From: Candidatus Micrarchaeota archaeon
GTDB lineage: Archaea > B1Sed10-29 > JAJRYS01
DNA: 46,266 bases
Direction of reading: 5' to 3'
Assembly (NCBI GenBank): GCA_964496415.1
Contig: CAZBZN010000002.1
Coordinates: 1-46,266, forward strand
In this document: piece by piece, positions 1-46,266 of the stretch
Layout of the letters: the number at the start of each line of letters is the position of its first letter
Position numbering within the stretch: the first letter of the stretch is position 1
Made by a program: the position numbers and the translations under genes
The notes under the pieces: model-generated
Told to the model about the DNA's origin: nothing
The model's database searches: none
The model's input: the letters and a program-made list of their open reading frames with translations, nothing else

Positions 1-1363
<1,363 letters not shown>

Positions 1364-1394
1364 TTCCAAAACCACCCAGCATATTTCATATTGA

Positions 1395-1515
1395 AGCGGG
1401 GCGCGGGATTTGAACCCGCGTAGCTCGGTTTCTGTCAGAGCGCCTGCAGCTTCACCTTTCCAGACCCTTTATAGGGTCATAGAAAACGAGTGCATAGCCA
1501 CTCTGCCAACCCCGC
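1395..1515 (-). tRNA. Intron-containing tRNA, 121 nt; isotype ambiguous (Cys-GCA with two introns, or Arg-UCU with one 50-nt intron)
   Basis: GC-rich island. Acceptor GCGGGGU/GCCCCGC, D-arm GCAG-AGUGGCU-AUGC, T-arm GCGGG-UUCAAAU-CCCGC, discriminator U. There are 59 nt between the anticodon-stem halves CUCG and CGAG instead of 9. No CCA is encoded. Confidence 0.8.
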
Positions 1516-1550
1516 ATGCAGTAAAGCATGAAAATTCTCTTATTTAAACC

Positions 1551-1558
1551 ATGAACAC
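1551..1558 (-). promoter_or_regulatory. Candidate TATA box (TTTAAATA) upstream of the tRNA
   Basis: TTTAAATA on the minus strand about 36 nt upstream of tRNA position 1. The spacing implies a short leader. Confidence 0.3.
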
Positions 1559-1719
1559 AACCAAAATTAGAATTAGCAATAGCCTTTTCATCAATGCTTT
1601 TTTCAGAAACTTTTTTCAAGGCAAAGTAAATCCCTTCTCATCCCACTCACTGGAATAATATTTCTCTGTTGTTGTTTAAAAAGTTTGGGTTTAAATCTTG
1701 AAAACATGCCTCATTTAAA

Positions 1720-2694
1720 TCATTTCAACTTCTTTAGAGCTTTTTTCACCATTCTCATTACTCGTTTTGCTTTTTTTCTGGCTTTTTTTTCATTTCTTAT
1801 TTCTAATGCTGGGTGAAGCTGAAGCTCACTTAAGAAAGGCCTTATTCTTGCTTCTCTTGCTATTTCTTCAAACTCTTTTAAGTATTCCATTGGAAGCACT
1901 TTTGCTCCTATTACTCCTCTTTTAATTAGTTCTTTTCTCATCCAATTTACTTTGTCTTTTGGTACGAAAATTGTTGTCTTCCTGCTTTTCAAGTTAATCT
2001 CTTTTGTCACAATGTCATGAGTATCTGAATGAACTGAAACTGGCTCTATTTTTGGCTCTGCTGCTATAACTACTGGGAACTCTTCTTCTAGAATTTTCTT
2101 TTCTTTTTCACTCAGCCTTTCAAATTCTCTTATTCTTTTTTTACCTAGTTCTATTCTTTTCTTAATCCCTTGTTTTACGTCTTCACTTAAGTCAGGGTTC
2201 TCTCTTAGTATTTCTTCATATTTTGTTATGACCTCTTTTTCTTTTTCAGGAGAAAAGCCTCTTGCACGAGCATACTTTTCAAGAACATCATAATCGTACA
2301 ACGCAACTCCACTTAAGTACTCCTTGCTTATTCCTTTTCCTCCAACACCTATTGCGCTTATTTCTCCTGTAAAAGGAGTTACTCCTTTTTCATCAAGTTT
2401 TCCAAAAGAAACAAGCTTTCCTTTTGTTTCTTTTAATCCTAAAAGTATGGCAGATGAAGTGCCATGGTAAAAAGGCTTATACAAAAACTTCATTTTTTTA
2501 AGAATCTTTTTCATTTCCTTGTAATCCTTTTTTTCTCTTGCTTTTTTAAGCTGTTCAAGTATGTTTTTGTACTCTTCTTCTTCAAGCATTTGCTTTTGTC
2601 TTTTTTCAACTTTTTCCATCAGTCTGTAAGCTTCTCTTTTCTTGGAATAATCAAGTACTTTTTTAAAAGGGTTAACCGACTTCTTACGACGCAT
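1720..2694 (-). CDS. Hypothetical Lys/Glu-rich protein (324 aa), co-oriented directly downstream of relE
   Basis: Long ORF with an ATG start preceded by GGTGG. No family recognised; an FYHGTSS motif sits at aa 75-81. It lies 15 nt downstream of the relE stop. Confidence 0.6.
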   Translation of the reverse strand: MRRKKSVNPFKKVLDYSKKREAYRLMEKVEKRQKQMLEEEEYKNILEQLKKAREKKDYKEMKKILKKMKFLYKPFYHGTSSAILLGLKETKGKLVSFGKLDEKGVTPFTGEISAIGVGGKGISKEYLSGVALYDYDVLEKYARARGFSPEKEKEVITKYEEILRENPDLSEDVKQGIKKRIELGKKRIREFERLSEKEKKILEEEFPVVIAAEPKIEPVSVHSDTHDIVTKEINLKSRKTTIFVPKDKVNWMRKELIKRGVIGAKVLPMEYLKEFEEIAREARIRPFLSELQLHPALEIRNEKKARKKAKRVMRMVKKALKKLK

Positions 2695-2709
2695 CAGCCA
2701 CCAACCCAG

Positions 2710-2979
2710 TTATTTCTTTTGTATCTTCTTGTAAATATTCTTTCTATGCCCAACTAATAACACTCTTATCACTTTTTTTGAATTTATTACTTCTATTATT
2801 GCACGGTAATGGCCAGCTCTTACTTTTCTAAAGCTGCAGCCATGCAATGGGAAAGAATTTTTTATTGGTTCTTTGCTTAAAGAACTTACCAGGCTAATTA
2901 ATTGTCTCGCTCTTGTTTTTGGAATTTTTTTAAGTTCTTTTACCGCTTTTTTATGCCATTCTATTTTAAAATTAGTCAT
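2710..2979 (-). CDS. relE: RelE/ParE-family type II toxin
   Basis: 89 aa with WHKKAVKELKKIP, HYRAIIEV and a C-terminal LLVGHRKNIYKK tail typical of RelE/StbE. ATGA overlap with the upstream RHH gene. Confidence 0.75.
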   Translation of the reverse strand: MTNFKIEWHKKAVKELKKIPKTRARQLISLVSSLSKEPIKNSFPLHGCSFRKVRAGHYRAIIEVINSKKVIRVLLVGHRKNIYKKIQKK

Positions 2980-3197
2980 AATCCCAGCTCTTCAGCAACT
3001 CTTTCATGAGCTATAAAATCCTTTGACTTACTTCTTTTGATCACCTCTGCTAGGATTTCTTCTCTCAGTTCTTCACTGAAAAAGCTTCTAATAGCGTCTC
3101 TTATCAGCTCTGATTTTGTAGAATAAATCCCCTTCTTAACAGCTGCTTCTAATATTTTTATTAACTCATCACTTAAACGTACTTGCACTATTTCCAA
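2976..3197 (-). CDS. Ribbon-helix-helix (CopG-like) antitoxin
   Basis: VQVRLSDELIKILEAAVKKGIYSTKSELIRDAIRSFF is a typical RHH N-terminus. The maximal ORF extends to a TTG at 3230; I prefer the TTG at 3195-3197 downstream of GAGGTG, but the start is uncertain. Confidence 0.65.
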   Translation of the reverse strand: MEIVQVRLSDELIKILEAAVKKGIYSTKSELIRDAIRSFFSEELREEILAEVIKRSKSKDFIAHERVAEELGL

Positions 3198-3230
3198 TAC
3201 CAACACCTCTGTATTACTTGCGTAGTACAA

Positions 3231-3239
3231 ATATTTAAA
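3231..3239 (-). promoter_or_regulatory. Candidate TATA box (TTTAAATAT) for the RHH-relE operon
   Basis: AT box on the minus strand roughly 25-35 nt upstream of the candidate antitoxin starts. Confidence 0.35.
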
Positions 3240-3256
3240 GCTTTTGATTCATTTTA

Positions 3257-3970
3257 TCATTTAATTGCCTCCGAAACTGGCTTGTCAAGATACTCAAATT
3301 TTCCTGAATGCGGCTTGCATTTCCTGTTCTTTTTCATCTTTATTTTTTCAAAAGAGTACTTTTCCAAGTCAATAACAATGAGTTCCTGCGATATTCTTTT
3401 TCCAAGCAAATGCTTTACTGCAAGTGATGACTGAATGCTTGAAACTATTGCTGCTGCTTCATTGCTTACTCCTACAGTATCGCAGGTTTGAAAACTCTTT
3501 GGCATTGAGAATACGCATGAATAACAGGGGCCTGTTGGCTTGAACAAAGCAGCCATGCCTTGGTTTCTTAAAACAGCTCCAAACACCCAAGCCTTATTAT
3601 TCTTGACACAGTAATCGTTTATGAGGAATCTTGTTTCAAAATTGTCAGTACCATCAACCACCAAGCCCCTATCCAATAACCTTACCGTGTCTTGGTTTAG
3701 TTCTTCAACCACTGCCTTAACTTTTGTAAACTGCGAAAGCCTGTTAGCAAGCGCTGACGCTTTGGGTTTTCCAATGTCTTCTTTATAATACAATTGAGTT
3801 TCAAGGTTTTCTTTCCCAACAACATCCATATCAACTAAAAATAATTTCACTCCTAATCTTGCAAGAGCTTCTGCTGTCCTTGAACCAAGAGCCCCGCAGC
3901 CGACAATCACCACTCTACTCTTACGCAGGTTCTTTAAAGCTTTTTCACCGTATAATAATTCAAGACGCAT
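3257..3970 (-). CDS. ThiF/MoeB/UbaA-family E1-like adenylyltransferase
   Basis: VVIVGCGALGSRTAEALARLGV Rossmann/Gly loop, DMDVV, DGTDNFETRFLIND and one CxxC (CYSC). 237 aa with no rhodanese domain. Confidence 0.8.
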   Translation of the reverse strand: MRLELLYGEKALKNLRKSRVVIVGCGALGSRTAEALARLGVKLFLVDMDVVGKENLETQLYYKEDIGKPKASALANRLSQFTKVKAVVEELNQDTVRLLDRGLVVDGTDNFETRFLINDYCVKNNKAWVFGAVLRNQGMAALFKPTGPCYSCVFSMPKSFQTCDTVGVSNEAAAIVSSIQSSLAVKHLLGKRISQELIVIDLEKYSFEKIKMKKNRKCKPHSGKFEYLDKPVSEAIK

Positions 3971-4033
3971 AATCAGATAATGACTAGCTTTGTTTTAAAT
4001 ATTTTGCCTTGCTTAAAAACTCATGGTGTTTTA

Positions 4034-4642
4034 ATGGACAGTGAATACCGTAGGAAAAGAAACGCTTTGCTGAAGGAACGTGGGTTCAGTGAAAGAGAAA
4101 TTGAAACTGTAAAACTAAGAAAAATGAACGAGCCTTACCGCTTTTTAAGAGCTACTCTATCTAACAAAGAAAAAATCGTTATCCTCAGGGAAATGATCCA
4201 GTCAATGCCTGGTAAGACTATTGATGAAAAAATAAAAGAATTCAAAAAGCTTGAGTCAAAAGGGTTAAGAAGTGAAAGATTCAGCATTCCTGCATTCTTA
4301 GGAATCTCAAGAACAAAGTCAAGAACTCCTCTTTACAAGGACATTAAGAGAGGAGCGGGGATTGAAAAATTAAGACCTTCTGACTTAGAACTCCTTAGAA
4401 AAGCAGTAGAAGATAAGCTTGACGTTAGAGTACTAAAAAATGAGCTAAAAAGGACAAAATTTGACAGGCTCATGTTAATCCTGACAATGCTTGAAGCAGC
4501 AGGAATTGCAAGAAAAGAGAAAGAAAGTTCAAGACTTGTCAGAATAAAAGTTCTTGACCCAGAAAGACTTCAAAAAACCCTTGAAACTGGATACGTTCAA
4601 TGGCTTGAACTTAAACCATTGTATAAGAAAGAAAAGAAGTGA
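4034..4642 (+). CDS. Hypothetical basic protein
   Basis: The ORF opens at 3980, but the ATG at 4034 has GGTG upstream and leaves room for divergent promoters. No family recognised. Confidence 0.5.
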   Translation: MDSEYRRKRNALLKERGFSEREIETVKLRKMNEPYRFLRATLSNKEKIVILREMIQSMPGKTIDEKIKEFKKLESKGLRSERFSIPAFLGISRTKSRTPLYKDIKRGAGIEKLRPSDLELLRKAVEDKLDVRVLKNELKRTKFDRLMLILTMLEAAGIARKEKESSRLVRIKVLDPERLQKTLETGYVQWLELKPLYKKEKK

Positions 4643-4752
4643 CCCTCCCCTGCCTAATGACAAAGAGTCATCGACGTGCTTCACAGGAAAAAAGCCTACA
4701 AGTTCACGCAATAACATAATCCTTAAAAACTCTGACTGGTTTTTTTAAATTT

Positions 4753-5820
4753 ATGTTTTATTGTCCTAAATGCGGGTGGAAGTCAAAGGCTTTTAATTAC
4801 TTATGCCCTGAATGTGAAGGAATTTTACTTGTTGACTATGAGAAAAAAGAATGGAATCCTAAAGGTTCTGGGGCATGGCGTTATTCTTCGATGATCCCAG
4901 TTGCCAAGAGTATCTCTCTTCAGGAAGGAGGAACTCCGATAATCAGAAGAAGAGACGTGAAAGAACAAGTGTACTTGAAAGTTGAAGGTGATAATCCTAC
5001 TGGAAGCTTTAAGGACCGTGGGACCACTGTCGTTGTTTCTAATGCTTTTAACAGGAAATACAAAGAAGTCAGTGTTGCTTCCACTGGTAACATGGGAGCA
5101 AGTGTTGCTGCTTATGCTGCTTACGCTAATCTTAAAGCAAAAGTATTCGTGCCTGCTAAGACTCCTAAACAAAAGCTTGCTCAAATAACTGCTTATGACG
5201 CAAGCATAGTCAGGGTGAACGGAAGCTTTGATGACTGCGTTAAGAAAATGCTTGAAGAAAGTGAAAAAAGACATTCTTACATTGCAATGACTGGGATAAA
5301 CCCTTATTACGTGGAGGGAGAGAAAACAATTGGCTTTGAGATTTTTGAACAGATAGGCGTGCCTGACAAGATAATAGTGCCCATGGGTACTGGGGGACTA
5401 ATAACAGCTGTCTTTAAGGCTTTCAAAGAACTCAAACAATTGAAGGTTGTGAAAAAGCTTCCTGAAATGATAGGGGTACAAGCAAAAGCCTGCGCGCCTA
5501 TAGTTAATGCTTGGAAGCAAGGCACTTATGAGTATTCTCTTCCAAAGCATGCTAAGACGATTGCTTCAGCAATCTTTGTAAAGACTCCTTTTAACATAGT
5601 CACTGCGATTGACTCTATTAATGAATCAAAAGGTGAAGCAGTAACAGTAAATGACCTTGAAATGATCCGTGGGGTTAAAGAGCTTGGAAAGGAAGGAGTC
5701 TTCGCAGAACCAGCTTCAGCAGCAACCATTGCTGCTTTAAAAAAGATCGATTATTCAAAAGATGAAAAAATTGTCTTAATCATAACCGGAAGCGGGTTAA
5801 AACAACCTGTTGTGCTTTAA
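4753..5820 (+). CDS. thrC: Threonine synthase (PLP fold type II) with N-terminal Zn-ribbon
   Basis: CPKCGW...CPECEG zinc ribbon, the EGDNPTGSFKDRG lysine-PLP signature and the ASTGNMGASVAAYAA motif. Confidence 0.8.
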   Translation: MFYCPKCGWKSKAFNYLCPECEGILLVDYEKKEWNPKGSGAWRYSSMIPVAKSISLQEGGTPIIRRRDVKEQVYLKVEGDNPTGSFKDRGTTVVVSNAFNRKYKEVSVASTGNMGASVAAYAAYANLKAKVFVPAKTPKQKLAQITAYDASIVRVNGSFDDCVKKMLEESEKRHSYIAMTGINPYYVEGEKTIGFEIFEQIGVPDKIIVPMGTGGLITAVFKAFKELKQLKVVKKLPEMIGVQAKACAPIVNAWKQGTYEYSLPKHAKTIASAIFVKTPFNIVTAIDSINESKGEAVTVNDLEMIRGVKELGKEGVFAEPASAATIAALKKIDYSKDEKIVLIITGSGLKQPVVL

Positions 5821-5863
5821 CACTGAAACACCTTTAAATACTTGGTCTTGCTTATTTTTTCCC

Positions 5864-7024
5864 ATGCTTAACATGTTCTTGTTTCTTGCAGGAGTCTTCT
5901 TACTAACTTTTTTACTTGGAAGACTTGTTGAAAAAATAAGAGTACCTTGGATTTTCACTGCTTTAATCATTGGGGTTGTTCTCTCAATAAGCAATCCTTT
6001 CCAGGAAATAACTTCTTCACAGTCTTTTATTTTCTTAGCTCAGCTTGGAATGTATTTCTTACTTTTTATAATCGGATTTGAGCTTGACGTAAATGAATTA
6101 CTGAAGCAAAGTAAGTTCATTTTTACTGCTACTTTTTTCATAATCCTGTTTGAAGCTTTCTTCGGTTCACTGTTAGTGCATTTCATATTTGGATGCAATT
6201 GGCTGATATCAATAATAATTGCTTTATCTTTTGCAACAGTAGGAGAAGCAGTTCTTGTGCCTATTCTTGACGAGTTTAAGATGGTTAATTCAAAACTTGG
6301 GCAAAGCATAATAGGAATAGGCATGATTGATGACTTAGTAGAGATAACAATGCTGGTGGCAGTTGCTTTCCTCATAGGTGAAAAAACCGCTATCCCTCAT
6401 GAAAGCCTTGGGATTATCGTAATGTCTTTGGCTGCTTTATTCTTGCTTGCTTTTGGGTTAAAAAAGCTAAGCAGAACAGGGAAAAAATTCGCTTATTCAA
6501 GCATAGAAACCTTGTTCTTAGTAGTGATCTTTTTGTTTTTCTTGTTTTTAGGAGTAGGAAGCTATGCTGAAGCAACTGCTTTAGGAGCCTTACTTGCAGG
6601 AGTAAGCTTAAAAGCTTTCGTACCAGAACAAAGGCTTTGCCTTATAGAAGACGAAATAAAAGCATTATGTTACGGGTTCTTTGCCCCAATATTTTTCTTA
6701 TGGGTTGGGTCTTCGGTAAGCTTCAAATACATAGTTGATTACCCCCTGCTAGTGTTTTTAGTTGTGATTGTTTCAAGCATTGCAAAACTACTGGGAACAG
6801 TAATCATAGGAGCAAAACACTTAGGATTAAAACAAGCAATAACAGCAGGAATAGGGTTATCTGTAAGGTTTAGTACTAGCATTGTCGTAGTAAAACTCTT
6901 GTACGAGTTCAGAATAATAAGCATAAAACTTTACTCAATCCTAATAGCTTCAAGCATAGTATTCATACTCCTGATCCCTGTGTTGTTTTCTAACTTGTTA
7001 GTAAAATGGAATTTTAAAAAATAA
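5864..7024 (+). CDS. CPA2-type monovalent cation:proton antiporter (Kef/NapA-like)
   Basis: Polytopic membrane protein. The N-terminus LAGVFLLTFLLGRLVEKIRVPWIFTALIIGVVLS is typical of the Na+/H+ exchanger family. The start is moved to ATG 5864, with CCTTTAAATAC about 25-30 nt upstream. Confidence 0.7.
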   Translation: MLNMFLFLAGVFLLTFLLGRLVEKIRVPWIFTALIIGVVLSISNPFQEITSSQSFIFLAQLGMYFLLFIIGFELDVNELLKQSKFIFTATFFIILFEAFFGSLLVHFIFGCNWLISIIIALSFATVGEAVLVPILDEFKMVNSKLGQSIIGIGMIDDLVEITMLVAVAFLIGEKTAIPHESLGIIVMSLAALFLLAFGLKKLSRTGKKFAYSSIETLFLVVIFLFFLFLGVGSYAEATALGALLAGVSLKAFVPEQRLCLIEDEIKALCYGFFAPIFFLWVGSSVSFKYIVDYPLLVFLVVIVSSIAKLLGTVIIGAKHLGLKQAITAGIGLSVRFSTSIVVVKLLYEFRIISIKLYSILIASSIVFILLIPVLFSNLLVKWNFKK

Positions 7025-7031
7025 GCATCTT

Positions 7032-7244
7032 TTATGAAGGCAGATTAGTTTCCGGAAATGCATTGCTAAGATTTTCTAAAGCTTCTTTTATGAACTCAAT
7101 ATCTTCATTAATTTGTTTTCTTTCAATATCACTTTCAAGTTTTTTCTCTCGTAATTTTATGCTTTCATAATAATAGTATGCTGTTGCAAAAATAGCAATA
7201 GCTATTACTACCACTATAAAAAGAACTACTACTTTATTATTCAC
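7032..7244 (-). CDS. Small membrane-anchored coiled-coil protein
   Basis: 70 aa with one N-terminal TM segment then a charged helix. GTG start overlapping the upstream stop (GTGA). Confidence 0.45.
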   Translation of the reverse strand: MNNKVVVLFIVVVIAIAIFATAYYYYESIKLREKKLESDIERKQINEDIEFIKEALENLSNAFPETNLPS

Positions 7245-8401
7245 AAAATCCCACCTATTTTTTCTGATAACCTATTCAAGTTTTCTTTACAATTATCAAT
7301 GTTATTTACTACTTCTTTAACATCTCTTAATGTAAGTTTTTGTTTGTCTAGTATCTTTTTAATAGAGGTAATTCCTTCTTTAATCTTAACTAATTCTTCT
7401 TTTATCTCACCCCATTTTTCCGATTTTTCCTTGATCCCCTCCTTAGAATACCTTCTTTCAAGTTCTTCTGAAGTGTTATACAACCTATCAAGCTTATTAC
7501 TAATCTCAACTACTGTGTTAGCGTCAACAACGGAAACTACCATGCTATTAAGAGAACTTCTTCCTCCATTTCCTAAGTCCTCCCATACTGTTAATATTCC
7601 TGAAGTACTGATGCTTGATGGGAGTAAGTACGTCTTAGTGCATTCGTCATCAGAACAAGTTATTCCCTCTTTTGGTTGTAATTCTATTCCAACAGACTCA
7701 CTTGTTGTAAATGAGACAGTTATGTTTTCAAATATCTTTTCTATTTCAGATGTGGACGGTTCTCTTATTGTTACTTGCACTTCTCCAGCTGAATCATCCT
7801 TAACTATCACTGGATGAGGAGCAATTAGTTCTATTGTGAAAAAATTAGTAGGAGAGTTATTGCAGTAAGCCTCTCTACTTGTCACTTTTGCAATAGAATC
7901 TAATGAAGGAACTTCTATTACTCCAGTTCTTAGTAGATTGTTTTGAGTATCAAATAACTTGAGATAATATTCTCCTTCTTCTGTAGGAGCTTTGAAAAAC
8001 AGATAAGTTAGAAATCCTTTACTTCTTTTTATAGCATTAATCATTCCTTGATCTGCATCATTAGGAATATCACAGTTTTTGAAGGGGATATCAGCTTTTT
8101 TAGAATATTCCGCAATTTTATTCCCTTCTGTGTCTTCTATTATTAACTTTACTTCTTCACAGACATTTGATTTTAGTTGAAGTAACTGAAGTTCTCCTGG
8201 AACTATAATTGGATGCCTTTGAGGTGTTAGAGCATAGATTATTCCTTTATCAGGAAAATTTGGGTTTTCATATTTTATTTCAATAGGACCATATGGGGGG
8301 TTTTCATACTTACAAGTCCAAACAATGCCTGAAGAAGGGGTTATTAGGATCACTAAAGCAAACAATACGAAGGTAGTTTTCATAATAATTTTTTTCCACA
8401 T
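7241..8401 (-). CDS. Secreted/surface hypothetical protein with C-terminal coiled coil
   Basis: N-terminal hydrophobic signal-like segment (KTTFVLFALVILITPSSG), a Cys-containing beta-rich body and a charged C-terminal helix. Confidence 0.55.
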   Translation of the reverse strand: MWKKIIMKTTFVLFALVILITPSSGIVWTCKYENPPYGPIEIKYENPNFPDKGIIYALTPQRHPIIVPGELQLLQLKSNVCEEVKLIIEDTEGNKIAEYSKKADIPFKNCDIPNDADQGMINAIKRSKGFLTYLFFKAPTEEGEYYLKLFDTQNNLLRTGVIEVPSLDSIAKVTSREAYCNNSPTNFFTIELIAPHPVIVKDDSAGEVQVTIREPSTSEIEKIFENITVSFTTSESVGIELQPKEGITCSDDECTKTYLLPSSISTSGILTVWEDLGNGGRSSLNSMVVSVVDANTVVEISNKLDRLYNTSEELERRYSKEGIKEKSEKWGEIKEELVKIKEGITSIKKILDKQKLTLRDVKEVVNNIDNCKENLNRLSEKIGGIL

Positions 8402-8494
8402 ACCAATCCTTCCACTAATCTTCTTTGAAAAGGAAATATAAATAAGATACTATTTAAATTTATCATTTCCTCAAAAAATACCTAAAAAACAAAA

Positions 8495-8806
8495 TTAAGA
8501 GAATATTGCTTCGAACTTTTTCTCTATTTTTCTCTTTGTGGCATTGGATAAACCAAACAATCCGAATCCTCCGAGAATAAGCACTATGAATACTGCTTTA
8601 AGCACTTGCTGGTCAAAAGAATATGTTGAAGGAAGAAAGTCAATCAACAAGTATAAGAACAAGCAACTAACTACTAACAGCAAGTAAGTTATCTCATTAC
8701 TCATTTCTTTCAAATACTCTACTAACAAGTACTCGTAATTCTCTACTTTTCTGATTTCTTTCAAAGTTTTTGACTTAGTTTTCTTAGTAGTTTTAGTCTT
8801 AGGCAT
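8495..8806 (-). CDS. Small membrane protein (2 TM)
   Basis: Basic N-terminus followed by two hydrophobic segments. Confidence 0.45.
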   Translation of the reverse strand: MPKTKTTKKTKSKTLKEIRKVENYEYLLVEYLKEMSNEITYLLLVVSCLFLYLLIDFLPSTYSFDQQVLKAVFIVLILGGFGLFGLSNATKRKIEKKFEAIFS

Positions 8807-8859
8807 TAAGGCAACCCCATGTGAAATGAAAGCATAAAAGGTTTAAAAAGGTAGGGGTT

Positions 8860-9168
8860 TCAGCCGAATAGTGCTGCAAGTCCTCCTGCTGCTTCTTCCT
8901 CTGACTTCTCTTCTTTCTTTTCTTCCTTCTTTTCCTCTGCTTTTGCTTCTTCTCCTCCAGTAGCTGCTTGTACTGGTGCTGCTGCTTGAACTGCTACTGC
9001 TTTGTTCATTGCTTCTTCTATGTTAACTCCTTCTAAAGAAGCTACAAGAGCTTTTATTTTCGCGTCGTCAGCCTGCATTCCAGCTGCTTCTATTACTTTC
9101 TTAACATTTTCCTCATTTATTTCCTTGCCTGCTGAATGCAGTAACAAAGCCGCGTACACGTATTCCAT
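8860..9168 (-). CDS. rpl12: 50S ribosomal stalk protein P1 (L12e)
   Basis: [23 protein letters not shown]-terminus, Ala/Glu/Lys hinge and the conserved C-terminal GGLAALFG tail. GGAGGT Shine-Dalgarno upstream. Confidence 0.92.
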
Positions 9169-9173
9169 TTGCT

Positions 9174-10022
9174 TTAACCTCCGGTAATGTTTTTTAAACC
9201 AGCTGCCTGAGCAGCTGCTTTTGCAAGCATGAATTCAATTGACTCTTTAGTGAATACTCCTGCATTAACTGCAAGATTTCTTGCTTTGTCAAATGCTTGG
9301 GTTATCATTAATTCAATAGTTTGCTTTGTTGGATAACCTGAATTGAAAGCCAAGTTAAAAGCTTTAGTGCATGAAGAAACCAGTTCACTCATTACTTGTT
9401 CTTCGTTAATATCAAGGACTTCAGGAGTATAAATAACGCCATCTTCTGTTAAAGCTAAGATTTTCAAGCCTATCTTGAAAGGCATTATCCCTAACTTTGA
9501 CAAAGCAGCTGCTGCTTGTTCAGTTACTTTTTCTCCTTTCTTGGTTACTACGCTGTCCTTGTTAACCACTATTTTTCCTTTATCAATCTTACAATCTATT
9601 TTAGCCATTTTAAGCTCTGAAAGCACTGGGCCTACTGGAAGGTCTGTTTCTCCAGCAGGAACTATTATGTCCTCTTCAGCAATCATTCCTGGCTTTGCAA
9701 AAGCCTTGCTCCTGCTCTTTTTAATTATCTTAAAAAGCTTGAAAGAATTTTCTTCAGAAACAATCAAACCACAAGGTCCTTGTAAGTATTGCAGGAGTTT
9801 TTCTAAGTCAGGCCTGCCTAGTTCTTTAAAAGCTCTTTGCATGAAAATCTTTTTAGTAACTAAAAGCTCTGCTTTTCCTCTTAATTGTTTTCTAATGCTT
9901 TGAAACTGTGAGGATGGAAGATTTTGTAAAGAGAACACTCCAACTACTTTTTTATCTTTAACAAACTGCTTTACTTCTTCTACTTTTTGCTTTTTCCACT
10001 CAGGAACTTCCCCTTGCCTCAT
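9174..10022 (-). CDS. rplP0: 50S ribosomal protein uL10 (P0), short form lacking the acidic tail
   Basis: Position between L1 and P1, and an N-terminal L10 domain ([14 protein letters not shown]...[18 protein letters not shown]). Only 282 aa, ending [10 protein letters not shown]. Confidence 0.85.
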
Positions 10023-10028
10023 TTCAGC

Positions 10029-10682
10029 TCACTTTAACTCTACTTTAACACTTGGGCCCATAGTTGTTTTAACATAAATTGACTTCAAGTTTCCTTCCCT
10101 GTTAGGAAGCTTTTCAATCAAAGCATTAATCACTGCCACAGCATTCTCTGCTAAGTCTTCATTACTCATGTCCTCTGTCCCAATACAAGCATGCAATGTT
10201 GGAAGAAACTTACCTTTTGTCCTTAAGTTAATCATTTTAGAAGCGTTTTTTATTAACAATTCTAAGTCAGCATTAGGAGGCACTGGCTTAGGCATTTTCC
10301 CTCTTGGACCAAGAGCCTGTCCCATGATCTTACCAACTAAAGGCATTAAGTCAGGCTGGGAGAAGAACACATCATACTCATTAGCTATTTTTTTAATTTC
10401 CTTTTTATTGCCTGAAAGCTTTTCTAACTCTTCTTTGCTGATTACTCTTGCATCAGTCTTTTTAGCTTTAGTTATTAGTTCATCACCAGCAATGACTGCT
10501 GCCTTTAAAGGCTTTCCTCTTCCTTTAGGCAGTGAAACAGTAATATTGATTCTCTTGTCTGGCTTTGAAAAATCAACGCCTTTAAAGTTTATGGTCAAGT
10601 CTACTGACTGAAGGAAGTTTCTTTTCTTAGCCTTAGACTTGGCTTCTTCAATAGCCTTAACTAGTTTTTCTTTCAAGTCCAC
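10029..10682 (-). CDS. rpl1: 50S ribosomal protein uL1
   Basis: FLQSVDLTINFKGVDFSKPDKRI and GPRGKMPKP motifs. GTG start with GGAGGA upstream. Confidence 0.9.
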   Translation of the reverse strand: MDLKEKLVKAIEEAKSKAKKRNFLQSVDLTINFKGVDFSKPDKRINITVSLPKGRGKPLKAAVIAGDELITKAKKTDARVISKEELEKLSGNKKEIKKIANEYDVFFSQPDLMPLVGKIMGQALGPRGKMPKPVPPNADLELLIKNASKMINLRTKGKFLPTLHACIGTEDMSNEDLAENAVAVINALIEKLPNREGNLKSIYVKTTMGPSVKVELK

Positions 10683-10785
10683 AGAACCATCCTCCTACTC
10701 CAAAAGGAGTAGTAAACGGAAAGACAAAACCTTCCGTAATATCATGTAATTTTTACTCTAACGGGTTTATAAACTTTTAGGATTG

Positions 10786-10917
10786 TCACTTAAATGACTT
10801 GTACCACTTCTCATACTCCTTATAGTTCTTAAAGCAATGCAGGATATAAAGAACATCTCCTTCAATCTCGTATATTATTCTTGATTGCTTTGTAACTTTT
10901 TCAACATTAAAAGGCAT
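10786..10917 (-). pseudogene. Toxin-like remnant (43-aa ORF resembling the C-terminal half of a RelE/YoeB-type toxin)
   Basis: Below the ORF-track cutoff. It translates to MPFNVEKVTKQSRIIYEIEGDVLYILHCFKNYKEYEKWYKSFK; the RIIYEI...VLYIL pattern matches the C-terminal beta strands of a RelE-like fold. Confidence 0.35.
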
Positions 10918-10925
10918 CCCAAACT

Positions 10926-10991
10926 TCAAGTTTCTCTTTCAATTATCTTTTTTATTATCGCCTCATAAGGAGTTCCTAAATTAATGTTCAC
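10926..10991 (-). pseudogene. Antitoxin-like stub (about 21-25 codons) immediately upstream of the toxin remnant
   Basis: Translates to (V)NINLGTPYEAIIKKIIERET then a stop. It resembles only the N-terminal strand-helix of an RHH/antitoxin. It is 8 nt upstream of the remnant toxin ATG. Confidence 0.25.
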
Positions 10992-11046
10992 CACAACCAC
11001 CAACGTTCACTCAACATAATATCAGTAATACATTTCACTTATAAAG

Positions 11047-11859
11047 TTAATGTTCATAATTTTTAAGCCTGCAAAACGCGCATACCTCTGTATTAGTAGG
11101 CATGCCGCATTTAACACAGCTCTTTAAGGTTTCTTTACTTTCAGGATAATAAGAAGATGTCTTGTAAATTGACTTTATCATAGCCTTTTTAAAACCCCTG
11201 TGCCTTGACTCAATCAACTTTACTGTCTCCTTCCACTTGTCAGTAGGAACTTTTCCTTCTAACGCAGGACACTGATAACCTTCAAGCACAGGCAAACCTG
11301 ATTTTCTCACAATGCTCAAAGCTTCTTCTCCTGTAATGAAGAACAACGGCCTTATCCTAGTAATTAAGTTACCTGATCCTTTAACAACAGGCTTGAACTT
11401 ACTAATCCACTCATACTCCTGGTTTAAGAAGTTCTTGAAGAAAAAAGCAATAAAATCATCAGCATTATGGCCAGTAGCAAGTTTTGAAGCACCATGCTCT
11501 AAAGCAGCTTTATTCATGAAATACCTCTTCACTATACCACACACACTGCAAACAGGCCTATGGCTTCTGGCAGCAGCCTTTTTCACATCTAATTCTTTAA
11601 AAGCATCAACAGTAACTAAGTCAATCTCAAGCAGGTCACACTGAGATTTAATCACTTCAAAAGCATTACTCTTCTCATAGACTCTCACATGAAGGCCAGT
11701 AATTTCAGCATCAAAGCCCTTTTCGTCAACGTACTTTTTCAAACAATATAAAGAAGCAGCACTGTCTTTTCCACCACTTAAAGCTACAAATATTTTATCT
11801 CCTTCAACAACTAAGCCATGTTTTTCAATGACTTTAAACACAGGCTTAAGCAAACCCAA
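11047..11859 (-). CDS. ncsA: PP-loop ATPase of the TtuA/Ncs6(NcsA) tRNA 2-thiolation family
   Basis: SGGKDS PP-loop, CSVCGIVKR (Fe-S/CxxC...R), LATGHNADD, and a C-terminal zinc ribbon CVKCG...CAFC. The exact TTG/GTG start is uncertain. Confidence 0.75.
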   Translation of the reverse strand: MGLLKPVFKVIEKHGLVVEGDKIFVALSGGKDSAASLYCLKKYVDEKGFDAEITGLHVRVYEKSNAFEVIKSQCDLLEIDLVTVDAFKELDVKKAAARSHRPVCSVCGIVKRYFMNKAALEHGASKLATGHNADDFIAFFFKNFLNQEYEWISKFKPVVKGSGNLITRIRPLFFITGEEALSIVRKSGLPVLEGYQCPALEGKVPTDKWKETVKLIESRHRGFKKAMIKSIYKTSSYYPESKETLKSCVKCGMPTNTEVCAFCRLKNYEH

Positions 11860-11875
11860 CCCCCTTTAAAAACAG

Positions 11876-12523
11876 TCAAAATGCAGCTTCTTCAGTTTTC
11901 TTAGCAAGCGCTGCTTTTGCCTTCAAAGCTTTCTTGCTTGCTTTCTTTCCTTTTTCAGGGGCTTCTTCTTTCTTCTGAGCAGCTTCAAACCTCTTCCTCA
12001 TCTCAGCAAGCTCTTTCTCACTAGGAAGCTCAAGTTCTTTTCTTCCAAAAATCTTATCATCATACAAGCCCTCATCAACTTCTTTGATTACTTCCTTAGG
12101 ATCCTTGCCATTAACAAGCACTCCCATTGAAACACAAGTGCCAAGAACTTCCTTAACATGCTTTCTCATGTCAGTAGCAAGACTAGCATCATACTTAGCC
12201 ATAGCAATCTTAATAATTTGATCTATCTTCAAGTCAGCAACTTTCACTTCCTTAGCTTTTCCAGAACCTTTTTGAACACCAGCTTCTTTCTTAATCAAAG
12301 CAGACACAGGAGGAGTACCAACCTCTATCCTGTACTCTTTAGTGCTGGTGTCAACAATAATCTTTACTGGAACAGTCATTCCAGCAAAACCCTTAGTCTT
12401 TTCATTAATCTCAGCAACTACTTTCCCAGCATTAATGCCTAAAGGACCTAAAGCTGGTCCTATTGGTGGTCCTGGAGTAGCTTTTCCACCTTCAACCAAC
12501 GCGCTAATTGTTTTTTCAGCCAT
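11876..12523 (-). CDS. rpl11: 50S ribosomal protein uL11 with about 55-aa Lys/Ala/Glu C-terminal extension
   Basis: GGKATPGPPIGPALGPLGIN signature. 215 aa, against about 160 typical. Confidence 0.9.
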   Translation of the reverse strand: MAEKTISALVEGGKATPGPPIGPALGPLGINAGKVVAEINEKTKGFAGMTVPVKIIVDTSTKEYRIEVGTPPVSALIKKEAGVQKGSGKAKEVKVADLKIDQIIKIAMAKYDASLATDMRKHVKEVLGTCVSMGVLVNGKDPKEVIKEVDEGLYDDKIFGRKELELPSEKELAEMRKRFEAAQKKEEAPEKGKKASKKALKAKAALAKKTEEAAF

Positions 12524-12528
12524 TCACA

Positions 12529-12975
12529 TCACTTTTGTTCTTGTTGAGTAATCACCCTAATATTTGAAGCATTAACTGTTATAGGAATAGGCACCGCAGC
12601 CTCAAGTATTTCAACAGTAATCTTATCTTTTGACTCATCAATCCTTATTACTTTTGCTTTTTCTCCTTTAAAAGCACCACTGATTATTTCAACAATATCT
12701 CCTCTTTCAATACCAGCAGTCATTGGTTTTACTTCAAGGAACTTTTCAATATCCTCAAAACTCATCTCCCCTTTAACAAAACCCTTGACATGAGGCACTT
12801 TATAAACAAGCCTTCTTGCTTCTGCTTCACTCTCAGCTTCAATAATCAAATAACCCCTCATGGAATCAATAAAAGTAACAGAATAAACTTCAAAAGCTTC
12901 TTTTTTTGCCTTGTCTTCAAGCAAGTCAGCTACTACTTTCTCCTGCCCAATAGTTGTCCTAACAGCATAAAACAT
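12529..12975 (-). CDS. spt5: Transcription elongation factor Spt5 (archaeal NusG)
   Basis: MFYAVRTTIGQEK NGN start, a KOW motif (GDIVEIISGAFKGEKAKVIRID) and the canonical position between secE and rpl11. Confidence 0.88.
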   Translation of the reverse strand: MFYAVRTTIGQEKVVADLLEDKAKKEAFEVYSVTFIDSMRGYLIIEAESEAEARRLVYKVPHVKGFVKGEMSFEDIEKFLEVKPMTAGIERGDIVEIISGAFKGEKAKVIRIDESKDKITVEILEAAVPIPITVNASNIRVITQQEQK

Positions 12976-12987
12976 TCAAACCACTTC

Positions 12988-13182
12988 CTAACCTGCAAGC
13001 AGCCATTTCAAAGACTCAATAACATAACCAACCAAGCCTATTAAGATTATACCAAGACCAGTGATTTTCGCAACTGTGAACAACTCCTGTTTTGTAGGCT
13101 TCTTAGCAAGTCTTAAAACTCTTACAGAGTTCTTAAAAAAACCAGAAGCCTTCTCCTTAAAACCCTTAACACTTAGCTTCAT
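12988..13182 (-). CDS. secE: Preprotein translocase SecE (Sec61-gamma)
   Basis: Small protein with a single C-terminal TM (ITGLGIILIGLVGYVIESL) after KKPTKQE, in the conserved secE-spt5 position. ATG at 13182 preferred over GTG at 13191. Confidence 0.75.
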   Translation of the reverse strand: MKLSVKGFKEKASGFFKNSVRVLRLAKKPTKQELFTVAKITGLGIILIGLVGYVIESLKWLLAG

Positions 13183-13263
13183 AACATTCACTTCAAAGCC
13201 TTTGAAAAATAAACCAATAATGTTACAATAGTTTTTGAAACAAGAGTATTTAAAAGTAATGGT

Positions 13264-13686
13264 TTAAAGCTTTTTCCTAAGCCCAATGCTTCCAACTTCT
13301 TCCTTAAAGCCAAGAGACTTATAAAATCCTAATGCTTTAGCATTGTTCTTGCTTACAACCACTCTCACTTCAACGCATCCTTTGCTTGCCTCTTCAATCA
13401 ACTTCCTACCAATTCCTCTGCCTTGAAACTTTTTCTCAACAAACAAGTTAAACACCAAACAAACCCATTCAACTACTAAAAACTCCACGAACCCAACAAC
13501 CCTGCCATCAACTTCAGCTACCAAGAAGTCAGTAACTCCAAAATTAGCAGCCACGCTTTCTGCTTTCCTCTCAGCAGAATCAATCAAGCAAATAAACTCT
13601 CCAACCCCTGCATTGTCATCAAAAGCATCTAATACTATTCTCTTCAACTCACTGATATCCTTTAGTTCAGCTTTTCTTACAAGCAT
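13264..13686 (-). CDS. GNAT-family N-acetyltransferase
   Basis: Motif A, FQGRGIGRKLIEEA, and a C-terminal ALGFYKSLGF. Confidence 0.8.
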   Translation of the reverse strand: MLVRKAELKDISELKRIVLDAFDDNAGVGEFICLIDSAERKAESVAANFGVTDFLVAEVDGRVVGFVEFLVVEWVCLVFNLFVEKKFQGRGIGRKLIEEASKGCVEVRVVVSKNNAKALGFYKSLGFKEEVGSIGLRKKL

Positions 13687-13719
13687 ATTATTTTAAAGCC
13701 AAAAGCTCTTTTATTAACC

Positions 13720-13893
13720 ATGCGTTTGAAAAGAAAACAACTTGAAGTAAGAGAGATAACAGGAATAATGAACGCAATCAAAGCAAGAGAAAAAGCAACC
13801 AGTTTAGAGGAAGCAGTAGAATACTTGAAAAAAGTATATGGCGAGGAAAAAGTAAAAAAAGCGTTAGAAAAACTAAAACAAACAAAAACCTAA
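13720..13893 (+). CDS. Small hypothetical protein (57 aa)
   Basis: Below the track cutoff. ATG at 13720 to TAA at 13891-13893, giving MRLKRKQLEVREITGIMNAIKAREKATSLEEAVEYLKKVYGEEKVKKALEKLKQTKT. It fills an otherwise empty 210-nt gap. Confidence 0.35.
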   Translation: MRLKRKQLEVREITGIMNAIKAREKATSLEEAVEYLKKVYGEEKVKKALEKLKQTKT

Positions 13894-13895
13894 AC

Positions 13896-15068
13896 TCACT
13901 TAATATAGTCAATTCCTAAGTCTTCTTCTACTTTTCCTTTTTCTAAGTCAAGGTAAGGGATCTTCCCTCCGGCAATCAAGACCATTGCTTGGATTGACTT
14001 CTTAGGCATTGAGTCATCAATCATTGCTCCCCAAATGATATGCGCGTTAGGATTAATCTTAGAAGCAACAGCTTCACAAATCACTTCTGCTTCTCTTAAA
14101 GTCATGTCAGACCCGCCGATCACGTTAATCAAAGCCCTGTCAGCCTCTGAAATGTCAACATCAAGTAAAGGAGAATTAAGCGCTTCTTCAACTGCTTCAA
14201 GCGCACGGTTTTCTCCTGTTGACTCTGCAGAAGACTCACCTAAGCCAATCATTGCAGCCCCGCCATTAGTTAAGACAGTTCTCACGTCAGCAAAGTCAAG
14301 GTTGACTAACCCTGGTTTTGTAACAAGCTCTGTTATCCCCTTAACAGCATTAGATAACACTTCATCAGCTACTTTAAAAGCAGCACTAAGAGGAAGCTCA
14401 GGAACTATTTCAAGCAACTTGTCATTAGGAATGACAATCACAGTGTCACATTCTTTCTTAAGCTTCCTTAACCCGCTTAAAGCATTCTCCATCCTCTTCT
14501 TTCCTTCTACTGAGAAAGGAAGAGTAACAATACCAACACTTAAAGCACCAACTTCCTTAGCTACTTGAGCAATTACTGGAGCAGAACCAGTACCAGTCCC
14601 ACCACCTAAACCGCAAGTGACAAAAACCATGTCAGCTCCATCAAGCACTTTAGCAATATCACTAATGCTCTCCTTAGCAGCTGCTTCACCTATTTCAGGA
14701 TTAGAACCAGCTCCAAGCCCACGGGTTATTTCTCTTCCTATAAGCACTTTCTTATCAGCAGGAGTAATAAGCAAGTGCTGTGCGTCAGTGTTCAAAGCAA
14801 TCAACTCAGCTCCATGAATTCCAATCTCACTCATCCTAGCCATGGTATTGTTACCAGAACCACCAGCACCAACCACTTTAATATTAGCCATCGCGTAATC
14901 CAAAGCAGCTTTTAATTCTTCATCAGAAATAGCTCCAACACCAGACTGCTTGACAGCTTTTGATTTCTTTGGTTTCCTATCATCTTCAGCAATTATTATC
15001 TTAGCATTAGGATTGTGTTTTGGTTTTTTAGCAGCTGCTTCAAGAGCTTCCTTCACAAGTCTTTTCAT
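13896..15068 (-). CDS. ftsZ: Cell division GTPase FtsZ
   Basis: GAGGSGNN and the tubulin signature [19 protein letters not shown] Shine-Dalgarno upstream. Confidence 0.93.
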
Positions 15069-15186
15069 TTAGTCACCTTCCATGACTTTTTCTTTTAAAA
15101 TTCTGAAGTTCATAGTATAAATAACTTTTCTTAGCTTTTCTAAGCCAAAGCCTATAACCGCAGCCCATGACCTCACTCAAAAAAAG

Positions 15187-15642
15187 TTAAATTTTTCCAG
15201 TAAGCCTCCAGTTAACAGCAACTACCCTGCCATCGCCTTTTTCTTGAATCCTTTTCCTTATCTCATCAGCAAGCCACTTACGTGTCTCCAAAGGCAAGGA
15301 GTCAATATTAGTCCTTGGGCCTATGCCTCTTTCTTTAAGAAGTTTTGGAGGAATCTTTACTTGAGTGGCTTGAAGCAGCTTACTAACATGCTTTGACTCA
15401 ACTATTTGAGGAAACCTTTTCTTCATGACTTCAATAGTCATTGACTTAATCTTAGGAATAGCACTATAAGGAGACTTCCCAGGAATACTAACTACTTCTG
15501 CTTTTTTCTCAGTAAGCCTTACTGCAAAAGGAACTTTCCTACCAGCTTTTTCTATCCTCGCCAAGTTAAGTATTTCACGAGCAGTCAAAGGAACAATCCT
15601 CTTAGCTGCAGGAGGTTTTTTTGTTTTTCTTTTCTTAACCAT
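15187..15642 (-). CDS. Hypothetical basic protein (151 aa)
   Basis: ATG with GGAAGTGG upstream. No family recognised. Contains an LLKERGIGPRT motif resembling the KGINP paralogs. Confidence 0.5.
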   Translation of the reverse strand: MVKKRKTKKPPAAKRIVPLTAREILNLARIEKAGRKVPFAVRLTEKKAEVVSIPGKSPYSAIPKIKSMTIEVMKKRFPQIVESKHVSKLLQATQVKIPPKLLKERGIGPRTNIDSLPLETRKWLADEIRKRIQEKGDGRVVAVNWRLTGKI

Positions 15643-15711
15643 GAAACCACTTCCAAAACAAACTTAACTGAAAAAATTATGAAAACACTTGTTTTTTAAA
15701 CTTCCGAATGA

Positions 15712-16023
15712 TTACAAGTCCTTCAAGTAACCTTTTTTCTTAAGCCATTCAACTTCAGTTTGCCTGTACCTCCACACTATATCCCCTTTTTTGTCACCTT
15801 CATAAGGCCATGGTTGAACAATGACATAATCATCCTGCCTTACGAACATTCTTTTAAGCCTTCCAGGAATCCTGCACATTCTAAGCTTGTTATCACTGCA
15901 CCTGACAGTCATCCTCTTCCCACCGTGCAGTGCTTCAACAACACCAATAACCTCGTCTCCTTTAGGAAGCCTTACCCTTAGCTCCTGCTCTGGTTGTTGA
16001 TTTTTATTAGTTTTTTTAACCAT
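15712..16023 (-). CDS. eif1a: Translation initiation factor aIF-1A
   Basis: S1-like OB sequence GVVEALHGGKRMTVRCSDNKLRMCRIPGRLKRMFVRQDDYVIV. Confidence 0.88.
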   Translation of the reverse strand: MVKKTNKNQQPEQELRVRLPKGDEVIGVVEALHGGKRMTVRCSDNKLRMCRIPGRLKRMFVRQDDYVIVQPWPYEGDKKGDIVWRYRQTEVEWLKKKGYLKDL

Positions 16024-16080
16024 TCAAAACCACCCTTATTAAAAATAAACTAAAAAGATTCTTTTTTAAAAGCTTATGCT

Positions 16081-16356
16081 TCAAAACCTGAAAATCAAAG
16101 CATAAGGAACTTCTTCAACTTTTTTCACTTCTGCGACCATCTTCTCTTTCTTAGCCAAGCTAACAACTTTTTCACCAACAAGGTTAATGTTATCATTTTT
16201 CCTTAAAGCGTCAACAAACTCTTTTTCACCAACCAACTCTCCTTTGTAAAAGTCCTCTTTAACTTCTAAAAACACTTCTCCTTGCTGAAAAGTTTTCCCA
16301 AGAAGTTCTTCATCGCAAGCAGCTAAAACTCCATTGTGTTGCTTGACCCAGATCAT
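16081..16356 (-). CDS. DUF424-family protein
   Basis: 91 aa with VLAACDEELLGKTF...FYKGE...NLVGEKVV...VPYALIF, which matches the DUF424 pattern as I recall it. Confidence 0.6.
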   Translation of the reverse strand: MIWVKQHNGVLAACDEELLGKTFQQGEVFLEVKEDFYKGELVGEKEFVDALRKNDNINLVGEKVVSLAKKEKMVAEVKKVEEVPYALIFRF

Positions 16357-16367
16357 AAAACCATCCT

Positions 16368-16775
16368 TTAAATTGTTCTAACAGGAGACCTTGCACCGCA
16401 GACTTCACATCTCTTGTACTTCACTCCTTCAAATATTATGAAAACAGTGTCAGGCTTCCCGCATTCATTACATAATACGAACTCCTTAACGTAATCCTCA
16501 AGCTTTTTGTTTAAAACGTCTTCTCTGAACCTTCCTTGAAGAATCCCACGCTTGCCGTCAAAAACACTGGGAACAGCAAGTTCTTTTGAAAAATACTTAA
16601 GCAAATGAGCAGGGTCACGGTTAAGTTTTCCAGCAACTTCATTCAAGTTTCTTATTATCGTCTGCTTGCCATGAATCATTACTTCAAGTTTTGGAATCTC
16701 AAACCTTTCTTTTTTCTTTTCTTTCTCAGGAAGCTTTGAATAAACATCCTCAAGCATCTTCTCATAATCCCTCAT
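16368..16775 (-). CDS. eif2b: Translation initiation factor aIF-2 beta subunit
   Basis: DYEKMLEDVYSKLPEK N-terminus and a C-terminal zinc ribbon CNECGKPDT...CEVCGA. The ATG at 16775 has an AGGAGG Shine-Dalgarno 5 nt upstream; the alternative ATG at 16790 overlaps the upstream stop. Confidence 0.88.
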   Translation of the reverse strand: MRDYEKMLEDVYSKLPEKEKKKERFEIPKLEVMIHGKQTIIRNLNEVAGKLNRDPAHLLKYFSKELAVPSVFDGKRGILQGRFREDVLNKKLEDYVKEFVLCNECGKPDTVFIIFEGVKYKRCEVCGARSPVRTI

Positions 16776-16786
16776 AAAAACCCTCC

Positions 16787-17173
16787 TCATTCAACAGAAC
16801 CAAGGTCCTCTACTTCTGATTTAAGACATTCAAGGTCATGGACTTTTTTCTGTTCTTCAGTGATTTTCTTCACAGCCTCTCCCAATATAAACCTTTCTCC
16901 TTCTGTTTCTCTTATTTTTCCAATAACCTTAACCAAGTCTCCTTGATTAACTTCAAGCCCTCCGTAGTCAAAAAACTTAACCCTTATCTTTGCTTCATCT
17001 TCTATAGTAATCACTGAATAATTATCTGACTCATACTTGTCAATCACCATTCCAGTGACGTTAACTCTTGAAACCTTTCTTCCAAACAACTTAACATAAT
17101 TAACCTCATCTTTGACAAACTCTCCGTTAACCAAATCCTTTATCCTGACTTTATAAGCAATACTTCTCTTCAT
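16787..17173 (-). CDS. OB-fold nucleic-acid-binding protein (RPA/SSB-like)
   Basis: VSRVNVTGMVIDKYESDNYSVITIEDEAKIRVKFF...GDLVKVIGKIRE is a typical OB-fold anticodon/RPA-type barrel pattern. The start is set at the MKRSIAYK ATG, with AAGGGGG upstream. Confidence 0.5.
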   Translation of the reverse strand: MKRSIAYKVRIKDLVNGEFVKDEVNYVKLFGRKVSRVNVTGMVIDKYESDNYSVITIEDEAKIRVKFFDYGGLEVNQGDLVKVIGKIRETEGERFILGEAVKKITEEQKKVHDLECLKSEVEDLGSVE

Positions 17174-17183
17174 AAAAACCCCC

Positions 17184-17990
17184 TTAAAGAACTGTTGAAA
17201 TAAAAAAACCAAGACAAGCCCCTGCAGAGACAACAGGAAGCGCAGGCATCACCCGTCCAGGCTTTCTTGAAACATAATAAAACAAAAACAACAAACCAAT
17301 TAATGAACCAGTAACAGAACTTAACGCAGGAACCAATCCCAAGTTAACTAAAAGACTTGAGCTTAAAACCAAAGGCATTGCAAGGTCACCGCCGCCTACT
17401 TGAAAAACATGATTAACTTCCTTACAAGGAATAGCTGCAGTAAAAGCAGTCCTGCCTCCTAGTTTTTCAGCCATGAAAACCATGTGCTTGGTTACAAAAA
17501 CAGCTATGAAATCATAAACTGAAAGAATAAAAAGAAGAATTATTGCTGGAAGCACTTGAAGAGAAACTCCAATAACAGAACCTGCCCCTGCAACAGCAAA
17601 CATCATTGCAAGATTCTGATAGAAAAAAGACTTCTTCTTAAGCTTTAAGAACACCAGAATAAAAGCAAGAATCTCTCCAACAAAAGGCACTGGAAAGACA
17701 AAATCAAACACTATTGCTGAAGCGAAAAAAATCGCTACTGCTTCAAGAAAAACAATCAACTTTAGCTTGAATTTCAAAACCAAAACAATTACTCCAGTCA
17801 TAATAAGCAAGTAAAAAACCAAGACAATGGAATTAAAAGCATCCTGAGGATTGCTGAAAACAGGTTCAAGCTCACCTGACTTAATGTAATAAGAATAACT
17901 AGCAGCAGTATAAAGGCCTATTAATTGAGTTAATAAAAAGATCACCCCAGCAAGCACTAAAGCTTGTTTCCGTGAAAAACTAAAAAACAT
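17184..17990 (-). CDS. Presenilin/signal-peptide-peptidase-like intramembrane aspartyl protease (A22 family)
   Basis: Polytopic protein with a YD motif (LSVYDFIAV), a GxGD motif (VGGGDLAMPL) and a PAL motif (VMPALPV), in the canonical order. Confidence 0.75.
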   Translation of the reverse strand: MFFSFSRKQALVLAGVIFLLTQLIGLYTAASYSYYIKSGELEPVFSNPQDAFNSIVLVFYLLIMTGVIVLVLKFKLKLIVFLEAVAIFFASAIVFDFVFPVPFVGEILAFILVFLKLKKKSFFYQNLAMMFAVAGAGSVIGVSLQVLPAIILLFILSVYDFIAVFVTKHMVFMAEKLGGRTAFTAAIPCKEVNHVFQVGGGDLAMPLVLSSSLLVNLGLVPALSSVTGSLIGLLFLFYYVSRKPGRVMPALPVVSAGACLGFFISTVL

Positions 17991-17999
17991 CCTCTTACC

Positions 18000-20081
18000 T
18001 CACTTTTCCTCAGTAGGCTTGTAAATCCCATAACGCGGGGAGTAAATATCACCCTGCCTCTTTAACTGAGAGATTATCTCATCAGCGGTTTCTTCTTTAA
18101 TACCCTGTTCTTTAGCTTCAGCAAGTATTGCTTCATGAGAAGCTTCTCCATACTCTTGATTAAGCCTCTTAATAATCCTATAAATAATCTTTATTCTGTC
18201 AGCTTTAGACTTAGAAATCCCAGTAGTTATCACATCAATGTCAAGCCTTCCAGTATCAGGGTCAACTCCTATCTGCTTCAAGGAATACTTCATCAAGTTT
18301 ATAGCTCTCTCAGCATCCTGTTCTTCAACAACATTACTAAGCCTTCCTTTAGCACTTGCTTCAGCAAGCCTGACAATTCCCTCCAAGTACCTTGCAGTAA
18401 TAGGAACAGCTCCCTGCTTCTCACCAAGCTTTCTTAAATCCAAGTAAAAGTTCTTAATCTTTTCAATAGCTTGCTTTGAAAGAACAGGGAAATAATTCTT
18501 CCTAGCATAAGCAATATACTTCCTAAGCAACTCAGGTTCTATGACAGGAGAAACTTTCTCACTAATCCTCTTAAGCTCTTCTTCACTCATTGGCTTTGTT
18601 TCTTTAGAAAACTTAAGTCCTGCCACAAAATGAGAAGTAAGCAAATGCTCTGCAAGCTCAGCATCCTTTTCTTCATCAAGCTCGTCCCTTACAGGAAAAA
18701 TCAAGTCAAAACGACTCATTATCGTAGGCGGGATGTCAAACTGGTTCACTGGAAGCTCAAAAGGATCAAACCTCCCGAACTTAGGGTTAGCAGCAGCAAG
18801 AATAGAAGCATTAGCTTTAAAAGTAGCCACTATTCCAGCTTTTGCAACATGAATCTCCTGAGACTCCATGGCTTCATGCATTGAAGCCCTATCCTGATCA
18901 CCCATCTTATCAAACTCATCAATCAAAGCAATACCCCCAGCAGCCAGTACAAGAGCCCCTGCCTTAAGAGTCCAACCACCTTCAGCAAGCTCATCCCTCT
19001 CAGCAGTAGCAGTCAAACCAGCTGCTGAAGAAGACTTTCCAGAAACATAAATGCCTTTAGGAGCAAGCTGTTTCACGTACATCAGCAAGTGAGTCTTAGC
19101 AGTTCCAGGATCACCTATCAACAACACGTGAATGTCAGGCCTTATTTTCATTCCATCAGGCTTAACTTTTCCAGGAGTGCCTCCAAACAACTGCAAAGCA
19201 ATAGCTTCTTTTATTTTATCATGGCCATAAATAGAAGGAGCAATACTAGCAACTATCTTTTCATAAAGTTTTTCATCCTTAGCAAGCTCATGAATCTTCT
19301 TAACCTCTTCTTCAGTCAAGTCAAGTTCTTCAAATTCTTTCTCAAGCCTGATCACGTTATTAGCACTGACATAAACCTCATAGACAGACCTTCTCGTCTT
19401 TAAAGGACTTAAAAGCTTGTAAGTTCCAATAACCTGAATCTTATCACCAGGATTAATCACTCCAGCCAAGTCATCCTCAAGCATTACTAAAAGCTTTCTT
19501 GACTGTTCTCCTCCTCTCGTAAGCTCTAACGGCTCCTGCATTTCAAGCCTTTGATAGTCAACAAAAACAGACTGCTCTTCAATGAGCTTATAAGAACTCC
19601 TCCCGCACACGCATTGCCCTGGCTCAACAAGCTTTCCTGACTGGTCAGGCTGAGGAACAGTATAAACATGCCCGCAGTAATTACATTGAAAAACAGCACT
19701 GATAAGCTTTGGCTTAGGCTCAGTGACCTTAGTAACCACTCCCTCAACACTAATGAACCTGCCTAAAAACTCTGAGTTCAAGTCTCTTATCAGCACGCTT
19801 TGATCCTGAGGCAGGTCAAAAAACCTCACATGAAGAACAACTTTCTTTCCTTCAGGATTAGTCAAGCTAAGTTCTTCAACCGCTCTCTCAGCAGCAGAAA
19901 CCACTTCCTCAGGAAGAGTTAACAAAAGGTCAGCTAATTCAGGATCATACTCCTCCAAGTCCTTATAACTAACCTCAACACTCTTAACCTTAGGAAACCT
20001 GACAGCAGCATCTTCAAGCCTTGCCTTATACCTTGCAGAGAAAAACTCCTCAAACCTTGAAACCAATTCTCTTTCTTCCAT
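18000..20081 (-). CDS. mcm: MCM replicative helicase
   Basis: Zn motif CNYCGH...CVCG, Walker A GDPGTAKT, Walker B IDEFDKM, arginine finger SRFDLIF and a C-terminal wHTH. Confidence 0.95.
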   Translation of the reverse strand: MEERELVSRFEEFFSARYKARLEDAAVRFPKVKSVEVSYKDLEEYDPELADLLLTLPEEVVSAAERAVEELSLTNPEGKKVVLHVRFFDLPQDQSVLIRDLNSEFLGRFISVEGVVTKVTEPKPKLISAVFQCNYCGHVYTVPQPDQSGKLVEPGQCVCGRSSYKLIEEQSVFVDYQRLEMQEPLELTRGGEQSRKLLVMLEDDLAGVINPGDKIQVIGTYKLLSPLKTRRSVYEVYVSANNVIRLEKEFEELDLTEEEVKKIHELAKDEKLYEKIVASIAPSIYGHDKIKEAIALQLFGGTPGKVKPDGMKIRPDIHVLLIGDPGTAKTHLLMYVKQLAPKGIYVSGKSSSAAGLTATAERDELAEGGWTLKAGALVLAAGGIALIDEFDKMGDQDRASMHEAMESQEIHVAKAGIVATFKANASILAAANPKFGRFDPFELPVNQFDIPPTIMSRFDLIFPVRDELDEEKDAELAEHLLTSHFVAGLKFSKETKPMSEEELKRISEKVSPVIEPELLRKYIAYARKNYFPVLSKQAIEKIKNFYLDLRKLGEKQGAVPITARYLEGIVRLAEASAKGRLSNVVEEQDAERAINLMKYSLKQIGVDPDTGRLDIDVITTGISKSKADRIKIIYRIIKRLNQEYGEASHEAILAEAKEQGIKEETADEIISQLKRQGDIYSPRYGIYKPTEEK

Positions 20082-20163
20082 AAACCATCACTTAAAAAAC
20101 GAAAAACCCTTGGTTTTAATTGTATACTACCAAGTATAAAATAAGCATGGTTGAAACTCCTTT

Positions 20164-21519
20164 TTAAACTCCCTGCTGCCAAACAGGTGTTTCAGGCTCT
20201 TCTTTCTTCTTACGCGTGGAGTAATAATAAAGCACTACTGCTACCACCAGCACTCCTAAAACCACCCAAAAAGTGTTAAAACCTCCTACAACGCATTCAC
20301 TCCAAGACCCATTAACACACTTCTGAGTTCCTCTCTTACCATCAACCGTGCAGGCTCTTACTTCACCCTCAACGCATTCCACTGCTTTATAAGAAGATAT
20401 TATTGACTCTATGGAAGAACCTAACTTGTCAAGAGAGTCAAAATTAAGAGCTGCTTGCTCACAGTCCTCAAGTTTTGAAGAAGAACACAAAGAATAACTC
20501 TCGTTAAGCAAGGAATAGTATTGCTTAAGTTTTGACCCAAGGTTCTTGTAATCGTCAGGAATTCCCTTAGCATTAGCCTGTGAAGTGAAGTTCGCGTACT
20601 TGTTTGAATAATCCTCAAGGCTTTTCATTATCTCATCAATCCTCTGCTTGTCCTGAGAAGAAGCAAGCCTGTTCTCAAGCCTTACCAAGTAATCATCTGC
20701 CTTAGCGTCAAGTGACTCAAAAAAAGCATCAATACTTGCTTTTGTCTCAGAAAGGCTATCCTGTTTTGCAGTCACGCTTTGCTTAAGAGAATAAGAAACT
20801 ATGACTCCTTGAAAAGCTTGAAGCAAGTCAGGTTTTTCCTGTTTAAGGTAATCATTACCAGCTAGCTCTGTTTCAAACTCGCCTGCTTTTTTACTCACAT
20901 CCTCACATGCCCTTAAAAAAGCCTCGTCAGCATTAAAAAAGTCATCAAGCAAAGTCTTTGTCTTTCCAATGTCTTCAGGAGTACTTATTTGAGTAAAACT
21001 TTTCTTAGCATCAATAGCAGTACTCCTAACTTTTTCTGCTTTTGAAACAGCATCCTGCAAAGAATTCTTTAGCGGCTGAAGAGTTGAAAGAGAAACATTA
21101 TCAAGCTGCTGCTCGTAAACCTCAAGGCTTTGCAATGCTGCTGAAAAAGCATCCTGCCTCTGCTGAGCAAAACTCTTCTCGTCATCAAGAAAGTCACTTA
21201 CAGAATCATCAGTAGCAAAAAAATTAGCTAAGTAATGAACTTTTATCGCTTGCTTAGCATCATCACCAGCCTCAATAATACCTGTCTCAGCATTCACTGG
21301 AAACATCACATTAACTTGATTAAAAGAAACAGCTTCTATCACCCAAAAAACTTTCTCGTTCACGTACACTGGCGATGCTGGGACAATGCTTCCCTGCTCT
21401 CCTTGAAAAATGTAACCACTGACTATCTCCTTAGCATCATCCAAAGAATAAGAATACTCCTGAGCAAAACCCAAGCCAAACAACAACCCAAAAACTAACA
21501 CAACCCACAGCTTTCTCAT
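20164..21519 (-). CDS. Secreted, C-terminally anchored surface protein (hypothetical)
   Basis: Signal-like MRKLWVVLVFGLLFGLGFA, a long helical region, a Cys-rich module (CVEGEVRACTVDGKRGTQKCVNGSWSEC) and a C-terminal TM followed by a basic tail. ATG at 21519 preferred over GTG at 21534. Confidence 0.6.
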   Translation of the reverse strand: MRKLWVVLVFGLLFGLGFAQEYSYSLDDAKEIVSGYIFQGEQGSIVPASPVYVNEKVFWVIEAVSFNQVNVMFPVNAETGIIEAGDDAKQAIKVHYLANFFATDDSVSDFLDDEKSFAQQRQDAFSAALQSLEVYEQQLDNVSLSTLQPLKNSLQDAVSKAEKVRSTAIDAKKSFTQISTPEDIGKTKTLLDDFFNADEAFLRACEDVSKKAGEFETELAGNDYLKQEKPDLLQAFQGVIVSYSLKQSVTAKQDSLSETKASIDAFFESLDAKADDYLVRLENRLASSQDKQRIDEIMKSLEDYSNKYANFTSQANAKGIPDDYKNLGSKLKQYYSLLNESYSLCSSSKLEDCEQAALNFDSLDKLGSSIESIISSYKAVECVEGEVRACTVDGKRGTQKCVNGSWSECVVGGFNTFWVVLGVLVVAVVLYYYSTRKKKEEPETPVWQQGV

Positions 21520-21608
21520 GACTCTAACAAACACATAAAAGGTTTTTAAACAATTCGCTGAAAAACCCTTTTAAAGAAAAAAACCACATATTTAAACCAG
21601 GTGATTAA

Positions 21609-22250
21609 ATGCTTAGAAGAAGGAAGTCTAAGAGAAAAATAGAAAAACTCGCTAAAAAATACAAGCCACCAACACTTGAAGAAAAAATGAAACTCTTTAT
21701 TGAAAATCCTAAAATGTTTGAATTAATGATTAAAGAAGCAGCTGACGAAGCAGCAAAAACAGGGTATCCTGCCAGTGAAGAAGAAGTTCATACTGCAATT
21801 GCCACTTCAAAATTTGGAATCACCAAAATATTCAAGGAAATGCTTAGAAAAGGAATTAATCCTAAGACCTTGCAAGTGGAACTAACCAACTTTGACCATT
21901 TAGTAGGTGGAAGAGTAGCAGCTGAAAGAGCTATGAGAGAAGGAATGCTAATATCAAAAGAAGACATTAAAAATGTGGATAAGTTGCTTGAACTTCAAAG
22001 GAAAAAATTGATGGTTTTAGCAAAAGTAGCTGAAGATAAAATTACCAGCAAAGAAGCAGTAGAACAGCTTGATAGAATAACCAAAGAGCAAGTAAAACTA
22101 GCAGAAAAAACAGAAAAGGAACTTGAAAAAGAAATCAAAAAAGAAAAATTAGAAGAAATCCCCCCTGAACTTGAAGAATTACTAACAGCACTTGGGCTTG
22201 GAAGATACGAACCTAAAAAGAAAGAAGGAACAGACATAATGTACCAGTAA
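21609..22250 (+). CDS. Hypothetical protein, KGINP-motif paralog A
   Basis: GGTGAT Shine-Dalgarno upstream. Shares the block LRKGINPKT..NF....ERAMREG....LELQRKKL with ORF 31516-32127. Confidence 0.6.
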   Translation: MLRRRKSKRKIEKLAKKYKPPTLEEKMKLFIENPKMFELMIKEAADEAAKTGYPASEEEVHTAIATSKFGITKIFKEMLRKGINPKTLQVELTNFDHLVGGRVAAERAMREGMLISKEDIKNVDKLLELQRKKLMVLAKVAEDKITSKEAVEQLDRITKEQVKLAEKTEKELEKEIKKEKLEEIPPELEELLTALGLGRYEPKKKEGTDIMYQ

Positions 22251-22270
22251 CTCAGAAACTTGATTAAAAG

Positions 22271-22297
22271 AAGTTTCCTGTAGGGGGAAACTTTTTT
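22271..22297. terminator. Hairpin plus U-run between convergent genes (possible bidirectional terminator)
   Basis: AAGUUUCC (22271-78) pairs with GGAAACUU (22286-93) around a 7-nt loop and is followed by T6. The reverse strand also ends in a T-run. Confidence 0.35.
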
Positions 22298-22353
22298 AAA
22301 TTATTTCCCCCTATGAGAAACCACCATCCTATCAAAACCTAAAAAGCTCTTGC

Positions 22354-25053
22354 TTAATTCTTTCCAAGCATCTTTTTTACTTCTTCGAACGCTTGCCTTG
22401 ATTTTTCTTTCAGTGGTCCTCCTCCTTTGAACTCTTCGCCAATGCCTAAGCCAGGCTTCCCTGGTTTTATTCCTGCTTTTCCCCCCATGACTTCTGCTGC
22501 TTTCATGACGAGTCTTTGAACGTCAACGCTGCATTCCACTCCTCTTATGCCGTAAACCATTCCAGGAGCTATTACTACTACAAAAGAAGAAGGGTCTTGT
22601 TTGACTTTTGCTCTTCCTGCTTCTTGTATTACTCTCATGTCAGGCTTTTCAAAGAACACTACTTCTTCTTCAAGACTCATGCTTTTTGCTTCTTGCTTTG
22701 CTTTCTTCTTCTTTTCTTTTATCTTCTGCTTAAGCAGTTCTTCTAACTCTTCAATGCTTTTTCCTTCAACTAAAGCTTCTGGATCCAGTTCTTTTATCTT
22801 CTTCTCAAGAGCTTTCTTTTTCTCTTCTAATTCTTTTTCCAGTTCTTTTAATGCTTTTTCAACATTATCTTTTCCAGCAACAAACTCTATCCTCACAACC
22901 CCGTCTTTTATCTTCTTAGCTTTAAGCAGTTTTATAGCTTCTATTTCTTTAGTGTTGTCAACATGAGTTCCTCCGCATGCTTCCACGTCCAAGTCATCAA
23001 CAGCAACTATTCTTAACACAGAGGAAGGAACTGCTCCTCCTTGGTAAATCCTAAAACCGTACTTCTTTTCTGCTTCTACGCGTGGCATTTCTTCTTTGAT
23101 TACTGGAACTCCTGCTTGGACTACTTTGTTAGCTTCTTCCTCAATTAACTTAAACTCTTCTTCAGTTATATTATCATAGTGAGTTATGTCAAGCCTTGCC
23201 TTGTCAACTTTCTTTTCTGCTCCTGCCTGCCACACGTGGTTTCCCAGCACTTTCCTAGCAGCATAATTCACTACATGGGTAGCAGTATGATGAACTGTGA
23301 GCTTCTTTCTTCTTTCAGCGTCAACTCTCCCATGCACCAGCATGCCCTGCTTGAACAATGGCTTTTCCACTTCATGAATTATGACTCCTCCTATCTTATG
23401 CACGCTTAATACTTTCACGTTGTTCAAGAACCCAGTATCATAATCCTGTCCACCGCTTTCAGGGTAAAAACCAGTCTTATCAAGGATAACGTAATGTCTT
23501 CCTTCATGGTCAAAAGCTTTTAACACGTATGCTTTGAATTCCAAGCCATTAGAATAATAAAGTTTTTCAGTGTCAGGGACTCCTGTAACGTCAATCCAGG
23601 CTTTTTCTTCTTTTTTCTTTTCCTCTTTCTTCTGTCTTGAAATGAAGTCATAAAACTCTTCAGGAGAAGGCATTTTAACGTTTATTCCTTGTTTTTCAGC
23701 AGCTTCTTGTATCATTTCAGGGGTTATCCCTCTTTCCTCGTAAAGCTTTTTCAAATCATCAAGGGTTACGGCTTCTTGTTTTTTCACGATTGCTTCAACA
23801 ATTCTTCTCGTGTTCACTACAGACTCCTTATATTTCTTCTCTTCGTATTCAAGAATCTTTTTAACATCCTCTAATGACTCAACAAGCTCTGGGTACAATG
23901 ATTTCAGATAGTAAGCGTGTTTTTCAACAAGCTCGTATAAGTCTGTTTGAAGAGAGTACTTTTCAATCAAGCCAAGTGACCTTCTAAGAATAACCCTTAA
24001 GTTATACCCGCCTCCGGTATTGCTTGGAAGCATTCCGTCGCTTATAGCAAAAAGCAAGCTTCTTGAATGGTCAAAAACAGCATGAATAGCATGAATAGGA
24101 CTAAGCTCATGCTCAAGTTCTTCAATGGTTAACCCAAGTTCAGCTGCTATCTTACGCTTTTTCTCCTCAACTCTTCCTTCTTCAATATCAAGCCTGCCTG
24201 AGATCACTGCGTAATCATGCATTAACTTCTCATCATAATCAACTTTTTTACTTAAGTAAGAGAAAGTGGAATCATAAGCAGTAGGAGAGCCATTAACAAA
24301 CCAGTTAATCCTCTCAAGACCCCATCCCACGTCAATGACCTTTTTCTCAAGTTCTTTCTCCTCACCGTTCACTGAATAATACTGCATGAAAACATTAGTA
24401 ACTATCTCCAGTCCATTAGAAAAAGTCTCCAAAGCAGGACCAAACACTGACTTGTCAGGCATTGTCCAAGCATCTTCAACATAAGTAATATCCTCTTTTT
24501 TCACGCCAACTACTTTGGTTAAAAACTCAAGGTTAAGCCTAATGCATTCATCAGACCAGTAATCATCATAAGAATGCTGTCCAGGCATCATAAACCCAGT
24601 AAAGTGCCTGCCAGTAACTCCAACATTTGCAATGTCATTGAACCTTAAGCAAAACTGTGGCACTACAAGATTCTGGCAAGGAAACTCAAACACTACCCTG
24701 CCTTTCTCTATTCTTTGAAAGTCAACAATGCTTGCTATAGTAAAGTTAAGGTTAGGAATCCACCTGCACACAGTAGGATATCTTTTAATGCTTTCATGAC
24801 CCTTGCTTTTGAAAAACTTCTCGTACTCCTGCCATGACTTTAAGTAATCCCAGTCCTTTAATTTTCTCCCAATAAAGGAGTAATTCTCACAGCTAGAATC
24901 ACCGCAAGTGGTCCTATTGCTGTCAGCGGTCCAGAACCACTTACCGCACTTAACGCATTGCTTTCTTTCAAAACCTTGTTCTTTAAACACTTCTAAAAAG
25001 TAGTACTTTTCCCAATCCTCTTGAAACTTGCTTCTAAGCTCTTGTTTTAACAT
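22354..25053 (-). CDS. alaS: Alanyl-tRNA synthetase (archaeal type)
   Basis: 899 aa with an N-terminal archaeal AlaRS catalytic region, editing-domain motifs HHTATHV and CGGTHV, and a C-terminal DHHA1-like region. Confidence 0.93.
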   Translation of the reverse strand: MLKQELRSKFQEDWEKYYFLEVFKEQGFERKQCVKCGKWFWTADSNRTTCGDSSCENYSFIGRKLKDWDYLKSWQEYEKFFKSKGHESIKRYPTVCRWIPNLNFTIASIVDFQRIEKGRVVFEFPCQNLVVPQFCLRFNDIANVGVTGRHFTGFMMPGQHSYDDYWSDECIRLNLEFLTKVVGVKKEDITYVEDAWTMPDKSVFGPALETFSNGLEIVTNVFMQYYSVNGEEKELEKKVIDVGWGLERINWFVNGSPTAYDSTFSYLSKKVDYDEKLMHDYAVISGRLDIEEGRVEEKKRKIAAELGLTIEELEHELSPIHAIHAVFDHSRSLLFAISDGMLPSNTGGGYNLRVILRRSLGLIEKYSLQTDLYELVEKHAYYLKSLYPELVESLEDVKKILEYEEKKYKESVVNTRRIVEAIVKKQEAVTLDDLKKLYEERGITPEMIQEAAEKQGINVKMPSPEEFYDFISRQKKEEKKKEEKAWIDVTGVPDTEKLYYSNGLEFKAYVLKAFDHEGRHYVILDKTGFYPESGGQDYDTGFLNNVKVLSVHKIGGVIIHEVEKPLFKQGMLVHGRVDAERRKKLTVHHTATHVVNYAARKVLGNHVWQAGAEKKVDKARLDITHYDNITEEEFKLIEEEANKVVQAGVPVIKEEMPRVEAEKKYGFRIYQGGAVPSSVLRIVAVDDLDVEACGGTHVDNTKEIEAIKLLKAKKIKDGVVRIEFVAGKDNVEKALKELEKELEEKKKALEKKIKELDPEALVEGKSIEELEELLKQKIKEKKKKAKQEAKSMSLEEEVVFFEKPDMRVIQEAGRAKVKQDPSSFVVVIAPGMVYGIRGVECSVDVQRLVMKAAEVMGGKAGIKPGKPGLGIGEEFKGGGPLKEKSRQAFEEVKKMLGKN

Positions 25054-25102
25054 GATTCAAGAATTAAGAAAAAACAAGCTTAAAAACTTATGCCAACCAA
25101 AC

Positions 25103-26302
25103 TCACTTAAGTACTTCTGCAACAGCTTTCTGCGCAGAATCCAAGTACCTCTTATCACAGTAAACTGAGAAAATAGGAAGAGTATGTTTTTTCCTTTGCA
25201 ATGCTCTTGCAAGATGAGAGATTCTTGTAATCTTGTTCACTTCACCTGTTTTTGACACGAGTTTTATGTTAAACTCCCTCATTCTCGGCTCAGTAAGTTC
25301 AAGAATAGAAGAAGGCATGTCAACCAACAGAAAACCTTTAGGAATCCCTGACTTCCTAGTTAACTCTTCTTCAAGTTCTTTCTCAGAATAATTAGAAACC
25401 AAGTCAATTGCTTTCTCCTTTAGTTTCTTTTCAGAGTTACTAGTAACCTCAATCACTCTCTTAAAGAGCTTTCTGGTTATTATCCTCTCAGCAATCTCAC
25501 TAACATAACCTTTTCTCTGCAAAAGCCTTGAAAGCAATTCACCATCAGTCAAAGCATAGAATTCAGGGACTTCATCAACAACTAACTCCATTGCTCTTAA
25601 GAGCATTTTTTCAGCAATAGAAGCAGTATGATGAGCGTAAACAGTTGAATACATGTGTTCTCTTGCAATCAAAAAAGCTTCAACAGCTTCTAAGCCTTTT
25701 TCCATGAAAACAATTTCATTATTCATTATCCTCATTACTTCAATAATCCTGCCAGCATCAATAACCCCATACTTTGCTCCTGAGTAATGAGAATCCCTTT
25801 GAAGAAAATCCAGCTGGTCAGCGTCAATCTCAGAGAAAATTACTGACTGAAGCAGCTTGTTAGAATGCTTTCTCACAATTAAGTCTGCTACTTCTTTAGG
25901 ATCTAAGCCATGAGCTTCAAGCACTTCTGGAATCATGCCAGAAGAATGAACTGGCAGAACCTGCTTGCCAGTGATTATTTTAACTGCTAACTGCATGTGG
26001 TCTTCTGGAAGTAATGGTTCTAAAGCATGGGAAAAAGGAGTATGAGAAACATCATGAAGAAGCCCTGCTGCCTGAAGCAGTTCTCTTTCTTCAATTTCAA
26101 GTTTTCCTGCAATCATGTTTGATAAAAAAGAAACACCAAGTGCATGTTCTAATCTTGAATGATTAGCTCCAGGATAAACAAGTTTAGTTAAACCAAGTTG
26201 TCTTACCCATGCAAGCCTTTGCACTTCAGGCAAATGAAGCAACTCATCCTGAAGCTTTGAGAGTTTTATATGTCCATGAATAGGATCAAGAATGGTTTTC
26301 AT
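25103..26302 (-). CDS. HD-superfamily phosphohydrolase (COG1078 / SAMHD1-like)
   Basis: DPIHGHIKL, HSRLEHALGV and LLHDVSHTPFSH motifs. Start set at MKTILDPIHG. Confidence 0.75.
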   Translation of the reverse strand: MKTILDPIHGHIKLSKLQDELLHLPEVQRLAWVRQLGLTKLVYPGANHSRLEHALGVSFLSNMIAGKLEIEERELLQAAGLLHDVSHTPFSHALEPLLPEDHMQLAVKIITGKQVLPVHSSGMIPEVLEAHGLDPKEVADLIVRKHSNKLLQSVIFSEIDADQLDFLQRDSHYSGAKYGVIDAGRIIEVMRIMNNEIVFMEKGLEAVEAFLIAREHMYSTVYAHHTASIAEKMLLRAMELVVDEVPEFYALTDGELLSRLLQRKGYVSEIAERIITRKLFKRVIEVTSNSEKKLKEKAIDLVSNYSEKELEEELTRKSGIPKGFLLVDMPSSILELTEPRMREFNIKLVSKTGEVNKITRISHLARALQRKKHTLPIFSVYCDKRYLDSAQKAVAEVLK

Positions 26303-26378
26303 TCTCCCACCCTGATTTTTATTAATACTCAACCTTTTTAATACTATCAATTCATAATAAAGAAGCTTAGGTGGTTAA

Positions 26379-27104
26379 GTGGTTTTAAGACCAAGAGAAG
26401 AGTTCAAAATATACCAAAGAGTATTTGACAACTATACTATTAACACCTTGCTTGCTTTAAAGAGAAAAAAGTACTTTGACACATTAGACTACCCAATTTC
26501 TACTGGAAAAGAAGCAGACGTATACCGCGCTACTGGAACAATCGAAGGTAAAAAAACCTACCTCGCGGTCAAAATTTACAGAATAGAAACCAGCAACTTT
26601 AAAGCAATGCTTGATTACTTAATAGGCGACCCTTTATTCGAAGGAGTTAAAAAAACAAAAAGAGGAATAATAAGCACTTGGTGCAAAAAAGAATTCAAAA
26701 ACCTTACAGAAGCTTTTAAAGTAAAAGTAAAAGTCCCAGAGCCGATAAAAGCAATGAACAATGTTTTAATAATGAAACTTGTCGGTGACAGAAAAGGAAA
26801 CCCCAGCCCATTACTTAAAGACTTAAAAACAGCTGACTATGACAAAATAATCCCCACAGTAACCAAGTATATTAAAGTCCTGTGGACAAAAGCTAAAATA
26901 GTCCACGGAGACATAAACGAGTTTAACATACTAATGAAAAATAATACTCCTTATTTGATTGACATGGCGCAAGCAATGAGCATAAAGCATCCAATGGCTT
27001 TAGAATTACTTCAAAGAGACTTAAGAAACCTTAAAAAAATAGCTGTAAAACATGGAGTTGAGTTTGATTATGAAAAAGTACTCCGCAGTCTTATTCGACC
27101 TTGA
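26379..27104 (+). CDS. rio1: RIO-type serine kinase (Rio1)
   Basis: STGKEADVY, catalytic HGDINEFNIL and IDMAQA motifs. GTG start behind TAGGTGG. Confidence 0.85.
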   Translation: MVLRPREEFKIYQRVFDNYTINTLLALKRKKYFDTLDYPISTGKEADVYRATGTIEGKKTYLAVKIYRIETSNFKAMLDYLIGDPLFEGVKKTKRGIISTWCKKEFKNLTEAFKVKVKVPEPIKAMNNVLIMKLVGDRKGNPSPLLKDLKTADYDKIIPTVTKYIKVLWTKAKIVHGDINEFNILMKNNTPYLIDMAQAMSIKHPMALELLQRDLRNLKKIAVKHGVEFDYEKVLRSLIRP

Positions 27105-27714
27105 TGGAACACTAGTTTCATTAAACTCAGTAGTGGAAGCATTAGAAAAAACCAGCAAACACTTTGGATTAAAACCACTTAGCAAAGAAAAAATTTACAG
27201 AGAAATAGTAGGCCATAGGCTTGGTGAAAAAATAAAAGAAGTATACCCATTAACTGAAGAACAAGCAAAAGCATTCCATGACTATTACAAGAAAGCATAT
27301 GAAAAAACAAAGGTTATTTTTCTTCCTCATGCAAAAGAAGTAGTAGAAAAACTGAAAAAAGCTGGGATAAAAATAGGAATAGTTACTACTAAAAGTAAAA
27401 AAACAAGCATGAAAGTAATAAAAGAACTTGGAATAACCCCTGACGTGATAATAACCCAAGAAGAAGTTAAAGAAGTAAAGCCATCCCCTGAACCAATCTT
27501 AAAAGCATGTGAAATACTAAAAGTAAAACCACGAAAAACCATCATGGTAGGAGACCACGTGTTTGACATACAAGCAGCTAAAAAAGCAGGATGCATTGCA
27601 GTAGCAATCCCAACTGGAGCAAGAACTAAAGAAGAACTAATCAATGAAAAACCACATTACTTAATTAACGACCTGGAGGAATTGTTAAAAATAGTAGGAA
27701 TAGAGAGTGAGTAA
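27070..27714 (+). CDS. HAD-IA hydrolase (phosphoglycolate phosphatase-like)
   Basis: Motif I, AVLFDLDGTLV; motif II, IVTTKS; motif III/IV, K...VGDHVFD. It overlaps the end of rio1. Confidence 0.75.
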   Translation: MKKYSAVLFDLDGTLVSLNSVVEALEKTSKHFGLKPLSKEKIYREIVGHRLGEKIKEVYPLTEEQAKAFHDYYKKAYEKTKVIFLPHAKEVVEKLKKAGIKIGIVTTKSKKTSMKVIKELGITPDVIITQEEVKEVKPSPEPILKACEILKVKPRKTIMVGDHVFDIQAAKKAGCIAVAIPTGARTKEELINEKPHYLINDLEELLKIVGIESE

Positions 27715-28233
27715 ATGGAAGAAGTTGCTGACGAAATAAAAGTACCTTACGAAAGAATAGGAGTGATAATAGGAAAAACAGGAGAAGTAAAGAAAAAGAT
27801 AGAAAAAGAATGCGGAGTAAAGTTATTTATTGACTCAAAGTCAGGCCTTGTGGTAGTTGAAAGGAAAACAGACGTAAAAGACCCTTTGAAAGCAATAAAA
27901 GCTTTAGACATAGTTAAGGCAATGGCTCGTGGTTTTTCACCACAAAAAGCTTTTAAACTCCTGCTTCCTAATTATTACTTAGAAATAATTGACTTGACGG
28001 AATACGTTTCTGACAAAAGTCTTACAAGAGTCAGGTCAAGAATCATTGGAAGGAAAGGCAAAGCAAAAAGGTTTATAGAAGCAAAAACCAACACGTTAAT
28101 CTCAATTTATGGGAAAACTGTTGCGATAATCGGTGACGCTGAAAGTATAGAACTTGCCAAAGAAGCAATCTTAAAACTAATAAAAGGAGCCAAACACGTG
28201 ACAGTTTACAGGTTCCTTCAAACAAAAACTTAG
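27715..28233 (+). CDS. KH-domain RNA-binding protein (archaeal Dim2/Pno1-like)
   Basis: Two KH-like segments (IGVIIGKTGEVKKKIE; RIIGRKGKAKRFIE). The rio1-KH neighbourhood is typical of archaea. Confidence 0.7.
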   Translation: MEEVADEIKVPYERIGVIIGKTGEVKKKIEKECGVKLFIDSKSGLVVVERKTDVKDPLKAIKALDIVKAMARGFSPQKAFKLLLPNYYLEIIDLTEYVSDKSLTRVRSRIIGRKGKAKRFIEAKTNTLISIYGKTVAIIGDAESIELAKEAILKLIKGAKHVTVYRFLQTKT

Positions 28234-28243
28234 GAGTGATTAG

Positions 28244-29881
28244 GTGCAAGCAAAAGACATCCACAAAGATTTTAGAGAATACTCAATAGCAGAATTCTTT
28301 AAGAAAAACAGGCAGATGTTAGGGTATTCTGGAAAGATAAAAAGCCTGACAACTGCTGTACATGAGTATGTTACTAATGCTTTAGATGCTTGTGAAGAAG
28401 CAGGAATCCTTCCAGACATCTACGTGAAAATAGAACAATTAGGCTCAGAACACTACAAGCTAATTGTTGAAGACAACGGTCCAGGCATTAGTAAAAAACT
28501 AGTAGGAAAAGCTTTTGGAACAATGCTTGCTGGAACAAAATTCCACAGGTTCCAGCAGGCAAGAGGACAGCAAGGAATAGGAGCTGCAGGAGTAGTAATG
28601 TTCTCACAAATAACTACTGGAAAACCAACGAGAATAGTGACTTCAAAAGGAGATGGAAAAATATACGAGTGTTATGTTTCAATAGACGTGAAAACCAACA
28701 CTGCAAAAATAGAAGAAGAAAAAGAATACCCTGGAACAATGAGAGGCTTAAGGATAGAAAGCGAGTTAAAAGGAGTAAAGTACCAAAAAGGAGAATACAG
28801 TCCAGATGAATACTTAAGAAGAACAGCATTATCAAACCCGCATATGAAATTAACTTACATCACCCCTGATGGCTTGACTACTGTTTATGAAAGAGCAATA
28901 GCAAGACTACCGAAAATACCAAAGCCAGCAAAACCACATCCAAAAGGAATAACCGTAGATGACTTGCTTGGGTATGCTTCAAGAACAAGAGCAAGGACAG
29001 TAAAATCATTCCTCATAAATGACTTTTCAAGAGTAAGCGCTGCCAAAGTAAAAGAAATCCAAGACAAAGTAAGCTTTGACTTGAACAAAAGACCGCAAGA
29101 CCTGACATGGCAGGAAGCAGAAGAAATAATCAACGCGATAAAACAAATAAACTTCATAGCACCACCTACTGACTGCCTCATACCAATAGGAAAAGAACAA
29201 CTTGAAAGAGCAGTAGAAAACATACTAAAACCAGAATTCAAAGCAATACTTACAAGACCACCTGCAATATACCGTGGAGGAGTTCCATTCATAGTAGAAG
29301 TAGCTTTAGCTTATGGTGGAAAAGCAGGAAAACAATCAAAAAATGGTGAAGAAAATAAGCTTGAAATAATGAGATTTGCTAACAGAGTACCATTACTCTT
29401 TGACGCAGGCTCATGTGCTATTACTAAAGCTGTTCAGTCAGTTGAATGGAAAAGATACAAAATAGACGAAAACACTCCAATAACCATAATCGTTAACTTC
29501 ACTTCAATATACGTTCCTTACACTGGAGCTGGAAAAGAAAGCATAGCAGACGAAGAAGAAATACTAAAAGAAATAAGATTAGCCCTCATGGACGCTGCTA
29601 GAAAAGTAGGGTCTTATGTTTCTGGAGTAAGAAGAAAACATGAAAAAGAAAAAAGAATAAAAGAATTCATGAAATACATTCCGGAAACAGCAAGGGCAAT
29701 AGCAAAATTAACTGGAAAAGATGAAAAACTAATTGAAGAAAAACTGAAAAAGATAGTTATGGAAAAATATGAAGAAGTAGAAGAAGAGCCCGTTAATGGA
29801 AACGGCTCAAAAGAAATTCTTGAAGAAGAACTAAAAGAAGAAAAAATGATAGAGGAACTAAGGAAGGAGGCTGAAGAATGA
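28244..29881 (+). CDS. top6B: DNA topoisomerase VI subunit B
   Basis: GHKL/Bergerat fold N-box (HEYVTNALDA) and G-boxes (DNGPGI, GQQGIGAAG). GTG start, and ATGA overlap with top6A. Confidence 0.92.
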   Translation: MQAKDIHKDFREYSIAEFFKKNRQMLGYSGKIKSLTTAVHEYVTNALDACEEAGILPDIYVKIEQLGSEHYKLIVEDNGPGISKKLVGKAFGTMLAGTKFHRFQQARGQQGIGAAGVVMFSQITTGKPTRIVTSKGDGKIYECYVSIDVKTNTAKIEEEKEYPGTMRGLRIESELKGVKYQKGEYSPDEYLRRTALSNPHMKLTYITPDGLTTVYERAIARLPKIPKPAKPHPKGITVDDLLGYASRTRARTVKSFLINDFSRVSAAKVKEIQDKVSFDLNKRPQDLTWQEAEEIINAIKQINFIAPPTDCLIPIGKEQLERAVENILKPEFKAILTRPPAIYRGGVPFIVEVALAYGGKAGKQSKNGEENKLEIMRFANRVPLLFDAGSCAITKAVQSVEWKRYKIDENTPITIIVNFTSIYVPYTGAGKESIADEEEILKEIRLALMDAARKVGSYVSGVRRKHEKEKRIKEFMKYIPETARAIAKLTGKDEKLIEEKLKKIVMEKYEEVEEEPVNGNGSKEILEEELKEEKMIEELRKEAEE

Positions 29882-30969
29882 AAGAAGACTCTGACAAAAT
29901 AGCCTTAGAAAAATTAAAAGAGTTTGGAAATCAACTTTACGAGCAAATAATGAGAGGGGAGTCACCAAGCTTTAAAATTCCTACAAGAAGCAAGGCAAAT
30001 GTAAGTTTTGCAGTAGAAAAAATGAAGCTTAAGCTTGGGGAAAAAATGAGTTTAAGAAAGTTCCTAAATTACGCTCATACAAGAAAATTCATGCAATCAA
30101 CAATGGTGGCAGCTGCATGTGAAGAATACATTAAGTCAGGAAGAACTGTTGGAAAGAGGGAACTTTACTACAACCTAAAGCACAGTCTTCCGAACTCAAA
30201 ACAAAATACTTTTGAAGATGATACTGAATCAGGAGCAGTATTAGATGACTTAGAAGCAGCATTAAACATTCTAAGAGAGCAATTTCATGTGGTTGCAAAA
30301 GGAAGAGGAAGCATTTACGGTGATTTGGACTTAAGGCAAGCAGGAGACGAGTTCTCATGCAAGGGTCTTGGAAGAGGAGGATGGGTGATTCCAGGATACA
30401 CTGAAGACGTGGAGTTCCTTAACTGTAACGCTGACTTTATACTAGCAGTAGAAAACGACGCAATGATGAACAGGCTTATTGAAGAAAAAGTATGGAAAAA
30501 ACTCAACTGCCTACTCGTGACAGGAGAAGGAATGTTCCCAAGAGGAGTAAGGCGTTTCATTAAAAGAATGCATGACGAGTTAAAACTGCCAGTAATTGCG
30601 TTTGTTGACGGAGACCCATGGGGCTTTTACATTTACAGCGTATTAAAGTACGGTTCAATACAATTAGCTCATCTTTCAGACAGGTACGCTGTGCCAGAAG
30701 CAAAGTATGTTGGAATGACAATGGATGACATTGACGAATACCAACTACAAGGAGTAACTGAAAAACTAAAAGACGTTGATAAAAAAAGAATAAAGGAAGA
30801 ACTAGAATACCCTTGGTTCAAGCACTCAAAAGAATGGATGAGGCAACTGAAACTAATGCTTGAAAAAGGAGTAAGAATAGAACAACAAGCTCTTGCAAAT
30901 AAAAGCATAAGCTTCGTAGCAGACACTTACTTACCTGAAAAAATAGAAGCTGAAAAATTCCTGCCTTGA
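29878..30969 (+). CDS. top6A: DNA topoisomerase VI subunit A (Spo11 family)
   Basis: RELYY catalytic tyrosine region and a Toprim domain (ILAVENDAM ... FVDGDPWGFYI). Confidence 0.92.
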   Translation: MKEDSDKIALEKLKEFGNQLYEQIMRGESPSFKIPTRSKANVSFAVEKMKLKLGEKMSLRKFLNYAHTRKFMQSTMVAAACEEYIKSGRTVGKRELYYNLKHSLPNSKQNTFEDDTESGAVLDDLEAALNILREQFHVVAKGRGSIYGDLDLRQAGDEFSCKGLGRGGWVIPGYTEDVEFLNCNADFILAVENDAMMNRLIEEKVWKKLNCLLVTGEGMFPRGVRRFIKRMHDELKLPVIAFVDGDPWGFYIYSVLKYGSIQLAHLSDRYAVPEAKYVGMTMDDIDEYQLQGVTEKLKDVDKKRIKEELEYPWFKHSKEWMRQLKLMLEKGVRIEQQALANKSISFVADTYLPEKIEAEKFLP

Positions 30970-31078
30970 TTTAAATCCTTTTAAAAGTAATTTATACTTT
31001 GACTTCAATAACTTTTAAATAAGAATAAGAACCAAATAAGAAAAGAACCTTTTTCTAAAAAGCCCTTACGGTGACCTT

Positions 31079-31474
31079 ATGAAAATAATCAAAGCCAAGA
31101 CAAAACAGGAACTACTGCAGAAAATAGAAACAAACCTTAACGGAACTGATGAAGAAGTATACATCTCGCTAAGGCCTACGTTGGAAATAATCATGAGGAT
31201 TCTTGAAAAAAGCCCTGGAGTTAGGAAAATCTCATGCCCTCATTCATTATACTTACAGGTTTCAAGAAAAGTATTCAGGGTTCTTGAAGGAAAAGGAGTA
31301 AAACTCGAGCCAGGAGAGTTTAAGGTAGGAAGGCCTAACAAGTATGATGAAGATACAATTGCCATGATGATTACTGCAAGAAAAAACGGCAAGACAGCAA
31401 AGCAAATCTCAGAAGAATTTGAAATACCATTAAGAACAGTATATTATTATTTAAAGCAAGAGAAAATAAAATAA
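31079..31474 (+). CDS. Hypothetical protein with C-terminal helix-turn-helix
   Basis: The C-terminal NGKTAKQISEEFEIPLRTVYYYLK resembles a resolvase/Hin-type HTH. GGTGA Shine-Dalgarno upstream. Confidence 0.5.
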   Translation: MKIIKAKTKQELLQKIETNLNGTDEEVYISLRPTLEIIMRILEKSPGVRKISCPHSLYLQVSRKVFRVLEGKGVKLEPGEFKVGRPNKYDEDTIAMMITARKNGKTAKQISEEFEIPLRTVYYYLKQEKIK

Positions 31475-31515
31475 AACCAATTGCTTTTTAAACTATAAAA
31501 GTTCTCATTAACCCT

Positions 31516-32127
31516 GTGATGCTAATGCCAAAACATAAAAAAAAGAAAAAACAACCAGACCCTCTTAGTCTTGGATGGAAAAAAGAAATACTATTCAACT
31601 CTGAACTAAGAAAACTATGGGAAAAAGAAATAAAAGATGAAATGAGAAGCTCTCCTTTTTCTCTTGAAAGGCAAAGGTCAAGTGAGACAGAATCATTAAT
31701 AGGAGTAGAGCATGCTGAAAAAATATTAAGGCTTGAAAAACTAGGAAAACAATTAATGTTAAAAGGAATAAACCCCACGCTTGTTGAAGAAGAAATAGAT
31801 AACTTTAGAGTACTGTTATCTGTAAAACTAATGCTTGAAAGAGCAAGGGAAGAAGGAGTAAAACTTCCTGAATATGAGAAAAAAGTAAAAGAAATGCTGA
31901 AACTTGAGGAGAAAAAACTTAAAAGCATAATTGACCTCGCTGAAGGGAAAAAGAAAACCTTTGAAGTAGAAAAAGAAATAAACAGGATAAATGATGAAAT
32001 CGCGAAATACAGTGGAATTGAACAATTATACGATGAAATTGATGGAATAATAAACCATCATGAAAAAGAAAGAGAAATAAAATTAACTCCTAAAAAGAAA
32101 AAAGAACCCCTTAAGGGATACACTTAA
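31516..32127 (+). CDS. Hypothetical protein, KGINP-motif paralog B
   Basis: Contains LMLKGINPTLVEEEIDNF....LERAREEG....LKLEEKKL, aligned to ORF 21609-22250. Basic N-terminus. The start codon is ambiguous (GTG 31516, ATG 31519 or ATG 31525). Confidence 0.55.
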   Translation: MMLMPKHKKKKKQPDPLSLGWKKEILFNSELRKLWEKEIKDEMRSSPFSLERQRSSETESLIGVEHAEKILRLEKLGKQLMLKGINPTLVEEEIDNFRVLLSVKLMLERAREEGVKLPEYEKKVKEMLKLEEKKLKSIIDLAEGKKKTFEVEKEINRINDEIAKYSGIEQLYDEIDGIINHHEKEREIKLTPKKKKEPLKGYT

Positions 32128-33416
32128 CTTAATTCTTCTTTTATCCTTTTCTTCAAGCATTCAAGAGACTGTTTTTGAGCAATAGGATTCTTCTTATCCT
32201 TCACAGCCTCATAAATTTCATCATCAAGCAAGTTGACTATTTTTATTCCAAGCTCGTCGCATGCTTGTTTTACTGCTTTAAAAGTAAGCGAGTCAGGCTT
32301 AAGGAAACACAAGACCTTTGAATACTTTCCAGCATGAGCTTTTAAGTAATTCTTTACCCTCTCCTTAGTCACTTCCAAGTATTTTTGTTTTACTTCCTCT
32401 GTTTCTTCCCATTCAGGCCAGTCATAAGAATTAAAAGGATAATAATTATTGAACTCAAAAGGAACCACTCCAGGAGTAGAAACCACTACCCTGTGAACTT
32501 TCCTAAGCACTCCAGCTTGTTTTAATGCCTTTGCTATTTTCTGATGAGTCTGCGAACGAGAATACGGCTTCCTATAAGAACAAGGAAGGAAAAGCAGTGC
32601 TTTTCCTTTAGGAGGCTCATAAAACCTTACAAAATAATCTTGCCAGACTTCAAAAAAAGGATGCTTTAACGCCTCTTCAGTAGCTCCTTTTATCACCACT
32701 TTCCTTTCAGCAGGGAACTTTGGAATGAACAAGTAATTCTCTGAGTCTTTTTCAATGAAAGAGTCTTTGAATTCTTCAACAAGCTTCATGAACTCTTGAG
32801 TGCTTAAAGGCTTCCACTCGCCTTTAACCCATAAGTCAAAAAGCTTGCTCTTAGAATGAGGAAAAGTATTAATGATAACTATTGAATCACCTTCCTTCAT
32901 GTGCTTTTTAACAAACTCCACTGACTTCTTCAGAAGTTCTTTTGAACCAAAAGGAATGTTAGCCATTAAGTAAGTCCTTACATGAAAGCCCTTAGAATGA
33001 AGCAAGTCAACAGCACGCAAGTAATCTTCCACTTTAAACCCCTTGTTGTACTTCTCCAGTACTTCGTTGTCAGCGCATTCCAAACCAATAGCCACTGTGA
33101 GGTTTATTCCTTCAAAGTCTTTCAAAGAATCCTCTGTTATGAACTCTGGCCTTGACTCGATCACAAGTTCTTTCACGCCTTTCTTCTTAACATAATCAGC
33201 AAACCATTTCCTGAACTCTTTAGGAAACTGCGCGTCATCAAGAAAACTTCCAGAAGCAAACACTTTAAGCCTGTCAACTCCTTCCAAGTCAAACTTTTCC
33301 ACTTTATCCTTTAACGCATGAACATCTACTGGTGCTTCAAGCTTTCCCCAGCCACATGCAAAACACTTAGCCCAACTGCACTTACCAGAAGACAAAATCA
33401 ACCTCTTTTCTTTCAT
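32124..33416 (-). CDS. Fusion of a RaSEA-like radical-SAM domain (N-terminal) with an ArcS-type catalytic domain (C-terminal); archaeosine biosynthesis
   Basis: N-terminal CSWAKCFAC (Cx4Cx2C, Elp3/TIGR01210-like) followed by a TIM-barrel-like region. The C-terminal LPCSYRKPYSRSQTH matches the ArcS motif PC-X3-KPY-X2-S-X2-H exactly (nt 32544-32585). ATG at 33416 preferred over GTG at 33431. Confidence 0.65.
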   Translation of the reverse strand: MKEKRLILSSGKCSWAKCFACGWGKLEAPVDVHALKDKVEKFDLEGVDRLKVFASGSFLDDAQFPKEFRKWFADYVKKKGVKELVIESRPEFITEDSLKDFEGINLTVAIGLECADNEVLEKYNKGFKVEDYLRAVDLLHSKGFHVRTYLMANIPFGSKELLKKSVEFVKKHMKEGDSIVIINTFPHSKSKLFDLWVKGEWKPLSTQEFMKLVEEFKDSFIEKDSENYLFIPKFPAERKVVIKGATEEALKHPFFEVWQDYFVRFYEPPKGKALLFLPCSYRKPYSRSQTHQKIAKALKQAGVLRKVHRVVVSTPGVVPFEFNNYYPFNSYDWPEWEETEEVKQKYLEVTKERVKNYLKAHAGKYSKVLCFLKPDSLTFKAVKQACDELGIKIVNLLDDEIYEAVKDKKNPIAQKQSLECLKKRIKEELS

Positions 33417-33418
33417 CC

Positions 33419-33805
33419 TTAACCCTTCCACTCGTCTGACTTAAACTTCAGTTTTCCGCCACTAATCCACTGGTTCATTAATTCTCTTCTAATCATCTCC
33501 CTTGCTTCTTTCTTCACTCTCTCAACCAAGTACTTTTCATCAACTTTTTCCCCAAACTCAAACTTTACCTTTTCAACAGCTCTCTTAACAAGCTTATCAA
33601 TCCTTGAACGGGAGATTCTTCTCCTTTTAATATCATTCTCATAAATAGAATACAAAGACTTCTTGACTTCACCTAAACTCTTTGCTTCAACAAAACCATG
33701 TTTTTTAACCACTGGAACAGGCTTAGAAGTCTTAGTAACCTCCTTGGCTCTTGTTTTACTTCTTATCTTCTTCCTGTGTTCCCTAAAACTTATACGTAAA
33801 GGCAT
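33419..33805 (-). CDS. Hypothetical basic protein (128 aa), 2 nt upstream of the RaSEA-ArcS gene
   Basis: Arg/Lys-rich ORF with an ATG start. No family recognised. Confidence 0.5.
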   Translation of the reverse strand: MPLRISFREHRKKIRSKTRAKEVTKTSKPVPVVKKHGFVEAKSLGEVKKSLYSIYENDIKRRRISRSRIDKLVKRAVEKVKFEFGEKVDEKYLVERVKKEAREMIRRELMNQWISGGKLKFKSDEWKG

Positions 33806-33850
33806 GGCTATAATAATAACAAAACAAAAATAAAAAGAAGTGCCTTAAGA

Positions 33851-35080
33851 TTAACTACTTCCAGCTTTTATAACAATCAATAAGAAAACCGTTAAAATCA
33901 ATGAAAATAGGATTACTATTATTACAGGGCTTAGCTCAGGAGAAGAAACTACAATGCTTTGTCTCAAAGGCTGGGTTGTTTCATTAACAAACTTAGCTGC
34001 TACTATGTTTTCATAAGTTGATGGAGTATACTTTACTAAACCTGAAATTAGAGTATTATCATTTTTCAAATCAATTGCATACACAGAGCCTATGCCTGAA
34101 TAGGTCTTATTCCATACTATCGTTTTGTTTGAAAGAATTTTCCATAATGTTAGATTAGAAGTATACCTCCCTGCAACTAGCACATTTCCTTGAGAGTCTA
34201 CAACCAAATCAACTGGTTCATAATAAGAGCCAAGAGAAATATTCCATTCTTGTAAACCAGAATCATTAAACTTAAACAAGTAATACTCTGAACTGCCAGT
34301 AGCATTACTACGAGCTGTTAAGTAGATGTTTGAATACCATGCCGCAACGCCAACCGAGCGGTCAAGATTACTAAAATCAATTATTTTAGCAAACTTCCTC
34401 GTACCGTTAGAGTAATACTTTAGTAGCACTATGCTGATATCACTTCCAGTTGATGAATATCCAGTAACTACTACTGAATCATCAGAGGGATCAACAGCAA
34501 CACATCCAATACAACCCCTTTCCTCTCCTCCACTGTCATAAGTGTCATTCCATTCCTGCACGCCGTCCTTGTTGTATTTTATTATGAAAAAATCATCAGT
34601 AGCAAGCCTTGTAACACCAGCCACTATTGCACTATCATTTGAATCAACAGCAACTCCCATTGTAGGAACGTCAAGATCACCACCGTCGTAAGTAACGTTC
34701 CACTGCTGGGTCATGTTAGGATAACATTTTATTGTTAAGTAATCAGCTGAAACAGAAGAAGTGCCATGGTTTGTTTCCCCAGTAATTATCACGTTCCCTT
34801 CTGAGTCAACATCAACGCCGTAAGCATACTCCGAACTTCCATTGTCATATGTCATGTTAAACGTCTGAACTCCGCTAGACTCATTGAATTTCACTATAAC
34901 CCAATCATAAGTACCTGAATAATTAGTGTATCCCACCATTATAACTTCCCCTGAATTCATAAAACTAGTATCATACACTATGTCCTGTTGACCAGTATCA
35001 AAAGTTGTATTCCATTCAAGAGTAAAATCCTGAGCAAAAACCACTGCACCCAGTAACAGCAGAAGCAAAACCTTTCTCAT
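33851..35080 (-). CDS. Secreted beta-propeller-repeat surface protein with C-terminal TM anchor
   Basis: Signal-like MRKVLLLLLLGAVVFA and 6-7 repeats of about 45-50 aa (xEWNxTYDxG....GVAVDSxxNVxVxG), resembling SBBP-type propeller blades. Many N-x-S/T sequons and a C-terminal hydrophobic anchor. Confidence 0.6.
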   Translation of the reverse strand: MRKVLLLLLLGAVVFAQDFTLEWNTTFDTGQQDIVYDTSFMNSGEVIMVGYTNYSGTYDWVIVKFNESSGVQTFNMTYDNGSSEYAYGVDVDSEGNVIITGETNHGTSSVSADYLTIKCYPNMTQQWNVTYDGGDLDVPTMGVAVDSNDSAIVAGVTRLATDDFFIIKYNKDGVQEWNDTYDSGGEERGCIGCVAVDPSDDSVVVTGYSSTGSDISIVLLKYYSNGTRKFAKIIDFSNLDRSVGVAAWYSNIYLTARSNATGSSEYYLFKFNDSGLQEWNISLGSYYEPVDLVVDSQGNVLVAGRYTSNLTLWKILSNKTIVWNKTYSGIGSVYAIDLKNDNTLISGLVKYTPSTYENIVAAKFVNETTQPLRQSIVVSSPELSPVIIVILFSLILTVFLLIVIKAGSS

Positions 35081-35121
35081 AAACTAAAGTTATGAATGTG
35101 TTCTTTAAAAAGTTTTTTAAG

Positions 35122-35889
35122 CTAAGTCTTTAGCTTCTCGTATAATTCTTTCAAATCTTCAAGTGAAAGAGTAAAAACTTTCCTGTCATCATCAAGTTTT
35201 TTCCCAAAAGCAATTTCAAAAGCATTACCTACTTTTTTGTTCTTGTACCTGAACAACTCCCTGATGAACACGTCAAAAACTTTATCTCTTTCAATTGGTT
35301 TTTTCTTCAAGCATACTATCACTGAGTCTGTCTTCGGCTGTGGGTAAAAGTTTGTTCTTGGGACTACTTCCTTTAACTCAGCTTCATAGTAGTACTGAAC
35401 CATTACAGAAAGCCTTCCGTAGTTCTTTGAACCTGGCTTTGCAACCATTTTCTCCCCAAACTCCTTCTGATAAAACAACAATGCCAAGTCAAAATCATAA
35501 TCCAAAAGCTTGAAAGTTATTTCAGATGACAGCGAAAAAGGGATGCTTGAGACTACTTTGTTAAACTCAAGCGTCTTGTCAAGTTTTAAGAAGTCAGCGA
35601 AGACAACTTCAACATTAGGATAGTCTTTTAATTCTTCCTCAAGCACTGGCTTCAGCCTTTTGTCTTTTTCAACAGCAATTACTTTTCCAGCATGGCTTGC
35701 TATTTCTTTAGTAAGAAAACCTAATCCTGGTCCTATTTCAAGCACAGTATCAGAAGAACCTACTTCACCGTATTTTACTGCTCTTTCAATAACTGCTTGG
35801 TTTATCAGAAAATACTGGTCAAGCACAGGGCTTGCTCTAAACCCATACTGTTTATAACACCTTAACAGTTCTTCTTTTAAAGACTTCAA
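35122..35889 (-). CDS. ksgA: 16S rRNA (adenine-N6,N6)-dimethyltransferase KsgA/Dim1
   Basis: LDQYFLIN and the SAM motif VLEIGPGLGFLT. TTG start behind AGGTG. Conserved neighbourhood with DUF655, rpoF and rpl21e. Confidence 0.85.
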   Translation of the reverse strand: MKSLKEELLRCYKQYGFRASPVLDQYFLINQAVIERAVKYGEVGSSDTVLEIGPGLGFLTKEIASHAGKVIAVEKDKRLKPVLEEELKDYPNVEVVFADFLKLDKTLEFNKVVSSIPFSLSSEITFKLLDYDFDLALLFYQKEFGEKMVAKPGSKNYGRLSVMVQYYYEAELKEVVPRTNFYPQPKTDSVIVCLKKKPIERDKVFDVFIRELFRYKNKKVGNAFEIAFGKKLDDDRKVFTLSLEDLKELYEKLKT

Positions 35890-35902
35890 AAACCAGCACC
35901 TT

Positions 35903-36451
35903 TCAGTGTTTTCTTCCCGGCTTTACAAACAAGTAATACTTAGTATTACCTTCAAGTTCTTCCATTATCCTTTCAACAATAACCTTCTTAGGATCAGGAA
36001 GAAGTTTTACTCTTTCAGAAATATCTTTAAAGCTTTCAAAAGGCTTTTTCTCTCTTTCTTCAAGAATATCCTGCATGTGCTTTTTTCCAATACCAGGAAG
36101 CAGTTCCAAAGAATGCTGTCTTATGGTTATTGGACCTGCCTTGTTAAAGAACTCAACGAACTCTTTTTCCCTTTCACTAACCAGTTTTTCAAGAAGTTCT
36201 CTTAGCTCGTTCTTAGCAGTTCCAGTAAGCTTTGAAAAAGCAAGCCTTCCTTTAATGAACAAGATCTTGTCTCTTTTCTCAGGGCCAATGTAAACCTTCT
36301 CACTTAAAGAAACTTTTACTCCTTGTCTTGGAACTAATTCTAACAAAGAGAAATACTTCTCTCCTAAAGCCTGTATTATTGGCTTCCTTTCAAATGACGT
36401 TGGGTAACCTGTTGGCAAGTAATCAAGCACGAAAGCATACTCTTCTCTCAA
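35903..36451 (-). CDS. DUF655-family protein (OB + HhH, putative RNA-binding)
   Basis: EEYAFVLDYLPTGYP N-terminus and LELLPGIGKKHMQDILEER (HhH). Conserved archaeal position upstream of ksgA. TTG start. Confidence 0.7.
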   Translation of the reverse strand: MREEYAFVLDYLPTGYPTSFERKPIIQALGEKYFSLLELVPRQGVKVSLSEKVYIGPEKRDKILFIKGRLAFSKLTGTAKNELRELLEKLVSEREKEFVEFFNKAGPITIRQHSLELLPGIGKKHMQDILEEREKKPFESFKDISERVKLLPDPKKVIVERIMEELEGNTKYYLFVKPGRKH

Positions 36452-36464
36452 AACAAACCACCTT

Positions 36465-36779
36465 TTACAAGTCCTTTACTATCTCAAGGACTTTTTCAGC
36501 TTTCTCCTTTGCTTTTTTCTCTTTTTCAAAAAACAGTAATGCTTGTTCTAATGTCTCAGGCCTTGCGTTTACTATTTCAATCGCTTTTTCAAGAGGAATG
36601 TCTAAGTTAAGCAAAGCATTAACTGCTTCTTCTACTTTTTTTGAATTCATTTTCCCAAACTCTTTAGCATACTCAAGGCTAACTTTCTGCTCATAAGTAA
36701 GGTCTCCTGCTTTTTTCCTTTCAGCAAGGATTTCTTTTACTTTATCTAAAGTCAAAGGCTCTTCACTTAGTATCTTCAT
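36465..36779 (-). CDS. rpoF: RNA polymerase subunit Rpo4/RpoF (Rpb4-like)
   Basis: 104 aa helical protein in the conserved rpl21e-rpoF-DUF655-ksgA order, with an LTLDKVKEILAERKK...YAKEF pattern. Confidence 0.65.
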   Translation of the reverse strand: MKILSEEPLTLDKVKEILAERKKAGDLTYEQKVSLEYAKEFGKMNSKKVEEAVNALLNLDIPLEKAIEIVNARPETLEQALLFFEKEKKAKEKAEKVLEIVKDL

Positions 36780-37082
36780 TCAAGCCACCTTCTGAAGTTT
36801 TAAATGAGCTGGATGGACTATTATTGTCCTCCAAGCAAGAATATTCCTAACCTTAACCAAGTAAGCTTCTCCCCTTCTACCTACGATTGTTCCTGTTTTT
36901 CCATTAAACCTCCTATGAGGCATTCCTTTATGAACAGAAGGGTCAATTATTATGTGAACCTTATCCCCTTCCTTGAACTCTTGAAGAAACTTGTTAACTT
37001 TAGGCCTGCCTTTCTCTCTTTTGCTTTTCTTTAAAGAATGCCTTGTTTTTGATCTTACTCCTTTGTGCTTATGCTTTACCAT
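36780..37082 (-). CDS. rpl21e: 50S ribosomal protein L21e
   Basis: HKGVRSKTRH...FKEGDKVHIIIDPSVHKGMPHRRFNGKTGTIVG. Confidence 0.9.
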   Translation of the reverse strand: MVKHKHKGVRSKTRHSLKKSKREKGRPKVNKFLQEFKEGDKVHIIIDPSVHKGMPHRRFNGKTGTIVGRRGEAYLVKVRNILAWRTIIVHPAHLKLQKVA

Positions 37083-37174
37083 TGCCTTCTTCCTCCTCCA
37101 GGTTTATTTTTTAAACTATAAAGTATATAAACCAATCACATAATAATTACTACTAACAAGTTACAACAACAAAG

Positions 37175-37456
37175 GTGGGTTTTGTGAAAGATGATGACTT
37201 CACAGCAATAATAATGCTCTTATTTATCACCTTAGTCTTTTTTAACCATTTGCATTACCAAGCACTATATGGGTTGATTCTTCTCTCTGGAACCTGTCTT
37301 GGATTATTCCTCTTAGCAAAAGGACTCATAGAATTTGTCATTGGAAAAGGAACACAAGAACTCCTAATAGGAGCGTCACTGCTGTTATTCTTAATAATCC
37401 TCTTCAACGCAGAGCCAATCATTACAAAGATAATAAGCTTTTTCATAACAACCTGA
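37175..37456 (+). CDS. Small membrane protein (3 TM)
   Basis: GTG start behind AAGGTGGG; hydrophobic throughout. Confidence 0.4.
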   Translation: MGFVKDDDFTAIIMLLFITLVFFNHLHYQALYGLILLSGTCLGLFLLAKGLIEFVIGKGTQELLIGASLLLFLIILFNAEPIITKIISFFITT

Positions 37457-37534
37457 TTTATAAATACCTTTATAAATGAGGGTTTGCATAAATAATTTAA
37501 GGTTTAAAAAGCCCTAATTTTTGAAGGTGATAAA

Positions 37535-38077
37535 ATGCAGATAAAATTCAAAGTGCAAAATATGGTTGCTGCAGCAAGCCTTGGAGTTGACTTAGACTTA
37601 TACTCAATAGCAAGAGAACTAGACAACGTAGAATACGAACCAGAACAATTCCCAGGAGCAATATTCAAGCTTGAAGAACCAAAAACATCACTCTTGTTGT
37701 TTAAGAACGGTAAGATAATCTGCGCTGGAGCAAAAAGCGAAGAAGAAATTGAAAAAGCAATTAAAAAAGCCTTTAAAGCAATAAAGCCTTACGTGAAAGG
37801 AGGGAAAAGGCCAAAACTAAACTACCAAGTAGTAAACATAGTATCATCAGCAAGCCTTGGAGTTGACTTAGACTTATACTCAATAGCAAGAGAACTAGAC
37901 AACGTAGAATACGAACCAGAACAATTCCCAGGAGCAATCCTTAAACTAAAAGAACCAAAAATAACCTTGTTATTGTTCAAGAACGGAAAAGTAATCTGTG
38001 CTGGAGCAACTTCAGAATCACAAGCAAGAAAAGCTATCAAGAAAGCATACGAGTTAATAAAACCAACTCTAAGATGA
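37535..38077 (+). CDS. tbp: TATA-box binding protein
   Basis: Two TBP repeats (QNMVAAASLGVDLDL...EQFPGAI.KL..PK..LLLFKNGK.ICAGA). GGTGAT Shine-Dalgarno upstream. Confidence 0.93.
   Translation: MQIKFKVQNMVAAASLGVDLDLYSIARELDNVEYEPEQFPGAIFKLEEPKTSLLLFKNGKIICAGAKSEEEIEKAIKKAFKAIKPYVKGGKRPKLNYQVVNIVSSASLGVDLDLYSIARELDNVEYEPEQFPGAILKLKEPKITLLLFKNGKVICAGATSESQARKAIKKAYELIKPTLR
37572..37938 (+). repeat. Intragenic direct repeat: 91 nt perfectly identical (37572-37662 = 37848-37938), offset 276 nt
   Basis: Verified base by base in the sequence. Flanking repeat sequence is diverged at synonymous sites. Confidence 0.95.
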
Positions 38078-38725
38078 TTTCCCATACCTTAAATGCCTCT
38101 TATGAGGCTTTTCACTTCTTTTTTCAGCTTCTTTTTCTTTAAGCATCTCCTGAATCTTCTCAACATTTTCTAAAACCAAAAGCATTTCATAAACCCCGCT
38201 AAGCTTAGGTGGTTTTTCAACCAACTGCTTGAATCTTTTCTTCAAAACCTCAATCATTCTTGCTTCTATCCCACCAGCATGAAGCAAGTCACCATGCTTC
38301 TTCAAAAGCCGTCTTACTTCACTGACAAGCAGTTCAGGGTCTTTCATCACTTCCTCATCAGGCATTATGTTAGCAGCGCAGAACTGGCCTAACTGCTGCA
38401 ACTGAGCGTGGTCAAGAGAAGTCCTTACCTTAGGAGCTTTAAAATACAAGCCCTTGTAATAATCCCTTTCAGGCAAGTCTTCAAAAACATCCAAGCAAAC
38501 CTGCCTTATTTCCTCTGCTTTTGCAGTAAAATAAGTAGCTTCATACTCCCTGCCTTTTTTCAAAAAATCTTCAGCCATTTGAATGTAATTATCAGCTAAA
38601 AAACCAAGCGCGTAAAAAATAAGCATTTCCTTGTCATGCTTCTTAAGCCTAAGCGCTGAAGCAAGCTTGTCTGACTGAAGCTTCATCTCAGCAAGCAAAG
38701 AAGTAAGCTTGTCAAAATCAATCAT
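38069..38725 (-). CDS. Hypothetical protein (218 aa)
   Basis: Long helical ORF. ATG at 38725 preferred over TTG at 38734. No family recognised. Confidence 0.5.
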   Translation of the reverse strand: MIDFDKLTSLLAEMKLQSDKLASALRLKKHDKEMLIFYALGFLADNYIQMAEDFLKKGREYEATYFTAKAEEIRQVCLDVFEDLPERDYYKGLYFKAPKVRTSLDHAQLQQLGQFCAANIMPDEEVMKDPELLVSEVRRLLKKHGDLLHAGGIEARMIEVLKKRFKQLVEKPPKLSGVYEMLLVLENVEKIQEMLKEKEAEKRSEKPHKRHLRYGKSS

Positions 38726-38758
38726 GAAAAACAAAAAAACAATCCAAGATTAAAAACC

Positions 38759-39559
38759 TTACCTTCTCCTCCTCTTCAGCCTAAGCCTTTTAAGATCCTT
38801 GTCATGCTCTCTCTTAAGCCTGATCAAGTTCTCCAAAAACCTTAAACTGCCTTCATGAAGTTCTCCTGACTTCAAATACTTTTCATAAGCCTGCCTCGGG
38901 TTCTTGTCAACACTTATCCTCTCAAGAGCTTTTTTTAACTCTTTCTCAGAAGACACTTCCAAAACCCTCATTAACTCCTGCTTAAGCATCTTAGACTTCA
39001 AAAACCAGTCAATTAATTTTTCTTCAGAAGCTCTCTGGGCTTCTTCAAGCTCTTTCAAACGCTTTTGATACTCAGACTCACTAAACTCTATCTTCTTAGG
39101 CTGAGGCTGCTTTTCAACTTGTTTCTCTTGAACAACTTTCTTTTCACGTCTTGGCGGCTTTGAAGCTTTCCTCTCAAGCCTTCTAATCTTCCTTTTCTGT
39201 TCCTCCATGAACTGGTCATAAGCCCTTTCAACAGTCTTACAAATCTCCTTAATCATTGACTCTGGAAAACCATCCTCTTTAGCAAGATTCCTATAATACT
39301 CTACAAGCTCCTCCTTACTCATACGACCAAGCAATTCCTTCCTAAGCTCTGCTTCTTCAGCAGGAGAAAGCTCCACCCCAAATTCTTCCTTAAACTTCTC
39401 CTCTGCATCAGCGACCTGTCTTCTTAAAGTAATAACCAGATTCTTAAAAAAATCCTTTTCTGCTTTCTTAACAGACTTCTTAACAAGTCTTTTTTCTTCC
39501 TTAGTTCCTTCCAAAAGAGCTTTCAAAAAAATCTTTTCTTCTTCAGCAGCTTCACCCAC
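38759..39559 (-). CDS. Hypothetical highly charged coiled-coil protein (266 aa)
   Basis: GTG start with an AAGGAG Shine-Dalgarno 8 nt upstream. Glu/Lys/Arg-rich. No family recognised. Confidence 0.5.
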   Translation of the reverse strand: MGEAAEEEKIFLKALLEGTKEEKRLVKKSVKKAEKDFFKNLVITLRRQVADAEEKFKEEFGVELSPAEEAELRKELLGRMSKEELVEYYRNLAKEDGFPESMIKEICKTVERAYDQFMEEQKRKIRRLERKASKPPRREKKVVQEKQVEKQPQPKKIEFSESEYQKRLKELEEAQRASEEKLIDWFLKSKMLKQELMRVLEVSSEKELKKALERISVDKNPRQAYEKYLKSGELHEGSLRFLENLIRLKREHDKDLKRLRLKRRRR

Positions 39560-39589
39560 TCAAACAACTCCTTATCCCAAAACTTACTT

Positions 39590-39619
39590 CTGACGCGTGC
39601 TTGCAGTTCAAGCAGTCAG
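39590..39619 (-). terminator. Interrupted 11-bp hairpin downstream of the histone gene, followed by a U4 run
   Basis: CUGAC-GCG-UGCUUG-CAGUU-CAAGCA-GUCAG (palindromic). On the minus strand it is followed by AAGUAAGUUUUG. Confidence 0.3.
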
Positions 39620-39668
39620 CCTTACCAGCCATGCTTTAAATTATGACCTTAGAAGTATTAAAACCCAG

Positions 39669-39881
39669 TTAGTTAGCCTGTGCTTTTAAAGCAAGCATTA
39701 TATCTTCTGGGACTATTGTTTTTCTCCCAGCATGCTGTGCGAAAAGCTTAGCCATGCTTGCTATTTTAATAGCGTACTGTTCAAGAATCTCTGCCATTAC
39801 TTCTGCTGCTTGTTCAGAGACTCTTTCAGCGCCAGCCTTCCTAATAATCCTATCAACTGGAGCAATTGGAAACTCTGCCAT
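39669..39881 (-). CDS. Archaeal histone (HMf family)
   Basis: 70 aa: FPIAPVDRIIRKAGAERVSEQAAEVMAEILEQYA...HAGRKTIVPEDIMLA. GGAGGGG Shine-Dalgarno upstream. Confidence 0.9.
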   Translation of the reverse strand: MAEFPIAPVDRIIRKAGAERVSEQAAEVMAEILEQYAIKIASMAKLFAQHAGRKTIVPEDIMLALKAQAN

Positions 39882-40101
39882 TAATCATCCCCTCCGCACG
39901 GTTTTAAACCTTAAAAACCTTTCATTGCTCCAGAACACGCCACCAAAACAAGTGCTATTATTAAACCAAGCCAAGTATAAATAGCTTTGCTGTAAAAAAC
40001 TTGTAAAAACTCTTTTCTTTTAAAATAAAAGCTTATCATGCCTTAATTCATGAAAAAAAGCCACATATTGTTTTTAATCTGTTCTACTAAAAAATATAAT
40101 C

Positions 40102-42267
40102 ATGGACTTCATAGAGCATCCTTTAATAAAGCCTGGTTCTGTTGAAAAAAGAGCTTACCAGCAGAACATAGTGAATGAGTTCTTAACTAAAGGAAGCACT
40201 CTTGTAGTTGCTCCTACTGCTCTTGGAAAAACGATCATAGCTGCTTGCATTATTGCTGAGAAAATAAAAGACGGTGGCAAGGCTTTGTTTTTAGCTCCTA
40301 CAAGGCCTTTGGCTCTTCAGCATCTTAAAACTTTAAAACAAGTGCTTAATCTTCCTGAAGAAGAGTTTGGTGTTTTGATTGGAACAGTTCCTGAAAAAAA
40401 CAGGATGAAAGCATGGGAGGAAGCGAAAATAATAACGGCTACTCCTCAGACTGTTGAGTCAGACATATTAAATGGAAGAGCATTTCTTAATGACTTAAAG
40501 GTAGTAGTGTTTGATGAAGCTCACCGTGCGGTTAAGGGATATTCTTACGTGTTCATTGCTCAGAAAGTAAAAGAAAAAAACCCAGAGGCTAAGTTTTTGG
40601 CTTTAACTGCTTCTCCTGGGTCAAGTGCTGAGAAAATTCAAGCAATCTGTGACAACTTGTTCATTGAAAACATAGTAATCAAGACAGAGACAGATCCTGA
40701 CGTTGTGCCTTATGTTAATCCTAAAAAACTTGTATGGAAGAAAATAGAGCTTCCTGAAGAATTCAGAAAACCATTAGAACTGCTTAAAAAAGCTTATGAA
40801 AACAACATTGAAGGGTTGAAGTTAAACAATAAAAAAGTAAGGTCAAAAAAACAATTACTTGACTTACAGGCAATGATTGGTAATAAAAAAAACAAGAACT
40901 ATGCTGATTTTCAGTTAATGCTTAAGTGTTCTAAAGCAATCAAGGCACAGCATGCTTTAGAATTACTTGAAACTCAGGGAGTTGAAGCTGCTCTTAATTA
41001 TTTTGAAAGGTTAAGTGAAGAAAACGCAAAGTCATCAAAAGAATTACTTGCTTGCCCTGAAGTTCAAAAAACAATAGTCCTGCTAAAAGAACTTAAAGAA
41101 AAAGGAATAAAACACCCAAAACTTGAAAAGTTAGTTGAAATAGTAAAGCAGGAAACTGAGCAGGGGAATAAAGTAATAGTTTTCAGTCATTATCGTGACA
41201 CTTCAATAATGCTTAAGAAAGCATTAGAGCAAGCAGGAGTAACTTGTGAAAGATTCATTGGCCAAGCAAGTAAAAAAGGTGATAAAGGAATCCCTCAAAA
41301 AAAACAGTTAGAAATAATCCAAAGATTTAGGAATGACGAATTTAAGGTATTAATAGCTACTTCAGTAGGAGAAGAAGGCTTGGACATTCCATCAGTAGAT
41401 ACTGTTGTTTTTTACGAGCCAGTTCCATCAGAGATAAGGTCTATTCAAAGAAAAGGAAGGACAGGAAGACACAAAGAAGGGAAGATAATAATCCTCATGG
41501 CTAAAGGAACCAGGGATGAGACCAATTACTGGGCTTCTGTAACCAAAGAAAAAAAGATGAAGAAGATAATAAGCGAGCTTCCTTTGAAAAAAAACCAGGC
41601 AAAGCTAAGTGAATTTGTTAACGAAAACCCAAAAGTAGTGGTTTTTGCTGACTTAAGAGAACTAGGCTCTAAAGTAATTGAAGCTTTAATGAAAAAAGCA
41701 GAAGTAAAAACCATGATGCTAAAAGTAGGAGATTACCTATTGAGTGAGAGGGTGGTTGTTGAAAGAAAAACTTACGATGACTTCATTAACTCAATAATTG
41801 ACGGGAGATTATTCAAACAGTTAAAAGCAATGAGAGAACAGTTTGAAAAACCAATCCTGATAATTGAAGGTGAAAAAACTAATGAAAGAAAGATTCATGA
41901 AAACGCGGTTAACGGAGCTATTGCTTCTGCTGCAATTGACTATTCTATTCCAGTAATTTTCACTGTAGACCCTGAACAGACAGCAGACCTGCTTTTAATA
42001 ATAGCCAAAAGAGAGCAGTTTGAAAACAAAAAAGAGCCAAGGCTAAGAGGTGAAAAAAAGCCAATGACTTTAAAGGCACAGCAAAAGTACTTGATAGAAG
42101 GGCTTCCCGGAATAGGGCCTAATGCTGCTGAAAGCCTTTTAAAACACTTTAAAACCCCTGAAAGAGTAATCACCGCCACTGAAGAAGAATTAGTAATGGT
42201 TGAAGGCATAGGAAAAAAGAAAGCTGAAAAAATAAGAAAAGTAGTAACTTCAGAGTACGAGGAATAA
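40102..42267 (+). CDS. hef: Hef: SF2 helicase fused to an XPF/ERCC4 nuclease and (HhH)2
   Basis: Walker A APTALGKT, DEAH (VFDEAHRAV), helicase C motifs (SVGEEGLDIP, QRKGRTGR), ERCC4 motif (VVVERKTYDDF) and a C-terminal LPGIGPNAAESLL...VEGIGKKKAEKI. Confidence 0.9.
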   Translation: MDFIEHPLIKPGSVEKRAYQQNIVNEFLTKGSTLVVAPTALGKTIIAACIIAEKIKDGGKALFLAPTRPLALQHLKTLKQVLNLPEEEFGVLIGTVPEKNRMKAWEEAKIITATPQTVESDILNGRAFLNDLKVVVFDEAHRAVKGYSYVFIAQKVKEKNPEAKFLALTASPGSSAEKIQAICDNLFIENIVIKTETDPDVVPYVNPKKLVWKKIELPEEFRKPLELLKKAYENNIEGLKLNNKKVRSKKQLLDLQAMIGNKKNKNYADFQLMLKCSKAIKAQHALELLETQGVEAALNYFERLSEENAKSSKELLACPEVQKTIVLLKELKEKGIKHPKLEKLVEIVKQETEQGNKVIVFSHYRDTSIMLKKALEQAGVTCERFIGQASKKGDKGIPQKKQLEIIQRFRNDEFKVLIATSVGEEGLDIPSVDTVVFYEPVPSEIRSIQRKGRTGRHKEGKIIILMAKGTRDETNYWASVTKEKKMKKIISELPLKKNQAKLSEFVNENPKVVVFADLRELGSKVIEALMKKAEVKTMMLKVGDYLLSERVVVERKTYDDFINSIIDGRLFKQLKAMREQFEKPILIIEGEKTNERKIHENAVNGAIASAAIDYSIPVIFTVDPEQTADLLLIIAKREQFENKKEPRLRGEKKPMTLKAQQKYLIEGLPGIGPNAAESLLKHFKTPERVITATEEELVMVEGIGKKKAEKIRKVVTSEYEE

Positions 42268-42300
42268 GTTTAAAAACAAAGTCTTTCGTTATAATTCTTC

Positions 42301-42765
42301 ATGGAGCAAAAGACAATGATTATTGGAATACTGCTAGTAATTGGAATAATCATAATAGGAATTATTGCAGCAAGCTCAAAAGACCAACAAACACCAACTG
42401 CTCCTCAATCTCAAAACCAACCTCAACAGCCAGTTCAAACAGAAAACCAAACAACCATTACTGAAATAATACCTGGTTCTTTTGACTTGAAAGTAATCCA
42501 ATGCTATGGTAACAAACTAAGAGTACTAAACAACGGAACAGGCACAATACTACTAAACTCTTCAACTTTAGTGCAAGAAAGCGGTGGAACAATAACTTAC
42601 GGGAAAGTAGTGGGAGAGTATGTTCTTCAACCAGGACAATACGCTATAATTCAAATATCAAAAGACCTTAAAACAATAAACACCACGAGTCACTTTAAAC
42701 TAACTACAATGCTGGCTAATGAAAGAGGAGGGACAACATACTATTACTCCAGGTTCGAATGCTAA
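42301..42765 (+). CDS. Membrane-anchored hypothetical protein with Gln/Pro-rich linker
   Basis: N-terminal TM (IIGILLVIGIIIIGIIAA), a QTPTAPQSQNQPQQPVQTENQ linker and a beta-rich C-terminal domain. Confidence 0.5.
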   Translation: MEQKTMIIGILLVIGIIIIGIIAASSKDQQTPTAPQSQNQPQQPVQTENQTTITEIIPGSFDLKVIQCYGNKLRVLNNGTGTILLNSSTLVQESGGTITYGKVVGEYVLQPGQYAIIQISKDLKTINTTSHFKLTTMLANERGGTTYYYSRFEC

Positions 42766-43172
42766 GAAAGCCAAAACACTGCAGAATCTTCAATAGCCTT
42801 CAACTCTTCCTCAAAAGGAACACTGGGAAGAGGTATTACCTTAAACTTAAAGGTCTTCTTAAACTCTTCAAAAACCTTCTCAGCATTATTACTCCAAGAA
42901 ACAAAAACACTCCTCTTAGAAGGCTCAGCCTGCTTAAGAGCCTTGTTTATCTGCCTATTAGCAGTAAGCCTAAGCAGAAACTCAATCTCCTCCTTGCTGC
43001 TAATATTAGTCTTTGAAGAAAAAGCTTTTAAAGTCTGGTTAACAGAATGTATCAGGTGATTCTTTCCCTTAAAACACTTCAGGGAAAAAACCTGAGTCTT
43101 AGGATGGCCTGATAAAAACTCAAAAACCCCATCCTTGTCAAGCTTTTTAAATTCAACTGCTTTAACAATCAT
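42762..43172 (-). CDS. cgi121: KEOPS complex subunit Cgi121
   Basis: HLIHSVNQTLKAF...EIEFLLRLTANRQINKALK parallels the HVLHAINQA...EILVRASGQRQIHEAIK pattern of archaeal Cgi121 as I recall it. Start set at MIVKAVEF. Confidence 0.6.
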   Translation of the reverse strand: MIVKAVEFKKLDKDGVFEFLSGHPKTQVFSLKCFKGKNHLIHSVNQTLKAFSSKTNISSKEEIEFLLRLTANRQINKALKQAEPSKRSVFVSWSNNAEKVFEEFKKTFKFKVIPLPSVPFEEELKAIEDSAVFWLS

Positions 43173-43222
43173 GCTTAAATAAACAAAATCAAAGAATATA
43201 AAACCAAAGGACAGGTGATTAA

Positions 43223-43618
43223 GTGGGAATCTCACAATCAGGAAGGCTTAAAAAGAAAAAAACAGGAGGAAGGAAAAGAAAAGCACGTGACAAGAAAAAA
43301 GCAGAGTTAGGAAGGCTTCCAGTACATACCACAGTAAGTGAAAAAGATGAAAGGAAAAAACAAAGAACCAGAGGAGGAAACCTAAAAGTAAAACTTAAAA
43401 GAGCAGCTTATGCTAACGTAACAGACCCAAAAACCAACACAACAAAGAAAGTCAAGATAATCACTGAAAAAGAAAACCCAGCTAACAGGAACTACGCAAG
43501 ACAAAACATAATCACAAAAGGAGCAATAATAGAAACAGAAGCAGGAATAGCAAAAGTAACCTCAAGACCAGGCCAGCACGGCGTAGTAAACGCAGTCCTC
43601 ATCGAGAAAAAACAGTGA
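43223..43618 (+). CDS. rps8e: 30S ribosomal protein S8e
   Basis: [19 protein letters not shown]...[14 protein letters not shown]...[19 protein letters not shown] start behind AGGTGAT. Confidence 0.9.
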
Positions 43619-43634
43619 AAGTGAAACTAAGACC

Positions 43635-43763
43635 TCACAACTCTTCAAGTGGAACAAACTCTTCTTTTTCTAGTATTTCTTCTTGCCTGTCAAAAAACAA
43701 TTTTTCCTGTGCTATTGCAATAGCTTTTCTTATTATTTCATCATAAAGCGTCAAAAACATCAT
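43635..43763 (-). CDS. 42-aa ORF translationally coupled to the fic stop (ATGA overlap)
   Basis: Below the track cutoff. Translates to MMFLTLYDEIIRKAIAIAQEKLFFDRQEEILEKEEFVPLEEL. Its ATG at 43761-63 overlaps the fic TGA at 43760-62. Confidence 0.3.
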   Translation of the reverse strand: MMFLTLYDEIIRKAIAIAQEKLFFDRQEEILEKEEFVPLEEL

Positions 43764-44626
43764 AAGGACTCTTTTTCTAAGAATTTTAAGTAGCTCTTAA
43801 GAAACCATGATAAAAAGATGAATGGATTGTTTTTAACTTGTGCTTTTTCTAAGGCAGAGTAATAACTTTTCCTGTTCTTATACTCTATGATGAACATCGG
43901 GTATCCTTTCTTGTATAACACCCAGTTCATGACTAGTCTTGAAATCCTCCCATTACCATCTCCAAAAGGATGAATAGTAACAAGCTTTAAATGAGCTAAA
44001 CCAGCTAAATCAACTGCATTATATTTGTCAAAATTTTTGTTTAACCATTTAAAGAACTCTCTTAGTAAAGGATACAGCTCAACAGGGCTTGGTGGAACAA
44101 ACTTTGAACCAGAAATCTTAACTCCATAATTTCTTATCTTTCCAGCTATGTCCGGCTTAGTATCCTTAAATATTTCATAATGCCATTCAAGAATAGTATT
44201 CATGTTAATTTTCTTTACTTCAAGCATTTTCATAAAAACCCTGAAATGATTTTCTGCTTCTTTTACGTCAGATAAGGGCTTGTCTGGGCTTATCCCTTTG
44301 TCAATAATCATAAAAGTGTCTTTTAAAGAAAGAGTGCTTCCTTCAATCTTGTTAGTATCATATGTAAACCTGATGCCAAAATCTCTTAAGTTTTTTTCTT
44401 TAACAGATTTTGGCAGTTTGCCAGCATGCTTGAGAAATTCTTTGATTTTATCATATTTCTCTCTGTAAACTTCATGGAAAAAATCAAGCATTACAACTTC
44501 AATATTTTTCGGAAGGTTTGTGCCTAAATACTTCTCAATAGTTTTAAATTTTTTACCAACTCTGACAGTATGTTTTAGGTAATAAACTAGCTTACCTTTA
44601 ATTTTCTTTTTTACAAGAATTACCAT
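43760..44626 (-). CDS. fic: Fic-domain protein (AMPylase family) with internal inhibitory motif
   Basis: Fic motif HPFGDGNGRISR and an upstream TNKIEG matching (S/T)xxxE(G/N). Start trimmed to ATG 44626 because the longer ORF runs into the GC-rich RNA gene. Confidence 0.85.
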   Translation of the reverse strand: MVILVKKKIKGKLVYYLKHTVRVGKKFKTIEKYLGTNLPKNIEVVMLDFFHEVYREKYDKIKEFLKHAGKLPKSVKEKNLRDFGIRFTYDTNKIEGSTLSLKDTFMIIDKGISPDKPLSDVKEAENHFRVFMKMLEVKKINMNTILEWHYEIFKDTKPDIAGKIRNYGVKISGSKFVPPSPVELYPLLREFFKWLNKNFDKYNAVDLAGLAHLKLVTIHPFGDGNGRISRLVMNWVLYKKGYPMFIIEYKNRKSYYSALEKAQVKNNPFIFLSWFLKSYLKFLEKESL

Positions 44627-44645
44627 AAATAGTTTTACCCTCACA

Positions 44646-44657
44646 AAATATAAAAAT
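44646..44657. promoter_or_regulatory. AT-rich TATA-like element (AAATATAAAAAT) between divergent fic and the 5S-like RNA
   Basis: About 25 nt from the fic ATG (possibly a leaderless mRNA) and about 25 nt from the GGGGG at 44678 on the plus strand. Confidence 0.35.
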
Positions 44658-44682
44658 CTTACTATTTTTGAAGATGTGGGGG

Positions 44683-44934
44683 TAATGCAGGGCGCAGGAC
44701 TTTCGGGGAAGAGCTGCATGAGTAGTATAAAGCAGCCTCAGCTGCTTTTAAGGGGTTGAGCGAAGCGAATGTCCTGTAAATGCAGGCTTTTTGAAGCCTT
44801 TGGAAAGGGCGCAGCCCTTCCATTCGAACCTGCGAAGGCACTAAGCCAACGGATGTCAAAACCGGTGGTTTCAATGCTTCCCGGAACCGGTTCTTGAGTC
44901 CGTCCCGTTTGGCCACTCCGGCAGCCCTGCATTA
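44683..44934 (+). rRNA. Atypical, oversized 5S rRNA candidate (5S-like core about 44779-44933, plus a 95-nt GC-rich 5' extension)
   Basis: By hand count, 135 of 252 nt are G+C in an AT-rich context. Plus strand carries loop C CCAUUCGAACC (44820-30) bracketed by CGCAG/CUGCG (44810-14/44830-34), then GAAG (44834-37) and CUAAGCC (44841-47). AAUGCAGG (44779-86) pairs with CCUGCAUU (44926-33) with 5S-like spacing. An outer 11-bp helix joins 44683-93 and 44924-34. G exceeds C on the plus strand, and a T-run follows the 3' end. Confidence 0.5.
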
Positions 44935-44959
44935 AACTATCTTATTTTAGTATGATAAT

Positions 44960-45217
44960 TTACTTATAAATATTCTTCCTATGGCCTATTTTTTCTATAA
45001 AAATTACTTTTAAGTCATGGAGTAAAAGAGCTATTACCCTGTAATCACCTACTCTAAGCTTGTAGTCATCATGGCCTGCAAGCCTGGTAAAAAAATGCAC
45101 TGGGTTCTTTGATGATTCTTCAAGTTTTTTTATTATTCTTGCTGCTGTTTTTGCGTCAAGTTTTGACAAGTCTCTGACTGCTTCGATTGAAAACTGAATC
45201 TCCCAGACCAAGATCAT
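44960..45217 (-). CDS. relE: RelE/ParE-family type II toxin (second copy)
   Basis: 85 aa with YKLRVGDYRVIALL...VIFIEKIGHRKNIYK, and the same GHRKNIYK tail as ORF 2710-2979. ATGA overlap with the upstream antitoxin. Confidence 0.75.
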   Translation of the reverse strand: MILVWEIQFSIEAVRDLSKLDAKTAARIIKKLEESSKNPVHFFTRLAGHDDYKLRVGDYRVIALLLHDLKVIFIEKIGHRKNIYK

Positions 45218-45456
45218 AACCCCAGTGACTTTTTAGCTTCTTTTAAGCCAACTTTTCTGCCTTTAAATAAGTCTATTCTTGCGTTAAGAAGCCCTATTCT
45301 AAACTCTTTAGTATACTCTCCTTCTTCGTCTCCTTTTGGGATAAGGTTTAAAAGTTTATTTATGACTTCATCATAAGTCTCTCTTGGGCTTGTTTTTAAT
45401 TCAGCAAGATTCTTTCTTGTTTCAGGGGAAATTTGAATACTTGTATAAGTAACCAT
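45214..45456 (-). CDS. Putative antitoxin partner of relE
   Basis: 80 aa encoded immediately upstream with an overlapping stop/start. ISPETRKNLAELK...YDEVINKLL suggests a strand-helix-helix N-terminus. GGTGG Shine-Dalgarno upstream. Confidence 0.55.
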   Translation of the reverse strand: MVTYTSIQISPETRKNLAELKTSPRETYDEVINKLLNLIPKGDEEGEYTKEFRIGLLNARIDLFKGRKVGLKEAKKSLGL

Positions 45457-45538
45457 AGAACCACCATATAATTATTATAGAGAACTATATAAAAAGGTTG
45501 CTGTAAGCTTTTTTAATTAAAGCAAGTAATATTATAGG

Positions 45539-46266
45539 ATGATTAAAGTTCTCACAGCAGGCATTGTCGGAAGCAGGAGCACTTTAGAAGCTCTGGAAAG
45601 AATTCCAAGCCTTGGCCTTGACGGGTTTGAAGTTGAGTTTGTTCGCAGGATCAACATAAGTGATTTAATAGCAAGGGAAATTAAAAAAGCAAACAAGAAA
45701 TGTTATTTGTCAGTGCATGCTCCTTATTTCATAAACCTTGCTTCAAAAGATAAGGAAAAAGTTAACGCTTCTGTGAAAAGAATAGTTGAATCCTGTAGGA
45801 AGGCTTTTTTAATGGGAGCTGAAAATGTAGTGTTTCATCCTGGTTTTTACACTGCTGGTACAAGAAAACAAACTTATGAAGTCATTAAGAAGAGAGTAAT
45901 GGAAATCCTTGAACAAATAAAAACCTACGAAAGCATTAGGCTTTGCCCTGAAACAAGCGGAAAGCCCTCTCAGTTCGGATCCTTAGAAGAGTTATTAAAC
46001 CTGAGAAGGGATACTGGCTGTTTTCTTACTGTTGACTTTGCTCACTTATGGGCTAGGAGTAATGGAACAATGAGTCCTAGGATGATTCTCGAAAGAATAG
46101 AAGCAGAAGATGACGAAATCCTTAAGTCAATGCATGCTCATTTCTCAGGAATAGAGTATGGCAAAAAAGGAGAGAAGAACCACTTGATGCTTGAAGACTC
46201 TGACTTTCCTTGGAAACAACTAGCCGAGAGTTTAAAAGAATTCAAAGTAAGAGGAAGTATTGTATG
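45539..46266 (+). CDS. nfo: Endonuclease IV (AP endonuclease 2 / xylose-isomerase-like TIM barrel), 3' end truncated by window edge
   Basis: Not in the ORF track because it runs off the window. Translates to MIKVLTAGIVGS...SVHAPYFINLAS...VVFHPGFY...CPETSGK...TVDFAHLWAR...MHAHFSGIEY, which contains the metal-ligand His/Glu/Asp pattern of Nfo. Confidence 0.7.
   Translation, partial: MIKVLTAGIVGSRSTLEALERIPSLGLDGFEVEFVRRINISDLIAREIKKANKKCYLSVHAPYFINLASKDKEKVNASVKRIVESCRKAFLMGAENVVFHPGFYTAGTRKQTYEVIKKRVMEILEQIKTYESIRLCPETSGKPSQFGSLEELLNLRRDTGCFLTVDFAHLWARSNGTMSPRMILERIEAEDDEILKSMHAHFSGIEYGKKGEKNHLMLEDSDFPWKQLAESLKEFKVRGSIV

Follow-up and report, generated by a model that had tools for sequence, protein, structure and literature searches.

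A tRNA-like gene of 121 nt, carrying 50 surplus nt in its anticodon arm, lies beside cysS near the start of the 46,266-nt stretch of DNA analysed here (hereafter the window), and it raises the question of which tRNA is encoded and where the surplus would be cut out. The genome (G000 below; 687 kb, 41 contigs, 91% complete) is that of a DPANN archaeon; MAGs of the same family are labelled 'Candidatus Micrarchaeota archaeon' or 'archaeon', and the next relatives by CysRS are labelled Aenigmatarchaeota. The first-pass annotation had noted a 121-nt tRNA with 50 extra nt next to cysS. This was confirmed by the Pfam matches of cysS and by a minus-strand match at window 1515..1395 to the Rfam tRNA family RF00005 (E 9e-05, gathering threshold 29 bits, model positions 1-71). 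No other Rfam match was found in the window, and in this one 52 nt are aligned as an insertion within the anticodon loop.

The remaining features that had been listed for the gene are likewise seen in the sequence. The acceptor stem is GCGGGGU/GCCCCGC, the D stem GCAG/AUGC and the T arm GCGGG-UUCAAAU-CCCGC; the variable loop has 4 nt, the discriminator base is U and no CCA is encoded. The anticodon-stem halves CUCG (gene 26-29) and CGAG (gene 89-92) have 59 nt between them, gene position r, counted from the 5' end, being window position 1516 - r. The gene ends 31 nt ahead of the cysS ATG (window 1363) on the same strand, as had been stated. Two ways of removing the surplus had been put forward, a single 50-nt intron at 37/38, which gives tRNA-Arg(UCU), and two introns, both taken to be non-canonical, which give tRNA-Cys(GCA). 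We consider it very probable that the locus is a tRNA-Cys(GCA) gene with two bulge-helix-bulge (BHB) introns, 36 nt at 30/31 and 14 nt at 37/38 (Table 1). The genome yielded no tRNA-Cys besides this one.

Table 1. Predicted features of the tRNA-Cys and cysS locus, in window coordinates
Feature	Position	Strand	Description and evidence
tRNA-Cys(GCA), whole gene	1395..1515	-	121 nt precursor, 71 nt spliced; RF00005 38.8 bits; ARAGORN 118.6 on in-silico spliced form
Exon 1, tRNA nt 1-30	1487..1515	-	acceptor 5' strand, D arm, CUCG; BHB enumeration and motif-free alignment to G007
Intron 1, 36 nt, non-canonical 30/31	1451..1486	-	BHB geometry
Exon 2, 7-nt micro-exon GCUGCAG, tRNA nt 31-37	1444..1450	-	anticodon GCA at 1447-1445
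Intron 2, 14 nt, canonical 37/38	1430..1443	-	BHB geometry; 3' context common to G001 and G002
Exon 3, tRNA nt 38-73	1395..1429	-	A38, CCGAG, 4-nt variable loop, T arm, acceptor 3' strand, U73
TATA-like box TTTAAATA	1541..1548	-	25 nt upstream of tRNA nt 1; read from sequence
cysS (cysteinyl-tRNA synthetase)	2..1363, runs off window start	-	Pfam tRNA-synt_1e E 2e-115, DALR_2, CysS_C

Three independent routes agree on the junctions: an enumeration by BHB geometry, a BHB-splice screen combined with ARAGORN, and a spliced alignment that uses no motif. For the enumeration we considered all 6,902 one- and two-intron removals of 50 nt that restore a 17-nt anticodon arm, kept those with a 5-bp stem and U33, and scored them for a 4-bp central helix, for 3-nt bulges cut after the second nucleotide and for flanking helices. 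The highest BHB score was that of a Cys-GCA form with junctions between gene positions 29 and 30 and between 65 and 66 for the first intron (4/4 central pairs, 6-bp inner helix), and between 72 and 73 and between 86 and 87 for the second. In the genome-wide screen 555,886 BHB candidates were spliced out and ARAGORN was run on every product, which recovered Cys(gca) at this locus with a 36-nt intron and a 14-nt canonical intron at a score of 111.2; false positives in the same screen reach about 108, so that the margin is small. The motif-free alignment to the intron-less ortholog of G007 interrupts the gene after positions 29 and 72, by exactly 36 and 14 nt. It should be noted that in an unfiltered listing 121 nt yield dozens of chance BHBs with 3 of 4 central pairs and short flanks, and for this reason the junctions rest on the constrained enumeration and on the motif-free alignment. 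Elsewhere in the window, a 'tRNA-Ser/Pro' call at 14620-14709 on the minus strand (score up to 108.0) was discarded; the call falls on the GGGTGTG motif of an FtsZ-like coding sequence, where there is no match to Rfam.

In the predicted spliced product the anticodon arm, CUCGG-CUGCAGA-CCGAG, consists of a stem of 5 bp and a loop of 7 nt with U33. The identity elements for CysRS are the anticodon GCA and the discriminator U73, and both are present (window 1447-1445 and 1395, respectively). Among the products spliced in silico, the Leu and Arg(UCU) forms scored 114.0 and 113.3 with ARAGORN, below the Cys form. Running ARAGORN on the window had been suggested as a check: the default mode gave no call anywhere in the window, and the intron mode gave a spurious Leu(TAA) with a 52-nt intron, which we rejected on its 4-bp stem, its missing BHB and its orthologs, all of which are Cys. 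A C/D-box RNA was also set aside as improbable, as the AUGA and CUGA boxes fall in separate introns and the introns are too short. A search for further tRNA-Cys or tRNA-Arg(UCU) genes had been proposed as well. The genome-wide BHB-splice and ARAGORN screen found no other tRNA-Cys in G000, a regular-expression search for a second one returned only noise, and a separate Arg(UCU) gene was found on contig C9 at 14178-14247.

This separate gene, with its perfect anticodon arm GCGGC-CUUCUAA-GCCGC and its T arm, makes it unnecessary to read the present locus as tRNA-Arg(UCU) with one 50-nt intron at 37/38. That reading does yield a well-formed loop, UUUCUAA, its spliced form is accepted by ARAGORN, and the Rfam alignment sets the entire insertion in the loop. 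However, it forces a U31.C39 mismatch, as had been pointed out when it was proposed and as we saw in the enumeration, and the BHB at its junction has 2 of 4 central pairs and no flanking helices. Further, the syntenic orthologs upstream of cysS are all Cys(GCA), and G000 would be left without a tRNA-Cys. We therefore reject it as scarcely credible. The flanks of the insertion had also been described as a continuous 10-bp helix; the CUCGUUUUCU/AGAAACCGAG helix does exist in the precursor, but it is not continuous, having 9 pairs and one internal U.C mismatch.

For tRNA-Cys(GCA), a 36-nt intron after position 30 had been put forward, and the enumeration, the genome screen and the motif-free alignment all returned the same junction. 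The splice sites had been called not obvious, which does not apply to this intron (gene 30-65): a clear BHB is predicted for it. The central helix pairs CACU (1492-1489; gene C24A25C26U27) with GGUG (1456-1453; G60G61U62G63) over 4/4 positions, and the two 3-nt bulges are CG^U (1488-1486; gene 28-30) and AA^G (1452-1450; gene 64-66), where ^ marks the cut. The inner helix has 6 bp (1485-1480/1462-1457) and is followed by a 6-bp hairpin (1478-1463). As the outer helix is only 1 bp, a single G-C pair, the predicted motif is HBh'-like rather than a strict hBHBh'. From the base composition, and with the junctions fixed by homology, the chance of 10 consecutive pairs in this BHB is about 0.38^10, or roughly 7e-5. 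A fold constrained to hold the motif lies 2.6 kcal/mol above the minimum free energy (MFE) fold, and its formation melts one D-stem pair and two anticodon-stem pairs. A metagenome pattern scan for diverged copies gave 35 matches, 33 of them unrelated and 2 identical, so that the copies found provide no covariation support for the intron 1 BHB. Among the relatives examined, none has a 30/31 intron; it was seen in G000 only.

Intron 2 (gene 73-86, GCGCUCUGACAGAA) has a less complete motif. Its central helix, CUGC (1449-1446; gene 67-70) against ACAG (1435-1432; gene 81-84), has 3 bp and a C.A mismatch, the 3-nt bulges are AG^G (gene 71-73) and AA^A (gene 85-87), and the inner hairpin has 2 bp only. 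The 5-bp anticodon stem serves as outer helix and is whole only once intron 1 is gone; the enumeration credited the motif with 3/4 central pairs, 2 bp inner and 1 bp outer. Both predicted BHB motifs are thus of a relaxed and not a strict kind. The 3' splice context ACAG-(A/U)A^A is common to G001, G002 and this gene, and because it marks the 3' boundary of the canonical intron in those two relatives we place the cut before A38, which gives a mature loop CUGCAGA. As the two relatives share this context, we take the 14-nt intron to be a shortened form of an ancestral canonical intron.

The first-pass annotation had thus chosen the right isotype and the right number of introns, and its second junction, given as 38/39, is one nucleotide off; it follows that only intron 1 is non-canonical, and not both introns as had been claimed. 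A cut at 38/39 (or 39/40) would leave the mature loop CUGCAGG with G38. It lies one nucleotide from ours, and it restores the same perfect stem CUCGG/CCGAG and obtains the same ARAGORN score of 118.6. The BHB for this placement has 1/4 central pairs and neither inner nor outer helix, against 3/4, 2 and 1 for the cut at 37/38. Moreover, A38 is found in all seven orthologs of the order that have the CUGCAGA loop (G001-G004, G006, G007 and G014), and the shared context in G001 and G002 puts the cut ahead of it. We find the shifted placement very unlikely and retain 37/38. As a separate observation, CGCUCUG of intron 2 (1442-1436) is complementary over 7 bp to CAGAGUG on the 5' side of the D arm (1505-1499), both on the minus strand; this pairing is present in the MFE fold of the precursor, and it may be due to chance or may represent a precursor-specific fold.

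Further we compared the locus with its relatives. In 10 of the 15 other genomes of the order with a cysS match, a tRNA-Cys(GCA) lies directly upstream of cysS (G001-G007, G009, G013 and G014), and the same order is found at three Aenigmatarchaeota MAG loci. The two genes share a strand and lie 30-150 nt apart, an arrangement kept across several families of this DPANN order. The predicted spliced tRNA-Cys of G000 is colinear with the orthologs and aligns to them without indels, and the micro-exon matches GCTGCAG of the intron-less orthologs base for base. Compared with the closest relative, G004 (CysRS 83% identical), 7 of 71 tRNA-Cys positions differ, and the differences include, within the anticodon stem, two compensatory changes (27-43 C-G vs U-A and 28-42 U-A vs C-G).

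The number of introns varies within this syntenic gene. None is present in G006, G007, G009, G013 and G014, one at or near 37/38 in G001, G003, G005 and at loci L068 and L119, two in G000 and tentatively at L069, and three, in the D-loop, at 37/38 and in the T-loop, in G002 and G004. This range of 0, 1, 2 and 3 introns in one syntenic gene among close relatives offers a natural series for the rate of tRNA intron gain and loss in DPANN. The three-intron genes lie at L060:1241-1475 (G002) and L057:1230-1477 (G004); their T-loop introns, at about 59/60, are 80-102 nt long and have conserved ends (CAGCCGUAUCCGGCUGGCGGG ... CAGCUAGGCGGCGAGAAA) and differing middles. At L069:1395-1499 (Aenigmatarchaeota MAG JAWBWS010000001.1) the surplus consists of about 20 nt near 27/28 and 12 nt at 37/38, and the two-intron reading of this gene, to which ARAGORN gave only 107.2, is tentative.

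Two independent contigs from metagenomes, Ga0190314_1004745 and Ga0190313_1007134, contain the same 121 nt unchanged, and hence the gene is no assembly artefact. Over 2.8-4.5 kb these contigs share 99.8-99.9% identity with the window, with 2 and 10 differences. They also bear on the possibility that the locus is a decayed tRNA-like pseudogene whose insertions are never removed. The relaxed splice motifs would fit such a pseudogene, as would the sole EndA of the genome, which is of the alpha4-like type reported to need strict motifs. Yet the gene is unchanged in both strain variants despite their 2 and 10 SNPs in the rest of the alignment, its exons are intact and colinear with the orthologs, many other tRNAs of G000 are interrupted likewise, and no other tRNA-Cys was found in this 91%-complete genome, which encodes CysRS. 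We hold decay to be extremely unlikely. As a functional tRNA-Cys(GCA) gene, the locus would supply the otherwise missing tRNA-Cys, and without it the organism would seem unable to decode Cys.

The other interrupted tRNAs were found by the same BHB-splice screen. They include Ser(tga) on contig C27 (45 nt at about position 30, score 124.8), Gly(gcc) on C5 (53 nt in the T-loop, 124.1), Arg(tcg) on C26 (28 nt at about 62, 123.7), Gly(tcc) on C5 (34 nt in the D-loop, 122.4), Ala(ggc) on C27 (52 nt at about 22, 121.5), Asp(gtc) on C1 (56 nt at about 26, 114.8) and Trp(cca) on C9 (two introns, 111.9). A Leu(GAG) candidate and several more were recovered as well; the high-scoring interrupted tRNAs lie on contigs C1, C5, C9, C26, C27 and C32 of the genome. 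It appears from these predictions that a large share of the tRNA genes of G000 is disrupted. A blastn-short search for paralogous copies of the tRNA-Cys introns in G000 gave chance matches of at most 13 nt. The Arg(UCU) gene on C9, as called, has the acceptor mismatches A1.C72 and C7.C66, and its D arm is poor; another non-canonical intron probably separates the called part from the true 5' part, which would then lie further upstream.

To splice such precursors the genome encodes one recognisable endonuclease. EndA is a 188-aa open frame at 3373-3936 of contig C18 (reading frame at L065:1219-1785, C18:3373-3939) that has both the N- and the C-terminal domain, with matches to PF01974 (E 3.6e-33) and PF02778. 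In the alignment to the alpha4 EndA of M. jannaschii (PDB 1a79), the only gap is one residue long and lies outside the C-terminal half, and the Tyr-His-Lys triad is conserved; judging from its sequence, the enzyme is made of one alpha4-like unit. It has no counterpart of the insertion found at the catalytic His in ARMAN-2 EndA. No second EndA or subunit was found in G000 with Pfam at E values up to 0.1 or with tblastn at E up to 10. Over the Pfam cut-off, the four family relatives G001-G004, and also G007, have one EndA gene each; an extra match in G004 (E 0.056, 12.9 bits) is far below the threshold. RtcB is encoded on C1 at 58132-59424 (PF01139, E 7e-174).

We propose the following pathway, deriving the splice sites, the excision and its order from sequence. 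Transcription would start from the TATA-like box (window 1548-1541), which is likely to be the archaeal promoter of tRNA-Cys; a sigma-70 promoter scan found nothing, as expected for an archaeon. EndA would then cut within the 3-nt bulges of the BHB of each intron. Intron 1 is probably excised first and intron 2 second, because the BHB of intron 1 is self-contained, whereas that of intron 2 gains its full outer helix only with the removal of intron 1. RtcB would join the exons, CCA would be added afterwards, since none is encoded, and the resulting tRNA-Cys of 71 nt with U73 would be charged by the CysRS encoded downstream. There is no clear terminator between tRNA-Cys and cysS in G000 (window 1363-1395), and co-transcription of the two genes is possible.

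Interrupted tRNA genes of this kind are already known in archaea, and apart from the points raised above and below the locus adds an unremarkable further case. Introns at position 30/31, canonical and non-canonical introns in one gene, and up to three introns per gene have been reported (PMC4090602, PMC3239211), which bears out the earlier statement that multi-intron tRNAs with non-canonical sites are documented, 30/31 included (PMC4090602). In Pyrobaculum islandicum, tRNA-Pro(UGG) is interrupted at 25/26, 37/38 and 56/57 (Sugahara 2007/2008, reviewed in PMC4090602). The multi-intron tRNAs of Thermoproteales and other Crenarchaeota resemble the present gene in combining a canonical 37/38 intron with a non-canonical one, in having a BHB at each junction and in being missed by default finders. 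They differ in that the Crenarchaeota belong to TACK and have an (alpha-beta)2 EndA with a Crenarchaea-specific loop, whereas we find a single alpha4-like EndA in a DPANN archaeon. Nor is there, compared with the Crenarchaeota, any sign of intron transposition, as G000 holds no paralogous intron copies.

A closer parallel is Candidatus Micrarchaeum acidiphilum ARMAN-2, whose pre-tRNA-Cys(GCA) has a 13-nt intron at 59/60 that is cleaved in vitro by an epsilon2 EndA (PMC3239211). Here too an ultrasmall DPANN archaeon has a tRNA-Cys(GCA) split at a non-canonical site, with relaxed BHB variants. The likeness in position is with the T-loop intron of G002 and G004, while G000 has no T-loop intron, and the ARMAN-2 EndA is a three-unit epsilon2 enzyme of 395 aa in contrast to the 188-aa single unit of G000. 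EndA of the alpha4 type is reported to need a strict motif (PMC3239211). DPANN lineages with alpha4-type EndA and more tRNA gene disruption have been described, a trait linked to an insertion in loop L3 (Kaneta et al. 2018, PMC5829648). G000 is like these lineages in pairing an alpha4-type EndA with many non-canonical or multiple introns, but judged against the M. jannaschii EndA alignment its enzyme appears to have no such insert.

The predicted relaxed motifs are thus found with only a plain alpha4-like EndA, a mismatch with the textbook correlation that we regard as mildly unusual. By that correlation, motifs of this sort call for an (alpha-beta)2, an epsilon2 or a loop-bearing enzyme. Further, we speculate, though we think it rather unlikely, that in this DPANN family the plain single-unit enzyme processes relaxed motifs independently of their position, with ordered splicing around a 7-nt micro-exon carrying the anticodon. 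The motifs in question would be HBh'-like at 30/31 and near a bulge-helix-loop at 37/38. If this is true, an as yet undescribed determinant underlies the substrate breadth of EndA in this lineage, and it could be an enzyme-internal change or help from the fold of the pre-tRNA, for example the 7-bp pairing of intron 2 with the D arm. Together with the single alpha4-like endonuclease, the series of tRNA-Cys genes forms a substrate-enzyme pair for testing enzyme architecture against splice-motif stringency.

The EndA gene itself has an uncommon 5' end. Upstream of the conserved N-terminal domain the frame contains no ATG, GTG or TTG, the first such codon being at residue 53, and a TATA-like GTTTAAATAAGA lies about 25-30 nt ahead of an in-frame ATA, which suggests that the EndA mRNA may be leaderless with a non-standard start codon. 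The GTTTAAATAAGA motif precedes both tRNA-Cys and the EndA gene of this genome.
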